Below are positions 1 through 64,000 of a stretch of DNA of 64,000 nt, in pieces. Source of the DNA: Candidatus Velesiimonas alkalicola (lineage in GTDB: Bacteria > Omnitrophota > Gorgyraeia > Velesiimonadales > Velesiimonadaceae); the NCBI GenBank assembly GCA_013626165.1, contig NDHX01000001.1, positions 36,817 through 100,816 of the forward strand, read 5' to 3'. The notes under the pieces are model-generated. The model had not been told where the DNA came from. It did not search any database and saw only the letters and a list, made by a program, of their open reading frames with translations. Each line of letters starts with the position of its first letter. Position 1 is the first letter of the stretch. The translations under genes were made by a program, and so were the position numbers.

Positions 1-335
1 AACAGGTAGAAGAACAAATGATAGATGCTGTAACTTCTATATCAGGTAGCGGTCCCGCATATTTTTTCTATGTATGTGAGGCAATGATAGAATGTGCAAA
101 GGAATTTGGATTTTCTGATGGCGTTGCAAGAGCAATTGTCATTCAAACCATCAAAGGCTCAAGTATTCTTCTTGAAAAAACAGGTGAAAATCCTGAAGTG
201 TTGAGGCAAAAAGTAGCATCAAAAGGCGGAACTACTGAATCGGCAATAGATATTTTTGAAAAAAATAAACTTAAAAATATAATAAAAAAGGCAGTATCAG
301 CCGCATACAACAGAAGTAAACAATTAGCAAGATAG
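1..335 (+). CDS. proC: Pyrroline-5-carboxylate reductase, C-terminal part (gene starts before the window)
   Basis: Translation GSGPAYFFYVCEAMIECA...VASKGGTTESAIDIF matches the ProC C-terminal dimerisation domain. The ORF is open to the left edge. Confidence 0.8.
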   Translation, partial: QVEEQMIDAVTSISGSGPAYFFYVCEAMIECAKEFGFSDGVARAIVIQTIKGSSILLEKTGENPEVLRQKVASKGGTTESAIDIFEKNKLKNIIKKAVSAAYNRSKQLAR

Positions 336-345
336 AAGTTGAGAA

Positions 346-3156
346 ATGGAAACCAATTATCGCAATACATTGAACCTACCAAAGACAGATTTTCCGATGA
401 AAGCAGAACTTCCCAAGAAAGAACCTGAAATATTAAAAAGATGGGAGTCTATCGGATTATATTCAAAGATAAGAACAGCCCGGGGCGGTTGTGAAAAATA
501 TGTTTTGCATGACGGTCCTCCATATGCTAATGGTGATGTTCATTTAGGAACAGGTCTAAATAAAGTATTGAAAGATATTGTTGTAAGGTTTAAGACAATG
601 GAGGGCAAGGATTCACCATTTATCCCGGGATGGGACTGTCACGGTATGCCCATAGAATATAATGTTATAAAAAACTCAGAAAGTTCAGAAAAAATAAAGG
701 ATAAGGTTCTTTTAAGAAAACTTTGCAGGGAGTATGCGGCAAAATATGTAGATATACAGAGAGAACAATTTAAGAGGCTCGGTGTATCAGCAGACTGGGA
801 AAATCCATATCTTACGATGAGTTCTGATTATGAGGCAACAATCCTTGAGGCATTCGGAAGGCTTGTCCAAGAAGGATATATATATAACGGGTTAAAGCCC
901 GTATTCTGGTGCGGGCATTGTCAGACTGCACTTGCTAATGCAGAGGTTGAGTATGAGGATATAGAATCGCCCTCTGTTTGTATGAAATTTCCTGTTCTCA
1001 GTGATATTGAGGGCGAAAAGAAGGCAGAGACTTTTATTCTTGTATGGACAACGATGCCCTGGACACTTCTTGGGAATGTTGCGGTTGCCGTGCATCCTGA
1101 TTTTGAATATGTCTTGGTTGAAAAAGACATAGAGGTTTGGATTCTTGCAGAGGCTCTGCTTGAAGATGTACTGACAAAAAGTGGGTCTCAAAAAGGAAAT
1201 GTTGTAAAAAAAATTAAAGGCAAAAAACTTGAAGGCTTAATATGCAAGCCTCCTTTTCTTGAAAGAGAATCAAAGATTGTTTGTGCAGATTTTGTCACAT
1301 TGAAACAGGGAACAGGTTGTGTTCACATCGCACCCGGACATGGTTTTGAAGATTTTTCTGTCGCATCAAAATATGGCCTGCCTGTTTTTACTCCTGTTGA
1401 TGAAAGGGGAAGGTTCACCATAGATACGGGGGAATTTTTATCCCTGTATGTATTTGATGCAGATGAAAAGATAATATTAAAAATAAAAGAGCAAGAAAAT
1501 CTTGTTTATTCCCAAAAAATAGTTCACTCATATCCTCATTGCTGGAGATGTAAAAAACCAGTTATATTCCGTGCAACACAGCAGTGGTTTCTAAGTCTTG
1601 AGGTGAATAGTTTAAAAAGCAGAATGCAGAAACAGATCCCCGGTATCAGATGGATACCCCAATGGGCAGAAGATAAGTTTAAAGATACAATAGGTTCAAG
1701 TCCGGACTGGTGCATATCAAGGCAGAGGGCATGGGGCGTGCCCATCCCTGCACTTTCTTGTTCTTCTTGCAGGTTTGTGCTTCTTTCGGGGGAGGTGGTG
1801 AAGAATCTTTCAGAACTTGTAAGACAGGAGAAACTTGAGGTATGGTTTAAAGAAGGAATTGAAGAAAAGGTCGCAAAGGGAATAAAATGCCCTCGGTGTG
1901 GTTGTGATAAATTTCAAAAACAGACTGATATACTTGATGTGTGGGTTGATTCTGGGATGAGCAGTGTTGCGGTTCTTGATAAAAATCCGGCGCTTCCAAA
2001 TCCTTCTGATTTGTATCTTGAAGCAGTGGACCAGCATAGAGGGTGGTTCCAGATATCTCTTATCATAAGTATGGCACTAAAAGACAGGGCACCATATAAA
2101 TCTGTTCTTACACATGGGCTTATACTTGATGAGGCCGGCAGAAAAATGTCAAAACTATTGGGGAATGTTATAGCCCCGCAGGAGATAGTTGCAAAATACG
2201 GTTCTGATGTTTTAAGACTTTGGTTTGTATCTGTTGATTATACATCGGATATGAGAATGTCACAGAAAAACCTTCTGACACAGGTTGATACATATAGAAA
2301 AATAAGGAATACCTGCAGGTTTCTTCTGGGAAATATTTATGATTTTGACCCGGAAAAAGATTTTATTCAGAAAGAACAGATGGTTTTAATGGACAGATGG
2401 ATACTTGCCTGTTTGAATAAAATTCTAAAGTCTGTTCTATCTTCTTATGGGGAATTTTCGTTTTATAAGGTTATATACCTGTTGCACAATTTTTGCACAA
2501 TAGAGTTGAGTTCTTTCTATCTTGATGTTTTAAAAGACAGAATGTATGCATCAGAAAAGAATAGCATTGAAAGAAGGTCGGGGCAGACTGCGATGTATCT
2601 TGTACTTAAAGCATTGACAAAAGCGGTTGCACCGATAATTCCGTTTACAGCCGATGAGGTGTGGATGTACATCTCTGGGAGGAAAGAAGAAAGTGTTCAC
2701 CTGTGCAGGTTTGATGAACTAAAAGAATACGAGGATGAAAAGATTATCAAGTACTGGGAAGGCATCTTAAAACTTAAAAAGGAGGTATTAAAACATATTG
2801 AAATTGCAAGAACAGATGGTATCGTACACGAATCATTAGAATTAGAGATTTTATTTTCCTGCGATGATAAAAACCCTTTAAAGATTTTGATTGAAGAGTG
2901 GCTGCCGTTGTTACCTACTGTTTTTATCACATCATCCGTAAGGTTAGTCCAAGAAGAAGGACATCAGAAGATACCTGTCTGTGGAATATCCGGTTTAGAT
3001 GGAAAGCAGATAGACGGAAGCGTAGGAATATCTATAAAAAAGGCTGAAGGCAAAAAGTGTCAAAGATGCTGGATGTTTGATATAAGTGTCAGTAAAAATG
3101 AAAAACACCCATCTCTTTGTAAAAGATGCGCAAGAGTGGTATCTTGCACATTTTAG
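346..3156 (+). CDS. ileS: Isoleucyl-tRNA synthetase
   Basis: 936 aa. It carries a class I HIGH-type motif (PYANGDVHLGTG), the KMSKS motif (KMSKLLGNV) and C-terminal Cys-rich zinc-binding clusters typical of IleS. Confidence 0.95.
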   Translation: METNYRNTLNLPKTDFPMKAELPKKEPEILKRWESIGLYSKIRTARGGCEKYVLHDGPPYANGDVHLGTGLNKVLKDIVVRFKTMEGKDSPFIPGWDCHGMPIEYNVIKNSESSEKIKDKVLLRKLCREYAAKYVDIQREQFKRLGVSADWENPYLTMSSDYEATILEAFGRLVQEGYIYNGLKPVFWCGHCQTALANAEVEYEDIESPSVCMKFPVLSDIEGEKKAETFILVWTTMPWTLLGNVAVAVHPDFEYVLVEKDIEVWILAEALLEDVLTKSGSQKGNVVKKIKGKKLEGLICKPPFLERESKIVCADFVTLKQGTGCVHIAPGHGFEDFSVASKYGLPVFTPVDERGRFTIDTGEFLSLYVFDADEKIILKIKEQENLVYSQKIVHSYPHCWRCKKPVIFRATQQWFLSLEVNSLKSRMQKQIPGIRWIPQWAEDKFKDTIGSSPDWCISRQRAWGVPIPALSCSSCRFVLLSGEVVKNLSELVRQEKLEVWFKEGIEEKVAKGIKCPRCGCDKFQKQTDILDVWVDSGMSSVAVLDKNPALPNPSDLYLEAVDQHRGWFQISLIISMALKDRAPYKSVLTHGLILDEAGRKMSKLLGNVIAPQEIVAKYGSDVLRLWFVSVDYTSDMRMSQKNLLTQVDTYRKIRNTCRFLLGNIYDFDPEKDFIQKEQMVLMDRWILACLNKILKSVLSSYGEFSFYKVIYLLHNFCTIELSSFYLDVLKDRMYASEKNSIERRSGQTAMYLVLKALTKAVAPIIPFTADEVWMYISGRKEESVHLCRFDELKEYEDEKIIKYWEGILKLKKEVLKHIEIARTDGIVHESLELEILFSCDDKNPLKILIEEWLPLLPTVFITSSVRLVQEEGHQKIPVCGISGLDGKQIDGSVGISIKKAEGKKCQRCWMFDISVSKNEKHPSLCKRCARVVSCTF

Positions 3157-3169
3157 GAGGAATAAAACA

Positions 3170-3550
3170 ATGACAAAAAAGCAGATGGAAAAGTATAAGA
3201 AAATACTTCTTAAGATTAAAGAGCAACACACAGCAAAAATGAATGACTTTGAAAATACAACAAGACAAGAAACTCCACGGGAGTCATCTGGTGAAGTATC
3301 AGGGTATCCTACGCATATGGCAGATATGGCATCAGATACATATGATAGGGACTTTGCACTAAACAGAGTAAGTATGGACCAGGATATTCTTTATGCCATC
3401 AATGAGGCGCTTAACAGTATAGAAAATGGCACATATGGTACCTGTGAAAGTTGCAGTAGTAAAATTTCACAAGAAAGACTTCTTGCAGTTCCGTTCACAT
3501 CTCTGTGTATTAAATGTCAGGGTAAAAAAGAAAAAAGACAAAAAGTTTAA
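3170..3550 (+). CDS. DksA/TraR-family C4 zinc-finger protein
   Basis: GGAGG ribosome-binding site 6 nt upstream of the ATG at 3170. The C-terminus has a CxxC-17-CxxC motif (CESCSSKI...CIKCQ). The longer ORF from 3086 would overlap the end of ileS. Confidence 0.7.
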   Translation: MTKKQMEKYKKILLKIKEQHTAKMNDFENTTRQETPRESSGEVSGYPTHMADMASDTYDRDFALNRVSMDQDILYAINEALNSIENGTYGTCESCSSKISQERLLAVPFTSLCIKCQGKKEKRQKV

Positions 3551-3553
3551 AAT

Positions 3554-4024
3554 ATGAATAAAATTTATAACAAACAAAACAATGCCCTTCTTATAAGCAT
3601 GGGTGTCTCATTTTTTGTAGACAGGATAACAAAATATATAGTTTTAAAAACTCTTGGGGAAAAAGTTTTTTATTTTGGTTTTATAGAGTTGATGATTGTA
3701 AAAAATACCGGGGCCGCATTTGGAATTCTTGAAGAAAATACCATTGCTCTTGGTGTTCTTGGAATACTTGTATTGGTTTTTTTCTTTTACCTTGTTTGTG
3801 TGGGAAGTTTTAAAAATCTTTTCTCAAAAATTTCCACAGGCGTACTGTTGGGTGGCATTATGGGAAATACCTGGGACAGAATATTTTTTAGGTTTGTTAT
3901 AGATTTTATGCACTTTCCATTTTTTCCTTTGTCCGTGTTTCAGGTATTTAATATTGCCGATATCTGTATTACCTTCGGCGCCGTGGGTCTTGTAATAGAT
4001 AGTTTAAGAGGAAAAAAGTTATGA
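3554..4024 (+). CDS. lspA: Lipoprotein signal peptidase (signal peptidase II)
   Basis: Four predicted transmembrane segments plus the conserved NTGAAFG and FNIADxxI motifs. Confidence 0.85.
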   Translation: MNKIYNKQNNALLISMGVSFFVDRITKYIVLKTLGEKVFYFGFIELMIVKNTGAAFGILEENTIALGVLGILVLVFFFYLVCVGSFKNLFSKISTGVLLGGIMGNTWDRIFFRFVIDFMHFPFFPLSVFQVFNIADICITFGAVGLVIDSLRGKKL

Positions 4025-4752
4025 GACAGATACTTTTTCATATAGGACCTTTTGCAGTATATAGTTATGGTCTTTTTTTGGCTATAGGTATCTTCCTCGC
4101 TATGGCTGTCATAAAAAAATTCTCAAGAGTAAGTCCCTCAATAGTAAATTCCCTTTCAATATGGACTGTAATAGGAGGAATAATTGGAGCAAGACTTTTT
4201 TATGTGTTTCTTAATATTGCATATTATATTCAAAGTCCGCTTGAAGTTTTTGCAATACATAAAGGAGGGCTTGTCCTTTACGGAGGTATTGCGGGTGGCC
4301 TTATCTTGGGTTTTATATTTTGTAAAATAAGAAAATTAAACTTCTGGCAAATTTTAGATGATGTTGCAATGGGTCTTCCTCTTGGCATGGCATCTGGAAG
4401 ACTCGGCTGTTTTTTAAATGGGTGTTGTTATGGGAAAGAAACACAGGTTCTCTGGGCGGTAAAATATCCGGACATCCTGTATAAAGTACACCCTGTTCAG
4501 ATTTATGAGGCGTTGCTTCTTGTCTTTCTTTTCTTTGTTATTTATGGATTTAGAAAAGCATTTAAGGCAAAAATCAGAGGAGATGTATTTCTTTTATGTA
4601 TTATTTTTTATGCAATCATAAGATTTTTTATGGAATTTTTAAGAGGCGACCACCCTGAAGGAGTTTCAGGTCTGTTCCAGATTATAAGTATTTTTATCAT
4701 AGTATCATTTACAGGTATAATGCTCTACAGGCATGGAACACAACGAGGATAA
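4021..4752 (+). CDS. lgt: Prolipoprotein diacylglyceryl transferase
   Basis: Polytopic membrane protein with the Lgt signature GRLGCFLNGCCYGK. Its start overlaps the lspA stop by 4 nt. Confidence 0.9.
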   Translation: MRQILFHIGPFAVYSYGLFLAIGIFLAMAVIKKFSRVSPSIVNSLSIWTVIGGIIGARLFYVFLNIAYYIQSPLEVFAIHKGGLVLYGGIAGGLILGFIFCKIRKLNFWQILDDVAMGLPLGMASGRLGCFLNGCCYGKETQVLWAVKYPDILYKVHPVQIYEALLLVFLFFVIYGFRKAFKAKIRGDVFLLCIIFYAIIRFFMEFLRGDHPEGVSGLFQIISIFIIVSFTGIMLYRHGTQRG

Positions 4753-5653
4753 AAAACATTTGTTTTTTGTAAAAATTGGTATAAAAGAAGACAGAATCAG
4801 GCTGGATAGATTTATTTGCTTGATGCTTCCTGACGTTTCTCGTTCCTGTGTTCAGAGGTGGATAAAAGACGGTTTAGTGCTTGTTAATGAAAAGAAAGAA
4901 CCCTGCAACTACAGGGTAAAAGAAAACGATAAGGTAGAGGTATCTCCTCAAAAAACAAAAGTAACGGAATTTGTCAAATCCCAGGATATCCCCCTAGACA
5001 TTGTTTATGAAGATGAGCATCTCCTTGTAGTCAACAAACCAGCAGGTATGGTTATACATCCTGCACCCGGGCATTATGAGGGGACACTTGTCCATGCACT
5101 TCTCGGCAGGGTAAAAAAACTCTCAAAACTCGGGGGGGAGTTTAGGCCCGGTATTGTACACAGACTTGATAAAGATACATCAGGACTTATAATTGTTGCA
5201 AAGGATGAAAATGTACATTATAAGATTTCTGAACAATTTAAAAAAAGAGAGGTTTTTAAGTCTTATGTTGCAATTGTAAGCGGAAGGGTTAAACAGCAAC
5301 AGGGAACCATTGCCGCATCACTTGCAAGACATCCAAAAGATAGAAAAAAGTTTTGCATTCAGCATGATAAAGGAAGAGATGCAATAACAAACTACAAGGT
5401 TATAGAAAGAAAAAAGGATGCCACACTTCTTGATGTTTTTCCGATAACTGGAAGGACGCATCAGATAAGGATTCATCTTGCATATGCAAGACATCCAATA
5501 GTCGGCGATCCGGTATATGGAAAAAAACAAGGATTTGACAGACAGGCGCTACATGCCAGGATAATAGGTTTTCATCATCCGGTAACAAATAAATACTTAA
5601 AAATAGAATCACACCTGCCTGATGATATGAAAAAAATGTGGGAGTCTCTATAA
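4733..5653 (+). CDS. rluD: RluA-family 23S rRNA pseudouridine synthase (RluD-like) with N-terminal S4 domain
   Basis: Catalytic motif HRLDKDTSGLIIVAKD and an S4-like N-terminus. It overlaps the 3' end of lgt. Confidence 0.85.
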   Translation: MEHNEDKKHLFFVKIGIKEDRIRLDRFICLMLPDVSRSCVQRWIKDGLVLVNEKKEPCNYRVKENDKVEVSPQKTKVTEFVKSQDIPLDIVYEDEHLLVVNKPAGMVIHPAPGHYEGTLVHALLGRVKKLSKLGGEFRPGIVHRLDKDTSGLIIVAKDENVHYKISEQFKKREVFKSYVAIVSGRVKQQQGTIAASLARHPKDRKKFCIQHDKGRDAITNYKVIERKKDATLLDVFPITGRTHQIRIHLAYARHPIVGDPVYGKKQGFDRQALHARIIGFHHPVTNKYLKIESHLPDDMKKMWESL

Positions 5654-5740
5654 TAATTAGATGTCAGGGATACTGTGTAGAAAATTTAAAAATTAAGATT
5701 TTTTAATTTTTGATGTTTGACATTTCTTCGTGTTGTGGGT

Positions 5741-5831
5741 GGAGAGGTGCCGGAGCGGCTGAACGGGCACGCCTGGAGAGCGTGTAGCCGATAAAATCGG
5801 CTCCAGGGTTCAAATCCCTGCCTCTCCGCCA
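5741..5831 (+). tRNA. tRNA-Ser (anticodon GGA), type II tRNA with long variable arm, CCA encoded
   Basis: GGAGAGG...CCTCTCC acceptor stem. Anticodon stem CACGC/GCGTG with loop CTGGAGA. Long variable arm, T-arm GGGTTCAAATCCC, 3' GCCA. The pattern closely matches bacterial tRNA-Ser(GGA). Confidence 0.9.
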
Positions 5832-5862
5832 GTTTTTGGCAATGCCAAAAATTGGCGGTGTT
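5822..5862 (+). terminator. Near-palindromic hairpin (TTTTGGCAaTGCCAAAA) followed by a T-run immediately after the tRNA
   Basis: Perfect 8+8 palindrome, then GGCGGTGTTTTTTT. Confidence 0.45.
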
Positions 5863-5904
5863 TTTTTGAATAAAATCCAACAAAATGAAAGGATAGGCGA
5901 AGAT

Positions 5905-7521
5905 ATGAAAGCATTAATTATGTTAGGCGGGGAATTTCATCCCTTTGATTCCTGCGGGAAAATCTTAGAAGATTTTCTAAAAAAAACAAAGATATGTGAG
6001 CCTGTTTTGACAGATGATAGAAATAGGTTTAAGGATTTAAAAGATTATGATCTAGTTATCGTCTATACCCAGGGTGGAGAACTCACCTCAGCGCAAGAAG
6101 AGAGTCTCTGCGGTTTTGTCAGGAAGGGAGGCGGACTTATTGGCATCCACTGCGCTTCGGACTCCTGGGTAAAAAATAAAGCATATCTGGAGATGCTCGG
6201 CAGTCATTTTATTGGGCATGGCCCAGTAACTGAATTTTTAGTAAGAATCTCTCATTCCGAGCATGATATCACCCGTAGAATTTCCAATTTTAAAGTCATC
6301 GATGAGTTCTATATCCTGGAGGAAAAAACATCAGACTTTGAGGTGTTAGCGGAAGGTATCTGGCAGTTTAAAACTCATCCTTTAGCCTATATTCGCAACT
6401 ATGGAAAAGGGAAAGTTTTCTATACTGCTTTGGGTCATGATGAAAGAGCTTTTAAAAATCCCTTTTTTCAGAAGTTCATCTTTCGCGCTGGTCGCTGGAC
6501 AACCAATCAAAAGGAAAGAAGAAAGGTGCGTTGTGGAGTTGTTGGTTACGGGGGCGCCTGTGATATGGGCAAGTACCATGCCGATTCAATCTCTAAAACT
6601 CCTGGGCTCAGTCTTACCGCTATCTGTGAAATAGATAAGAAAAGGTTGGAGATTGCCAGTAAAAATCACCCCGAGGTTAAAACATATGCCGAAATAAAAA
6701 AGATGCTTTCGGCTGAGATTATTGATTTGGGGGTAGTGGTAACGCCGCATAATACGCATAGTAAGATAGCTTTATCTCTGATCGATGCCGGAAAAAATGT
6801 AATCTGCGAGAAGCCATTTGCTATTACTGTAAAAGAATGCACTACTATGATTGAAGCAGCAAAAGAGAAAGGGATAATGCTTTCCGTCTTTCATAACCGA
6901 CGCTGGGATGGAGATTTCTTATCCATTAAAAGGGTTATTGATGATGGTCTTATTGGCGAAATCTTCCATATAGAGGCCTATATTGGAAATTATGCTCATC
7001 CTGGATACTGGTGGCGATCGGAAAAGCCTATCTCTGGAGGGATAATCTATGACTGGGGAGCGCATTTTGTTGACTGGATTCTCAATTTAATGCCCGGAAA
7101 GATGGAGACTGTCTATGGTATCTTCCATAAAAGGCTCTGGTATGATGTTACCAGTGAGGATCAGGGGGGAGCGATTATCCGTTTTGAAGCAGGTCGTTAT
7201 GCTGAATTCCAGATATCTACTATTGCCGCTATTGGCAAGCCAAAGTGGCGCATCTTAGGGACAAAAGGAGCCTTAACTATTAATCAAAACGAGGACGAGG
7301 TTAATGTGGTTACATTTGTCAATGGTTACCGGGAAGAATTAAAGACTTCTTTTATGGAAAGTTGCTATGACAATTACTATATTAACATTGCCGACCATCT
7401 TTTAACAGGGGAAGCGTTGAGCGTAACGGCTGAATCTGCCCGCAGAGTAATTGCTGTATTAGAATTGGCTGAGAAGTCAGCAAGGACTGGCAAGATTCAG
7501 CCTGTTCCATATGAAAATTGA
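5905..7521 (+). CDS. Fusion protein: N-terminal ThuA-like (class I glutamine-amidotransferase-like) domain plus C-terminal Gfo/Idh/MocA NAD(P)-dependent oxidoreductase
   Basis: Residues 1-210 resemble ThuA (GGGLIGIHCASDSW, GHFIGHGP). Residues ~215-561 carry a Rossmann GxGxxG-like VVGYGGACDMGKYH, the EKP motif (ICEKPFA) and a Gfo/Idh/MocA C-terminal domain. The ATG at 5905 has an upstream AGGA. Confidence 0.75.
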   Translation: MKALIMLGGEFHPFDSCGKILEDFLKKTKICEPVLTDDRNRFKDLKDYDLVIVYTQGGELTSAQEESLCGFVRKGGGLIGIHCASDSWVKNKAYLEMLGSHFIGHGPVTEFLVRISHSEHDITRRISNFKVIDEFYILEEKTSDFEVLAEGIWQFKTHPLAYIRNYGKGKVFYTALGHDERAFKNPFFQKFIFRAGRWTTNQKERRKVRCGVVGYGGACDMGKYHADSISKTPGLSLTAICEIDKKRLEIASKNHPEVKTYAEIKKMLSAEIIDLGVVVTPHNTHSKIALSLIDAGKNVICEKPFAITVKECTTMIEAAKEKGIMLSVFHNRRWDGDFLSIKRVIDDGLIGEIFHIEAYIGNYAHPGYWWRSEKPISGGIIYDWGAHFVDWILNLMPGKMETVYGIFHKRLWYDVTSEDQGGAIIRFEAGRYAEFQISTIAAIGKPKWRILGTKGALTINQNEDEVNVVTFVNGYREELKTSFMESCYDNYYINIADHLLTGEALSVTAESARRVIAVLELAEKSARTGKIQPVPYEN

Positions 7522-7749
7522 CCTTTTAGAACTCTGTATAAAGACATCCTATAAAGAGTAAAGATGAATTTTAGTAAATATGTCAAGGAAAATTGTTTGA
7601 CGGTTTAAAAAAGAAGAGTTAAAATAAAATGGTCTTTTGAAAAAGTAATATGGGGTTTACTGAGTTTACACCATCTTTTTATCTATATTATGAACGGAAA
7701 GAGGACATCTGTTCATACAATTTTCTATCTTTATGTGAATAATGCGTGG

Positions 7750-8598
7750 TTATACAGGTTCTGAGGCAGAGGTAACTAATTTTTTGTACCCATCTTTTAT
7801 ACCTCTTATGTATTTGGTCTCCGCTTTACAGCCGATTGTTTGATTGTCTAATGATAAAACCTGTGTAATTTCTCTTACAGAGTTTGTTATAAATGCAGAA
7901 GATGAATTTAGCAGAGCCTTTTTCTTAAACCTTCCAGTTTTTATCTTTAACCCCATATTTTTTCCGATATTGATTACAATCAGTCTTGTTATGCCGCTTA
8001 ATATGCCACATTCTTCTGAGGGGGTAAAAAGGGTTTTGTTTTTTATCCAGAATATATTTGCAAAACTTGTTTCTGATACATACCCTTCTGTATCAAGTAG
8101 AAGCCCTTCGTCTTTTTTGTTTTCAATCGCCTCTATTTTTGAAAGTATAGAAGGAAGGTAATTTAATGATTTTATACCGCTTAGCGGGTCTGATGGATTT
8201 CTTTTAAATGAAGATGTAAAAAGGGAAACAGGACCTGTAGGACCAAGTCCAGAGCAGGATAAAACAGTTCTTCCTTCAAAAGGACCTTTTGAATGAGGTG
8301 AAGGATACTTATTTCCGGCGGTAATTGTTATTCTAATTCTCATACTGCTGATGTTATAATACTGAATAAGTTTTTTTATTCCATATTTTATTTTTCTAAT
8401 AGACGGAATCTTTATTTTTAAAAAAGAGCATCCTTGTTTTAAACGTTTGATATGTCTATCTAACATAAAAGGGTAATTGTTATATACACGGATTGTTGTA
8501 AATACGCCCTGCCCATACAAAAGTCCTCTGTCAGATACAGGAATATGCGCTTCTTCAACTATTCTGTTGTTAATCCAGTAAATTGTTTTATTTTTCAT
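7750..8598 (-). CDS. pabC: Class IV aminotransferase fold protein, likely aminodeoxychorismate lyase (PabC)
   Basis: 282 aa with a fold-type IV PLP enzyme N-terminus (RGLLYGQGVFTT). Its start overlaps the stop of the upstream chorismate-utilising enzyme (pabB). Confidence 0.65.
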   Translation of the reverse strand: MKNKTIYWINNRIVEEAHIPVSDRGLLYGQGVFTTIRVYNNYPFMLDRHIKRLKQGCSFLKIKIPSIRKIKYGIKKLIQYYNISSMRIRITITAGNKYPSPHSKGPFEGRTVLSCSGLGPTGPVSLFTSSFKRNPSDPLSGIKSLNYLPSILSKIEAIENKKDEGLLLDTEGYVSETSFANIFWIKNKTLFTPSEECGILSGITRLIVINIGKNMGLKIKTGRFKKKALLNSSSAFITNSVREITQVLSLDNQTIGCKAETKYIRGIKDGYKKLVTSASEPV

Positions 8599-10007
8599 AT
8601 TGCCTTTATCATCGCCTCTGCTTTATAAAATGTCTCTTTATATTCCAAATATGGTTTTGAGTCTGCAACAATTCCCCCACCTACAGAAAAGTATATTTTG
8701 TTATTCTTTGTAATCATTGTTCTTATTGCAATGGAAAGTTCCATATCCCCTGAAAAACCCAAATAGCCTATGGAACCGGTATATATACCCCTTTTAAAAG
8801 GTTCCATCTCTTCAATAATCTGCATGGATCTTATCTTTGGTGCACCTGTTATAGAGCCTCCGGGAAATGTTGCTTTTAATATATCTATCCTGTCACAGTT
8901 TTTTTTCACCTTTCCCTGGACTGTGGATACAAGATGCCATACCTTTGCATACTTTTCAACTTCCATATTTTTTTTAACCCTTACACTTTTGTTTTCACAA
9001 ACCCTTCCAAGGTCGTTTCTTTCAAGATCAACTATCATTATATGCTCCGCCCTGTCTTTGGCGCTCCGGGTAAGTTTTTTTGCAAGCATTTTGTCTTGTT
9101 TTTCGTTTTTCCCCCTTGGCAGGGTCCCTTTTATAGGTCTTGTTTGCAGAATCCTTGTTTCAGGATTATATATAAGAAAACACTCTGGGGACGAACTTAA
9201 CACTTGAAAATCAAGGTGTTCAATATATGCGCTGTAAGGGGCTGAGTTTACATTTCTCAATATACTATAAATCTCAAATGGTTCTTTATCCGTTTTGCAA
9301 TGCAGCCTTTGCGAGAGATTCACCTGATACACATCTCCTGCATATATGTATTCTTTTAATTTTTCTATACTTTTTATATAGTCCGTTTTTGTAAAACAGG
9401 ATATTAAATTTTTTGTTTTTTTACCAGTTGCCATTGTTTTTTTAAAAAATGGTTTTTCTTGTTTTATAACTACATCTATTATTCGTTTAAATTGTTCTTC
9501 ACTGTGTTGTGAAAATCCGGCATTTACAATCCAGAACTTTTTTTTAAGATTATCCCATCCAAGAACAATATCATAAAAACCAAGATAGATGTCAGGTATT
9601 TCCATATCATCTTTTGAAATATCGGGCAGGTTTTCAATCTGATGGCACAGATCATAAGACAAGAAACCTGCTGCTCCTCCATAAAATGGGATACCCTTAT
9701 ACTTTGCCTTATATTTTTTTAATAAATTTCTTAAAGTTTCAAGTGGCTCTCCATCAAATACTTTAAAATGTTTTTTTTCTCTTATTTCTACCCTTGTTTT
9801 TTTGCAGGTAAATTTCAAGAACGGCTCAACTGCAATAAATGAAAGTCTGCCGTATGAACAAGAAAGGCTGCTATCAAGCCATAAAAATCCATCCATTGTC
9901 TTTAGTTTTTGTGCAACATATTCAGGTGGAATATACTTGAGGTACTTTATCATTCGGGTATATTTTATTAAATAACATCCTGCAAGGCAATACAAAATAC
10001 TTGTCAA
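8595..10007 (-). CDS. pabB: Aminodeoxychorismate synthase component I (anthranilate synthase component I family)
   Basis: Chorismate-binding domain motifs (PGGSITGAPKIRSMQIIEEMEP, RGIYTGSIGY). It is coupled to the downstream class IV aminotransferase. The real start may be the internal Met (MIKYLKY). Confidence 0.75.
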   Translation of the reverse strand: MTSILYCLAGCYLIKYTRMIKYLKYIPPEYVAQKLKTMDGFLWLDSSLSCSYGRLSFIAVEPFLKFTCKKTRVEIREKKHFKVFDGEPLETLRNLLKKYKAKYKGIPFYGGAAGFLSYDLCHQIENLPDISKDDMEIPDIYLGFYDIVLGWDNLKKKFWIVNAGFSQHSEEQFKRIIDVVIKQEKPFFKKTMATGKKTKNLISCFTKTDYIKSIEKLKEYIYAGDVYQVNLSQRLHCKTDKEPFEIYSILRNVNSAPYSAYIEHLDFQVLSSSPECFLIYNPETRILQTRPIKGTLPRGKNEKQDKMLAKKLTRSAKDRAEHIMIVDLERNDLGRVCENKSVRVKKNMEVEKYAKVWHLVSTVQGKVKKNCDRIDILKATFPGGSITGAPKIRSMQIIEEMEPFKRGIYTGSIGYLGFSGDMELSIAIRTMITKNNKIYFSVGGGIVADSKPYLEYKETFYKAEAMIKAI

Positions 10008-10074
10008 AATTAAAAGTTTAAGGTAAGATAATAATACGGGTTTTGGTTTTTACACCTCATAGAAGGAATAAGAT

Positions 10075-12093
10075 ATGGCAGAAAATAGCGTGATATCCAT
10101 CGTTGGTCACTTCGGGGTTGGAAAGACAAGTCTTTCGGAACAGATTCTTTTTGCCTCAGGAGCAATACAAAAATGCGGTTCTGTGGGTCAAGGCAATACT
10201 GTTAGTGATACAGACCCTGAGGAAATATCAAGAAAAATATCAATAAATGCAAGTGTTCTTCATTGCCAGTATAATAACAGAAGGCTTTATTTTATAGATA
10301 CACCAGGTTTTACTGATTTTATAGGTGAAACCATATCAGGTTTATCTGTAAGCACCGGTTCTATTATTGTGGTATGCGGCGTGAACGGTCCCGAGGCAGG
10401 AACAGAAAAGGTGTGGGGTCTATGCGACCAGAAGAACATCCCGAGGATTATATGTATAAATAAGTTTGATAAAGAAAATTCGGATTTTGTAAAAACAGTC
10501 AGCGCTATTCAGGAGATGTTGGGCAAAAAATGTGTTCCAATTCAAGTGCCGGAGGGCAAGGAGGCAAATTTTAAATCAGTGTTAGACCTTGTTTCTGATG
10601 TAACTGATAAGAAAAATGTCCAAAAATTGAAAGACCAACTTGTTGAAGCAGTTGCTGAAAGTGATGATACACTTGTTGAAAAATATCTTTCCGAAGGAGC
10701 GCTAACAGAAGATGAGTTAAAAAAAGGGCTCCGGGATGCTGTAAAAAAGGCAATTTTATTTCCTATACTCTGCGTTTCTTCTGAGAAACAGGTAGGAGTC
10801 CAAGAATTGTTGAACGCGGTTTCAGACCTTTTGCCTGTTACAGGTCAGACGCAAGAAGTGTTGGGTAAAAATCCGATAAATCAAAACGATGAAAAACGTT
10901 CTCCTTCGGAAGACCAACCCTTCTGTGCCCAGGTTTTTAAAACAATCTCGGACCCATATATCGGTCAGTTAAGTATAATGAGGGTGTATTCGGGGAAAAT
11001 TGAAGCAAACAGCAGTTTTTTTAATTCAACAAAAAGTATGAAAGAAAAGTTTGGTGCGCTATACCTGCTTCAAGGCAGACAACAGATTGACACAGTCAAT
11101 GCTGTATCAGGTGATATTATTGCAGTTGCTAAACTAAAAGATACAGCAACGGGCGATACACTTTGTGATGAAAAATCGCCTATAGTACTTCCGCAAGTTC
11201 TATATCCTGAGCCTATAGTATCTTTATCCATTCAGCCCAAGACAAGGGCGGATGAAGAAAAAATATCTATTTCTCTGGCAAAAGTTGCGTTAGAAAATCC
11301 GACAGTTCGCGTTGTAAGAGATTCTCAAACAAAAGAACTTCTTTTAAGCGGTCTCGGGGATTTGCAGATTGAAATAATTATAAATAAATTGAAAAGACAA
11401 CATGGTGTTGAGGTTATTGCAGGCATACCCAAGGTGGGATATAAAGAAACAATAACCGCAAAAGCAGATGCGCATTATAAACATAAAAAACAAAGCGGAG
11501 GCGCCGGTCAGTTTGGAGAAATTTGGTTAAGAGTAGAACCACTATCCAGAGGAAGTGGTTTTGAATTTGCAGAAGAGATATTTGGAGGTGCAATCTCGGC
11601 ACAATTTATTGCAAGTTGTGAGAAAGGGATAAGGAGCGTACTTGATAAGGGAGTAATTGCAGGATACCCGGTGGTTGATGTAAAAGCGGCTGTATACGAT
11701 GGTAAGATGCACCCTGTTGATTCAAAAGATATTGCATTTCAGATTGCGGCCCGTCAAGCGTTTAAGGAGGCATTCAGAAGCGCCAAACCGGTACTTCTTG
11801 AACCTATTATGGAAATGGAGATATCTGTTCCGGGTGATTGTATGGGTGCGGTTACGGGTGATATAAGTGGAAGAAGAGGCAGAATCCTTGGCGTTGATGT
11901 AAAAGGCAATCTCCAGATAGTTAAGGTAGCAGTGCCTCTTGCAGAGGTTTTAAGATATGCAAGTGAACTTCGTTCAATGACACAGGGCAGAGGTTCATAT
12001 GCAATGAAGGTCAGTCACTATGAAGAAGTTCCGCAAAGAATTACACAGTCTATTATTGAAAAATTGTCCAGGGTCAAGGAAAAGGAGGAGTAG
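10075..12093 (+). CDS. Elongation factor G-like translational GTPase (EF-G paralog with divergent G1 motif)
   Basis: 672 aa with the five-domain EF-G architecture. G2 DTPG and G4 NKFD are present. G1 reads GHFGVGKTS instead of the canonical AHIDAGKTT. Confidence 0.8.
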   Translation: MAENSVISIVGHFGVGKTSLSEQILFASGAIQKCGSVGQGNTVSDTDPEEISRKISINASVLHCQYNNRRLYFIDTPGFTDFIGETISGLSVSTGSIIVVCGVNGPEAGTEKVWGLCDQKNIPRIICINKFDKENSDFVKTVSAIQEMLGKKCVPIQVPEGKEANFKSVLDLVSDVTDKKNVQKLKDQLVEAVAESDDTLVEKYLSEGALTEDELKKGLRDAVKKAILFPILCVSSEKQVGVQELLNAVSDLLPVTGQTQEVLGKNPINQNDEKRSPSEDQPFCAQVFKTISDPYIGQLSIMRVYSGKIEANSSFFNSTKSMKEKFGALYLLQGRQQIDTVNAVSGDIIAVAKLKDTATGDTLCDEKSPIVLPQVLYPEPIVSLSIQPKTRADEEKISISLAKVALENPTVRVVRDSQTKELLLSGLGDLQIEIIINKLKRQHGVEVIAGIPKVGYKETITAKADAHYKHKKQSGGAGQFGEIWLRVEPLSRGSGFEFAEEIFGGAISAQFIASCEKGIRSVLDKGVIAGYPVVDVKAAVYDGKMHPVDSKDIAFQIAARQAFKEAFRSAKPVLLEPIMEMEISVPGDCMGAVTGDISGRRGRILGVDVKGNLQIVKVAVPLAEVLRYASELRSMTQGRGSYAMKVSHYEEVPQRITQSIIEKLSRVKEKEE

Positions 12094-12095
12094 AT

Positions 12096-12857
12096 ATGTC
12101 CGGTCATTCAAAATGGGCTACAACAAAACATAAGAAGGCAGCAGTAGATGCAAAGAGGGGACAGATTTTTACAAAAGTTATAAAAGAGATAACAACAGCG
12201 GCCCATCAGGGAGGCGGGAACCCTGATGCAAATTCCAGATTAAGAACTGCTATTGATAGGGCACGTGCTGCAAATATGCCAAAAGATAACATTGAGAATG
12301 CAATTAAAAAAGGGACGGGTGAACTGCCCGGTGTTACATATGAAGAAATAATATATGAATGTTTTGGTCCTCAGGGTATAGCAATTATGATAGAAGCACT
12401 TACAGACAATAAAAACCGTTCAACAGCAGAGATAAGAACTATTCTTTCAAGAAGGGGCGGCCATATTGGTTCTCAGGGTTCCGTAAGCAGATTATTTCAT
12501 AAAAAAGGATTTTTTCTTATAGACTCAAGGGTTGCAACCGAAGAACAGATAATGTCCGTTGTTCTTGAAGCAGGAGCAGAGGATTTGACAAAAGAAGATG
12601 GAGATATCTTTCAGGTAACCTGCGCCATTTTAGATTTTGAAAATGTGAAAAAGGCATTACAATCTGCAAACATCCCTGTGCTTTCTGCTGAAATAACAAT
12701 GCTTCCTGTCGCAACCGTAAGGATAGAGGATAAGAATACAGCCTCTTGTGTTCTTGGACTTATGGATGCACTTGAAGCCCATGAAGATGTTCAAGAAACA
12801 TATGCAAATTTTGATATCCCTGACAGTCTTATAAAAGAAATAACAGGAGAAAGATAA
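12096..12857 (+). CDS. yebC: YebC/PmpR-family transcriptional regulator
   Basis: N-terminus MSGHSKWATTKHKKAAVDAKRG is the YebC signature. Classic position upstream of ruvC. Confidence 0.9.
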   Translation: MSGHSKWATTKHKKAAVDAKRGQIFTKVIKEITTAAHQGGGNPDANSRLRTAIDRARAANMPKDNIENAIKKGTGELPGVTYEEIIYECFGPQGIAIMIEALTDNKNRSTAEIRTILSRRGGHIGSQGSVSRLFHKKGFFLIDSRVATEEQIMSVVLEAGAEDLTKEDGDIFQVTCAILDFENVKKALQSANIPVLSAEITMLPVATVRIEDKNTASCVLGLMDALEAHEDVQETYANFDIPDSLIKEITGER

Positions 12858-12860
12858 CAG

Positions 12861-13334
12861 ATGCGTATTGCAGGTATTGACCCGGGCCTCTGTATAACAG
12901 GATATGGTATAGTTGAAAAAAAAGCCCATCAGCTACATCTTATTGATGCGGGGACTATACGAAATCCTGTTAGTTTCCCTCTTGAAAAAAGATTAAAAAG
13001 ATTGTTTGAGAATGTAGATATCTTATTTAAAGACCATAAGCCTGATGTTGTAGTAGTAGAAGAAATTTATTCTAACTATAAATATCCCTATACAGCGGTT
13101 CTTATGGGACATGCAAGAGGAATTATATATCTTGCATCAGCAGTCAATAGCATACCTGTGCACAGTTTTAAACCCACACATGTAAAAAAAGCAGCCACAG
13201 GCAACGGTCACGCATCAAAAGAACAGATAGCAGGTGCTATATGTTCAATATTCGGTATAAAGAGGTTTAAAGGATTTTTTGATGTTACAGATGCACTGGC
13301 ACTTACGGTTGCATATGAGCATCGGGTTCGGTAA
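12861..13334 (+). CDS. ruvC: Holliday junction resolvase RuvC
   Basis: MRIAGIDPGLCITGYGIV N-terminus with the catalytic Asp, 157 aa. Confidence 0.9.
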   Translation: MRIAGIDPGLCITGYGIVEKKAHQLHLIDAGTIRNPVSFPLEKRLKRLFENVDILFKDHKPDVVVVEEIYSNYKYPYTAVLMGHARGIIYLASAVNSIPVHSFKPTHVKKAATGNGHASKEQIAGAICSIFGIKRFKGFFDVTDALALTVAYEHRVR

Positions 13335-13336
13335 AT

Positions 13337-13432
13337 AGTAGGTAGAAGGTGGTAAGTAGTAGGTAGGAGGTAGGAGGTAGGAGGTAGTAGGAAATAAAAT
13401 CCCTATCTACAGTCTACTATCTACTACCTAAT
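13337..13432. repeat. Hairpin-forming GTAGG/TAGG-rich inverted-repeat element (copy 1)
   Basis: AATAGTAGGTAG(AAGGTGGTAAGTAGTAGGTAGGAGGTAGGAGGTAGGAGGTAGTAGG)...CCTATCTACAGTCTACTATCTACTACCT. The arms are reverse complements. A related copy lies at 29866-29990. Confidence 0.7.
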
Positions 13433-13469
13433 ACGATATACGGACAATGGAATTTAGGAGGATAATGGA

Positions 13470-14186
13470 ATGTATATATTTTTAATCTTTCTATTCTTGG
13501 TATTTGTGATATTCCCGTTTTTTTTCTTTTTTTATATTGCTATATTTTTAAAAGATGATATACAGGCTTGTTTTGAAAGAGACCCTGCCGCAATAAGTTT
13601 TTATGAGGTTTTGCTTACATATTCAGGGCTTCATGCGGTTGCATTCCACAGGATTGCTCACAGTTTATATATAAAGAAAATTCCGTTTTTACCAAGACTG
13701 ATTTCACAGATTGCAAGACATGTTACCGGTATAGAAATACATCCACTTGCAAGTATCGGAAAGGGATTGTTTATAGACCATGGGATGGGAGTTGTAATAG
13801 GTGAAACCTCTGTTGTGGGGGATAATGTTACACTATATCAGGGAGTTACGCTTGGAGGAACAGGGAAAGAAAAGGGGAAAAGACATCCTAATATTGGCAA
13901 TAATGTTGTAATAGGAGCGGGTGCAAAAATATTAGGAAACATAACCATAGGCGATAATGCGTTGATAGGTGCAAACAGCGTGGTAATAAAAGATATAGAT
14001 GAAAATTGCACGGTTGTAGGAGTTCCTGGCAGGATAGTAAGAAAAGGTGATGAAAGAATTTCTTCGCTTTTCCTTGACCATACTGCTTTACCTGATCCTA
14101 TCGTTGAAAGACTTGAGGAATTACAGAAAGAGATTATTAAGGTAGAGAGCATGTTAAAGGAAAAAAAAGAACATACAGACCGATAA
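13470..14186 (+). CDS. cysE: Serine O-acetyltransferase
   Basis: SAT N-terminal ERDPAA motif and left-handed beta-helix hexapeptide repeats ([20 protein letters not shown]...). The first ~25 residues are hydrophobic and T-homopolymer-rich, so the true start is uncertain (possibly GTG downstream). Confidence 0.8.
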
Positions 14187-14590
14187 GGTTAAAAAACTCT
14201 TAGATTGTAGATGTTATTAGCAAAATGAATTTGAGCAGTCTAATTTTACTATAATCCCCGATGTCAAATAACAAATGTCAAATCAATCCTGTTAGAGAAC
14301 TTAATATCTATAAACACTTTTGGCATTAAGTAGATCTCTGACAGGGTTCAGGGTCAAATGCTTAAATGTCAAGGGTTTTAGTCATTTGAGATTTGTCATT
14401 TGTCATTTGAGCTTTGGAATTTGGATTTATGTAAAAACTCAAAAAGAAAACCAAGTACTCATTTTCATCTTGCATACGACCTGCTGCATAGTAGAGGATA
14501 CAATGTTCTTTTTCAAGATAACTATGTAGAAAATGGTGTGCTTAATTATTGCAGGTAATCGGAAAAGAAATTCCACAGGAGGGGGGTAAG

Positions 14591-14728
14591 ATGAGTAAGT
14601 GCCCAAATCAGGAAAGAAATAAAAAGAACTGTCCGTGCACATATGAACCCTGTGACAGGAAAGGGATTTGCTGTGAGTGTCTCGCATATCATAGAAAATT
14701 AGGACAGAAACCTGCGTGTATGAAGTAA
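14591..14728 (+). CDS. Small cysteine-rich protein (45 aa, 8 Cys), possible metal-binding protein
   Basis: [45 protein letters not shown], with a strong RBS (GGAGGGGGG) 5 nt upstream. It is below the 60-aa cutoff of the ORF track. Confidence 0.5.
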
Positions 14729-14865
14729 AAAATAAGGAGGTTCTGGAGTGTCAGTTTGTAACCACATCTTGAGTCCAGAACATATAATTTATACACTATA
14801 TTGACAAAATGTTTATGGCTTGATAGGGTAATAGCTAATATCTGTGCATAAAAAAGGAGGAGAAG

Positions 14866-15498
14866 ATGGCAGATCTAAATGCGATTAAGGAAAGCCTTAT
14901 CGCGGGAAAGGCAATGGAAGTAAGGACCCTTGTCCAGAAAGCACTGGATGAGAAGGTGCATCCTCAGAATATCCTTAACGAAGGACTTATTGCTGGGATG
15001 GATGTGGTAGGGGTAAAGTTCAAGAATAATGAGTTTTATATCCCTGAGGTTCTTATTGCTGCACGCGCTATGAATGCAGGGTTAGTTCCATTAGAACCGG
15101 CGTTAAAAAAGGCTGGTGTCCAACCACTGGGAGAAGTTGCAATAGGAACTGTAAAAGGAGACCTGCATGACATTGGAAAAAATCTTGTTGTTATGATGTG
15201 GAAGGGTGCCGGTTTTCAGGTTAATGACCTTGGTATAGATTGTCCACCTGAAAAGTTTATAGAAGCGGCAAAAAAGGGTTCACAGTTAATTGGAATGTCA
15301 GCTCTTCTTACAACAACAATGCCGGCAATGAAGACAGTAGTGGATGCACTAAACAGTGCCGGTTTAAAGGGTAAGGTAAAGACATTAATCGGTGGCGCAC
15401 CTATAACACAAAATTATGCAGATGAAATAGGTGCAGACGGATATGCACCAGATGCAGCCTCAGCAGCCGATAAAGCAAAAGAGTTACTTGGAATATAG
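14866..15498 (+). CDS. Corrinoid (cobalamin-binding) protein of methyltransferase systems (MtbC/MttC/MtgC-like)
   Basis: B12-binding helical cap domain plus Rossmann B12-binding domain with a DxHxxG motif (GDLHDIGKN), 210 aa. RBS AAGGAGGAG upstream. Confidence 0.85.
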   Translation: MADLNAIKESLIAGKAMEVRTLVQKALDEKVHPQNILNEGLIAGMDVVGVKFKNNEFYIPEVLIAARAMNAGLVPLEPALKKAGVQPLGEVAIGTVKGDLHDIGKNLVVMMWKGAGFQVNDLGIDCPPEKFIEAAKKGSQLIGMSALLTTTMPAMKTVVDALNSAGLKGKVKTLIGGAPITQNYADEIGADGYAPDAASAADKAKELLGI

Positions 15499-15829
15499 GG
15501 TAAAAGATTTAAAAAATTAAACGACCCGCTATTGTGGGTACCCCGAAGTCAAATTCCAAGCGCCACACCCAGAGGGTGTCCAAAATCCCAAAACCCTCAA
15601 TTCCGAAGTTTGTAATTTAAGATTTGAAAATTGAGTATTGTTTGGTTATTGTAATTTAGTTATTGTTTGGTGTTTCAGGCACCTTCTGGGTGTGGGATTT
15701 GTTCTAATTTTATGACACCTGATACATTATTTGTAATGATATTTGATTTTTGATATTTTAAAAAGGGGCTGGGCTTTTATAGAATAGACTCTTTCAGACT
15801 CGGTCCCTTTTTCATTTGATGGTAAATAT

Positions 15830-16675
15830 ATGGCTTTATTTGGAAAACCTAAATACACAATAGTAAGGCTAAGAAAAAAAGAAATTCCAAAAGGACTTTG
15901 GACAAAATGTCAGAACTGTCAGGGTATGATTTACAATAAAGACCTTGAGGATAATCTTATGGTATGTCCGAAGTGTAATTATCACTACACAATTGGGGCA
16001 AGAGAAAGAATAAGATACACTGCAGATGATGGGACATTTCTTGAGCAGGATACAGACATGGAGTCAAAGGACCCCCTTGATTTTAAGGGTCCAAAAACAT
16101 ATCAGGAAAAATTAAAAGCAGATCAGACTCTTACAGGTCTTAAAGAGGCTGCAATATGGGGATTATGCAAAATAGAAAATACCGAAACTGTTCTTGCTGT
16201 TACAGACTCCCGTTTTATTATGGGCTCTATGGGTTCTGTTGTTGGGGAGAAGATTACAAGGGCAGTTGAAAAAGGTATAGATAAAAGGCTTTCTGTTGTT
16301 ATAATCTCTGGCTCAGGAGGAGGTGCCCGCATGCATGAGGGAATGTTTTCCTTAATGCAAATGGCAAAAACAAGCACTGCAATTGCGAAACATAGCGAGG
16401 CAGGGCTTTTTTTTATTTCTGTTCTTACAAACCCGACAATGGCAGGGGTTCTTGCAAGTTTCGCATCACTCGGTGATATAATAATTGCAGAGCCAAAAGC
16501 ACTTATAGGTTTTACAGGACCAAGGGTTATTGAACAAACCATACACCAGATTCTTCCTGAGGGTTTTCAAAGGTCAGAATTTCTTCTTGAGCACGGACTT
16601 ATTGATATGATAGCAGAAAGAAAAGACTTAAAGCACACAATAGGAAGAATACTTAAATATCAAACACTAACATAG
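15830..16675 (+). CDS. accD: Acetyl-CoA carboxylase carboxyltransferase beta subunit
   Basis: N-terminal C4 zinc finger (CQNCQG...CPKCNYH) followed by the carboxyltransferase domain. Confidence 0.9.
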   Translation: MALFGKPKYTIVRLRKKEIPKGLWTKCQNCQGMIYNKDLEDNLMVCPKCNYHYTIGARERIRYTADDGTFLEQDTDMESKDPLDFKGPKTYQEKLKADQTLTGLKEAAIWGLCKIENTETVLAVTDSRFIMGSMGSVVGEKITRAVEKGIDKRLSVVIISGSGGGARMHEGMFSLMQMAKTSTAIAKHSEAGLFFISVLTNPTMAGVLASFASLGDIIIAEPKALIGFTGPRVIEQTIHQILPEGFQRSEFLLEHGLIDMIAERKDLKHTIGRILKYQTLT

Positions 16676-16760
16676 TGCTGTGTCAACTAATTGAGCCCTC
16701 GGAAGAAAATAGAGGAAAAAACTCCCAGAGTGCTCAGTTAGTTAAAAATTAAGGAGAAAT

Positions 16761-17783
16761 ATGCGCATTGGTATAATGGGTATAAAAGGTTATGCAGGGG
16801 AAAAACTGTTGAGGATTTTAATAAGACATCCTGATGTCCAGGTTAGTGCGCTTTCTTCAAGGGTAGGAGAAAAAACACCCATATCAGATATATTCCCCTG
16901 GGCAAAAGGCATTTTAGATGATCTGTCCTGTGAAGATTACACCGCTGAAAGGATTTCAGAGGTTGCAGATATTGTTTTTCTTGCTCTGCCGCACAGAGCA
17001 TCTATGGATATTGCATATAAGATTCTTAAACTGGAAAAAAAGGTTATAGACCTAAGTGCGGATTTCAGGTTAAAGAATATTTCAAAATATGAAAAATATT
17101 ATGAAAAACATAAATACCCCGAACTTCTTAAAAAAGCGGTATACGGTCTTCCTGAAATTTATAGAAAGCAAATTTCAAAAGCAGATCTTGTTGCAAATCC
17201 AGGATGTTATCCTACAAGTATAATACTTGCGTTGGCTCCTATTGCGGGGGGCGAATTTTTAGACAAAAACAAATGTATAATTATTGATTCCAAAAGCGGC
17301 GTAACAGGTGCTGGAAAAAATCTGAAAGAAGAACTTCTTTTTGCACAAGCCAATGAAAACATCAAGGCATACAGTGTTAATTCTCACCAACACACACCGG
17401 AAATAGAGCAGGAACTATCTTACCTGGCAGGTTCTGATATTTCAATTGTGTTTGTCCCGCATCTTGTTCCTATGAATAGAGGAATACTTTCTACCGTTTA
17501 TGTTCCGTTAAAAAAAGATGTTGATGAATTTACACTTAAATCTTCATACAGGGATTTTTATAGAGGCGAACCCTTTGTTCGTATCAGGTCTGCCCCTGAT
17601 TATCCGGAGACATCAGATGTTTTTGATACAAACTTCTGTGATATATGTGTGGCTTTTGATAAGAGTAAAAATCTTGCAATAGTTATAAGTGTAATAGACA
17701 ATCTTTTAAAGGGAGCATCCGGGCAGGCTGTTCAGAATATGAATATTATGCTTGGGTGTAATGAAAAAGAAGGATTGCTATGA
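16761..17783 (+). CDS. argC: N-acetyl-gamma-glutamyl-phosphate reductase
   Basis: Active-site region LVANPGCYPTS and a semialdehyde dehydrogenase fold, 340 aa. Confidence 0.9.
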   Translation: MRIGIMGIKGYAGEKLLRILIRHPDVQVSALSSRVGEKTPISDIFPWAKGILDDLSCEDYTAERISEVADIVFLALPHRASMDIAYKILKLEKKVIDLSADFRLKNISKYEKYYEKHKYPELLKKAVYGLPEIYRKQISKADLVANPGCYPTSIILALAPIAGGEFLDKNKCIIIDSKSGVTGAGKNLKEELLFAQANENIKAYSVNSHQHTPEIEQELSYLAGSDISIVFVPHLVPMNRGILSTVYVPLKKDVDEFTLKSSYRDFYRGEPFVRIRSAPDYPETSDVFDTNFCDICVAFDKSKNLAIVISVIDNLLKGASGQAVQNMNIMLGCNEKEGLL

Positions 17784-18973
17784 AAGGGATTACAAAGCCT
17801 AAAGGTTTTTTTTCATCTGGAATATCTTCTGGCATAAAAAAGAAAGAAAAACTGGATCTTGCACTTATATATTCTGAGGTTCCCTTTTTTGTTTCGGGTG
17901 TGTTCACTAAAAATTCATTTAAAGCCGCACCGGTATTATATTGTATGGGTATTGTAAAAAAAGGGACAGCACAGGCTGTCATTATAAACAGTGGCAATGC
18001 AAACTGTGCAACTGTGGATGGCGATAAAGATGTTGTAAGAATGGCTGAATATGTTGCAGGTAGCCTTTTAATATCAAAAAAAGATGTTCTTGTATGTTCA
18101 ACAGGGGTTATAGGAAGAAAGATTCATCTGAAAAAAATTGAAAGAGCAGTTCCTGAACTTGTATCAAGTATAAGCAAAAAAGGCTCCAACGCTGCACTTG
18201 CCATCATTACAACAGATAAGGTCCCAAAAGAGGTTGAAAGGAGTTTTAAGATAGGTTCAAGGGTTATAAATATAGGTGGTATGGCAAAGGGTTCGGGTAT
18301 GATTGCTCCGGATATGGCTATGCCTTCTGCTACACTGCTTGCATTTATCACAACAGATGTAAATATAGGTTTAAGTGCCTTAAGAAAAGCAACCCAGTAT
18401 GCTGTGGATTGTTCTTTTAACAGGATAAGTGTAGATGGCAGTATGAGCACCAATGATACTGTTCTTGTTATGGCGAATGGTCTGGCTGGCAACAAAAGGA
18501 TGGACGAAGGTAAAGATTTTGAAACTTTCAAAAGGGAACTTACCCTTGCTATGCAAGAACTTTCTAAAAAGATTGTTAAAGACGGGGAAGGTGCCACAAA
18601 GATTATTAAGATATGGGTAAAGGGTGCCTATTCAGAAAAAGATGCTTATCTTGTTGCAAAAAATGTTGCAAACTCAAACCTTGTAAAAACCGCAGTATAT
18701 GGTTCTGACCCAAACTGGGGAAGAATTATATCTGCTGTTGGCTCAAGCACATCAAAGGTTGACCCTAAAAGGTTAAGTCTATGGATAGACAAAATACAGG
18801 TGTTTAAAGACGGTGCGCCTGCAAATTTTAAGATAACAGATGTAAGAAAAGAGTTTAAGAAAAAAAATATAAGTGTGTATATAGACTTGGGGATTGGGAA
18901 TTATTCGGACTTTTTCTGGACCTGTGACCTTACAGAAGAATATATAAGAATAAACTCATCCTATACAACCTGA
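17780..18973 (+). CDS. argJ: Bifunctional ornithine acetyltransferase/N-acetylglutamate synthase
   Basis: ArgJ family with ATLLAFITTD around the self-cleavage Thr. Overlaps the argC stop. Confidence 0.9.
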   Translation: MKGITKPKGFFSSGISSGIKKKEKLDLALIYSEVPFFVSGVFTKNSFKAAPVLYCMGIVKKGTAQAVIINSGNANCATVDGDKDVVRMAEYVAGSLLISKKDVLVCSTGVIGRKIHLKKIERAVPELVSSISKKGSNAALAIITTDKVPKEVERSFKIGSRVINIGGMAKGSGMIAPDMAMPSATLLAFITTDVNIGLSALRKATQYAVDCSFNRISVDGSMSTNDTVLVMANGLAGNKRMDEGKDFETFKRELTLAMQELSKKIVKDGEGATKIIKIWVKGAYSEKDAYLVAKNVANSNLVKTAVYGSDPNWGRIISAVGSSTSKVDPKRLSLWIDKIQVFKDGAPANFKITDVRKEFKKKNISVYIDLGIGNYSDFFWTCDLTEEYIRINSSYTT

Positions 18974-18975
18974 AT

Positions 18976-21027
18976 TTACACAACCCCAGTTTTTTCATCA
19001 AAGGTTTTACTATGAGCAGGGGTTGTATAAACATCAAATTCCGGAAGACGCAGGATTTCTTTCCCCTGCTTTTTGCAGGATACAGCCCAGTGCAGGTTTT
19101 CATCCATTGTTTGTATGTATTCCAATTTTATTGAAACCTCAAGGATTTTATCAAAATATGCCTCTATTATTCTCTCATCAGAAACATTTATCTTTCCTTT
19201 TTTGTCAAGTATTATGCTAATCTGAGTTTTTGTATCAGGGAATAAAAACATCAGTTCATCGCACTGTTGCACATCTTCAAAATCAACCCTGAAATATAAA
19301 AATACATCATTGAATCCGTACCATACCTTTTTTATAATTTTTTCCGTCCTTTGCATGGCCCCGAAATCAGGGTAAATGTAGCCTGCATCTGCCCATTCAA
19401 AATAATCTGTGTCAAGTCCGTCTAACTTAGGGTGTATTTTACACACTGGAAATTTGCCGGGCAGTGTCTTCGGTCTTTTTATAGGTATATGTAATTGGGG
19501 CGGAACATTCAGTCCTGCTTTTTCATATGCAGAAATAAGATATGCCCTGAACAGTCTATCAAACTCAAGTTTATTAAGTGTCTGATTGTCGTCTCCATAC
19601 CACCAGTTCCAGTCGCTTCCTTCTGCAGTGTATATGTGCTTTAGTATTTCACTATCATTGGTCTTTGAAAAAACATCTTCTCTTGCCTTATATAATAATT
19701 CCCAGGATTTGTTTTTTTCCGAATGTCCTATCCATATTTTAAATGTTCCGTCAACCCATGAGCCCGGAACAATATGAGAAAGGGACCTTGCATTTTCTTC
19801 AAAATTTTGTAGATACATAGAAGGGGTTACAGGTTTTATTTTGCTGTCGGATGATATTGTTTTATAAAGCGTTCTTAAAAAGTCTTCACCATCATTTTTG
19901 TAATATTCCCATGCATTTTCACCGTCAAGAACTATTGTTGCAATACAGGGTTTGGACTGTTTTAGCACATGTGTAAAGTCCAAAACAGCGTCCTTGGCCT
20001 CCCATTTTGAATATACAAACCCTATCCTGTCTGAAAGTATATGGTCTCTGAAAAACATATTGAGATTTGAAAATTTATATATACAGTTTCTCTCTTCACT
20101 TTTTAATCTGTTTCCTGTAGACCTTTCAAGTATGATTTCATCTGTTGCAACCCATTTTATGCCTGATGAACTTATTATATTTAAGGCCTCTTCACTTACA
20201 GAACCTTCTGATGGCCAGAGTCCCTGTGGCTGACTATTGAAGTATTTCTGATGAGAACATAAAGCCTCTCTTATATGCCACTCTGCATCTTCAGGGTGTT
20301 TAAACCTTATGTTTGGGAGTTTTGTATCGGGGTCGCTTATCTTTGCAATATCCGTATCGCAAAGAAGAGGCAGTATAGGATGAAAATAAGGGCTTGTGGA
20401 AATCTCAATTCTTTTTTCTTCCAATGCCTTTTTATAAGAAGGTATAATCCTTTTTATTATATCTATATGTTTTTGAAGAAGAACTGTTTGCTCTTGATAT
20501 GTAAAATCTCTTTGTTTTTGTATAAGACCTGTTAAAAAAGCATCATTTTTTATATGGAGAGGGTCTATCCATACAAGGTTAAACCATACGATAATATCTG
20601 TTATATCTTGCTCTGTAAAACTGTCACTTACACTTTTCAATGAACAGGGATCTGTTCTTGCGCCTCTTTTATAAAAAAGTTGCGCGTATCTTTTATGGGG
20701 AAGTATCATTGTGGGCGGATTACAGAGAAAGAAGTTTGAAATGACAAACAGTTTTTCCTCTTCCGTCATGCCTTGCGCTTTTAATTGTGAGATATGATAA
20801 AACCTATCTGTTTTGCCTTTTGTGTAACCATCTATCTGTTCCAAAAGTGATGGAACAAAATTAAATGTTATGAAAAGACCGGGGAATTCTTCTGTTATAA
20901 GAAGCATATCAAGATAGTCTTTTATACAGTGAAGCCTAACCCAGGGAAGTATAAACTCACCTGTTTTGGGATCCTCATAACAGGGTTGGTGCATATGCCA
21001 GATTATAGAAAGATAGATTTCAGACAT
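18976..21027 (-). CDS. Glycoside hydrolase family 57 enzyme (alpha-glucan branching enzyme / amylopullulanase-like)
   Basis: N-terminus IWHMHQPCY...WVRLHCIKDYLDM is characteristic of the GH57 catalytic domain. 683 aa with a C-terminal helical domain. Confidence 0.8.
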   Translation of the reverse strand: MSEIYLSIIWHMHQPCYEDPKTGEFILPWVRLHCIKDYLDMLLITEEFPGLFITFNFVPSLLEQIDGYTKGKTDRFYHISQLKAQGMTEEEKLFVISNFFLCNPPTMILPHKRYAQLFYKRGARTDPCSLKSVSDSFTEQDITDIIVWFNLVWIDPLHIKNDAFLTGLIQKQRDFTYQEQTVLLQKHIDIIKRIIPSYKKALEEKRIEISTSPYFHPILPLLCDTDIAKISDPDTKLPNIRFKHPEDAEWHIREALCSHQKYFNSQPQGLWPSEGSVSEEALNIISSSGIKWVATDEIILERSTGNRLKSEERNCIYKFSNLNMFFRDHILSDRIGFVYSKWEAKDAVLDFTHVLKQSKPCIATIVLDGENAWEYYKNDGEDFLRTLYKTISSDSKIKPVTPSMYLQNFEENARSLSHIVPGSWVDGTFKIWIGHSEKNKSWELLYKAREDVFSKTNDSEILKHIYTAEGSDWNWWYGDDNQTLNKLEFDRLFRAYLISAYEKAGLNVPPQLHIPIKRPKTLPGKFPVCKIHPKLDGLDTDYFEWADAGYIYPDFGAMQRTEKIIKKVWYGFNDVFLYFRVDFEDVQQCDELMFLFPDTKTQISIILDKKGKINVSDERIIEAYFDKILEVSIKLEYIQTMDENLHWAVSCKKQGKEILRLPEFDVYTTPAHSKTFDEKTGVV

Positions 21028-21099
21028 AATATGTAGGGTCTTCTGAAAAACTCCTATCAGACCCTGATTCCACAGATTAAAAAACAGATTACACAGATA

Positions 21100-21132
21100 A
21101 ACCCCGTTAGAGATCTACTTCTAAACGGGACA
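21100..21132. repeat. Palindromic mini-element CCCCGTTAGA-n-TTCTAAACGGG (intergenic copy)
   Basis: AAACCCCGTTAGAGATCTACTTCTAAACGGGAC. The same arms occur twice in tandem inside glgA (27844-27915). Confidence 0.7.
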
Positions 21133-21189
21133 AAACAAATTTTTAATCTGTGTAATCTTTTCAAAATCTGTGTAATCAATAGTATTTAA

Positions 21190-21266
21190 TGGCGTGCCCG
21201 GGGAGACTTGAACTCCCAACCATTGGGTTCGAAGCCCACTACTCTATCCTGTTGAGCTACGGGCAC
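21190..21266 (-). tRNA. tRNA-Arg (putative anticodon TCG)
   Basis: On the minus strand, a 7-bp acceptor stem GTGCCCG/CGGGCAC, T-arm GGGAG-TTCAAGT-CTCCC, anticodon loop CTTCGAA and 3' GCCA, 77 nt in all. The anticodon stem has one G-A mismatch, so the anticodon assignment is moderately confident. Confidence 0.75.
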
Positions 21267-21270
21267 ACAT

Positions 21271-22218
21271 TTAAGAATTTAAAAGAAATATACAGGCATT
21301 GATTATATCTTCAGGGGAAATTGATTCCATACATTGCCTTTTTCCCAAAGGACACTGTGCTTTTTCACAGGGAGAGCAATTGAGCATACTTCTTACAACC
21401 ACTGCCTTACCTCCTCTTGGTCCATATTTTGCCGCATCTGTTGGCCCAAATATACCAAGAACAGGGACATTCAGTGCATTTGCAAGGTGCATAAGGGCGG
21501 TATCATTTGATATAACAAGTCTGGATTTTTTAAGTACAGCTCCTGAGGTTTTTAAGTCTGCCTGTCCACTAAGATCAAAAGCCTTGTTTTTCATTTTTGA
21601 AAGTATATTTTCACAAATATGTTTTTCACTTTTTTCTCCAAGAAGAACTATATCAAAACCCATCTGTGTAAGATTATCTGCAACAGATGAGAAACTATCT
21701 TCCGGATATCTTTTTAAGGAACTTTTTGCTCCCGGGCAGATACAGATAAACCTCTTACTAAAAAGAGAATATTCATTAAGAATCTCCAAGGCTCTTTTTT
21801 CATTCTGTTTTGATATAACAACTCTGAGGTTAGCATTTTTTGTATCAAGTTTTAATTTTTTTAAAACCTCCAGTGACCTATCTACCGAATGAATATTTTT
21901 TTTACCCCCGCCATAATTGACGGCAAACCTTTTTGGAAATACAAGATAGGGAATTAGTGAATTTCTTAAATCAACCACAAGGTCAAACCTTTGCTTAAAA
22001 AGATTAAAAACAAGACAGGCTTTTCGTTTAAGTCCTATTTTTTTATTATAAGGAATTATTTTATATACATAAGGGTCATTTTCAAAGATTTCCCCTGCTC
22101 TTTCACCACATAAAACAAAAATCTTTGCTGAAGGAAATCTTGTATGTAAAATATCTATTATCGGTGTTGTAAGTATTGCATCCCCAATGTTTGTAAGAGT
22201 GATAAAAAGTATTTTCAT
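21271..22218 (-). CDS. Glycosyltransferase family 9 (LPS heptosyltransferase-like)
   Basis: MKILFITLTNIGDAILTTPII... GT9 N-terminus and a C-terminal GT-B domain. Start taken at the internal Met at 22218 rather than the upstream ORF extension. Confidence 0.8.
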   Translation of the reverse strand: MKILFITLTNIGDAILTTPIIDILHTRFPSAKIFVLCGERAGEIFENDPYVYKIIPYNKKIGLKRKACLVFNLFKQRFDLVVDLRNSLIPYLVFPKRFAVNYGGGKKNIHSVDRSLEVLKKLKLDTKNANLRVVISKQNEKRALEILNEYSLFSKRFICICPGAKSSLKRYPEDSFSSVADNLTQMGFDIVLLGEKSEKHICENILSKMKNKAFDLSGQADLKTSGAVLKKSRLVISNDTALMHLANALNVPVLGIFGPTDAAKYGPRGGKAVVVRSMLNCSPCEKAQCPLGKRQCMESISPEDIINACIFLLNS

Positions 22219-22398
22219 ATTTATATTATACCACTTTTGCCCCTGTCCACAAGAGCGGAATGTCGTTCCCCGATCTAATCTGAGCAAAGATACCATAAGA
22301 CCTTATCGGTAGGTAGAATTTTGTATCTATCAAAGAAGTTTAACATTTCTTTTAATATGCTATAATAAACGATAGAGTCTAAAAGACGAGGAGGAATA

Positions 22399-24810
22399 AT
22401 GGCAGAAAAAACCTTAAGTCTAACAAAAGAACTTTTACCGGAAAACCTAAGAAAGGTTTGCAATCCGAATATATTTAATTTTAATACAACACAGGAGGTT
22501 CAGCCTTTACATGGAACTATCGGACAGGAAAGAGGTGTTCATTCAATAGAATTTGGGCTTAATGTGCTGTCAAGGGGTTTTAATATATATGTGGCAGGAC
22601 CTCTGGGTACAGGCAAAAGGTCCACAATAAAAGCCATTCTTAAAGAAAAAACAGAATCGCTTCCTGTTCCCGGTGACTGGATATATCTGAATAATTTTGA
22701 AGATCCTGATAAGCCGTTTGCTGTCCAATTATCAGCAGGTATGGGTAAGGTGTTTGTTTCTGATATGGACAACCTGATAGGACACTGCAAGGTGGAAATT
22801 CCAAAGGCGTTTGAAAGCGAAGAGTATGAAAAGCAAAAAACAGCAGTACTTCAGGAATATCAGAAAAAAAGAGAAGAATTTTTAAACCAGTTACAGCAGA
22901 AGGCAAAAGGCATTAATCTTTCTATCCAGATTACACCATCAGGTATTGTAACGGTTCCTATTGTTGACGGCAAACAGTTAAAACAAGAGGAGTTTGAGAA
23001 CTTAAATGAAGAGCAAAAACAGCAGATAAGAACATCGGGTGAATCAATACAACAGGATATAAATATATTTATAAACAGGGTAAGAAAGATTGAACAAGAG
23101 ACAAAGAATAAGATCACAGAGATGGATAAAAAGGTTGCACTTTTTGCGGTTGGACACCTTTTTGAGAGTTTAAAACAAAAATATTGTAATGAAAAAAAGA
23201 TATGTGATTATCTTGAGAAGGTTCAAGATGATATTGTATCACACATAGATGAGTTTAAGCCATCTGATAAGGAACAGCATCAATTTTTGGGACTTGAAAT
23301 GATGAAAGAAGAGGCATTTATATCAAGATATAAGGTAAATGTGTTTGTTGACAACAGTCAGTTAAAGGGTGCTCCTGTGGTGTTTGAACATAATCCTACA
23401 TATTATAATCTTTTTGGAAGGATTGAGTATAAGGCGCATTTAGGTATGATGACAACAGATTTTAGTATGATAAAATCAGGCGCTATACACAGGGCAAACG
23501 GGGGTTTTCTTGTTGTTGAAGCATTGGAACTTCTTTTAAATTATTTCTCCTGGGATGCGTTAAAAAGAACACTAAGAAGCGAGCAATCTGAGATAGAAAA
23601 TATCGGAGAACAGTTTAGAACATTTCCCGCTGCAAGTTTAAAACCCGAACCTATGCCTATAAATATAAAGGTTATATTGGTTGGCAACTACTATATTTAT
23701 CAGTTGCTGTATCATCTTGATGAGGATTTTAGAAAACTTTTTAAGGTAAGGGCTGATTTTGATATAAATATGCCAAGATCAGAGGAAAATGAGAAAAACT
23801 ATGTATCATTTATAAGCGCAAGGTGCAAAGAATCTAAACTTCTGCCATTTACTCCCTCTGCCTGTGCAGGTATTGTAGAATATGGTTCCTGGCTTGCAGA
23901 GTCCCAAGAAAAACTTTCAACAAGGTTTCTTGAACTATCAAACATTATAAACGAATCATCACACTGGGCTGTGACAGAGGGATGTAGTATTGTTGAGGCA
24001 AGGCATGTCAACAGGGCAATTGGTGAAAAAACATACAGAAGCAATATGGTAGAGGAAAAACTTTCTGAACACATAAAGTCCGGAGTTATATTAATAGATG
24101 TAACCGGAAGTATAGTAGGACAGGTAAATGGTATATCACTTATTGATATGGGGGATTATACATTTGGGAGACCATCAAGAATTACTGCAAGAACATATTC
24201 AGGACAGGCAGGGATAGTTAATATTGAAAGAGAAGTAAAACTAAGTGGACCAATACACAACAAAGGGGTGATGATACTTTCATCATACATTGCGGGTAAG
24301 TTTGCACAGGATAAAGTCTTGAATCTTTCTGCATCTATTGCATTTGAACAGATGTATGAAGAGATAGAAGGAGACAGCGCCTCAAGTGCTGAACTTTACG
24401 CACTTATATCAAGTCTTTCCGGCTTTGCAATAAGACAGGATATTGCTGTTACAGGTTCTGTAAATCAAAGAGGACAGATACAACCAGTTGGTGGTATAAA
24501 CAGAAAAATAGAGGGATTTTTTGATACCTGTAAAATGAATGGCTTAACAGAAACACAGGGTGTTATTATGCCAAAACAGAATGTAAGGCACCTTATGTTA
24601 AGAACAGATGTTATAGAAGCAGTAAAACAGGGAAAGTTTCATATATATGCAATTGAAAATATTGAAGAAGGAATTGAATTGCTTACGGGCAAATTTGCTG
24701 GAAAGCCGGGCAAAAACAACCGTTATACCAATGGAACAGTATTCTATTCTGTGGATGAAAGATTAAGAGAGTTTTCAAGACAGGCTGAAAAGAAAAAGTC
24801 CAAGAAATAG
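22399..24810 (+). CDS. Lon-like protease (LonC-type): AAA+-like module with large helical insertion plus C-terminal S16 peptidase domain
   Basis: Walker-A-like GPLGTGKRS and a long coiled-coil insertion. The C-terminal Lon proteolytic domain has the Ser (GDSASSA) and Lys (GGINRKIEG) dyad. 803 aa. Confidence 0.75.
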   Translation: MAEKTLSLTKELLPENLRKVCNPNIFNFNTTQEVQPLHGTIGQERGVHSIEFGLNVLSRGFNIYVAGPLGTGKRSTIKAILKEKTESLPVPGDWIYLNNFEDPDKPFAVQLSAGMGKVFVSDMDNLIGHCKVEIPKAFESEEYEKQKTAVLQEYQKKREEFLNQLQQKAKGINLSIQITPSGIVTVPIVDGKQLKQEEFENLNEEQKQQIRTSGESIQQDINIFINRVRKIEQETKNKITEMDKKVALFAVGHLFESLKQKYCNEKKICDYLEKVQDDIVSHIDEFKPSDKEQHQFLGLEMMKEEAFISRYKVNVFVDNSQLKGAPVVFEHNPTYYNLFGRIEYKAHLGMMTTDFSMIKSGAIHRANGGFLVVEALELLLNYFSWDALKRTLRSEQSEIENIGEQFRTFPAASLKPEPMPINIKVILVGNYYIYQLLYHLDEDFRKLFKVRADFDINMPRSEENEKNYVSFISARCKESKLLPFTPSACAGIVEYGSWLAESQEKLSTRFLELSNIINESSHWAVTEGCSIVEARHVNRAIGEKTYRSNMVEEKLSEHIKSGVILIDVTGSIVGQVNGISLIDMGDYTFGRPSRITARTYSGQAGIVNIEREVKLSGPIHNKGVMILSSYIAGKFAQDKVLNLSASIAFEQMYEEIEGDSASSAELYALISSLSGFAIRQDIAVTGSVNQRGQIQPVGGINRKIEGFFDTCKMNGLTETQGVIMPKQNVRHLMLRTDVIEAVKQGKFHIYAIENIEEGIELLTGKFAGKPGKNNRYTNGTVFYSVDERLREFSRQAEKKKSKK

Positions 24811-25192
24811 ATTTTTTAGTTTTATAAAATATTGCATTATTTAAAAATAAAGATTATAATATGGCACAGGAGTTTGTTACCCAACTGCCAAACCCAAATA
24901 GTCCATAGACATAGATTATGGACTGTAAGTTTAAATTTTTCCCTGTTGTTGTTCAGCCGATTTTAATTTCTATCTATAAATTTTAAATTAAGATGGAATG
25001 GGGTTGTGGTGTTCACGGGCCCCTTAATACTGCATATGAATTAGAACTGAATATTACATATTTTCTCACCCTGACAAAAGCCATTCTTTTAAGAATATAA
25101 CCTTCAACAATGTGATTACAAATTATTCCCCTTTATAGAAAGGGAATTATAGCAAAATATTTAACCTTTGAAACTTAAGGAGAGCATCTTAA

Positions 25193-27718
25193 ATGAAAAT
25201 TGTCTTAATAGATGGCAACAACCTTTGTTATAAAGCATATTATGCGATACATAATCTTTCTACCTCATCGGGAATGCCTACAAATGCAATATATGGAATG
25301 TTCATAACACTGAGGAAACTAATTTCCGAAGGAAAACCCGATGCGATTGCAGTATGTATGGATTCAAAAGGTCCTACCTTAAGACAGGAACAGTTTGTTT
25401 TTTATAAGAAAAGCAGAAAGCCTATCCCGGCTGACCTTTTAAAACAGATGCCTTATATTAAAAAAATGATGGAATTGTTAGGTATAAAAACCATAGAAAT
25501 GAAAGGATATGAGGCGGATGATATAATAGGTTCTTTGACAAAAAAAGCAGTCTGTTATGGATTAGATGTTGAGATTATATCTTCGGATAAGGATCTGCTA
25601 CAACTTGTAGGGGAAAATGTTTTGGTAAGAAAAGAGCAGGAAAAGCCCCCGATGGATGAACAGGCCGTCAGAGAGGTCTATGGTATTTCTCCTTCACTTA
25701 TCCCTGATTATCTTGCACTTGTCGGGGATAGGATAGATGATATACCGGGTGTTCCAGGAATAGGACCAAAGGCTGCAAAAGAACTTATTTTAGGATACGG
25801 AACAATTGAAAATATACTTTCAAATGTAGAAAACATCCCCAACCCGAGGGTAAAGCAGGCACTGAATAATTTTAAGGAGCAGGCAATAATTTCAAAACAA
25901 CTTACCCATCTTATTGATATAGATATAGATTTTAATATCCATGAATTTCTGTTAAAAGAGCAGAAAAAAGGTGAATTGCTTGAATTTTTAAGGCAGATGG
26001 AGTTTAGAACATTTCTTACAGAATATTCCAATAAAAACAACAAAGAGATTTTTTTCCAGAAAGTGAAAACACAAGATATAGCAAAAGATGTTGAAGAAAT
26101 TCTTTCCTGTGCAGGGGTATCTGTTATGTTCAGTGAGAAAATAGGTTGTGCATTTTCAATTCCATCTTCAAAAACTTTTTTCTTTGAAATAACAGATATA
26201 GATTTATGCTTGAAAATATTTAATTCTCACCTTCCCAAGTATGGATATAATTTTAAAGACATAATTAAGTTTTTGATGGATAAGAATGCAAATATCCAAA
26301 ATATTGCAGGAGACTTATTGATAGAAACACACCTTTTAAGAGGAAACAGAGGTGCGCCGGGTGTAAATGAAATTGCTGCTGAATATCTTTTAGAAAACCC
26401 TGTATCCTGTTCCGAGCAATGGGAAAAGATTTGTTATTGTGCAGATGCCATATCAAGGGTTCATAAAAAAATAAGGAAACTGATTAAAGAAGAGGGAATG
26501 GAAAGACTTCTTCTTGATATTGAGATTCCTCTTACGCTTACGCTTGCAAGAGCAGAAAAAGCAGGAGTATGTCTTGATACAGAATTGTTAACTGGATTAG
26601 GAAAAAATATTGAGGATAGAATCAATAAAATAAAAATTCAGATGTGTGAAGAAGCAGGTATTGATTTTAATCCTAATTCACCCAAACAGGTATCTGATGT
26701 GCTGTTTAATAGATTAAAATTGCCGGCAAAAAAGAAGACCAAAACCGGTTATTCAACAGATGCACAGGTGCTATTGGAGCTTTCTGAAAATACTCCATTT
26801 GTCCGAACACTTCTTGAGTACAGGCAGACAAAAATTTATTCTACATACATTGAACAGTTATCTTCTTCAAGAAACACATCAACAGGATGTATCCACACAC
26901 TTTTAAGCCAGACAGATACCGCAACAGGAAGGCTTTCAAGTTCTGAGCCAAACCTTCAAAATATCCCGATTAAGACAGAGGTAGGGCGTCAGATAAGAAG
27001 GTGTTTTATTCCAAAATCGCAGAACAGATGTTTTATTTCTGCCGATTATTCGCAAGTGGAATTAAGGGTGCTGGCACATTTCAGTAAAGATGAAAACCTT
27101 ATCAGCGCATTTAGCCAGGGTTTAGATATACACTGTGCAACTGCCAAACTTATATACGGGACCAATAAGATTAATGATTCTATGAGAAGTTTTGCAAAAA
27201 CTATAAACTTCGGCATTATATATGGAATAAGCCCGTATGGGCTTTCAAAAGAGTTGAAGATATCTGTAGAAGAAGCAGAGGGATTTATCAGTGCATATTT
27301 TGAAAAATACTCAGGTGTTAGGAATTATATAAACAATTTTATCAAGTGTGCATATACCGACGGTTTTGTGAGAACACTTTTTGGAAGAAAAAGATTTATA
27401 CCTGAATTAAAAAATTCTGAACAACAGATAAGGCAGTTAGGAGAAAGAATAGCAATAAACACACCCCTGCAGGGAAGTGCCGCTGAAATTATAAAAATTG
27501 CAATGATAAAATTAGATTCACATTTACAAAAAGAAAGACTTGGTGCATCTATTGTTCTTCAGGTTCATGATGAACTGTTATTAGACGCCCCGCAGGATAT
27601 AGCAAAAGATGTTTGTAGGGCTGTAAAAAATATTATGGAAAATGCTGTTAATATAAGTGTCCCGCTAAGGGCGGATGTGAAGGTTGGGAAAAACTGGTTG
27701 GAGATGCAAACAGTATAA
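25193..27718 (+). CDS. polA: DNA polymerase I
   Basis: 5'-3' exonuclease/FEN domain at the N-terminus, Pol A palm motifs (DYSQVELRVLAH, QVHDELLLD), 841 aa. Confidence 0.95.
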   Translation: MKIVLIDGNNLCYKAYYAIHNLSTSSGMPTNAIYGMFITLRKLISEGKPDAIAVCMDSKGPTLRQEQFVFYKKSRKPIPADLLKQMPYIKKMMELLGIKTIEMKGYEADDIIGSLTKKAVCYGLDVEIISSDKDLLQLVGENVLVRKEQEKPPMDEQAVREVYGISPSLIPDYLALVGDRIDDIPGVPGIGPKAAKELILGYGTIENILSNVENIPNPRVKQALNNFKEQAIISKQLTHLIDIDIDFNIHEFLLKEQKKGELLEFLRQMEFRTFLTEYSNKNNKEIFFQKVKTQDIAKDVEEILSCAGVSVMFSEKIGCAFSIPSSKTFFFEITDIDLCLKIFNSHLPKYGYNFKDIIKFLMDKNANIQNIAGDLLIETHLLRGNRGAPGVNEIAAEYLLENPVSCSEQWEKICYCADAISRVHKKIRKLIKEEGMERLLLDIEIPLTLTLARAEKAGVCLDTELLTGLGKNIEDRINKIKIQMCEEAGIDFNPNSPKQVSDVLFNRLKLPAKKKTKTGYSTDAQVLLELSENTPFVRTLLEYRQTKIYSTYIEQLSSSRNTSTGCIHTLLSQTDTATGRLSSSEPNLQNIPIKTEVGRQIRRCFIPKSQNRCFISADYSQVELRVLAHFSKDENLISAFSQGLDIHCATAKLIYGTNKINDSMRSFAKTINFGIIYGISPYGLSKELKISVEEAEGFISAYFEKYSGVRNYINNFIKCAYTDGFVRTLFGRKRFIPELKNSEQQIRQLGERIAINTPLQGSAAEIIKIAMIKLDSHLQKERLGASIVLQVHDELLLDAPQDIAKDVCRAVKNIMENAVNISVPLRADVKVGKNWLEMQTV

Positions 27719-27738
27719 CTAATAACACAGACGGAAAA

Positions 27739-29232
27739 ATGATAAAGGTTTTATATTGTGCATCAGAGGCAGTTCCTTTTGTCAAAACAGGCGGGCTTGG
27801 GGATGTTGCAGGTTCACTGCCAAGATTTATAAAAGCACAAGGTGTTGACCCTGTTAGAAATAAAAAATTTCTAAACGGGGTTGACCCCGTTAGAAATAAA
27901 AAATTTCTAAACGGGGTTGATATAAGAATGGCAATCCCTTATCACAAAAAATTCATCAGTAAGAATTATTTAACAAAAGAGGTTTCACCTGGTATTTATC
28001 AGGGTTGGGAAAAAAATGTGCCTGTATATTTTATAGACCAGCCCCAATATTTTGACCGTGGCGGTATGTATGGAGATGAGAAGGGTGATTATACTGATAA
28101 TTTGGAAAGATTTGTTGCATTTTGTGAAGAAATTCTTAAAATAGTCAATAACACTGGTTTTATTCCTGATATAATACACTGCAATGATTGGCAGACTGCG
28201 CTGATACCTGTTTTTATTGCCGACCGTTCAAAGTCCGATAAAATCCTTTCTTCAATAAAAACAATCTTGACGATACACAATATGAGTTATCAGGGTATTT
28301 TCCCGTTAAAAGATGCCGACAGGATTAAGGTGAGCAGGGAATTTTTTACATCCCATGCGCTTGAATATGATGGCAGACTCAATCTTTTAAAAGCGGGGAT
28401 ATTATATTCTGATTTTATTACAGCAGTAAGTCCGACCTACGCAAAAGAGATACAAACACAGGAACTAGGGTTTGGATTAGATGGAGTGCTTAAAAAAAGA
28501 AGCAACAAAATTTTTGGGATTCTCAACGGCATTTATAATATTAAATGGGACCCTCAGAAAGATAAAGCAATAAAACAAAATTATAGTAGCGAGGATATTC
28601 TGTTAAGAAAAATCAATAAAGAATTTTTACAAAAAATCTGCGGTCTTGAGGTTTCTGACAGACCATTGGCTGGAATGGTTGCCCGCCTGGTAGAACAAAA
28701 GGGATTGGATATCTTAATACCTGCTATTCCAAAACTTATTGAACAGGGCTGGCAGGTTGTCGTATTAGGCACAGGCATGGAAAATTATCATCACCTTCTT
28801 CGTAATCTTACAGAGCAGTACTGTAAAAATTTTTTTGTTGCATTAAGATTTGATGATATTTTCGCAAGACAGATATATGCAGGAAGCGATGTTTTTATTG
28901 TTCCTTCAAGGTATGAGCCTTGCGGAATAAGTCATATGATTGCAGCAAGGTATGGGGCCGTTCCTGTGGTAAGAAAAACAGGAGGACTTGCCGATACTGT
29001 CCAAGATATTTCACTGCGGGATTTAAGTTCCACACATATGCGGGGTTTGGGTTTTGTTTTTAATGATTATAGTGCAGATGTATTCTCTAACTGCATGCAG
29101 AGGGCAAAAAATGCTTTTCAGGACAAGCCAGCGTGGAATGAGATTATAAAAAAGAATATGCAAGAGGATTTTTCATGGGAGTATTCCGCAAAAGAATACG
29201 TAGGGATATATAATAGATCAGTAAGCCCTTAA
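27739..29232 (+). CDS. glgA: Glycogen synthase (GT5), carrying an in-frame 24-aa tandem-repeat insertion
   Basis: N-terminal KTGGLGDV motif and GT-B fold. The insertion GVD[PVRNKKFLNGVD]x2 interrupts the loop that normally reads ...GVDIR. Confidence 0.9.
   Translation: MIKVLYCASEAVPFVKTGGLGDVAGSLPRFIKAQGVDPVRNKKFLNGVDPVRNKKFLNGVDIRMAIPYHKKFISKNYLTKEVSPGIYQGWEKNVPVYFIDQPQYFDRGGMYGDEKGDYTDNLERFVAFCEEILKIVNNTGFIPDIIHCNDWQTALIPVFIADRSKSDKILSSIKTILTIHNMSYQGIFPLKDADRIKVSREFFTSHALEYDGRLNLLKAGILYSDFITAVSPTYAKEIQTQELGFGLDGVLKKRSNKIFGILNGIYNIKWDPQKDKAIKQNYSSEDILLRKINKEFLQKICGLEVSDRPLAGMVARLVEQKGLDILIPAIPKLIEQGWQVVVLGTGMENYHHLLRNLTEQYCKNFFVALRFDDIFARQIYAGSDVFIVPSRYEPCGISHMIAARYGAVPVVRKTGGLADTVQDISLRDLSSTHMRGLGFVFNDYSADVFSNCMQRAKNAFQDKPAWNEIIKKNMQEDFSWEYSAKEYVGIYNRSVSP
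27844..27915. repeat. 2 x 36 bp perfect-but-one tandem repeat of a palindromic unit (GTTGACCC(Y)GTTAGAAATAAAAAATTTCTAAACGGG) inside glgA
   Basis: Direct reading of the sequence. The units differ at a single base. Each unit is an imperfect palindrome sharing the CCCCGTTAGA...TTCTAAACGGG arms with 21100-21132. Confidence 0.85.
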
Positions 29233-29280
29233 GTAGCAATTCAAGTTGTTCTCCACAAATATGGTATCAAGATTTTATTT

Positions 29281-29895
29281 ATGAAAATAATAGGGTTAAC
29301 AGGTTGTATAGGTTCAGGGAAAACAACGGTTGCAAAAATTTTAAAAAGGCTTGGAGCGCAGATTATAGAAGCAGATGCTGTCTCGCATCAGCTCATCCAG
29401 CCAACGCACACAGGGCCCTTAAATGCATGGAAAAAGGTAGTAAAGATTTTTGGCACAGATATACTTTCTGCCGATAATAGAATTGACAGGAAAAAACTTT
29501 CTGAGATTGTATTTTCTAACCCTTCTTGTTTAAGGAAATTAGAATCTATCCTTCATCCTATGATTATAAATAATATAAAAAAACAGATTTTATATTTTAA
29601 AAAACAATCGGCAAGTTTTATTGTTATTGAAGCTCCTCTTTTAATAGAAACCGGCCTTGATAAAATTGTTGATAAAATAATAGTTGTAAAAACCCCGCAA
29701 GATATAAGATTAAGAAGAGTGTCCAAAAAACTTAAAATCACCATCAAAGATGTAAAAGAAAGAGAAAAACATCAATTAACACAGAAACAAAAACTGAAAT
29801 ATGCAGATTTTGTTATAGATAATTCAGGAAGCATTAAAGAAACAAGAAAACAAGTGGAAAAAATAGTAGGTAGTATTGTAGGAGGTAGTAGGTAG
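29281..29895 (+). CDS. coaE: Dephospho-CoA kinase
   Basis: P-loop GLTGCIGSGKTT at the N-terminus, 204 aa. The last ~10 codons are encoded by a repeat element. Confidence 0.85.
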   Translation: MKIIGLTGCIGSGKTTVAKILKRLGAQIIEADAVSHQLIQPTHTGPLNAWKKVVKIFGTDILSADNRIDRKKLSEIVFSNPSCLRKLESILHPMIINNIKKQILYFKKQSASFIVIEAPLLIETGLDKIVDKIIVVKTPQDIRLRRVSKKLKITIKDVKEREKHQLTQKQKLKYADFVIDNSGSIKETRKQVEKIVGSIVGGSR

Positions 29896-29990
29896 GAGGA
29901 TGATTGGCACTCCATAGGACATAGTCCATCGACTATGGACTAAGTTCATTCCCTATCTACTACCTACTATTCCCTGCCTACTATGTTTAA
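29866..29990. repeat. Hairpin-forming GTAGG/TAGG-rich inverted-repeat element (copy 2) with an internal TAGTCCAT/ATGGACTA palindrome
   Basis: AATAGTAGGTAGTATTGTAGGAGGTAGTAGGTAGGAGG ... CCCTATCTACTACCTACTATTCCCTGCCTACTAT. The left arm overlaps the coaE 3' end. Confidence 0.7.
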
Positions 29991-29998
29991 GGAGAAAT

Positions 29999-31258
29999 AT
30001 GGAAATAGATATAACCAAACTTCAGGGGATGAAGATTTCGGGGCTTACAAAGATAGCAAAGGAATTGCATATCAGTGGTACAACAAGCATTAAAAAACAG
30101 GACCTTGTTTTTAAAATTCTTCAAACACAGGCTGAAAAAGAAGGATTTATGTTTGGACAGGGCGTTCTTGAGATATTGCCCGATGGTTTTGGATTTTTAA
30201 GAAGCCCTAAATATAATTATCTTCCCAGTCCGGATGATATTTATATATCACCTTCGCAGATAAGAAGGTTTAATCTCTTAACAGGAGACACAGTAAGCGG
30301 ACAGATGAGGCCCCCCAAAGAGGGAGAAAAATATTTTGCATTACTTAAAGTTAAAGCAGTGAATGATTCTGATCCTGAATTGTCAAAAGATATTCCGCTT
30401 TTTGATAATCTTATTCCACTGTATCCGCATGAAAGATTAGTCTTAGAAGTACAATCAGAAGAAGTGTCAACAAGAATAATAAATCTTCTTACCCCCATTG
30501 GTAAAGGGCAGAGGGGTCTGATAGTTGCTCCTCCGTATAGTGGTAAGACTGTTCTTCTTCAAAAAATAGCAAATGCAATAACAACAAATCATGAAGAGGT
30601 CTATCTGATAGTTCTTCTTATAGACGAAAGGCCTGAGGAAGTTACGGATATGCAAAGGTCTGTAAAAGGAGAGGTGATAAGCTCTACATTTGATGAGCCT
30701 GCTGAACGACATGTCCAGATTGCAGAGATAGTTCTTGAAAAGGCAAAAAGGCTTGTTGAACATAAAAAGGATGTGGTAATTCTTCTTGATAGTATTACCC
30801 GTCTTGCACGCGCATATAACACAGTTGTTCCACCTTCCGGGAAACTGCTTTCAGGCGGTGTTGATGCAAACGCACTTCACAAACCGAAAAGGTTTTTTGG
30901 TGCCGCAAGGTCTATTGAAGAAGGGGGAAGCCTTACAATCCTTGCAACTGCTCTGATAGATACAGGTTCTCGTATGGATGAGGTAATATTTGAAGAGTTT
31001 AAAGGCACAGGAAATATGGAACTAACACTGGACAGGTCCCTTTTCCAGAGAAGGATTTATCCAGCAATTGATATAAAAAAGTCAAACACAAGAAAAGAGG
31101 AGCTTTTACTTACCCCAGAGGAATTAAGGCTGATGTGGGTATTAAGAAAGGTATTAAATGAGATGAACGGTATTGAGGCGATGGAGGCTCTTGCAAATAG
31201 ATTAAAAAAGACTAAAACCAATGCAGAGTTTTTAAAGAATATTACACAGGGGTTGTGA
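29999..31258 (+). CDS. rho: Transcription termination factor Rho
   Basis: N-terminal RNA-binding domain, RecA-like ATPase with Walker A (PPYSGKT) and Q/R loops, 419 aa. Confidence 0.95.
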
Positions 31259-31314
31259 ATGTGATACAATATTTTGGGGTCTGATGAGGTTTCTAAATAA
31301 TAAAAAGGAGCGAT

Positions 31315-31518
31315 ATGAAAGAAAAAATACATCCCATGTTAAAAGAAACAACAATAACCTGTGTGTGCGGGAATGTTATAAGGACACGCTCTACAAAAGA
31401 AAATATAAGAGTAGAAATATGTAGCAGTTGTCATCCTTTTTATACGGGCAAACAAAAATTTATTGATACCGCAGGACGCATAGATAGATTCAAAAAAAAG
31501 TATGGAAAAAAGCCTTGA
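31315..31518 (+). CDS. rpmE: 50S ribosomal protein L31 (zinc-binding form)
   Basis: 67 aa with CxC...CxxCH, FYTGKQ signature. Confidence 0.9.
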
Positions 31519-32593
31519 AGAAACTACAAAAAAGTATTTTGAAGGTCTTTTAAACAGAATAAAAGAAATTGACGCTCTGTTCTCCGGCGGAACCTCTGAT
31601 ACATCTTCTTATATAAATCTTGCGAAGGAAAAAAATAAAATCCTTCCCTTGGTTGAAACATACAACAGGTTCTGCTCTATTTGTAGACAGTATGAAGATA
31701 CAGAGCAATTACTTTCAACTGTTCAAGAAGACCAACAGATTATCGAACTTGCCAGAGAAGAATTAACAAGCCTTCAAAATGAAAAGGCAGAGATTCTTAC
31801 AAAACTTGAAGATTTTCTCATCGGTGAAAAAAAGGAAGAGAATCAGAATATTATACTTGAGATAAGGGCCGGAACAGGAGGGGCAGAAGCAGCACTTTTT
31901 GTTGCCGACCTTTGCCGTATGTATAACAGATATGCACAATCAAAAGGCTGGAAGTGGGAATCTATGGATACACACCCTTCGGAGTTTGGCGGATTAAAAG
32001 AGGTGGTTATTAGTATAGAGGGTGAAAGTGTCTATAACCTGATGAAGCATGAAAGCGGTGTGCACAGAGTCCAGAGGGTTCCGGTTACAGAGGCAGGCGG
32101 CAGGATACATACTTCTACTGCAAGCGTGGCTGTTATGCAGGAGGCAGAAGATATAGATATAAAAATAGATCCTAAAGATATAAAAATAGATGTTTATCGT
32201 TCAGGTGGTAAGGGTGGACAGGGTGTAAATACAACAGATTCTGCTGTTCGTCTTACACATGTCCCCAGTAAGATGGTTGTAACCTGCCAGGATGAAAGGT
32301 CGCAATTGAAAAATAAAAACAGGGCAATGAAAGTATTAAGGGCAAGGCTATATGATTTATATAAAAAAGAACAGGAAAAAGAACTTGCAAAAACAAGAAA
32401 ATTGCAGATTGGAAGTGCAGAAAGAAGTGAAAAAATAAGGACATATAATTTTTCCGAACACAGAATAACAGACCATAGAATTGGGCTAACAGCTTATAGG
32501 CTACAGGAAGTAATGGACGGGAATCTTGATATAATATTAGAACCCCTTCTTACTTTTGCAAGAGAAGAGCAGTTGAAAAAAATTTTAGTATGA
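31502..32593 (+). CDS. prfA: Peptide chain release factor 1
   Basis: GGQ motif ([20 protein letters not shown]) and an RF1-type PxT-region domain. Overlaps the rpmE stop. Confidence 0.9.
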
Positions 32594-33420
32594 TTCAAAC
32601 TCCAATTAATGTTGTCCAAGAGGGAACGGGGCTTCTTTCTGATGTAGATGGAATAAAAAATCCTGAACAGGAGGCCGCTTTTTTATTCAGAGAATTGTTT
32701 GGAGAAGAATATTGTTTTTTTGAGGGAGAAATTTTAAAATCCCGTTATTCTAAATATATTGAATATATAAATAAAAGAAGAGCTCTTTACCCTATCCAAT
32801 ATATAACCGGAAAGGCATATTTTGATGATATAATTTATGAGGTTGGCGAGGGAGTTTTTATACCGAGGCAGGATACAGAATTACTTATAGAAGAAGCAGT
32901 AAGGGTTTATAAAGGCGGTAACATACTTGATATATGCACAGGCTGTGGCAATATAGCCATTAGTCTTGCAAAAAGATTTAAGGAAAGCAGAATATTTGCA
33001 ACTGATATATCACAGAAGGCAATCTCTTGTGCAAAAAAAAATGCACACAGGATCCTTCCCTGTTATGATATAAGATGGATGTGTACAAATTTGTGGAATG
33101 GAATAAGCAATACAAAATTTTCTCTTATTGTCTCAAATCCGCCTTACCTTTCATCAAAGGATTTGTTAAATATTCCGGATAATGTCAAAAAAGAACCCAT
33201 AACAGCATTATATGGCGGGAAAAACGGGTGTGTAATCATTAAAAGAATAATAAAAAAGGCATGGCAGATGTTAGAAGACGGCGGTTATATTCTGATTGAG
33301 ATAGGAGATAATCACAAAATAGATGTTTTAAGTATGGCAGAAGGAACAAAACGGTACAAAAGATTTTATACAATAAAAAATTTATTCGGTATTGACAGGA
33401 TATTGTGCTTACGGGGCTGA
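32590..33420 (+). CDS. prmC: Release factor glutamine N5-methyltransferase
   Basis: NPPY motif (VSNPPYL) and SAM-binding DICTGCG. Overlaps the prfA stop. Confidence 0.85.
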   Translation: MIQTPINVVQEGTGLLSDVDGIKNPEQEAAFLFRELFGEEYCFFEGEILKSRYSKYIEYINKRRALYPIQYITGKAYFDDIIYEVGEGVFIPRQDTELLIEEAVRVYKGGNILDICTGCGNIAISLAKRFKESRIFATDISQKAISCAKKNAHRILPCYDIRWMCTNLWNGISNTKFSLIVSNPPYLSSKDLLNIPDNVKKEPITALYGGKNGCVIIKRIIKKAWQMLEDGGYILIEIGDNHKIDVLSMAEGTKRYKRFYTIKNLFGIDRILCLRG

Positions 33421-33424
33421 ATTT

Positions 33425-34687
33425 ATGGATAAATTTGTCATAGAAGGTGGGTATGAACTAAAGGGAAGTATTCAGGTAAGCGGCTCAAAAAATTCTGCTC
33501 TTCCAATACTTGCTGCAACACTTCTTACAAATGAACCGTGTGTTATAGAAAATGTTCCTAATCTGAAAGACACCCGCTCTATGATAAAACTTTTAAAGGG
33601 GCTTGGTGCAGATATTCAATGGACAGGAACAACCATAATGGTTCATTCAGGTGAAGATATAGGAACAGAGGCTCCTTATGAGATTGTCCGAGAGATGAGA
33701 GCATCGTTCTGTGTTCTTGGACCTATTCTTGCAAGAAAAAAAACAGCCAGAGTATCTTTTCCTGGTGGGTGTATTATAGGAGCAAGACCTGTTGACCTGC
33801 ATCTTAAGGGAATGTCTTTACTTGGTGCAGATATAAAAATAGAAGACGGTTATGTTGTTGCAAATACAAAAGGATTAAGGGGTTCACGGATATATCTTGC
33901 AGGAGCCTACGGCTCGTCTGTTCTTGCAACAGCAAATGTTATGATGGCGGCAAGTCTTGCAAAAGGCACCACACTTATAGAAAACGCGGCTTCTGAACCG
34001 GAGGTTGCCGACCTTGCAAGGTTTCTTATAAAAATGGGTGCAAAGATAAAAGGCACAGGCAACTCTATTTTAGAAATAACAGGTGTCCAACACTTAAAAG
34101 GTATCAGGCACAGGATAATACCGGACAGGATTGAGGCAGGGACATTTGCAATTGCAGGCGCAATGATTGGTGAGGATGTAAAAATAAAAAATTGTATAAA
34201 TGAGCATATGGGCGCGGTAATTAATTTTTTAAAAGAGGCAGATATTCCCTTACAAGCAAAAGAGGACTACTTATGGGTAAGGAAACCCAAATCAAGAAAA
34301 AGTGTAAGCATTACAACACTTCCTTACCCCGGTTTTCCGACAGATCTTCAGGCACAGGCAATGGCTTTAATGTCTATTACACCCGGGATATCTGTTATAT
34401 GTGAAAAAATTTTTCCGAATAGGTTTACACATGTTGCAGAACTGGGCAGGATGGGGGCAAATATAGGAATAGAGGGGCAGTCTGCTATTGTTCAGGGCGT
34501 TAAATATTTAAGCGGTGCGCCGCTTACGGTATCTGATTTAAGGGCGGGCGCAGCACTTGTCCTTGCAGGACTTGTTGCGAAAGGAAAAACAGAGGTTTTG
34601 CGTGCGTATCATCTTGATAGAGGATATGAACAGATGGAACAAAAACTCTCTAAACTCGGTGCTTGTATAAAAAGAGAAAAGGAGTGA
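33425..34687 (+). CDS. murA: UDP-N-acetylglucosamine 1-carboxyvinyltransferase
   Basis: EPSP-synthase-fold enzyme with the catalytic Cys loop (RPVDLHLKG region). Start chosen at the ATG 33425 (MDKFVIEGG). Confidence 0.9.
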   Translation: MDKFVIEGGYELKGSIQVSGSKNSALPILAATLLTNEPCVIENVPNLKDTRSMIKLLKGLGADIQWTGTTIMVHSGEDIGTEAPYEIVREMRASFCVLGPILARKKTARVSFPGGCIIGARPVDLHLKGMSLLGADIKIEDGYVVANTKGLRGSRIYLAGAYGSSVLATANVMMAASLAKGTTLIENAASEPEVADLARFLIKMGAKIKGTGNSILEITGVQHLKGIRHRIIPDRIEAGTFAIAGAMIGEDVKIKNCINEHMGAVINFLKEADIPLQAKEDYLWVRKPKSRKSVSITTLPYPGFPTDLQAQAMALMSITPGISVICEKIFPNRFTHVAELGRMGANIGIEGQSAIVQGVKYLSGAPLTVSDLRAGAALVLAGLVAKGKTEVLRAYHLDRGYEQMEQKLSKLGACIKREKE

Positions 34688-34691
34688 TCAT

Positions 34692-34943
34692 ATGGTAGTA
34701 ATAAGACTAAAAAGATTTGGAACACATAAAAGGCCGTTTTATCGTGTTATTGCTTGTGATAAACGGGTTCCAAGAGAAGGCAGGGCCCTTGAAGAACTTG
34801 GGTATTATGACCCAATTCCAAATCCTGCTGTTATAAAATTAAAACGGGATAGAATAGAATACTGGATAAGCAAAGGTGCAAAACTTTCTGAAACAGTGGA
34901 AAGTTTGTTAAAATCAAAAAATAAAACACCCATCAGTAGTTAG
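34692..34943 (+). CDS. rpsP: 30S ribosomal protein S16
   Basis: MVVIRLKRFGTHKRPFYRV N-terminus. Confidence 0.9.
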   Translation: MVVIRLKRFGTHKRPFYRVIACDKRVPREGRALEELGYYDPIPNPAVIKLKRDRIEYWISKGAKLSETVESLLKSKNKTPISS

Positions 34944-34958
34944 ATATAAGATTTCGAT

Positions 34959-35654
34959 ATGAAAATAGATATACTTACACTATTTCCGGAAATGTTTGAT
35001 TGTATTGTTAAGACATCTATGTGGAAGATTGCCATAAAAAGAAGTGCCGTAGATATACAGGTGCATAACATAAGGGATTGGACATATAATAAGCATAAAA
35101 AAGCAGACGACAGACCATATGGTGGAGGGGCTGGTATGGTTTTAAGTCCTGAACCCATATTTGAGGCAGTAGAGCAATTGCGTTCTAAAAGTCCATATCC
35201 AAAAGATGTTCATATAATTCTTACCATCCCCAGAGGGGTTCTTTTTACACAGGCACAGGCACAACATATTTCAACATATAAACATATAATTGTTTTGTGT
35301 GGACATTATGAAGGTATAGACGAAAGAGTTTCAGAGGTGCTTGTTACAGATGAAATTTCAATAGGAGATTATATTCTTACATCAGGCGAAATTGCAGGAA
35401 TGGTTATAATAGATGCAGTATTAAGGCTTGTTCCCGGTGTTTTAGGTGACCCAAATTCAAAGTACGAAGAATCATTCCTAACAGGGACATTAGAATATCC
35501 TCATTACACAAGACCTTCACAGTACAGGGGATTGAATGTGCCAGATGTTCTTCTTTCAGGTAACCATAAGGCCATAAAAAAATGGAGAAAAGAGCAGGCA
35601 GAAAAAATAACAAGAGAAAAAAGACCAGATTTGTTAAAAAAAGATAGGCCTTAA
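34959..35654 (+). CDS. trmD: tRNA (guanine37-N1)-methyltransferase
   Basis: SPOUT-fold protein with the MKIDILTLFPEMF N-terminus, 231 aa. Confidence 0.9.
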   Translation: MKIDILTLFPEMFDCIVKTSMWKIAIKRSAVDIQVHNIRDWTYNKHKKADDRPYGGGAGMVLSPEPIFEAVEQLRSKSPYPKDVHIILTIPRGVLFTQAQAQHISTYKHIIVLCGHYEGIDERVSEVLVTDEISIGDYILTSGEIAGMVIIDAVLRLVPGVLGDPNSKYEESFLTGTLEYPHYTRPSQYRGLNVPDVLLSGNHKAIKKWRKEQAEKITREKRPDLLKKDRP

Positions 35655-35695
35655 GCTCCTTGCACTTACAGGAGTTAAGGTAAGTAGGAGGCAGA

Positions 35696-36181
35696 ATGGC
35701 AGCACTTAATAGCTTAAAAAAAATTGGTTTAATAGAAAGCGGTTTTTTAAAAAAGGATATTCCATCTTTTAGTGTAGGAGATACTGTTCGTATATACACA
35801 AAGATAACAGAAGAAGAGAAGACAAGGACACAGATGTTTGAAGGCACTGTTATAAGAAAGTCAGGGAAGTCTATATCCTCAACGGTTATATTAAGAAAAG
35901 TAATAGGTTCTGATGCAGTGGAAAAGATGTTCCCCTTACATTCTCCGAATGTTGATAAAATAATAAAGGTAAAAAGTGGCAAAGTAAGACGGGCCCGTCT
36001 TTATTACCTGAGGCACAGACTTGGAAAGGGACTAAAAATTGAAAGCTACCAGCCCACCCATGGCGTTGAAAACCTTACCCATTCCACTGGGCGGGAAGTC
36101 TTGGCCGAAAAAGGCAGAAAGAAGCAGGAATCAAAAACGGCTCCAGAGACTGCTCCAGCTGGACAGGGAACTTCGCAGTAA
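35696..36181 (+). CDS. rplS: 50S ribosomal protein L19 with an unusual ~40-aa C-terminal extension
   Basis: The L19 core ends around KGLKIES. The ORF continues 44 residues (K/E/P/A-rich) to a stop at 36181, overlapping the start of rnhB. Confidence 0.8.
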   Translation: MAALNSLKKIGLIESGFLKKDIPSFSVGDTVRIYTKITEEEKTRTQMFEGTVIRKSGKSISSTVILRKVIGSDAVEKMFPLHSPNVDKIIKVKSGKVRRARLYYLRHRLGKGLKIESYQPTHGVENLTHSTGREVLAEKGRKKQESKTAPETAPAGQGTSQ

Positions 36182-36779
36182 GGGTTATAAAACAATCGCA
36201 GGTGTAGACGAAGCAGGCAGAGGTCCTTTAGCAGGGCCTGTTGTATCTGCTGCTGTGTGTCTTCTACAAACAGATTTCACATCTGTTATTGCAGACTCAA
36301 AGCTCCTTTCAAACAAGCAGAGGCAGGAAGCATATATTGAAATACTAAGAAAAGCATATATTGGTATAGGAATAGCCGCAGAAGGCAGGATTGATGCCGA
36401 TAATATTCACAGGGCTACGCTTTATTCAATGAAAAAGGCTGTGAACAATTTAATTGTCAAGCCTGATTGTATTATTGTAGACGGTCCTTATACTCCAAAG
36501 TTTGATTTTGAAATTCCAGCCTTTCCGATAGTGTCTGGTGATAACAGGTCCTGCAGTATTGCCTGCGCCTCAATTATTGCAAAGGTTACAAGAGACTGGA
36601 TTATGGACCACTATGATAAGGTTTTCCCTTCCTACGGATTTTCAAAAAACAAAGGCTATGGAACCCCCTTCCATCTTTCTTCAATAAAAAATTTAGGGCT
36701 CTCCTCTATTCATAGAAAAACATTTATAATCAAGTCGCTTGCCGCTTCTTATGTTGTTCCTGTAAAACTTGTCCCCTGA
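36039..36779 (+). CDS. rnhB: Ribonuclease HII
   Basis: IAGVDEAGRGPLAGPVV catalytic motif, preceded by the typical LQRLLQLDRELRSKGY helix. The start codon is uncertain (ATG 36039 or 36060). Either start overlaps the rplS extension in a different frame. Confidence 0.85.
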   Translation: MKATSPPMALKTLPIPLGGKSWPKKAERSRNQKRLQRLLQLDRELRSKGYKTIAGVDEAGRGPLAGPVVSAAVCLLQTDFTSVIADSKLLSNKQRQEAYIEILRKAYIGIGIAAEGRIDADNIHRATLYSMKKAVNNLIVKPDCIIVDGPYTPKFDFEIPAFPIVSGDNRSCSIACASIIAKVTRDWIMDHYDKVFPSYGFSKNKGYGTPFHLSSIKNLGLSSIHRKTFIIKSLAASYVVPVKLVP

Positions 36780-36855
36780 CTTTTATGTGGGGCAGGTTTA
36801 GAATAAATTTAAAATTAGTGAGGAAAATCTCAATGTATATCTCAGAGTTAAAATT

Positions 36856-37212
36856 ATGGATAACTTAGGAAAAACAGGTGAAAAACATGCGGTCAACTTC
36901 TTAAAACAAAACGGATACAGGATACAACAATGCAACTGGAAGTGTCCGTTGGGCGAGATTGATATAATTGCATCTGACAGGGATATATTGTGTATCATAG
37001 AGGTTAAGACAAGACAAGACCAAGAGTTTGGAGGGCCCTGGGATGCAATAAATGATAGGAAAAAACACAAAATATCAAAACTTGCCCAGTGGTATTGTAG
37101 CCAAAAAGGTATAAAAAACAGATCTCTCAGATTTGATGTGGTTCTGTTATGGGCAGATTCCGATGGTAAGATAACAAATACTGAACTTTTAAGAGATGCA
37201 ATCAGGTTGTAG
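36856..37212 (+). CDS. yraN: YraN-family (UPF0102) endonuclease-fold protein
   Basis: GExxAxxFLxxxGYxI ... DIIAxxxxxLxIIEVKTR signature, and the conserved rnhB-yraN linkage. Confidence 0.85.
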   Translation: MDNLGKTGEKHAVNFLKQNGYRIQQCNWKCPLGEIDIIASDRDILCIIEVKTRQDQEFGGPWDAINDRKKHKISKLAQWYCSQKGIKNRSLRFDVVLLWADSDGKITNTELLRDAIRL

Positions 37213-37369
37213 TGTGGTGTTTTGCTTGTTCCACTTGTCCTGTTATTGTGAATGAAATGAAACAAACCCTGTTTTCATAATACTTAAAACTGCCACCCTG
37301 ATCTTAAGAGCATTCGGGACAAGTGAGTTTCTGTACTACAGGAATAAAATAATTAGAAAAGAAAAATAT

Positions 37370-37855
37370 ATGAAAAAACTCGTTGTCTATTATTCCTTTG
37401 AAGGCAATACAAAACTAATTGCTGAACATATTGCAAAGATGATAAATGCGGATATTCTTGAACTGAAACCAAAAATAGAAATTAAAACGAAAGGATTTAT
37501 GAAATATTTCTGGGGAGGAAAACAAGCTGTGTTGAAAACCAAACCAGAATTATTGCCTTTTGATAAAAGTGTTCAGGATTATGATGTATTATTTATAGGT
37601 ACTCCTGTATGGGCCTGGACATATACACCTCCGCTTAACACATTGTTTACTTCTTGTCATATATCAGATAAAAAAATAGCTCTGTTCTGTTGCCATGGTG
37701 GAAGTAGAGGAAAAATTTTTGATAAAATGAAAAAGGCATTGGGAAACAATCAAATTTTAGGAGAAATTGATTTTCAAGACCCATTAAAAAACAATACTGA
37801 TGCAAATATCCAAAGAGCAAAAAAATGGGCAGAAAATATAATAAAAAACTTATAA
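37370..37855 (+). CDS. Flavodoxin-like protein
   Basis: MKKLVVYYSFEGNTKLIAEHIA flavodoxin N-terminal FMN-binding loop, 161 aa. Confidence 0.75.
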   Translation: MKKLVVYYSFEGNTKLIAEHIAKMINADILELKPKIEIKTKGFMKYFWGGKQAVLKTKPELLPFDKSVQDYDVLFIGTPVWAWTYTPPLNTLFTSCHISDKKIALFCCHGGSRGKIFDKMKKALGNNQILGEIDFQDPLKNNTDANIQRAKKWAENIIKNL

Positions 37856-37937
37856 CGATTAACACAGTATGATGGTGACAAAACTTCACCTAACACGGCA
37901 TAAAGGGTTCGTGTTTAACGGTCTTTGTCTAAATTTT

Positions 37938-37996
37938 TGCTTCGCAAAAACTTCTTTTATGCTGGGAATGTTAGGCGAAATTTTGCGGTCATTTCT
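37938..37996. repeat. Left copy of an imperfect direct repeat flanking the R-M cassette
   Basis: TTGCTTCGCAAAAACTTCTTTTATGCTGGGAATGTTAGGCGAAATTTTGCGGTCATTTC. It aligns with 39704-39757 (TTGCTCCGCAACTTCGTTTGTGCTGGAAACGTTAAGCGAAACGGCGGTTTC). Weaker similarity extends ~50 nt further left. Confidence 0.75.
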
Positions 37997-38026
37997 ATAA
38001 GGTATTGTTTATAATACGATTACGAT

Positions 38027-38860
38027 ATGGACAAAAAAGAACTCGGGTCTAAAACTGCTAAAGGCGGTTTTGCCAATGAAAAAAGTATATGTAAGAAGTT
38101 TAATTCTTGGCAAAACGATAACGAAGCTCAGGAATGGCTTAAAATCATGGGCTACCATATTGATAAGCTGTCTTCAGTTAAAGCAATTCAAATTCCAACC
38201 AGAATAAAGAAAACCGATTTAGATAAATTTGAAATAGACGAGGAAGAATATGAAGCGTTAATGAAATTCAAAAAGGCTGATGCTCAAATAAGAATAATCA
38301 TAAAAATCGGTAATCTCCTGAAAATTGAAAATCTATCTCTAAAAAAGGCTAATTCCGATGCAGATTATAACCAAATTGATAAAAGAACCGTCGAGGCATA
38401 CCAAGAGATGTGGGGCTTTGATAATGAGATCGCTTTATGGCTAAAACTTTTCACGGGTGAATTAAATCCAAAATCATATTCAAAACTGGTAGGTAAAACC
38501 TCATTGAGAGACAAAAGGAGATTATTTATTAATGAAATGCCTGAAAGGATACAGGATAAAATTATCACCTTCTTCAAAAAGAATCGCATTATTGTAGTAA
38601 GCGACATATTAAAAGGGAGAGGCGGTCTATCTGCTAATTGGATGCTGGTAACCCGTTATAATAGAAGTGAGGATACAACTATATGGGCACTAAAAGATAT
38701 CAACACCGCAATGAATTTATTCGGCGGCGGTGATATTAAAATTTCACCCAAAGGTAGCCTTTACATTGGTAGAATCACAGCACAAAGAAAGGGTGGAACT
38801 CCTGACCCTACGAAGTTACAGTTCAAGATAAAACCTTGTGAATTATTTGAATTAGGGTAA
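38027..38860 (+). CDS. Candidate Type II restriction endonuclease (cognate of the downstream methyltransferase); no confidently recognised family
   Basis: 277 aa with no recognisable housekeeping domain, sitting 2 nt upstream of a DNA amino-methyltransferase. The C-terminal segment KGGTPDPTKLQFK is reminiscent of the C-termini of MspI/HinP1I-type enzymes (weak, from memory). Confidence 0.5.
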   Translation: MDKKELGSKTAKGGFANEKSICKKFNSWQNDNEAQEWLKIMGYHIDKLSSVKAIQIPTRIKKTDLDKFEIDEEEYEALMKFKKADAQIRIIIKIGNLLKIENLSLKKANSDADYNQIDKRTVEAYQEMWGFDNEIALWLKLFTGELNPKSYSKLVGKTSLRDKRRLFINEMPERIQDKIITFFKKNRIIVVSDILKGRGGLSANWMLVTRYNRSEDTTIWALKDINTAMNLFGGGDIKISPKGSLYIGRITAQRKGGTPDPTKLQFKIKPCELFELG

Positions 38861-38862
38861 AT

Positions 38863-39702
38863 ATGGAAGTCAATAAGGTTTATTTAGGTGATTGCATCAA
38901 AACAATGAGGGATTTCCCTCAAAATTCTGTAGATTTAGTATTTGCAGACCCACCATTTAATATTGGGATTAAGTACGATAAATACAATGATAACCTTTCT
39001 TATGTTGAATATTATAAATGGTCTGAAGACTGGATTAAAGAAACCTCCAGAGTTCTAAAGAAAGATGGCTCAATTTATATCGCAATAGGGGATGAATTTG
39101 CAGCAGAAATAAACATTATTCTAAAACGCACAGGATTTTATTTCAGGAATTGGATTATCTGGTATTACACCTTTGGACAAAACCAAAGAAAAAAGTTTAA
39201 TAGAGCACACGCCCATATTCTTTATTTCACAAAAGATAAAGAAAAGTTCAAATTTAATGGAGATACCATCAGAATACCATCTGCACGCCAATTAGTTTAC
39301 AATGACAGAAGGGCAAATCCACAAGGAAAAATTCCTGATGATGTCTGGGAATTCTCAAGGGTTTGTGGCACATTTAAAGAACGGCTGGGAGAACATCCTT
39401 GCCAAATGCCAGAAGCCTTATTAGAGAGAATAATTAAAGCAAGTTCAAGTTCTAATGATATTGTCTTAGACCCATTTGGTGGAACAGGCACAACCGCAGC
39501 AGTAGCAAAAAGATTGAAAAGACAATATATAACAATAGAAGCCTCTGAAAACTATTATGATGTAATAGTCAAAAGACTAAATGGACAAATTGAAGAAATA
39601 AAAAGAAATGTGAAACCAGACTTACAAAGACAAAGCACATTATTTAATTTTGATTATGACCGCAAAACTTCCGCTAACACAGCACAAACGACAAAGAAAT
39701 AA
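38863..39702 (+). CDS. Beta-class DNA amino-methyltransferase (N6-adenine or N4-cytosine; CcrM/HinfI-like architecture)
   Basis: Motif IV DPPFN precedes motif I (VLDPFGGTGTT), which is the beta-class order. Overall co-linearity with CcrM-like enzymes. Confidence 0.85.
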   Translation: MEVNKVYLGDCIKTMRDFPQNSVDLVFADPPFNIGIKYDKYNDNLSYVEYYKWSEDWIKETSRVLKKDGSIYIAIGDEFAAEINIILKRTGFYFRNWIIWYYTFGQNQRKKFNRAHAHILYFTKDKEKFKFNGDTIRIPSARQLVYNDRRANPQGKIPDDVWEFSRVCGTFKERLGEHPCQMPEALLERIIKASSSSNDIVLDPFGGTGTTAAVAKRLKRQYITIEASENYYDVIVKRLNGQIEEIKRNVKPDLQRQSTLFNFDYDRKTSANTAQTTKK

Positions 39703-39703
39703 A

Positions 39704-39757
39704 TTGCTCCGCAACTTCGTTTGTGCTGGAAACGTTAAGCGAAACGGCGGTTTCAAA
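39704..39757. repeat. Right copy of the imperfect direct repeat flanking the R-M cassette
   Basis: See 37938-37996. It begins 2 nt after the methyltransferase stop and abuts the truncated transposase remnant. Confidence 0.75.
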
Positions 39758-39941
39758 ATGAATTGTGAATAGTGCTGGGATTCTGTCCGAACATATCTGC
39801 TACTTGGTAACAGTTAAACCCTTGGCTAACCAGAAGAATTCCATGCAGCCGGTGGTCATATCGGGACTTATCCGAACGGTGTATCTCTTGCTGAACTGCA
39901 ATTTTCATAACTGGTGCATCGGCAATTTCCAGTCTTTTCAT
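39753..39941 (-). pseudogene. IS630-family transposase, N-terminal HTH fragment only (truncated)
   Basis: MKRLEIADAPVMKIAVQQEIHRSDKSRYDHRLHGILLVSQG... matches the conserved N-terminus of IS630/Tc1-like transposases. The ORF stops after 62 aa at the repeat boundary. Confidence 0.6.
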
Positions 39942-40371
39942 ACGCCTCCTTCTTTAAGGAGGCATTTTATCACAGTTCGGTTTATAACGCAAAATTTATG
40001 ATGCTATGTATAGTATGCCTTTGCTTGGTCAAAAAGAAGTTTTGAATCTGAAATTAAGTTGTATCCCTTTGCCTCAATTAAAAATCTTTGCCTTAAACTC
40101 AGGAATGGCTGGAGTTGGTTCAGTAACAGAGATTATCAAAAAACTTTTGGAAAATGAAGTAGACGAAAAGACAGTTAATGAATTTATCAAACAAAGATAT
40201 GAAGAGAAAATCCGAGAACGAAAAGCGGTTATTTCTGATGAAGATTTGAAAAAAGAATTGTTAAAATGAAACAAAAAAAGAGATTAAGGAAAAGAAGAAG
40301 ATAAAGATAGAAAAGACAGAAGAATATGCGACCTTAATTATCCACTCCTTAGAGACTGATAATTTAAGAAA

Positions 40372-40723
40372 GTGCAATATAAACCTTAAAAATAATGGAT
40401 TAATCACCAATCTACTTGATGGTTGTTGTGTGGAGGTTCCTGGCCTGGTAAGTAGGGAAGGGATAAGGCCTATCTATATTGGAGATCTACATTTGGGTCC
40501 GGCATCCTACTGTAGCAGAATAGTCTTTGCCCAGGCTTTAACCGTAGAAGCTCACTTTTCAAAAAATAAGGACCTGGTCTATCAGGCGCTTTTAGCCGAC
40601 CCTTTAACCAGTAGCACCTTAAAGATCAATAAGATAGTAGATATGGCAGATGAGTTTTTTAAAAAAGAAGAGAAATATTTTTCACAATTTAAAAAAGAAG
40701 ATGATATAATAACAGTCAAATAA
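40372..40723 (+). pseudogene. Glycoside hydrolase family 4 C-terminal fragment
   Basis: ...NGLITNLLDGCCVEVPGLVSREGIRP...KDLVYQALLADPLTSS... resembles the C-terminal region of GH4 enzymes. There is no N-terminal NAD-binding domain upstream. Confidence 0.5.
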
Positions 40724-40959
40724 TGTTGGTGAAAACACTGGATCAGGGATAAGATAACCATGGTCTGGGGAGTAGCTCGGTTATATTATAGGTTGTATTT
40801 TTTTCTGGGGCTTAATTGACCCTGTGAAGAAGATCAATCAAGCCTATAACCGAATAGTCACCATAGGATTTGGCCCAGAATAGGAGGATGGTGTTTACCG
40901 ACAAATAGCACTGCTTCAGAAAACTACAACCAAAGAAAAGAGTGTAGCGATGAAGAAAT

Positions 40960-41445
40960 AAATAGGAGTAGATGGACACAAGACAAGGGTGTAGAAGCAT
41001 TCAAGAAGACACTGAATAAGAGCAATGAGGCAGCGGTAGAATCAACAGGCAACACTTATGTATTTGCCAGAAAGATAAAGGGCAAAGTTAAGGCAGTCAG
41101 GATAATCAATCCTACGCAATTTAAGATTATCTCTGCTTTAAGTGAAGAAAACAGATGAGCACGATACGGTAACAATAAGCAAGGTATTTTAAGCAAAGGG
41201 TTAATCCTAAGAGATAAGGATGCTCAACAAAAGAAGAATTGCAGATAGCCAGTCTCATATGCACACGGGATAAATTTGTAAAGCTAAGAAATTGTTTAAA
41301 AAATAAAATCTACAATATCTTTAATGCTAATGATATAATTATCAAGCGTGAAGTTTTTGGTTCCAAGAAAAAATTAGATAAAGTTTTGGCCCTTGATATT
41401 AAATTAAGCTATCAATTTGAGCAGAAGATAATTGTTAAGTAGATA
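40960..41445 (+). mobile_element. Degraded IS110-family transposase (multiple frameshifted fragments)
   Basis: The fragments IGVDGHKTRV*, ...AAVESTGNTYVFARKIKGKVKAVRIINPTQFKIISALSEENR* and ...TRDKFVKLRNCLKNKIYNIF... match the IS110 N-terminal and middle motifs (VGIDxxK, EATGxY...NP...K.FA, R.L...R..L...NRI) in three frames. Confidence 0.6.
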
Positions 41446-41758
41446 CACAGCCTTAACAATTCAATTGACAAGATAAACGAAGAACTTAACAAAGAAGTGT
41501 AAGAAATTACAGCATTAGTGCAATCAATGTTCATTGCGATAAGGTATAATCTGTATTTAAAAAAATTTTATTTCAGACCTAAAGCCAAAAAAGGGCAGTG
41601 GCAAGGCAATTTATAGATACCACTAGAAAGTTTTTAACTATAATTTACCGTATCTTAAAGAATAAATGAGTGTTTGAAGATTTTAATAAATTCAAACTAG
41701 CGATAAATATTTAATAATACGGTTTTTAAAGTAGAAAATTATTGACTGTTAACATAGG

Positions 41759-42247
41759 ATGAAAATGAAAGTTAGAAGATTTAAGCCGGAGGATAGTAAG
41801 TCCGCCTCCAAGATTATGATTGAGGCCTTTAGATCTTTCATTGGGGAAAGGCTCAGCCAGTTAGATTTGAAGTCTTTTTCTTCACAAGTTCTCAGAAAGA
41901 CCAGCAATACCAAAAGAGATAATTCAGAAACAGTCTCTTATGTTGTCGAAGAGGATGGAAGAATATTAGGGTATATACAGGGTTCTGCAACTACCCGCGG
42001 TTTGGGTTCTTTGAATGTTGTGGGGGTTGATCCCAAATTTTTCCACAAGGGCATAGGAACAGCCCTGATGAGGAAAATGGAAGAGTTCTGGAAAAGGAAG
42101 AAACAGCGAAAGGTTTCTACTTGTGTTTCCGCTCATAATACCAGAGCTCTTGTCTATTATTTGAAGAATCGGTTTATTCCGGTGGGTTATCAAAAAGAAC
42201 ATTTTATGGTGGGGGTGGATGAAATAGTTTTGGATCGATTCTTATAA
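41759..42247 (+). CDS. GNAT-family N-acetyltransferase
   Basis: Acetyl-CoA binding motif (HKGIGTALMRKMEEF), 162 aa. Confidence 0.75.
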   Translation: MKMKVRRFKPEDSKSASKIMIEAFRSFIGERLSQLDLKSFSSQVLRKTSNTKRDNSETVSYVVEEDGRILGYIQGSATTRGLGSLNVVGVDPKFFHKGIGTALMRKMEEFWKRKKQRKVSTCVSAHNTRALVYYLKNRFIPVGYQKEHFMVGVDEIVLDRFL

Positions 42248-42249
42248 AA

Positions 42250-42538
42250 AGTTGTAATATTTTGTTGCCAGGGCCGGCTCACTTATGACCAATTAGTCAA
42301 ATATGTTTCCGAAAAGTTAAATTTTCCCGTGGTGGAATTTGAGTACGATGGCTTCTACAACTTTGAGCATAACATCGCCAAGGCAAGGTTTATTTTAGGG
42401 TATAATTCCCGAGGCGATATCTTCAAAATAGTAGATTCTGCAATCGCTTTCTGTAAAGCAGGCAGGAAGCCGGATCAAAACCAAATATATCGGCTAAAAA
42501 GTATATTCGCATACAAAAGAGGAGGGATATATGCGTAA
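42250..42538 (+). pseudogene. Possible C-terminal fragment of an NAD-dependent epimerase/dehydratase
   Basis: ...NIAKARFILGYNSRGDIFKIVDSAIAF resembles the C-terminal D.xKAxxxLGYxP...L motif of SDR epimerases. No Rossmann domain upstream. Confidence 0.35.
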
Positions 42539-43127
42539 GGATGTTATTTTTATTTGTTCGTTAGTTCTTTGTTTGTTCATTGTTTCGGGTTGTAAAAGAC
42601 CACTAAAGGCAACAAGACAGGAGATTGCACAAGAGGAGTTGGTAATTGGCTATGCGGTTGGATACAATCCCCGTATTGCAGAAGTACAGCTTCTGTTAAA
42701 GCAGGCTGGTTTTGATCCGGGTGTAATTGATGGAACCATGAATTCCTCTACAAGAAAGGCCGTTTTTCACTTTCAGGAATCAAAAGAACTTCGTGCAACA
42801 GGAGTTGTAGATGATAAAACATGGGTACGTCTTCAGTCTTTTGCAATAGTTCCAGTAGAAGAATTTGTGCAGACACAAGAGCGTGCTCAAGTAGTACAAC
42901 CACCCGTAATACCTGTCCAACCCGAGGTAAAAATTCCAGAGAGACCCACAGTTAGAGACATACAAAGAGCATTAAAAAACGCAGGATATGATCCGGGGCC
43001 GATAGATGGTATAATAGGAAGAAGGACAAAGAGAGCAATTATTGATTTTCAAAAAGCAAACAGACTTTCGCCAGATGGTATAGTTGGGAGGAAGACATGG
43101 GGAAAATTAGGTCCTCATCTTAGATAA
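42531..43127 (+). CDS. Lipoprotein with two peptidoglycan-binding (PG_binding_1-like) domains
   Basis: Lipobox LVLCLFIVSGC, then two repeats of the xQxxLxxxGYDPGxIDGxxGxxTxxAIxxFQ motif. Confidence 0.75.
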   Translation: MRKDVIFICSLVLCLFIVSGCKRPLKATRQEIAQEELVIGYAVGYNPRIAEVQLLLKQAGFDPGVIDGTMNSSTRKAVFHFQESKELRATGVVDDKTWVRLQSFAIVPVEEFVQTQERAQVVQPPVIPVQPEVKIPERPTVRDIQRALKNAGYDPGPIDGIIGRRTKRAIIDFQKANRLSPDGIVGRKTWGKLGPHLR

Positions 43128-43137
43128 AGAGACTTTC

Positions 43138-44682
43138 TTGGATAATATCTATTTTAAATTATTTGCTAAAAAGTGCATCCTTGTTGTAATCTTGGTTGCA
43201 CTTTTTGTTTCTTGCTCTGTTTTTTTGAAAGAAATTAACAAAACAAGGCAGAGGTATGACCTTTCAAGCAACTTGCTTGCGAAAAACATGCCCCCAACCC
43301 TTGCCCTTGCATCATCTGTTTTAGGAGGGTTCAGGAGTATACTGGTGAACGCGCTATGGATAAGGGCGCAGAACCTTCAACAAGAGGGTAAATTTTTTGA
43401 ACTTGTCCAGCTTTACGATTGGATTGCCAGTCTTCAACCCCGCCTTCTCCATGTGTGGGCGTTTAGCGCATGGAATATGGCATATAATATCTCTGCTCAA
43501 CTTTCCACTCCGCAGGACAGATGGTTATGGGTTCAGAATGGTATTGGTGTGATAAGAGATAAAGGATTGCTGCATAATCCCCAAAGCTACTTTCTTTTAA
43601 GAGAGCTTGCATGGATTTTTAATCACAAGATAGGAGGGTATTCAGATGATTTTAATTGGTATTATAAACAAAGACTTGCAGAATCTATACAAAGGGCCTT
43701 AGGGGGCGGAGATATAAAAACAATCATCGGTATTCCTGAAAGTGAAACAAATATTGACAAGGATATACTTGAATTTTCTGAAAAAATGAGGATGAAAGAT
43801 TGGAGAGGTTGGGACGACTTTTCACCCATTGAATCACTTGAAAGGATTGAAAACTCACAACAAGAGGAAGCATTTTTAAGATTTCTTGGGGCAAGATATA
43901 TAACAAAATCTCTTAAGATGGATATAGATTATATGTATTTGCTCCAAAAAAAATATCCCGGTCTTGACTGGAGAGAATCTAATGCACATAGCCTTTACTG
44001 GGCATCAAGAGCAGAACCTCTTACCCATGAAGATGATTTTGAGTTTCTTTCCACACAGAGGTTGATATATTCTTCTCTTCTCGGTATTTTCAGACAGGGC
44101 AATATTACATTTAGTGAAAAAGACGGTGAAAGATACTTCATATCCGGTCCACAGTTAAAAATTGCAAATAGTATAAACCGGTATTTTGAAGAACTTATAA
44201 ACAGGGCATGGCAGGATGAAAATATTATATCAGGCGTAAGATCTGCTCATAATACATTTTTAAGAGAGGCTATTATATCGTTTTATCTGTCAAAGAAGAT
44301 AAAAGATGCAGTCCATTTTTACTCTGTTATAAAAAAATATTATCCCGGTGAAGATACAGGTCTTCCTCTTGAACATTTTGTTTTAAGACAGATTCTTGAC
44401 ATAAGGGATGCAGGCAGAAGCAGAACACTGATGGTTATATATGGACTGATAAATGAAAGTTTTCTTTCACTTGCCACAGGAGATAGAGAAAGGTTTGAGG
44501 GTTCATATCAGGTTGCATCTTTTATATGGAAAAAATATCAGGAACAATTTGGTCAGGATGAAAGGACAAGCCTTCCTGCATTAGAGGATATTAAAAAAAG
44601 AGTTATTGAAGAATTATCCGGAGTGTTTCCAGAAATATTCAAAAACTTGAAAAACCAGAACCAAAAGGCACTGGAACGATAA
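43138..44682 (+). CDS. Conserved hypothetical protein with N-terminal membrane anchor (function unknown)
   Basis: 514-aa ORF with good coding statistics and an N-terminal transmembrane helix. Trp/Leu-rich. It sits downstream of the PG-binding lipoprotein. Confidence 0.55.
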   Translation: MDNIYFKLFAKKCILVVILVALFVSCSVFLKEINKTRQRYDLSSNLLAKNMPPTLALASSVLGGFRSILVNALWIRAQNLQQEGKFFELVQLYDWIASLQPRLLHVWAFSAWNMAYNISAQLSTPQDRWLWVQNGIGVIRDKGLLHNPQSYFLLRELAWIFNHKIGGYSDDFNWYYKQRLAESIQRALGGGDIKTIIGIPESETNIDKDILEFSEKMRMKDWRGWDDFSPIESLERIENSQQEEAFLRFLGARYITKSLKMDIDYMYLLQKKYPGLDWRESNAHSLYWASRAEPLTHEDDFEFLSTQRLIYSSLLGIFRQGNITFSEKDGERYFISGPQLKIANSINRYFEELINRAWQDENIISGVRSAHNTFLREAIISFYLSKKIKDAVHFYSVIKKYYPGEDTGLPLEHFVLRQILDIRDAGRSRTLMVIYGLINESFLSLATGDRERFEGSYQVASFIWKKYQEQFGQDERTSLPALEDIKKRVIEELSGVFPEIFKNLKNQNQKALER

Positions 44683-44811
44683 AGAGCCTGTGAACTCTAA
44701 TTCCCCTTACCAAGCACCAGAGCACCAGCCACCTCGTCACCTGTTCTATGGGAGTTGTACTCACAGGCTTTATAATACTGTCTGTGTGGAGAGAGTGTCT
44801 TTTTAAAATAT

Positions 44812-45444
44812 ATGGATGGAATACTTCTTGTTGATAAGCCTCAGGGCTGGACATCTCATGATGTTGTTGCATATATAAGAAAGAAATTTAAGATAAAAAA
44901 GGTTGGACACTGTGGAACACTTGATCCTCTTGCAACGGGGCTTCTTATTGTTCTGTTGGGCAAGTCTACAAAAACTTCAAAAGAATTTTTGCCATATGAA
45001 AAAACATACTCAACGGTTATGAAGATTGGTGCCACAACCAACACAGGCGATAGACAGGGGAATATAACACAGGTATTTGAAGATAAGAAATTAGAGAAGA
45101 AACAGATTGTCCAGGCACTTCAGACATTTCTGGGCGAGAGTTTTCAAGTGCCACCTATGGTAAGTGCAATCAAAATAAGGGGTAGAAAACTATATGAGAT
45201 GGCAAGAAAAGGAATAAAGGTGCAAAGAAAACCTAAACTTATAAAAATATCAAAAATAGAATTTATAGAATACAATCACCCTTATATAAGTTTTAATGTT
45301 AGATGTTCAGGCGGAACATATATAAGAAGCCTTATAGAGGATATCGCAAAAAAGATTAATACAGGTGCACACATGACATATTTAAGAAGAATCCGTATAG
45401 GTGAATTTGATGTCCAGGATGCTCTGCCACCTACACACATATGA
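44812..45444 (+). CDS. truB: tRNA pseudouridine(55) synthase
   Basis: GILLVDKPQGWTSHDVV and GHCGTLDPLATGLL catalytic Asp motif. Confidence 0.9.
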   Translation: MDGILLVDKPQGWTSHDVVAYIRKKFKIKKVGHCGTLDPLATGLLIVLLGKSTKTSKEFLPYEKTYSTVMKIGATTNTGDRQGNITQVFEDKKLEKKQIVQALQTFLGESFQVPPMVSAIKIRGRKLYEMARKGIKVQRKPKLIKISKIEFIEYNHPYISFNVRCSGGTYIRSLIEDIAKKINTGAHMTYLRRIRIGEFDVQDALPPTHI

Positions 45445-45475
45445 GGCTTGTTCAGTGGTTGAAAAATAAAAAGTT

Positions 45476-47263
45476 ATGGAACAAAATCTTATAAGAAATT
45501 TTTGTATTATTGCCCATATTGACCATGGGAAATCCACACTTGCAGACAGGTTGTTGCAAGCAACAGGTGCGGTTGGTGAAAGGGAGTTTAAGAACCAAAT
45601 TCTTGATGATATGGAACTTGAAAGGGAAAGGGGTATAACCATAAAAGCATCGGCTGTTCGTATAAATTATAGAGCAGATGATGGAAATGTTTATACACTG
45701 AACCTTATTGATACGCCCGGACATGTTGATTTTTCTTACGAAGTATCAAAGGCACTTGCATCCTGTGAAGGGGCAATACTTGTTGTGGACGCATCTCAGG
45801 GGATTGAGGCTCAAACTGTTGCCAATTTTAATCTTGCCCGCGGTCAGGGGCTTAAGATAATACCTGTTATAAATAAGATTGACCTTCCGAATGTGGATAC
45901 TGAAAATGTCCGACAAGAACTGTTTAATGTCCTTCACATAGAAGATGAACCAATCTATGCAAGTGCTAAAACTGGTGCAGGTATAAAAGAAATATTGGAA
46001 AGAATTATAAAGGATATACCACCTTCTTCCGGGAATCCAGATGAATTATTGCAGGCACTTATATTTGATTCAAAATATGATGTTCACAGGGGTGTTATTA
46101 TATATGTAAGGGTATTTAACGGAAGACTTAAATCAAGACAGAAGATAAGACTTGTAGCAACAGGAAATAGTTATGAGACCATTGAGGTAGGAGTATTTGT
46201 TCCAAAGCCGCAAAAGGTGGAAACCTTAAGCACAGGTGAGGTGGGATACATCATTGCCAATATAAAGGATGCAACGCTTGTAAGAACAGGCGATACCGTA
46301 ACAGATGACAAAAACCCCTGTATTACGCCTTTACCAGGTTACGAGCCGTTAAAACCATTAGTATTCTGCGGCATATATCCGGTGAATAATAAGGATTTTG
46401 AGATGTTAAAAGAGGCAATGTTCAAACTCCATCTTACGGATGCATCCTTCACATTTGAGCCTGAAAAATCCTCTTCAATAGGTGTTGGTTTCAGGTGTGG
46501 ATTTATGGGGCTTTTACATATGGATATAATACAGGAAAGACTTGAAAGAGAGTTTGGCTTAAATATTGTTGCAACAACCCCCAGTGTGGCATACAGGGTA
46601 TTAACAACAGATGGGAATATTATTGAGGTAGATAGTCCTTCTAAATTTCCTTCTGCACAAAAAATTAAAAAAATACAAGAGCCCATGATATTGGCGCTTT
46701 TGATAGTTCCTTCAGAAAGCATAGGACCTTTAATGCAGGAGGCTATAGAAAGAAGAGGGGTTTTACATTTAAGTGAATACATAAAGTCAGACACTGTTAT
46801 GTTAAGGTTTGAATTTCCTCTTTCAGAGGTTATAGTGGATTTTTATAACAGACTAAAATCTATTACCCGTGGATATGGTTCTATGGATTATGAACGGACA
46901 GGCTACAGGGATGCCAATCTTGTAAAACTTGACATTCTTGTGCAGGGGGAGATTTTAGAGCCGCTTTCTACAATAATTGTCTGTGAGAGGGCTTATCAGA
47001 GAGGGAAAAAATTAATTGAGAAATTAAAAGAACAGATACCAAGGCATCTTTTTGAGATTCCGTTACAGGCAGCAATAGGCGGGAAAATTATTGCAAGAGA
47101 AACTATCAGGCCACTGGGGAAGAATGTAACTGCAAAGTGCTATGGAGGGGATATTACAAGGAAAAGGAAATTGTGGGAAAAACAAAAAGAGGGCAAAAAG
47201 AGGATGAAACAGTTTGGAAGAATTCAAATCCCGCAAGGTGCATTTTTTGCAGTAATGAAATAA
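45476..47263 (+). CDS. lepA: Elongation factor 4
   Basis: NFCIIAHIDHGKSTLADRLL G1, DTPGHVDF and NKID motifs, LepA-specific C-terminal domain, 595 aa. Confidence 0.95.
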   Translation: MEQNLIRNFCIIAHIDHGKSTLADRLLQATGAVGEREFKNQILDDMELERERGITIKASAVRINYRADDGNVYTLNLIDTPGHVDFSYEVSKALASCEGAILVVDASQGIEAQTVANFNLARGQGLKIIPVINKIDLPNVDTENVRQELFNVLHIEDEPIYASAKTGAGIKEILERIIKDIPPSSGNPDELLQALIFDSKYDVHRGVIIYVRVFNGRLKSRQKIRLVATGNSYETIEVGVFVPKPQKVETLSTGEVGYIIANIKDATLVRTGDTVTDDKNPCITPLPGYEPLKPLVFCGIYPVNNKDFEMLKEAMFKLHLTDASFTFEPEKSSSIGVGFRCGFMGLLHMDIIQERLEREFGLNIVATTPSVAYRVLTTDGNIIEVDSPSKFPSAQKIKKIQEPMILALLIVPSESIGPLMQEAIERRGVLHLSEYIKSDTVMLRFEFPLSEVIVDFYNRLKSITRGYGSMDYERTGYRDANLVKLDILVQGEILEPLSTIIVCERAYQRGKKLIEKLKEQIPRHLFEIPLQAAIGGKIIARETIRPLGKNVTAKCYGGDITRKRKLWEKQKEGKKRMKQFGRIQIPQGAFFAVMK

Positions 47264-47269
47264 AAAAAC

Positions 47270-48640
47270 ATGGAACAAACAAATCTTACACCCAAAGAGA
47301 CTGATTATGCGGTATTGATGGTCGAAAGACAGGCAGGACTTATGGGTGTTTGGGCCGCATTTTTTATCCCTACCTCTGTGTTCATTATAGGTTTTTTACA
47401 AAAAATGGGCGCTTCTGCATGGCATATAGGTATCCTTTCTTCTCTTGGAATTTTCTTCCAGACTGCAACACTTCTCGGTTCATATATTTTTGAAAAATAT
47501 GGAAAGCCCAGGGACATTATGGTTGGGTTTATATCATCAGCAATGATTGTGAGATTTTTTATAGCCCTTATCCCATTTCTTTTTTTAAGTCTCTCATCAG
47601 ATGTTAAAATTTCAATAGTTCTTTTTATACTTTTTACTTCTGTTGGTATAAATGTTATTGGTAGCGCACCCTGGATACCGTGGTTGTCATCAATAGTTTC
47701 TACTGAAAACTGGGGAAAATTCTGGGCAAAACAGAATATGATAGTTATCTGCGGTGGTGTGCTCACAACACTTATTGCAACTAAAATTCTTGATATATTC
47801 TATTCAAATATAACATTTCTTTTGCTTTTTGCAATAGGAACAGTATTCGGGCTTGCCGCTGTAAAAGTTATTGCCAAAATTCCTCAGATTAATATTCAAC
47901 CTGAAAAAATTGATTTTTTAAAACTTATTACACTGCCCTTCAAATCGCGTCTTTTTAAAAATTTTGCTATATATGCCAGTTTTTTCTCTTTTGCAAGGTC
48001 AATAACACTTGGTTTTGGAATTCTCTATATGTTGGATATTCTTAAATTAAGTTATTTTCAGATAGGTATATATTCTACCATTGGAGCGATTGTTTCTGTA
48101 TTTGCATTTGGGTTCTGGGGACATTGGGTGGATGTATTCGGAAGTAAGCCTGTTTTGTCCATAGCAACTGTTTTACTTGGGATCTCATCTTTTCTTTGGC
48201 TTTTCAGCACAGAAAATTTTACATTTATTGTTCCTTTTATATTTCTATTAGATGCAATCTCAGCACCTGCACATACTATTGCATTTTTCAAATTCCAGAT
48301 AAGTTCTTCTCCGGTAAAAAAAAGATCCGTTTATCTTTCTGCTATGACAATTATAGTCAGTATCTGCGGAGGATTTGCCCCACTTTTGGGGGGCGCTATA
48401 GCACAAAGTTTGAAGGACTGGTCTTTTAGTATAAAGTTCTGGACAGTATATAATCTTCATATACTTTTTGCAGTATCTTCAGTTTTAACATTTCTTACAA
48501 TGTTCGGGTTAAAACTTGTAGAAGAAGCCAACAAATACAGAGCAAAAGATGTTATAAAAACAATATTTACAGAAGAGGGCCGACATGTTGTAAAGGCCCA
48601 AATACATTTGGTGATAAGAGGATTTGGAATTATTGGATAG
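47270..48640 (+). CDS. MFS-family transporter
   Basis: ~12 predicted transmembrane helices, 456 aa. Confidence 0.7.
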   Translation: MEQTNLTPKETDYAVLMVERQAGLMGVWAAFFIPTSVFIIGFLQKMGASAWHIGILSSLGIFFQTATLLGSYIFEKYGKPRDIMVGFISSAMIVRFFIALIPFLFLSLSSDVKISIVLFILFTSVGINVIGSAPWIPWLSSIVSTENWGKFWAKQNMIVICGGVLTTLIATKILDIFYSNITFLLLFAIGTVFGLAAVKVIAKIPQINIQPEKIDFLKLITLPFKSRLFKNFAIYASFFSFARSITLGFGILYMLDILKLSYFQIGIYSTIGAIVSVFAFGFWGHWVDVFGSKPVLSIATVLLGISSFLWLFSTENFTFIVPFIFLLDAISAPAHTIAFFKFQISSSPVKKRSVYLSAMTIIVSICGGFAPLLGGAIAQSLKDWSFSIKFWTVYNLHILFAVSSVLTFLTMFGLKLVEEANKYRAKDVIKTIFTEEGRHVVKAQIHLVIRGFGIIG

Positions 48641-48658
48641 ATAAAGGAGATAAAAAAT

Positions 48659-49246
48659 ATGGTGTTATTAAGGCACAGCAGGATTATCTGTGGATGGATA
48701 AAAGACCTTTTCTGGGCCGGGATATATGCAAGTATTATCATTGTATTTATTGTGCAGGCATTTAAAATCCCTTCAGGTTCAATGCGTGATGCACTTTTAG
48801 AAGGAGACAGGATATTGGTAAATAAATTTATATTCGGGGTCAAAATTCCTTGGACAAACATCAAACTACCTGCAATAAGAAAACCAAAACAAGGGGATAT
48901 TGTGGTTTTTTTATACGATAAAGAAGGCGTTAAAAATAGGAAAGATTATGTGAAAAGACTTATTGCAACAGGCAACCAAAAAGTTGAGATAAAAAAGGGC
49001 AGTGTTCTTATAGATGGACAGCCTGCAACACATCAAAAAGTATTAAGCCTCTGGTATAGGAATGCTGCCCCTTATGGCTTGGAGGCTCAGCCTGTTATTG
49101 TCCCGGAAGATAGTTATTATGTTTTAGGAGATAACTCATTCAGCAGTAAAGATTCCAGACACTGGGGATTTGTCCCAAATCATAATATTATAGGTCTTGC
49201 CTTTTTCAGATATTGGCCCTTACATAGAATAGGATTTTTAAAGTAG
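48659..49246 (+). CDS. lepB: Signal peptidase I
   Basis: S26 catalytic Ser region (IPSGSMRDAL) and GDNSFSSKDSRHWGFVP box E, with an N-terminal transmembrane anchor. Confidence 0.9.
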   Translation: MVLLRHSRIICGWIKDLFWAGIYASIIIVFIVQAFKIPSGSMRDALLEGDRILVNKFIFGVKIPWTNIKLPAIRKPKQGDIVVFLYDKEGVKNRKDYVKRLIATGNQKVEIKKGSVLIDGQPATHQKVLSLWYRNAAPYGLEAQPVIVPEDSYYVLGDNSFSSKDSRHWGFVPNHNIIGLAFFRYWPLHRIGFLK

Positions 49247-49343
49247 AACGAACTGTTATGGGTGGATGACTATTAGATTGTAGTTGCCTATATCCCAAAT
49301 AACCTAAAAGAAGACAGTCTGAACAACCTGAATAGTAGCCTAT

Positions 49344-50783
49344 ATGGAAAGTAAATTTCAAACAGTTATAGGACTTGAGGTGCACCTTCAACTTTTAACA
49401 CTTAGCAAAATGTTCTGCGGGTGCAGCACACAGTTTGGGAATGCTCCTAACACACAAACCTGTCCTGTTTGTATAGGGCTTCCGGGGAGTCTTCCGGTAT
49501 TAAATAAGAAGACACTTGAATATGCAATAAAGGTGGGGATTGCCTTAAACTGTAAGATACACAACAGGCTCAAGTTTGACAGAAAGAATTATTTTTATCC
49601 CGACCTTTCTAAGAATTATCAAATCTCCCAGTATCAGATGCCTGTTGCCACAGACGGTTTTATTTACATTAAAGACAAAAAGATAGGCATAAAAAGAGTC
49701 CATTTAGAGGAAGATACAGGAAAACTTTTTCATGAAGGAATAACAGATGGAAGTCTTATAGATTTTAACAGATCCGGGATACCTCTTCTTGAGATTGTTT
49801 CTTTTCCTTCAATAAATTCCGCCTCTGAGGCATATCAATATCTTACAGAATTAAAGATGCTTTTAAAATATCTTGATGTCTCAGACTGTGATATGGAAAA
49901 GGGTTCTTTAAGATGCGATGCCAACATATCCATAATGCCAACAGGGGCAACGCAACTTGGGACAAAGGTTGAAATAAAGAATATGAATTCATTTAAAAAT
50001 GTAGAAAGGGCTATGGAATTTGAAACCAAAAGACAGATAAAGTGTATTCTTGAAGGACAAAAAATAATTCAGGAAACGCGTCTTTATGACCCTGATAAAA
50101 ATATTACACTTCCGATGAGGACAAAGGAAGAATCCCATGATTATAGATATTTCCCTGACCCTGACCTTGTTCCGTTTACAATATCTATTCAACACATACA
50201 AGAGATTAAAAATATTATTCCGGAACTCCCCCATGCAAAAAAGAAAAGATTTGTTCAACAATATAATATAACTGAGTACGACGCAGGTGTTTTAACTTCC
50301 GATAATATGTTAGCAGAATATTTTGAAAAGTGTGCCTCTTTTGGTGTAAATTCTAAGTATATTGCAAACTGGATGATGGGGGATTTACTGTCTATTGCAA
50401 ACCAGAAAGGGAAACATATTACAGACTTAAAATTAGAGCCTGAAAAACTTTCACAGATGATACAGATGATAGAAGACGGCAGAATAACAGGTAAGGTTGC
50501 AAAAGATGTCCTTATTCATATGATAGAAAAAGGAAAGTTCGCTATTGAAATTGTCCAGGAACACAACCTGGAACAGGTTCAGGACAGGACCGAGATTGAA
50601 AAATGGGTGAAAGAGGCAATACAGGAAAATAAGAAGTCTGTTTCAGACTATTTATCCGGTAAAAACAACGCCTTTATGTTTCTTGTAGGACAGGTTATAA
50701 AGAAAAGCAAAGGCAAGGCAAACCCAAATATTGTTCACAAGATATTAACAGATCTTATAAAGACTGGTGAATCGCCTTGTTAG
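49344..50783 (+). CDS. gatB: Asp-tRNA(Asn)/Glu-tRNA(Gln) amidotransferase subunit B
   Basis: GatB N-terminus MESKFQTVIGLEVHLQL and a YqeY-like C-terminal domain, 479 aa. Confidence 0.95.
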   Translation: MESKFQTVIGLEVHLQLLTLSKMFCGCSTQFGNAPNTQTCPVCIGLPGSLPVLNKKTLEYAIKVGIALNCKIHNRLKFDRKNYFYPDLSKNYQISQYQMPVATDGFIYIKDKKIGIKRVHLEEDTGKLFHEGITDGSLIDFNRSGIPLLEIVSFPSINSASEAYQYLTELKMLLKYLDVSDCDMEKGSLRCDANISIMPTGATQLGTKVEIKNMNSFKNVERAMEFETKRQIKCILEGQKIIQETRLYDPDKNITLPMRTKEESHDYRYFPDPDLVPFTISIQHIQEIKNIIPELPHAKKKRFVQQYNITEYDAGVLTSDNMLAEYFEKCASFGVNSKYIANWMMGDLLSIANQKGKHITDLKLEPEKLSQMIQMIEDGRITGKVAKDVLIHMIEKGKFAIEIVQEHNLEQVQDRTEIEKWVKEAIQENKKSVSDYLSGKNNAFMFLVGQVIKKSKGKANPNIVHKILTDLIKTGESPC

Positions 50784-50794
50784 ATAGCAACGGG

Positions 50795-50818
50795 TCGGGG
50801 AGTTTCCCGACCCGTCAT
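50795..50818. terminator. Perfect GC-rich hairpin CGGGTCGGG-GAGTTTC-CCGACCCG between the convergent genes gatB and the RND permease
   Basis: 9-bp perfect stem read from the sequence. There is no clean T-run, so its role as a bidirectional terminator is inferred. Confidence 0.4.
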
Positions 50819-50967
50819 CCTGAGGACTTTGACCCTAAACGAAGTGAAGAAGAAGGGGACGAAGAATCTCGTGAAACCCTTCAGCCCTTTAGGCTTCAGG
50901 ATGAACTTTCGGAAGAAAATAGAGTAAAAAAACTCCCCGAGGGTTCAAATAACTCTGTTATCTTTCG

Positions 50968-53900
50968 TTATCTAACAGAGCGAGAACCTCTATGTGCCAA
51001 GTCATCAAGAAGGCTATAAATAGTAGGAATAACAATAAGAGTAAGAAGAGTGGAGGCGAATAGGCCGCCGATGATAGCCACAGCCATAGCAGAGCGCACC
51101 TCTACGCCCATAGCCCGGCCCAGGGTAAGGGGAAGCATGGCTAACATAGTGGTGGAGGCGGTCATTAATATGGCACGTAGTCTTGTGCCCCCGGCCTGGA
51201 TAATAGCCTTATCGCGGCTTAAGCCTTTAGCCCGCAACTGGTTGATATAATCAATGAATACAATGGCATTATTGACCACAATGCCGGTAACCATAATCAT
51301 TCCAATAAAGGAGACCAGCGAGATGGTCTTACCGGTAACAAGAAGAGCCAGCACTACACCAATCAAAGCCAGAGGAACACTGAATATAATGGCAAAGGGA
51401 TGGATGAGAGATTCAAATTGGGCTGCCATAACCATATAGACCAAAAGAACAGCAAGGAGCAAAACAAAAAGAAGGCTGTAGAAAGTTTCTACCATGTCCT
51501 CATACTCACCGCCATACTCAATAAAGTAACCCGAGGGAATGGTTATTCCGGCTACCGCCCCTCGGACTTCATCCATAATCTCTCCTAAGTTGCGGCCGCT
51601 AAATTGGGCATTGACCTCAGCCACCCGCACCCTTTCCTCACGAAATATCGCTGCCGGGCCTCTTTCGGGATGAATCTTGGCCAATTCACCAAGATGAACG
51701 AGCGTCCCTCTGGGAGAAGGAACGGTAATCAGGCCAATATCGGTTAAGGTCTCTCTATCTTCTTCGCGCAGACGCAGGCGGATGTCTATCTCTTTCCCCG
51801 CCTCTCGGAAGCGGGTATCTACCCTACCCCTCATTGCCGTCTGCACGGCCTGAGCCACCTCAGCCACTCCTAATCCCTTTCGGGAAGCCCGTTCACGGTC
51901 AATTTTAATGGCAAGCTCAGGCTTTCCCGGTTTCAGGGTGGTATCTATACTATGAATTCCCTCAATACCTTTAATTCTCTCCATCACGGTCCGGGAGAGT
52001 TCTTCTAATACAACTAAATCCTTACCAAAGAGTTTTATATTTATGGGGGCCGCCCCGGCTCCACCCATTATTGCCGCCGGACCAAACTCGATAAAGGAGG
52101 TGCTTAAGCCCTCTATATCCTGGGGGAGGCGAGAGCGAATCTCAGTCAGAATCTCCTCTGTTGAACGCTTTCTCTCTTCTTTTTTTAATAGTTCTCCCAT
52201 AAGCTGGGCCTCATTCACCCCTGTAATCCCAAAACCAAAAGCTAAGTCTAACTCGCCCCCGGGATGAAGACCAACAAAGACACCTGAGGCTTCTATCTCA
52301 GGAATATCAGCAATGATTGCCTCTACTGTCTGAACTACTCTGTTTGTCTCAGGCAAAGAGGTATCTACCGGCATCCGCAGAGTCCCTATGTAAATTCCAC
52401 TGTCCATCCGGGGTATGAATTCAGTGCCGACAAGCAGGAGAAGTCCTAAACTGAGGACGAAGATAGCCGCCGCAGTAAGGATTACCTTTGCCCGATGCTT
52501 AAGTGCCAGGGCGAGAACCCTCATATATCTTTCTTTAAAACCAGCAAACCATCCGCCGGTTTCTTTTTCCTTTACAACTTTTTTTTCATTGTTTTTTAAG
52601 AGTTTGGAGGCTACCATAGGCACCAGAGTTAGGGCAACAAATAAAGAAACAATCAGGGCTGAGCCTACGGTTACTCCCAACGCTTGTGCCATTTTTCCTG
52701 CTATTCCCGTAGCATATGCCATAGGAAGAAAGACAACTACGGTAGTTAGTGTAGAGGCAGAAATAGCCATTGCTACTTCACTTGTCCCTATCTGTGCCGC
52801 TTCTTTTGGTTCCTTGCCCTCTTTAAGGTGCCGAAAGATATTTTCAATAACCACAATGGCATTATCAAGCAGCATCCCAACGGCTAATGCCAGGCCTCCT
52901 AAGGTCATCATATTTAGTGTATAACCGAGGGAGTAGATGGGGATAAAAGTAGCCAGTCCCGCCAAGGGGATAGCAAGAGCAATAGTAATTGTAGGACGAA
53001 GTTTTCGCAAGAAGAGAAAAAGGACAAATATTGCGGCCAGGCCTCCCCAGAGACCACTGCTTACCACCCCGGATATGGAAGCCCGGATAAACTTTGCCTG
53101 GTTAAAGAGTTCATGTAGTCTGATATCTGCAGGCAGGTCTTTTTTTAGCCGGATGAGCTCTTCTTCTACCCGCTGGGCAATGCGAACTGTATTGGCCCCG
53201 GATTCTCTATTTATGGCAATCAAGAGACCATCCCGCCTGTCTACCCGCGAGTGCCCACGCAACTCCTTATGGGTATCGGAAATAACGGCAATGTCCTCAA
53301 GATAGATGGGTTTTCCTTCCCTTAAGGAAACTACCGTCCTTCTTATCTCATACAGACCCTCAAATTCACCTACGGTGCGCACTAAAAATTCCCGGGGCCC
53401 TTCAATTAAGTGTCCTGCGGGAAGATTGAGATTCTCTCTTTCTAACGCTTGTGCTATCTCAAAGAGAGACAGGTTATGCGCTTCCAATCTACTTCCATCA
53501 ACCTCTACTAAAAACTCCCGCTCCAGACCTCCGAAGAGCATTACCGAGGCTACCCCCTCTATCCGCTCCAAACGAGGCTTTATAACATCATCTATTAAGT
53601 CCCTTAAGTCAAAGAGGTCGCGCTCCCCGGTAATTCCAAACATCATAATCGGCCACATCGCTAAATCAAACTTAATCACCAGAGGTCTTTTCATATCTTC
53701 GGGCAGAAAGACTTCAATAAGACTTATCGCCTCTCTCATATCCTGGGCGGCAAAGTCCAGGTTGGTCCCCCAGACAAATTCCGCCATTACTACGGAAATC
53801 CCTTCATAAGAGACGCTACGTATCTTCTTAACCCCGCTTACTGTGGCTACCACCTCTTCAATAGGCTTGGTAACCAACTCCTCCATATCCTCCGGGACCA

Positions 53901-54060
53901 CCCCGGGATAGGTACTTACCACCGAGACCATGGGGTATTCAATATCAGGGAACATATCAATGCCCAAACGACTCAGAGAAATTGCCCCCAAAAGAACAAC
54001 CACCATAATAAGCATGGTAATGGCTACGGGACGGCGGACGGAAAAATTAGGAAGAAACAT
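50968..54060 (-). CDS. RND-family efflux permease (HAE1/AcrB-like)
   Basis: 1030 aa with 12 transmembrane segments and two large periplasmic loops. Conserved AcrB N-terminus FSVRRPV... Notably higher GC than the backbone. Confidence 0.9.
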   Translation of the reverse strand: MFLPNFSVRRPVAITMLIMVVVLLGAISLSRLGIDMFPDIEYPMVSVVSTYPGVVPEDMEELVTKPIEEVVATVSGVKKIRSVSYEGISVVMAEFVWGTNLDFAAQDMREAISLIEVFLPEDMKRPLVIKFDLAMWPIMMFGITGERDLFDLRDLIDDVIKPRLERIEGVASVMLFGGLEREFLVEVDGSRLEAHNLSLFEIAQALERENLNLPAGHLIEGPREFLVRTVGEFEGLYEIRRTVVSLREGKPIYLEDIAVISDTHKELRGHSRVDRRDGLLIAINRESGANTVRIAQRVEEELIRLKKDLPADIRLHELFNQAKFIRASISGVVSSGLWGGLAAIFVLFLFLRKLRPTITIALAIPLAGLATFIPIYSLGYTLNMMTLGGLALAVGMLLDNAIVVIENIFRHLKEGKEPKEAAQIGTSEVAMAISASTLTTVVVFLPMAYATGIAGKMAQALGVTVGSALIVSLFVALTLVPMVASKLLKNNEKKVVKEKETGGWFAGFKERYMRVLALALKHRAKVILTAAAIFVLSLGLLLLVGTEFIPRMDSGIYIGTLRMPVDTSLPETNRVVQTVEAIIADIPEIEASGVFVGLHPGGELDLAFGFGITGVNEAQLMGELLKKEERKRSTEEILTEIRSRLPQDIEGLSTSFIEFGPAAIMGGAGAAPINIKLFGKDLVVLEELSRTVMERIKGIEGIHSIDTTLKPGKPELAIKIDRERASRKGLGVAEVAQAVQTAMRGRVDTRFREAGKEIDIRLRLREEDRETLTDIGLITVPSPRGTLVHLGELAKIHPERGPAAIFREERVRVAEVNAQFSGRNLGEIMDEVRGAVAGITIPSGYFIEYGGEYEDMVETFYSLLFVLLLAVLLVYMVMAAQFESLIHPFAIIFSVPLALIGVVLALLVTGKTISLVSFIGMIMVTGIVVNNAIVFIDYINQLRAKGLSRDKAIIQAGGTRLRAILMTASTTMLAMLPLTLGRAMGVEVRSAMAVAIIGGLFASTLLTLIVIPTIYSLLDDLAHRGSRSVR

Positions 54061-54128
54061 TTTTAAACCTCCGGTTTAAACCAAAAATCCAAACGGCGAA
54101 TCTCAAATGACAAAATCCAAATCATTTG

Positions 54129-55037
54129 TCATTTGACATTTACCCTTGCTCCATCTTTAAGACCGAAATGGCCTCCAATGATTACCCTATCTTGAGGCTC
54201 AACCCCTGAGACAATCTCCATACTATCTTTGGTAACTATTCCGGTCTGTACTTTTCTTATTTTAGCCACGGAGTCCTCTACTACATAGACTATTTCCTGG
54301 CTATCTTTTACTAAAACGGCATCCCGGGGAACAATGAGCACATCTTGACGCTTATTAGTAATAAGTTTTACCCGGGCAAACATCCCTGGTTTTAGTTTAT
54401 GTTCCGGATTATCAATAGTTATTTCTACCGGCGCCCGGCGCAAGACAATATCAACCACTGGACTTACGATGAAAACCTCCCCCTTAAAGACCTCCTCGGG
54501 ATAGGCATCCAGGCGCACCTCGGCATTTTGACCTCTAACTATTTTTGGCAAATCCCTCTCCGGCACATCTACCCGAATTTTAACCCTATCCATATTTATT
54601 ATAAGAGCTAGCGGGTTCTGGGAAGTGACACTCATTCCTCTATCTATATAGACTCTGCCTACCACTCCATCAATGGGCGACTCTACAGGAGCCTTCTCAA
54701 ATTCAAAACCTACTACATCGCGGTCAATAAGAAAAAGGGTATCTCCTTTCTTTGCTAAATCACCCTCTCTGACGAGTTTTTCTACAATCTTACCAGGGAC
54801 TTTAGGAAAAATAGTTACCTCATCCTCAGCCTTTATGTCACCCACAAAAGAGAGTGTCTCTCTCATAGTGCCTTTTTCTACCTCAGCCACCTTCACATAA
54901 ACAGGCATTCTTTCCTTCTCAATAACCTCTTCTCCTTCCCTGCCACAACCGGTTAAGAACAGAGAACAGAGGGCAGAGAAGAGAAAACAGAAAAACCTAA
55001 CTTTTGATTTCTGACTTCTAATGTGTAGAGTAGACAT
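54129..55037 (-). CDS. RND efflux periplasmic adaptor (membrane fusion protein, HlyD/AcrA family)
   Basis: Lipobox LTGC, with biotinyl-lipoyl and beta-barrel MFP domains. Confidence 0.85.
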   Translation of the reverse strand: MSTLHIRSQKSKVRFFCFLFSALCSLFLTGCGREGEEVIEKERMPVYVKVAEVEKGTMRETLSFVGDIKAEDEVTIFPKVPGKIVEKLVREGDLAKKGDTLFLIDRDVVGFEFEKAPVESPIDGVVGRVYIDRGMSVTSQNPLALIINMDRVKIRVDVPERDLPKIVRGQNAEVRLDAYPEEVFKGEVFIVSPVVDIVLRRAPVEITIDNPEHKLKPGMFARVKLITNKRQDVLIVPRDAVLVKDSQEIVYVVEDSVAKIRKVQTGIVTKDSMEIVSGVEPQDRVIIGGHFGLKDGARVNVK

Positions 55038-55129
55038 TTTAACAACCTCCTTATCCCCCTCCGAAAGAACCTTCCCCCTCTCCTTAATCCTCTCCCCATA
55101 GAGGGAGAGGGAAGGGTGAGGGGATCCAT

Positions 55130-56473
55130 TTACTCTCCTCCTGTAACATAATCCAATTTAGCCCTGGCTACTATAAAATCATAAAGACTCTGGGCATAAT
55201 TTAGCTGAGCCGTTGATAAGGCAACCCGGGCATCCAACAAGTCTAATTGCATCGCTTCACCCCGAATATGCCTGTGTCTTATAATCTCATATGCCTTTTC
55301 AGCTCGGATTATATTCACTTTTTGAGCCTCTACAATTCTCCGGGCAGATTCTAAATCCAAAATAGTATTTTTTACTTCAATTTTTATATTATCAGTTAGT
55401 TTATTCCTTAAGATGCGGACCCTTTCCTTTCTAACTCCTGCCTCCTTTACTTTTGCGCGGGTTAAAAAACCATCAAATATAGGCATGCTTACGGAAACAG
55501 TGGCTACCCAGTAATCATCATATTCTCCTCTACCCACAGTGAATGCCTCTTTCTGATTGGCAAAATTGGTAAAATTAAGCCCCACCTGAGGCAGATACCC
55601 TGAAAAAGCCACTCGAACTTGCGCCTCGGCTGCTTCTTCCTGCAAAATCATCTCTTTTAATGCTGGCCTTATCTGTAGGGCCCGGGCAAGTTTTTCTTCT
55701 AAGTTAATTTCCTCCTCTAAGATATAATCAAACTCTCCTTTTATTTTGATTTCCCGGGCCGGCGAAATTCCCACTAAAATTTTCAAGAAATTATAAGAGG
55801 TCTTGAGAAAGTTTTCTGCCTTTATGAGCTGAGGTCTAATATTGGCTACCTCAACCTCACTTCTTAAAACCTCATAATGCGATGCCTCTCCTTTTCGGAA
55901 ACGTTTTTCCGTTACCACCAGACTCTCTTCGGCCAATCCCAGGGTCTTTTTTCTAATCTGCACAAACTCTTCAGCCAGCAGGATACCGTAGAAGGCCTGT
56001 TTTGTTTGGAAGACAATTTTGTTCTCCATCTCTTTTTGGCTTTCCTTTGTTGCCCTTAAATCCTTGCGGGCTGAATCTATAGTATTAGCCACTCTTCCTC
56101 CTGCAAAGAGCAATTGGTCTACGGAAAAACTATAACCACGATTATCTTCAAAAGGAATAAAAGGGTGGTTCTCATAACGGGCATAATAGGCACTGCCCCT
56201 TATAGACGGGAAAATAGCCGAATGAGCCTGAGTAAGCCGGGCAGAAGCCTCTTTTATCTCTTCTTTTTTAGCCAAAATATCGTGATTATTCTTCAGGGCA
56301 AGCTCTATAGCCTTTTCTTTAGATAAAATTATAACTTCTTTGTCAGCGCTCATATCTCTGCTATCAACTTTGTCGGTGGCTTTCTCTGATAAAGCAAAAC
56401 AAGTTTGCGGCAAAAACAAAAGAGGAAGAATCAGGATAAGATAACTGGCCTTTTTTTTATTATGTAGATTCAT
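55130..56473 (-). CDS. TolC-family outer-membrane efflux protein
   Basis: Signal peptide, and two internal repeats of the OEP alpha-helical/beta-barrel repeat, 447 aa. Confidence 0.85.
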   Translation of the reverse strand: MNLHNKKKASYLILILPLLFLPQTCFALSEKATDKVDSRDMSADKEVIILSKEKAIELALKNNHDILAKKEEIKEASARLTQAHSAIFPSIRGSAYYARYENHPFIPFEDNRGYSFSVDQLLFAGGRVANTIDSARKDLRATKESQKEMENKIVFQTKQAFYGILLAEEFVQIRKKTLGLAEESLVVTEKRFRKGEASHYEVLRSEVEVANIRPQLIKAENFLKTSYNFLKILVGISPAREIKIKGEFDYILEEEINLEEKLARALQIRPALKEMILQEEAAEAQVRVAFSGYLPQVGLNFTNFANQKEAFTVGRGEYDDYWVATVSVSMPIFDGFLTRAKVKEAGVRKERVRILRNKLTDNIKIEVKNTILDLESARRIVEAQKVNIIRAEKAYEIIRHRHIRGEAMQLDLLDARVALSTAQLNYAQSLYDFIVARAKLDYVTGGE

Positions 56474-57090
56474 TTCTTTACCTCACACTTTATCCCTTCA
56501 GAAATTATTGTCAAGACAACATTTCTTATTCCCTTTAAGGGAAATTCTTTGCTGTCGGTAACCCAGCGAATCATCAAGCCATCAAGAGTGGCTAAAATTA
56601 CCGAAGCGGCACGATCTGGTTTTAGGTCTTTCCTGAATACGCCGGCCGTTATCCCTTCTTTGATATAAGAGGAAAGCGTCTTTTTGTAATCCTTATAAAT
56701 CTGTCGCATCTTTAAAATAAGCGGGCTTTCCTTCTTTCTTTTTCTTATCCGGGGCCATATTTCCAAAAAGACAAGACAGAAGTCTTTAAACTCTTCAAAA
56801 CTTGAAATGCTGAGATTGATAAATTCTTTAATCCTTTGCCCGGGTTCACTTATTAAAGAAACTTTCTTAATACAGGTGTTCTTAAATTCATCCATAAAAT
56901 ATGAGCATAACTCCAAAAACAGTTTTTCCTTACCCGAGAAATATTCATAGATAGTGCCCTTGCCCATATCGGCTGCTCTGGCAATCTCATCCATTCGGCT
57001 TGGGTAAAATCCTTTTTTAGAGAACACTCTTAAAGCAGCATTAAAAATTCTTTCCCTCTTCTTTTTCTTATCAACAACAATTGGCGACAT
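56470..57090 (-). CDS. TetR/AcrR-family transcriptional regulator
   Basis: N-terminal HTH (IARAADMGKGTIYEYF). Overlaps the tolC start, so it is the first gene of the operon. Confidence 0.85.
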   Translation of the reverse strand: MSPIVVDKKKKRERIFNAALRVFSKKGFYPSRMDEIARAADMGKGTIYEYFSGKEKLFLELCSYFMDEFKNTCIKKVSLISEPGQRIKEFINLSISSFEEFKDFCLVFLEIWPRIRKRKKESPLILKMRQIYKDYKKTLSSYIKEGITAGVFRKDLKPDRAASVILATLDGLMIRWVTDSKEFPLKGIRNVVLTIISEGIKCEVKK

Positions 57091-57550
57091 AAAAAGACTC
57101 TCCTTTTTCGTAGTCTACAATGACCGTCTGGTCAGTCACTATAACTATACACAAAATCCGCTTCCCTGTCAAGTATTATTTTTTTTCTCTCATAATTTTT
57201 TTCTCCCCCCCCCTGCATTATTACTCTTTCTGCTATTTCTCATTATACACAGTAGCAAAACTTATAGCTATATCGTCGGTAAACCTTGTTAGAAAGTCCG
57301 GAAATATCCTTATATCCGAAACTTCACAAAACTTTTAAAAAAGCTTCGTAACCACAGATTACAAAAACCCGAGGACACAGATTTTCTTTTGAAGTAATCT
57401 GGGTAATCTGCCTGTTAATCTGTGTGATCAAGTATAGAAAGTGGTTTATACTTTCCTATACTTCAAGAAATCACTTGACACCAAAGATATTAATCGGTAT
57501 ACTAATAAATAGTTAGGCACACGAAGTTTTAATTAATTATAGGGGTTCTC

Positions 57551-58015
57551 ATGAAAAAAGAGGAAGTAAGCAGATTTATTTCACAATTGGATGATTTGCT
57601 CCCCACTTTAATCAAACATTTTCAGATTTCCAATCCTTATAAATTATTTAGAGTTAAGATTACATTGCAGCAGTACTTAACACTGAATGCACTGGCTAAG
57701 AGTGGTAAGTGCATGGTAAGCGAATTAAGTAAAACTATGAATGTGGCTTTAAGCACAATGACCGAATTAATCAACCGCTTAGCAAAAAGAGGCTTTATCT
57801 GCAAGAATAGAGATATAAAAGATAATCGTATAGTCTGGGTTAATTTAACCAATAAAGGGCAGGAGATCTTTCACAGTATGACAAAAAAGAAACAGAAGCA
57901 TATCTCTGACATCTTAGGGAAATTAGTCCATATTGAGCGTCAGACTCTAATTGATATATTAAAAACAGTCTCTCGGGCTGCTAATGAAATAGGAATGCAG
58001 AAGATTAATGGCTAA
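57551..58015 (+). CDS. MarR-family transcriptional regulator
   Basis: Winged-helix MarR core (LTLQQYLTLNALAKSGKCMVSELSKTMNVALSTMTELINRL). Confidence 0.8.
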   Translation: MKKEEVSRFISQLDDLLPTLIKHFQISNPYKLFRVKITLQQYLTLNALAKSGKCMVSELSKTMNVALSTMTELINRLAKRGFICKNRDIKDNRIVWVNLTNKGQEIFHSMTKKKQKHISDILGKLVHIERQTLIDILKTVSRAANEIGMQKING

Positions 58016-58038
58016 AATTTTTTAACACGATAGTTCGT

Positions 58039-58940
58039 ATGACGAACCATCTGAATATGGATTTATTAATGAGACAAAAACGCGTGCTTTTTCTTACAAC
58101 ATCTACAGGCTCCGGACATATGAGAGCCGGTGAGGCTATAAGAGAAACTCTTTGCGGAATAAGTTCTGAGCTCAAATCAAAGGGAGAGATTTCTGCCTCG
58201 TTAATAGCCGTAATAACCGATTTTGATGCTCATCCTTATTGGTTCAGCAAATATGTTGATGAATTTATTATACCTACAGAAGAGATGAAAGAGGAATTTA
58301 TCAGCTATGGAATAGAAGCGAATAGAATACATGCCTTTGGGATTCCAATTCATCCAGGTTTTTCCAAAACGCAAAATAAACTGGCTTTAAAAACAAAACT
58401 TGGAATGAGAAAAGATTTACCTACTATTCTTGTAATGGGTGGAGGCTGGGGATTAGGTCCTATTGAGAAAATAGTTCAGCATCTGAATGGTTCAAAAATG
58501 GCGCTTCAACTCATTATTGTGGCAGGGAAGAATGAAGCCTTATATGATAAACTCAAGAAAATTTCACCCGAGCCAAATATCTCCATTAAAAATTTCGGTT
58601 ATGTTAATAACATTGATGAACTTATGGAAATATCCGATATAGCTATAACTAAGCCGGGAGGACTTGTTGCTTCTGAATTGCTGACTAAGGGTCTGCCGGC
58701 TGTTCTGATAGATGTTATAGATGGTCAGGAGAGGGCAAACGGCAATTATTTGATAAGTAAGGGAGTAGCATGCAGAATAAAAAAATAAACCGGCTTGAAG
58801 ACACAGTCCGGAGATTATTAAACAATCCTTTGGAACTAAACCGGATGAGAGCAAAGGCAAAAGCAGTGGCCAAACCATTTGCTGCTGCGCATACAGCAAA
58901 ATTAATTATAGATATTATTAATGAAAACAAAGGAGGGTAA
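58039..58940 (+). pseudogene. GT28-family lipid glycosyltransferase (MGDG-synthase/UgtP-like), disrupted by an N-domain deletion and a frameshift at a poly-A tract
   Basis: The N-terminus (RVLFLTTSTGSGHMRAGEAI) and the FIIPTEEMKEEFISYGI motif are GT28-like, but about 80 residues of the N-domain are missing. The frame ends at AAAAAAA (58781-58787) and the conserved C-terminus (LEDTVRRLLNNPLELNRMRAKAKAVAKP...) continues in the +1 frame to 58940. Confidence 0.6.
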
Positions 58941-58945
58941 TAAAA

Positions 58946-60394
58946 ATGATTAAGTCAAATAGCAGAGAACTGTGGAATAAAGTTTTTGCAAAGGCGGGGC
59001 ATGTTTTTCTACCAGTAGGCAAAAAAGTTTTGCGTAATTCCAGGTTGAGAAAAATTGCTTTTACTAAGGCAAAAGAGCGATTGCGCAAAATGGCGCTAAA
59101 TCGGGAAAGTAAACGAGCTGAAGATGGATACTATATGTTCATAGCTCTTTTACACTCTATTGAGCAAATGCTGGATAGCAACGTTTCTCCTAAATGTTTT
59201 GACGCTCTAACAGATATTTTTATGGGGAAATTATTAGGTGGAGGGGAAGCTAAACCAAAAAAGATATTTCTGGAGGAAACGGGGAGGGAAACGCCTTTTT
59301 TTGTGCTTGTATGTCCGACACAACTCTGCAATTTAAAATGTCCGGGTTGCTATACAGCTTCAGGGAAAAACGGAGATACGCTTAAGTATGAGGTATTTGA
59401 TAGAATTGTGAGAGAAATAAAAGAATTGTGGGGCGCTCATTTTATTGTCCTCTCGGGTGGGGAACCGCTTCTCTATCCACGCCTGTTTGATATTGCAAAA
59501 AAGCACCAGGATGTTCTCTTTTTGATGTACAGTAATGGTACCCTTATAAACGAGAAAATGGCCCAAAGATTAGCTGAAGCCGGCAACATTACCCCGGCTA
59601 TATCCGTGGAAGGATTTGAAAAAGAGACAGACGCAAGAAGGGGGGAAGGTGTTTATCAAAAGATACTTACAGCTTTTGCTAATATGAGGAATGCCGGAGT
59701 TCCTTTCGGGATTTCGGTAACTGCTACGAGTAAGAATATAGATGTGATAACCAGTGATGAGTTCTATGACTTCTACTTTGAGCAACAAGGAGTGAAATAT
59801 CAGTGGCAGTTCCACTATATGCCTGTGGGAAGATCGTATACGCTTGAGCTTATGCCTACTCCCCAGCAGAGGCTTTTTACAAGAGAAAGAAAACGAAAAA
59901 TGGAACGAGAAAAGGAGTATTTCATAGGTGATTTCTGGAACGATGGGCCATCATGTAGAGGATGTCTGGCAGCAGGTAGAGGTGGAGGCTATTTTAATAT
60001 AACCGGATCGGGCGATTGTACGCCCTGTGGATTTCAGCCATATACAGCAGATAATATAAATGATATTTATGAAAAAGGCGGGAATTTGAATACTGTTCTC
60101 AAGTCTGATTTCTTCCGCGCAGTAAGAAAATGGCAAGACAACTATGCATACGGAAAATCTGATTTAGAGCAGGATAATCTTCTAATGACCTGTCCGATTA
60201 GAGATCATTATAAGGAATTTTATGAGCATATATTACAGAAACATCATCCCAGACCTATTTATCCCGAGGCAGGAGCAGCGTTAGAGGATGAAGAATACAG
60301 GAAGGGCATGATAGATTATGGTAAAAGCCTGAAGAGGTTGTCGGCCCCTATTTGGAACAAGGAATATCTTAACAAAAATGACAGCAGTAGATGA
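58946..60394 (+). CDS. Radical SAM enzyme with a C-terminal Cys-rich (SPASM/twitch-like) auxiliary-cluster region and a ~110-aa N-terminal extension
   Basis: CNLKCPGC (CxxxCxxC) followed by SGGEPLL. The C-terminal CRGC...C..C cysteine cluster. 482 aa. Strong RBS. Confidence 0.75.
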   Translation: MIKSNSRELWNKVFAKAGHVFLPVGKKVLRNSRLRKIAFTKAKERLRKMALNRESKRAEDGYYMFIALLHSIEQMLDSNVSPKCFDALTDIFMGKLLGGGEAKPKKIFLEETGRETPFFVLVCPTQLCNLKCPGCYTASGKNGDTLKYEVFDRIVREIKELWGAHFIVLSGGEPLLYPRLFDIAKKHQDVLFLMYSNGTLINEKMAQRLAEAGNITPAISVEGFEKETDARRGEGVYQKILTAFANMRNAGVPFGISVTATSKNIDVITSDEFYDFYFEQQGVKYQWQFHYMPVGRSYTLELMPTPQQRLFTRERKRKMEREKEYFIGDFWNDGPSCRGCLAAGRGGGYFNITGSGDCTPCGFQPYTADNINDIYEKGGNLNTVLKSDFFRAVRKWQDNYAYGKSDLEQDNLLMTCPIRDHYKEFYEHILQKHHPRPIYPEAGAALEDEEYRKGMIDYGKSLKRLSAPIWNKEYLNKNDSSR

Positions 60395-60670
60395 TTCTGA
60401 TTTAGCAGAGGGCATGGATAAAAAAATGGATAAGAAATTTTTGTTTGACAAGATGGTTGCCGCTGCGTATAATTAAATAGTAAATACTCTAGTAAACATC
60501 GTTCCCTCTCTCTGTCATTCCTGCATGTTTTAAGCAGGAATCTGGATTCCTGCTCACTGCCCCTGATTAAATCAGGGGGACACGGGGTTGACTGAATATT
60601 TGGCATTAAATATGAGGGCGAGTTGATGGGTTCAGGAAGAAGCAGGAAGAAACATGAGGAGGTGATAATC

Positions 60671-60973
60671 ATGCAAGATGTTTTAAAGAAAGTATTTAAT
60701 TTGGGCCTTGGGGCGATAGTCATCACCAAAGAAAAAGCAGAGGAAGTTGTGAAGGAGTTGGTTAAAAAAGGCGAGGTTGGCGAGGAAGAAAGTAGAAAAT
60801 TAGTCAATAAATTGATTGAAAAGGGACAAGAGAGTAGGAAGGAGATGCAAACACAGATAGAGAAGACAGTTAAGGGTGTAATAGAAAAGCTGGATATATC
60901 AACCCGCAGTGAACTAGAGGGGCTTAAATCTGAGATTGAACGGCTAAAAGAAAACTTGGGTAAGAAAAAATAG
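60671..60973 (+). CDS. Phasin-family (PHA-granule-associated-like) small coiled-coil protein
   Basis: MQDVLKKVFNLGLGAIVITKEKAEEVVKELVKKGEV matches the phasin (PF05597-like) N-terminus. Strong RBS GAGGAGG. The upstream ORF extension from 60623 is unlikely. Confidence 0.65.
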   Translation: MQDVLKKVFNLGLGAIVITKEKAEEVVKELVKKGEVGEEESRKLVNKLIEKGQESRKEMQTQIEKTVKGVIEKLDISTRSELEGLKSEIERLKENLGKKK

Positions 60974-61150
60974 CAGAAGAAAGCCTGCTCTTGCAAATGC
61001 TCTACTAGAACCCCGGGCCATGGTGTGTCCTATCAACTGAATTGTAGTTACTTGATTTATCAAGCTAAACGCTCTATACTTTCCTGGTATCAAGAAAATA
61101 AATCTCTCCTCTCTGTGGATAGTTGGCGGTATTCATGTTCGCCAGTTCTC

Positions 61151-61405
61151 CTATTCTTGGTATAGTGGGAAATGTTTATCAGAGTATTGTCTGAAATGGC
61201 GAAGTAGCTTCTGGTCGGTCTGATGGATTTCTTGATAAAGCTGAGCTAACTTCTTATTTTCCTTCCGGGGGAATTCTTCCAGATAGGCCTTTAGCGCCAG
61301 TCTATAAAACATGCTCCGGTTAAGACCTGTGCGATCTCGCATTTCTTCTACCTGTCGAACCAATGTCTTCGGTAGGCTAACAGCTACCCTCTCTACTTGA
61401 GTCAT
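61151..61405 (-). CDS. Ribbon-helix-helix (CopG/MetJ-like) DNA-binding protein
   Basis: VAVSLPKTLVRQVEEMRDRTGLNRSMFYRLALKAYLEE is a typical RHH beta-alpha-alpha N-terminus, 84 aa. Confidence 0.65.
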   Translation of the reverse strand: MTQVERVAVSLPKTLVRQVEEMRDRTGLNRSMFYRLALKAYLEEFPRKENKKLAQLYQEIHQTDQKLLRHFRQYSDKHFPLYQE

Positions 61406-61504
61406 TTCCTGTTCCTCCTTCTCCTGAACAAGCGCTTAATCCATTACTACTTTCTGATTAAAGTATGACACATGTGTGAAAACTTGTCAAAAAAATCCGC
61501 GATT

Positions 61505-62152
61505 TTACTTTATCAGGCAAAACAGGAGGAGGGTAACTATTTCCATTAATTCCGCCGTTGCCCTCAGGACATCGCCGGTTATTCCTTCCAGCTTCCTTAA
61601 GCTAAACCAGCGAAGAGTCAGGGTGGCTAAACAAACAATTGCCATAAGGGGAATGACAAAAAACCTAAAGAGCAACAAAGAGACGATAAAAGTGATAAGG
61701 CTGGCTCTGACGAGGCTTCGATAATCATCTTGGCCGGAAGAGGAAAATCTTTCCCGGCTTATCCCCCGGGCATAAGGGGCAAGAGTTCCTATGACCACCA
61801 TAGCCCAGCGGCCCATAAGGGGCATAAGAAGAAGCGCCCCCAACTCTACCCTCTCAACCAAGCTATAGAGAAGAGCAAATTTAATTAATAGCAGGAGGAT
61901 TAGAGCCACAACTCCCCGGAAACCAGGACGGCTCTCTCGCATGATAGTTAGGGCTTCATCCCCATGTTTTCCGCTGAAGAACCCCTCGCAGGCAGCAACA
62001 AATCCCCCCAGGGGTAAAGCTCCGGTGAGGATAACCAAAACAATCAAAACTATAGCTTTAGCCACTAAAGGCGGAAACAAGGAGGAACTAACCAGGTTAA
62101 CCAGAATTAGGATTGCCCCCAGAAGCAGTCCCACCAGGGGAAAATAGGTCAT
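61505..62152 (-). CDS. cobS: Adenosylcobinamide-GDP ribazoletransferase (cobalamin 5'-phosphate synthase)
   Basis: CobS motifs FPLVGLLLGAI and C-terminal LEGITGDVLRATAELMEIV. The conserved LQFLTIIP N-terminal segment lies upstream of the annotated ATG in the same frame without an ATG, so the true start is further upstream (to ~62200) with a non-ATG start or an indel. Confidence 0.75.
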   Translation of the reverse strand: MTYFPLVGLLLGAILILVNLVSSSLFPPLVAKAIVLIVLVILTGALPLGGFVAACEGFFSGKHGDEALTIMRESRPGFRGVVALILLLLIKFALLYSLVERVELGALLLMPLMGRWAMVVIGTLAPYARGISRERFSSSGQDDYRSLVRASLITFIVSLLLFRFFVIPLMAIVCLATLTLRWFSLRKLEGITGDVLRATAELMEIVTLLLFCLIK

Positions 62153-62515
62153 TGATTTGGTCAGGTCATTTCCGCTGACTGTCTCTTTCAGCTTTGTGGG
62201 GATAATGGTCAGAAACTGCAGAGGTTCGTTGCATAGTTCTCATTTGTGTAGTATAATTATAAAGGAAAGTCAACTGTTCAGGTGGATAGACTGTTAGACT
62301 GTAGGTGCCCACAGCCTAAATAACTTGAATACTAAGGTTACATTGATTTGGTGTTAAGCAACAGGCGACAGGGACAGGTGACTGGAAAACAGAAAAAAAC
62401 GAAAACACTAAGATTCTTAGTCACACACACCTTTTGTCCGCCTACTTATAATTTATGGAAAGTCCATTAGGCAGATACAATCTCAAGATTTCCCTAAAAA
62501 GAGAGGATAACTAAG

Positions 62516-63652
62516 ATGGAAGGACCAAGAAGGGTCAGGAAAAAAGAATTTAATGAATTGATGTGGTTCTTGGAAAGAGTCTACGGACATCCAAAAGGCT
62601 TTTTTCCGCTTCATTACCCTGCCGTCTGGAGGGAAGAGACGGTTGATTTAGAGAATATATTTATTATCAAAGAGAAAGGTAAAATTGTAAGCCATGTTGG
62701 TCTATTTCCTCTAAATGTTAGGGTAGGAAAAAAGCTCGCCAAAGTTGGAGGAATTGGTGGTGTAGCTACTCTTCCAGAATGGCGTGGAAAAGGATTAATG
62801 ACTAAACTTCTCAATTACGCGGTTAAAAAAATGGAGGAAGAAAAGTACTCTTTTTCTGTGCTCTGGGGAGATAGACAACGGTATGGGAATTTTGGCTATG
62901 AATTAGCCGGAAGGCAGATAAACTTAACCTTAAATAAAAGGTCATTGGAAAAAATGCCCAATCTTTCCAATCTAAAATTAAAAAGATATGAGGGGAAAGA
63001 AATAGAGTTAAAGAAGATTATCTCTATGCATAAAAAAGAACCTTTTTCTGTCCAAAGAAAAGATAAAGATTATAAAATTTTACTGGAAAGACCGGACATA
63101 GTCACATACCTTGGTTATAAAAATAGAGAGGATGCTTACCTTATCTTGAAAGAAAATTCTGTTATAGAATTTGGTGGAAACTTGGAAGTTATATTATCTT
63201 CCATCTTTTCTCTCATCCAAACTTTCAATCTGGGAAATATCAATATATCTGTTCCATTTAAGTATCCTTTGCTTGCTCTTTTCTTAAAAGCCACCTGTGT
63301 TTTTTCTGTCTCCTCTTTTTGTATGTTAAAAATTATAGATTTAAGAAGGATTCTGGAAACTTTTATTTATCAAATAGAAGAAAGGTACTTAAAAAGTGGA
63401 ATGACTCTAAAAAAAGCAATTACCCTTTATCTTTCTGGCACAGAGCAAAAAGCAACTCTTCTTTTTGATAAAGGAATAAAAATTAGTCAAAAAGAGGTAA
63501 AAGACATGGTAATACTTCCAGAGCAAGAAATGGTAAAACTTCTTTTTGGAACCCTTCCCCCTGATTCTTTTTTAAAATTAGAAAAAGAGAAACTCTTTTT
63601 AAACTTTTTCTTTCCCCTTGATTTCTACATCTGGTCACTTGATTCTGTTTAA
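62516..63652 (+). CDS. Eis-like GNAT N-acetyltransferase (GNAT domains plus SCP2-like C-terminal domain)
   Basis: HVGLFPLNV..GGIGGVATLPEWRGKGLMTKLLNYAVKKM acetyl-CoA binding region. ~380 aa, as expected for the Eis family. Confidence 0.65.
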   Translation: MEGPRRVRKKEFNELMWFLERVYGHPKGFFPLHYPAVWREETVDLENIFIIKEKGKIVSHVGLFPLNVRVGKKLAKVGGIGGVATLPEWRGKGLMTKLLNYAVKKMEEEKYSFSVLWGDRQRYGNFGYELAGRQINLTLNKRSLEKMPNLSNLKLKRYEGKEIELKKIISMHKKEPFSVQRKDKDYKILLERPDIVTYLGYKNREDAYLILKENSVIEFGGNLEVILSSIFSLIQTFNLGNINISVPFKYPLLALFLKATCVFSVSSFCMLKIIDLRRILETFIYQIEERYLKSGMTLKKAITLYLSGTEQKATLLFDKGIKISQKEVKDMVILPEQEMVKLLFGTLPPDSFLKLEKEKLFLNFFFPLDFYIWSLDSV

Positions 63653-63710
63653 CCTCTTTTAAAGACAATTTTACAACGCTCACAGATACAGCAGGCAGGA
63701 AGGCAGAAGG

Positions 63711-64000
63711 TATGAACATAGTTGTTGCACTATCAGGTGGGGTCGACAGTAGCGTTGCTGCTGCACAGTTGTGTAAGAAGCAGAACAGGGTTATTGGTAT
63801 TACAATGAGGCTGTGGCCTGATTGGCTTTGTGGAACTCAGCATCAGAGATCCTGCTGCGGTCTTCAATCCATACAGGATGCCCGTCTTGTTGCAGAAAAG
63901 TTAAACATCCCGTTCTATGTTCTTAATATGGGAAAGGAGTTTGAGAAAGAGGTTATTGTTCCATTCTGTGAAGAGTACTTAAAGGGGAGAACGCCAAACC
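63711..64000 (+). CDS. mnmA: tRNA-specific 2-thiouridylase MnmA, N-terminal part (continues beyond the window)
   Basis: PP-loop VVALSGGVDSSVAA at the N-terminus. Open to the window end. Confidence 0.85.

Follow-up and report, generated by a model that had tools for sequence, protein, structure and literature searches.

The recombination site of integron gene cassettes, attC, is described as a palindrome with conserved AAC and GTT triplets and a variable terminal structure of 20–100 nt (PMC4889954). Restriction-modification (R-M) and toxin-antitoxin systems are the commonest cassette functions, and clusters that lack an integrase form the majority in MAGs (PMC9668308); two-site clusters are common (10.1101/2022.09.11.507474). 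CALIN and SALIN (Cury 2016, Loot 2023 preprint) denote attC clusters and solitary attC sites, respectively, that have no integron integrase; the definition depends on sites called by the attC model of IntegronFinder, and small clusters of two sites make up the most frequent class. R-M and other defence genes are known integron cassette cargo. In class-1 and archaeal attC sites, a spacer of 5–6 nt is present on both sides and L'' carries a bulge.

The pdif modules of Acinetobacter plasmids are Xer-dependent, and their 28-bp duplex sites are made up of two 11-bp arms and a 6-bp spacer. Insertion sequences of the IS1111-attC group, which belong to the IS110 family, sit just 3' of sites in cassette arrays. 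For R-M units of Helicobacter, a long target duplication has reportedly been proposed. These units are said to share with the locus described here a Type II pair between direct repeats of tens of bases and a patchy distribution; there, however, the repeat is a duplicated local target, whereas here it is a conserved structured site that crosses phyla together with the R-M genes.

We analysed a 64 kb stretch of DNA (hereafter the window) that carries an endonuclease and a methyltransferase gene on the same strand, 2 nt apart. Judged by their domains, the two would constitute a Type II R-M system. A sequence-only reading of this locus had described the pair as bracketed by imperfect direct repeats, a signature of a cassette inserted or exchanged by site-specific or homologous recombination, with the right copy abutting a truncated IS630 transposase. 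The features of the locus are as follows.

37370..37855, plus strand: flavodoxin-like gene directly upstream of the left site (PF12682, E 7e-17)
37874..37992, plus strand: left palindromic site, attC-like (model R1 and fold z)
37971..39734, plus strand: R-M cassette in its integrated linear form, 1764 bp (blastn borders)
37971..37992, plus strand: cassette start, 22 nt, reverse complement of the 5' flank (39656-39678) of the cassette's own 3' site
38027..38860, plus strand: Type II restriction endonuclease, R.HinP1I family, 277 aa (PF11463, E 2.3e-54)
38863..39702, plus strand: N4/N6 DNA methyltransferase, 279 aa (PF01555, N6_N4_Mtase, E 3e-65)
39656..39740, plus strand: right palindromic site, attC-like, part of the R-M cassette (model R1; conserved behind homologues)
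39735..39754, plus strand: TTAAGCGAAACGGCGGTTTC, start of whatever came after the R-M cassette (alignment of the left and right copies)
39753..39941, minus strand: 62-aa ORF with a helix-turn-helix (PF13384 HTH_23, E 1.5e-4, below its cutoff)

The consensus repeat proposed earlier is present at 37938-37995 and 39705-39755, and the similarity between the two regions exceeds chance: their Smith-Waterman score was 43, compared with 17.1±2.7 (maximum 32) for 1000 dinucleotide shuffles (z = 9.7) and at most 27 for the best local alignment of random real 121-nt windows. The weaker similarity extending into the last codons of the methyltransferase was likewise recovered (37879-37904 versus 39663-39688, 85%). 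Each copy is an imperfect palindrome and all four arm orientations align; besides the direct repeats, a 24-nt inverted repeat (37969-37992 and 39656-39679, 88% complementary) thus brackets the gene pair. Both copies fold better than shuffled sequences (z -3.1 to -4.0; -3.6/-4.0 for the left copy), and searches of Rfam gave no match for the region at gathering or E-value thresholds. Homologous recombination between the copies, one of the routes suggested previously, is unlikely because they share 49% identity overall and the longest exact run found by blastn is only 12 nt, on opposite strands. The left site is nearer to sites behind distant R-M homologues (73% for L037_R, 69% for L031_R) than to the right site (49%). 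The repeats are two diverged members of a family of structured, strand-specific palindromic sites, the anatomy of which is given here for the left copy and then the right, both on the plus strand.

37874-37887: left site, 5' outer arm
37888-37894: R'' ACCTAAC
37895: unpaired A
37896-37907: L'' CGGCATAAAGGG
37908-37950: variable loop with mini-hairpin TTGCTTCGCAA
37951-37964: L' CTTCTTTTATGCTG
37965-37969: one-sided bulge GGAAT
37970-37976: R' GTTAGGC
37971-37992: 3' outer arm, already part of the R-M cassette
39656-39671: right site, 5' outer arm
39672-39678: R'' CGCTAAC
39679: A
39680-39691: L'' CAGCACAAACGA
39692-39716: loop with mini-hairpin TTGCTCCGCAA
39717-39728: L' TCGTTTGTGCTG
39729-39733: bulge GAAAC
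39734-39740: R' GTTAAGC

The left copy extends over 37874-37992 and the right copy over 39656-39754, of which 39656-39740 make up the annotated site. From R'' to R' the left site spans 88 nt and the right site 68 nt, within a range of 65-94 nt for 14 family members. Throughout the family the TAAC and GTTA ends are almost invariant, the outer stem continues for ~17 bp past the R box, and the right half of the loop contains conserved AAAT and CACTTC motifs. The two sides of the spacer are unequal, at 1 nt and 5 nt, and no base bulges from the inner stem. This inner stem covaries: 7 of its 12 pairs are changed on both sides, and pairing is kept in 87% of cells, while the structure as a whole is 79.5% paired compared with 35-42% in slid controls. 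A covariance model of the family (R1, 81 positions) matched the left site at 37887-37977 with 74.3 bits on the plus strand versus 13.5 on the minus strand, and the right site at 39671-39741 with 74.1 versus 16.8 bits. On these model scores, strand specificity appears strong. Across the 64 kb, R1 finds two sites only, both on the plus strand and 1.76 kb apart.

The right site is intimately joined to the genes. The last ~15 codons of the methyltransferase (from 39656) lie in its 5' arm, and the stop codon TAA (39700-39702) sits inside its loop. Five more distant methyltransferase homologues, as well as those in L011, L021 and L034, end at 261-266 aa, and in L028, L031 and L037 the site lies entirely downstream of the methyltransferase. 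Behind R-M homologues in L010, L011, L012, L022 and L004 the right site is kept. Since the same site also stands behind three distant R-M homologues (74-77% amino acid identity; L028, L031 and L037), one of them in an archaeon, we regard it as an integral module of the unit. Endonuclease homologues with 74-100% identity are spread over many bacterial phyla and also found in archaea; an exact look-up of the methyltransferase protein found it not to be on record.

The extent of the mobile unit was delimited by blastn against five loci (L011, L012, L010, L013 and L002). Their similarity, at 84-88% nucleotide identity, is limited to the interval from 37963, 37970 or 37977 to 39732 or 39737. The common unit corresponds to 37970-39737 of the window (~1.76 kb), has GTTA at both bounds, and its flanks are wholly different beyond GTTA; it was found in at least five unrelated genomic contexts. 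Because only this interval is common between contexts, the genes move together with the right site, and the left site is assigned to what lies upstream. The gene pair and its downstream site form a 1.76 kb cassette that occurs in many bacterial and archaeal phyla. It starts TTAGGCGAAATTTTGCGGTCAT... and finishes ...GTGCTGGAAACG, which places a putative crossover at G|TTA on both sides. The cassette start shows 20/23 Watson-Crick matches to the cassette's own site, versus 11/23 to the sequence that really lies 3' of the right site. In five contexts (including L011, L012, L022 and L037), 17-21 of 23-24 positions match the own site, compared with only 5-11 for the true 3' sequence. In a circle, the cassette start would extend the own site into a long palindrome. 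This complementarity is the circular-permutation signature of integron cassettes, and the anatomy of the cassette ends fits site-specific recombination via a circular intermediate. In L022 the two arms of the site are of different types, a combination for which a crossover limited to R' offers no explanation. Searches of viral contigs, plasmids and phages returned neither the cassette nor the sites, and no circular junction was seen. The proposal of a recombination cassette therefore stands as far as a discrete mobile unit with borders inside the repeats is concerned; the repeats themselves are neither a duplicated target nor passive flanks.

Other genes carry sites of the same family: same-strand arrays lie behind toxin-antitoxin, R-M and defence genes in other contigs. 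L011 has five same-strand sites, and the genes that separate them include HicAB, an R-M system and a DUF433/PIN-like pair. L037-L042 carry two to three, after a second R-M system and after NUDIX, and L023 has one site following a TIR-STAND gene. Four of the sites in these loci were outside the training set of R1. In L011, an IS110-family gene comes right after the R-M site. Arm-motif scans of 596 Gb of genomes and of a metagenome collection brought up this R-M unit and otherwise only chance coding matches, of which L001, L003, L005-L009 and L014 were discarded as unrelated coding sequence, mostly in a frame reading LAEILR. A home-made scan for AAC...GTT hairpins was dropped as too noisy, the left site ranking among chance hairpins, and the published attC lists in the supplements of Ghaly 2021 and 2022 contain neither these motifs nor the Argoarchaeum contig.

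We compared the family with known attC sites by means of two covariance models of our own, R2 (13 class-1 sites) and R3 (10 class-1 sites and 9 IntI1-recombined archaeal sites). In the window, the left site reached at best 10.4 bits with R2 (E 3.2) and 9.4 bits with R3 (E 6.4), in both cases on the minus strand; the right site gave nothing. The best hits anywhere in the family reached 9.4-10.6 bits (E 3.2-6.4) and lay on the wrong strand. Held-out attC sites were recovered by R3: dfrA27 at 24.5 bits and E 0.002, psp at 58 bits, and aadA16 at 62 bits. Sites of the family lack the canonical TAAC-AAnTC-...GAC motif. With regard to an enzyme, the window contains no integrase, ten candidate ORFs being other proteins, and its six frames contain no tyrosine-recombinase C-terminal motif. 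A tblastn search with IntI1 of the fetched loci detected, as a trace of an integron integrase, only a 41-aa C-terminal fragment in L037/L038. The L038 fragment (best match TIGR02249) was rejected as integrase evidence; its relatives are all widespread fragments of 43-77 aa, and in the one member of that fragment family for which the context was retrieved, P0139 (L051-L060), the fragment adjoins an IS110 gene with no R1-type sites nearby. We also set aside an XerC-binding arm for the bottom-strand R arm ATTTCGCCTAA, which shows a resemblance but for which, by reasoning only, the second arm would be wrongly oriented.

In their form and placement the sites do resemble attC. They are imperfect palindromes on the attC scale of ~57-141 nt with AAC in R'' and GTT in R', they stand at the 3' end of one or more genes in the same orientation, and they occur in arrays. 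Their predicted border is at G|TT of R', with circular permutation apparent in 5/5 contexts. The likeness to integron attC sites covers the 65-94 nt palindrome 3' of the gene(s), the ..TAAC/GTTA.. ends, an unpaired, if lopsided, spacer, the inner stem and the loop, and that to integron cassettes the border in the distal box, the circular permutation of a one-site circle, same-strand arrays, R-M, toxin-antitoxin and defence cargo, and spread across domains. Unlike attC, the sites are not detected by models of 13-19 attCs and lack the TAAC-AAnTC-L''-GAC consensus; they have a one-sided bulge of 4-5 nt, an unbulged 12-bp inner stem, an outer stem reaching ~17 bp beyond the R box and conserved AAAT/CACTTC in the right half of the loop, and none of them was seen with an integron integrase nearby. 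As in CALIN/SALIN, two same-strand sites lie 1.76 kb apart (below the 4 kb limit) in a chromosome, with no intI nearby and with an IS-like remnant. By IntegronFinder's terminology this would count as a two-site CALIN, though the sites misfit the canonical attC profile and our own models, built on 13-19 bona fide attCs as against 96 sites in that of IntegronFinder, make no call. The likeness to pdif modules lies in transposase-less modules that include toxin-antitoxin genes, short inverted sites and presumably a host tyrosine recombinase; the sites here differ in being 65-94 nt hairpins with borders at one hairpin end. The IS110-family gene of L011 recalls the IS1111-attC group, of which the window has no member.

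We consider it probable that the locus is a gene cassette of the integron type, part of a two-site cluster that lacks an integrase, and that its attC-like sites are non-canonical. This reading builds on features established above: the borders of the cassette and its circular permutation, a hairpin that covaries, and sites that are strand-specific and stand in arrays behind other accessory genes. Each site has an outer stem whose strands end in ..TAAC / GTTA.. and, beyond an unpaired spacer, an inner stem of 12 bp that closes on a variable loop; the R-M pair with the right site would form a promoter-carrying gene cassette. This cassette would have been excised elsewhere as a circle with one complete site, having the predicted junction ...GTGCTGGAAACG|TTAGGCGAAATTTTGCGGTCAT..., also given as ...GGAAACG|TTAGGCGAAATTTTGCGG..., and would have inserted beside the left copy, a site of this family that was already there, with strands exchanged at G|TTA of the distal arm. 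The site before insertion is predicted to have read ...TATGCTGGGAATG|TTAAGCGAAACGGCGG.... Insertion at this position would explain why the 3' outer arm of the cassette's own site stands at its left end today and the remainder of that site at its right end; the split own site together with the upstream site would give rise to both direct and inverted repeats. As the enzyme we envisage an integron-integrase-like tyrosine recombinase that would work in trans on folded single-stranded DNA. More tentatively, with a probability well short of even, the sites may be a separate family that standard attC models miss and that a non-classical recombinase may serve, in a second cassette-exchange system parallel to integrons. 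A near-identical R-M cassette, together with toxin-antitoxin and defence cassettes, would then have been carried between at least nine named bacterial and archaeal lineages. Such a family would be marked by the extended outer stem, the one-sided bulge, the long covarying inner stem and the AAAT/CACTTC loop motifs.

Downstream of the crossover, TTAAGCGAAACGGCGGTTTC resembles the cassette start GTTAGGCGAAATTTTGCGG and is interrupted after 20 nt, where the next fragment sets in; the match with the other R-M contexts ends at 39737. The ORF at 39753-39941, cut short against the right site, may encode the N-terminal part of a transposase. Its earlier assignment to IS630 could not be confirmed, as the weak HTH_23 hit was accompanied by no NCBIfam match and no tblastn match in plasmids. 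On the other side, the stop codon of the flavodoxin gene lies 33 nt ahead of R'' of the left site. This gene may be the cassette that owns the left site; its homologues (64-70% identity) carry names from several phyla, which is suggestive only. No left boundary was recognisable in 37205-37372, where the best complement to the 5' flank of the left site scored 13 versus a background of 12.7 and R1 found no site. An empty site with a single repeat copy, which the earlier reading had proposed to seek in relatives, was not found: a look-up of the flavodoxin gene led back to this one occupied locus, and the short contigs L016-L020 end within the sites.

The hairpins might instead serve expression of the R-M genes, as a 3' stabiliser or terminator of the methyltransferase or an operator at the endonuclease promoter, and be passive passengers of a unit that moves by illegitimate or homology-facilitated recombination, with hairpins as preferred breakpoints. 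The site is kept directly behind the methyltransferase in three distant homologues and the left arm lies ~20 nt upstream of a conserved TATAAT before the endonuclease gene; covariation reveals selection for pairing without indicating its purpose, and the hybrid site of L022 suggests crossovers inside the element. We nevertheless judge this account unlikely: neither hairpin is followed by a T-run or was called as a terminator-like site, the same family stands behind unrelated genes in same-strand arrays, and random breakage would not place the borders at the same GTTA in independent contexts, nor make the start complement the cassette's own 3' site. Y1 HUH transposases of the IS200/IS605 kind recognise a subterminal hairpin and cleave after a tetranucleotide. 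A transposase-less passenger moved in trans as ssDNA by such an enzyme, with cleavage after GTTA, would account for GTTA before the element and at its end with no longer duplication, for a hairpin that stops 5 nt short of the right-hand GTTA and for the strong strand specificity. It is rendered quite improbable by a left end with no hairpin of its own, whose 22 nt pair only with the far end or the upstream site, by the lack of tnpA in the window or any locus, and by serial gene-plus-site arrays that are unlike the organisation of IS200/IS605 derivatives.

Two further accounts bear on the repeats alone, and to both we give very little credence. That they are genome-wide MITE- or REP-like copies, possibly derived from the neighbouring IS and forming a chance bracket or composite transposon, is suggested by each copy being an imperfect palindrome of ~100 nt beside a putative transposase fragment. 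Such copies would not be limited to just two in 64 kb; in public collections the arm motif occurs only beside this R-M pair, the right copy is conserved with the R-M genes in other phyla, the borders show no TA or other target duplication, and the IS630 identity of the neighbouring ORF cannot be shown. A long target duplication caused by R-M insertion, as proposed for Helicobacter, would explain why the pair is bracketed by direct repeats of 55-100 bp. This account, to which we assign the lowest probability of all, is already contradicted by the 49% identity of the copies, by the closer similarity of the left copy to sites of other organisms than to the right copy, and by the fact that the repeat is not locus-specific and accompanies the R-M genes in unrelated genomes.

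The locus represents a complete case in an uncultivated bacterium, with cassette borders defined to the base and the same cassette present in bacteria and archaea. Should the sites be no more than divergent attCs, it would be an ordinary two-site cluster and a worked example of a defence pair landing beside housekeeping genes. If they form a distinct family missed by current tools, cassette arrays in candidate phyla and archaea would be under-counted, and the enzyme that moves these cassettes would be a concrete target, for which the 81-position model could be used to search both the family and its recombinase.

The restriction-modification (R-M) gene pair lies between two copies of a repeat, which we confirmed at 37938-37995 and 39705-39755, as described in the sequence-only reading. 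Local alignment of the left and right copies scored 43 (z = 9.7), against 17.1±2.7 (maximum 32) for 1000 dinucleotide shuffles and at most 27 for random real windows, which answers the objection that the similarity might be due to chance. The weaker similarity reported to extend into the last methyltransferase codons was also recovered (37879-37904 versus 39663-39688, 85%). What had been overlooked is an imperfect palindrome in each copy: both copies align with each other and with the reverse complements, and on each strand both give more stable folds than shuffled sequence (z -3.1 to -4.0). A 24-nt inverted repeat (37969-37992 / 39656-39679, 88% complementary) consequently encloses the gene pair as well. 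The window contains two occurrences of the arm motif GACCGCAAAAYTTCNNCTAACA, which was absent from all shuffles, and the 279-aa methyltransferase reads ~15 codons into the right palindromic element.

Gene features of the R-M pair and of the region to its right
38027-38860: R.HinP1I-family endonuclease gene
38863-39702: N4/N6 methyltransferase gene
39753-39941, - strand: 62-aa helix-turn-helix fragment
40006-40269: 87-aa ORF of no family
40430-40723: last ~90 residues of a family-4 glycosyl hydrolase / alpha-galactosidase, without the N-terminal part

A common plan was derived from 14 well-aligning sites, read on the gene strand. The 5' half consists of the 5' outer arm, ..TAAC (R''), one unpaired A and a 12-nt stem arm; a loop of 25-50 nt, in which an AAAT is conserved and GC(T)TCGC forms a small hairpin, is then followed by (C)ACTTC, the complementary stem arm, a bulge of 4-5 nt (GRAAY), GTTA.. 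(R') and the 3' outer arm. R'' and R' are 65-94 nt apart. The inner stem covaries, with both-sided changes in 7 of its 12 pairs and 87% of cells paired. For the structure as a whole the paired fraction is 79.5% of cells, compared with 35-42% for a slid partner, and no shuffle reached the observed score. The outer pairs past TAAC/GTTA pair poorly in situ. Both window sites scored far higher with R1, our covariance model of the family, on the + strand (74.3 and 74.1 bits) than on the - strand (13.5 and 16.8 bits), and the element is therefore directional rather than a simple palindrome. In two other contigs, the sites at L022 2301-2371 and L028 1849-1926 combine two types of inner-stem arm that pair poorly (CAGCACAAACGA with TTTCTTTTATGCTGG, and CAGCATATACG with CTTCTTTTACACCG, respectively), as if recombination had taken place inside the loop between two sites.

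Scans for the arm motif in genome and metagenome collections led to contigs with the same R-M pair; the other matches were unrelated, mostly coding sequences reading LAEILR. By blastn, only the stretch from 37963, 37970 or 37977 to 39732 or 39737 is common to L011/L013, L012, L010 and L002 (84-88%), the last being a remnant in a Thermodesulfovibrionia MAG, while beyond GTTA at each end the flanks are unrelated between contexts. The unit is therefore 37971-39734, which places the right repeat almost wholly inside it, together with only the last 22 nt of the left repeat (TTAGGCGAAATTTTGCGGTCAT). In five contexts the first ~23 nt of the cassette match the reverse complement of the 5' flank of its own 3' site at 17-21 of 23-24 positions, whereas the sequence really 3' of that site gives only 5-11 matches in the same comparison (five independent contexts). 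This pattern is expected if a circle with one long palindrome opens at the GTTA of the distal arm upon integrating, and such an opening would explain the poor in situ pairing of the outer pairs. The earlier proposal that a cassette was moved by recombination at the repeats is supported in a sharper form.

The sequence-only reading had proposed to look for other cassettes flanked by the same repeat; R1 revealed series of same-strand sites directly behind genes in other contigs, four of these sites being outside its training set. L011 carries five sites, and between successive ones lie, among others, HicB/HicA, the R-M pair and a DUF433/PIN-like pair. The order in L037-L042 is a second R-M system, a site, this R-M pair, a site, a different long palindrome, NUDIX and a weak site (E 0.08). 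In L023 one site stands behind a TIR-STAND gene and another, on the opposite strand, behind a protease gene. The different palindrome (L037 5749-5908, also in L038-L041) reads GCCTAAC GGTGCGGCGGG ... CCCGCCGCACC GTTATAT over ~130 nt, lies after the R-M site without an intervening gene, and was detected neither by R1 nor by attC models. An IS110-family transposase gene (L011 3843-4886, - strand; NF033542, E 5e-72) starts ~200 nt downstream of the site of the R-M cassette. The IS1111-attC group targets cassette sites, and the position of this gene recalls that group.

Endonuclease homologues with 74-89% amino acid identity were found in MAGs named as Nitrospinae, Thermodesulfovibrionales, Armatimonadetes, Elusimicrobiota, Cloacimonadota, Bacteroidetes and Atribacteria, and in the archaeal Argoarchaeum and Altiarchaeales. 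In all three distant homologues examined (L028/L030, L031 and L037-L042), the same palindromic element directly follows a methyltransferase of 261-264 aa. A close R-M homologue between dsrEFH and an HSP20 gene (L021 5001-6634, endonuclease 86% identical) has neither outer arms nor palindromic site, and genes and site are therefore separable modules. The cassette and the sites were absent from the viral contigs, plasmids and phages searched, and no empty site was found.

Several alternative explanations are less well supported. Were the repeats a long target duplication, the two copies would have arisen at insertion; the left site is nearer to the sites behind the R-M pairs of L037 (73%) and L031 (69%) than to the right site (49%), and this closeness to sites of distant homologues indicates that they were not duplicated at that point. 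For a dispersed palindromic repeat, R1 gave exactly two matches in the 64 kb. As to an expression hairpin with breakage-prone ends, no T-run follows either hairpin. An HUH-type passenger element is likewise less well supported than an integron-type cassette. Rfam gave no match at the repeats. In the source community, several assemblies are broken precisely within the sites: in L016-L020 and L004 (BBPE/BBPF/BBPG; runs DRR093101-3) the R-M cassette forms separate contigs of 1.2-1.8 kb ending inside both sites, and the related assembly L015 has NN within the right site. An identical endonuclease gene also occurs there with variant junctions (GTTAGCAG versus GTTAGGCG) and variant loops. Together, these contig ends and variants point to sites that are polymorphic in this community or occur there in more than one context.

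The plan of the window sites broadly fits the published account of integron attC sites and cassettes, in which AAC/GTT triplets are conserved, R and L boxes are separated by a spacer that stays unpaired, the terminal structure varies from 20 to 100 nt and sites are chimeric once integrated (PMC4889954). For comparison we built R2 from 13 class-1 attC sites extracted from plasmid cassette arrays, and R3 from 19 sites including nine archaeal attCs experimentally recombined by IntI1 (Data S9, PMC9668308), with three class-1 sites left out. R3 recovered the left-out attCs of dfrA27 (24.5 bits, E 0.002), psp (58 bits) and aadA16 (62 bits), but neither R2 nor R3 detected the window sites or any of the family, the best scores there being 9.4-10.6 bits (E above 3) on the wrong strand. 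Canonical attC sites have TAAC-AAnTC-(8-9 nt L'')-GAC as one side and L'-(6 nt)-GTTA as the other, and a base of L'' is bulged; the family has a spacer of 1 nt on one side and 5 nt on the opposite side, a long perfect inner stem and no such consensus. According to the alignments, these differences account for the failure of both models.

No integrase was found in the 64 kb window: ten candidate ORFs encode other proteins, no tyrosine-recombinase motif occurs in six frames, and tblastn with IntI1 (sequence confirmed at 100% identity) gave no match. The sole trace, upstream of the L037/L038 array, is a C-terminal fragment of 41 aa that is best matched by the integron-integrase model (E 1e-12). 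Its relatives (P0121-P0240) are all small ORFs of 43-77 aa from many phyla including archaea, tyrosine-recombinase C-terminal fragments 70-97% identical to it. In the one family member examined (L051-L060, e.g. L051 6380-8207) ~290 nt separate the fragment from an IS110-family transposase gene on the opposite strand, and no R1-type sites lie close by. This arrangement suggests that IS110 elements have repeatedly inserted into one integrase family. We therefore give the fragment little weight as integrase evidence; the recombinase of the cassette is one that we infer.

To the right of the cassette, 39753-41750 has few genes and looks decayed. An ORF does abut the right copy where a truncated IS630 had been proposed, but its weak helix-turn-helix match did not establish an IS630 identity. 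A 111-nt inverted repeat (39871-39981, TCCGAAC...GTTCGGT) spans the start of this ORF and a GC-rich hairpin (39944-39963) followed by T's, called terminator-like on the + strand. Homologues of the flavodoxin gene preceding the left site (64-70% identical) occur in MAGs and genomes that bear names from several phyla; this gene may itself be a cassette, although no left border was found for it.

Clusters that lack an integrase (CALIN) are frequent; many lie next to IS elements, and many have just two sites (PMC4889954; 10.1101/2022.09.11.507474). R-M and toxin-antitoxin are the commonest cassette functions, and cross-domain transfer has been credited to integrons (PMC9668308). In plan, position and behaviour the site family resembles attC; because it fails the canonical attC profile test, we treat it as a variant and not as a member. 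The R-M pair and its downstream site are best read as an integron-type gene cassette, standing beside a second site of the same family with no integrase nearby.
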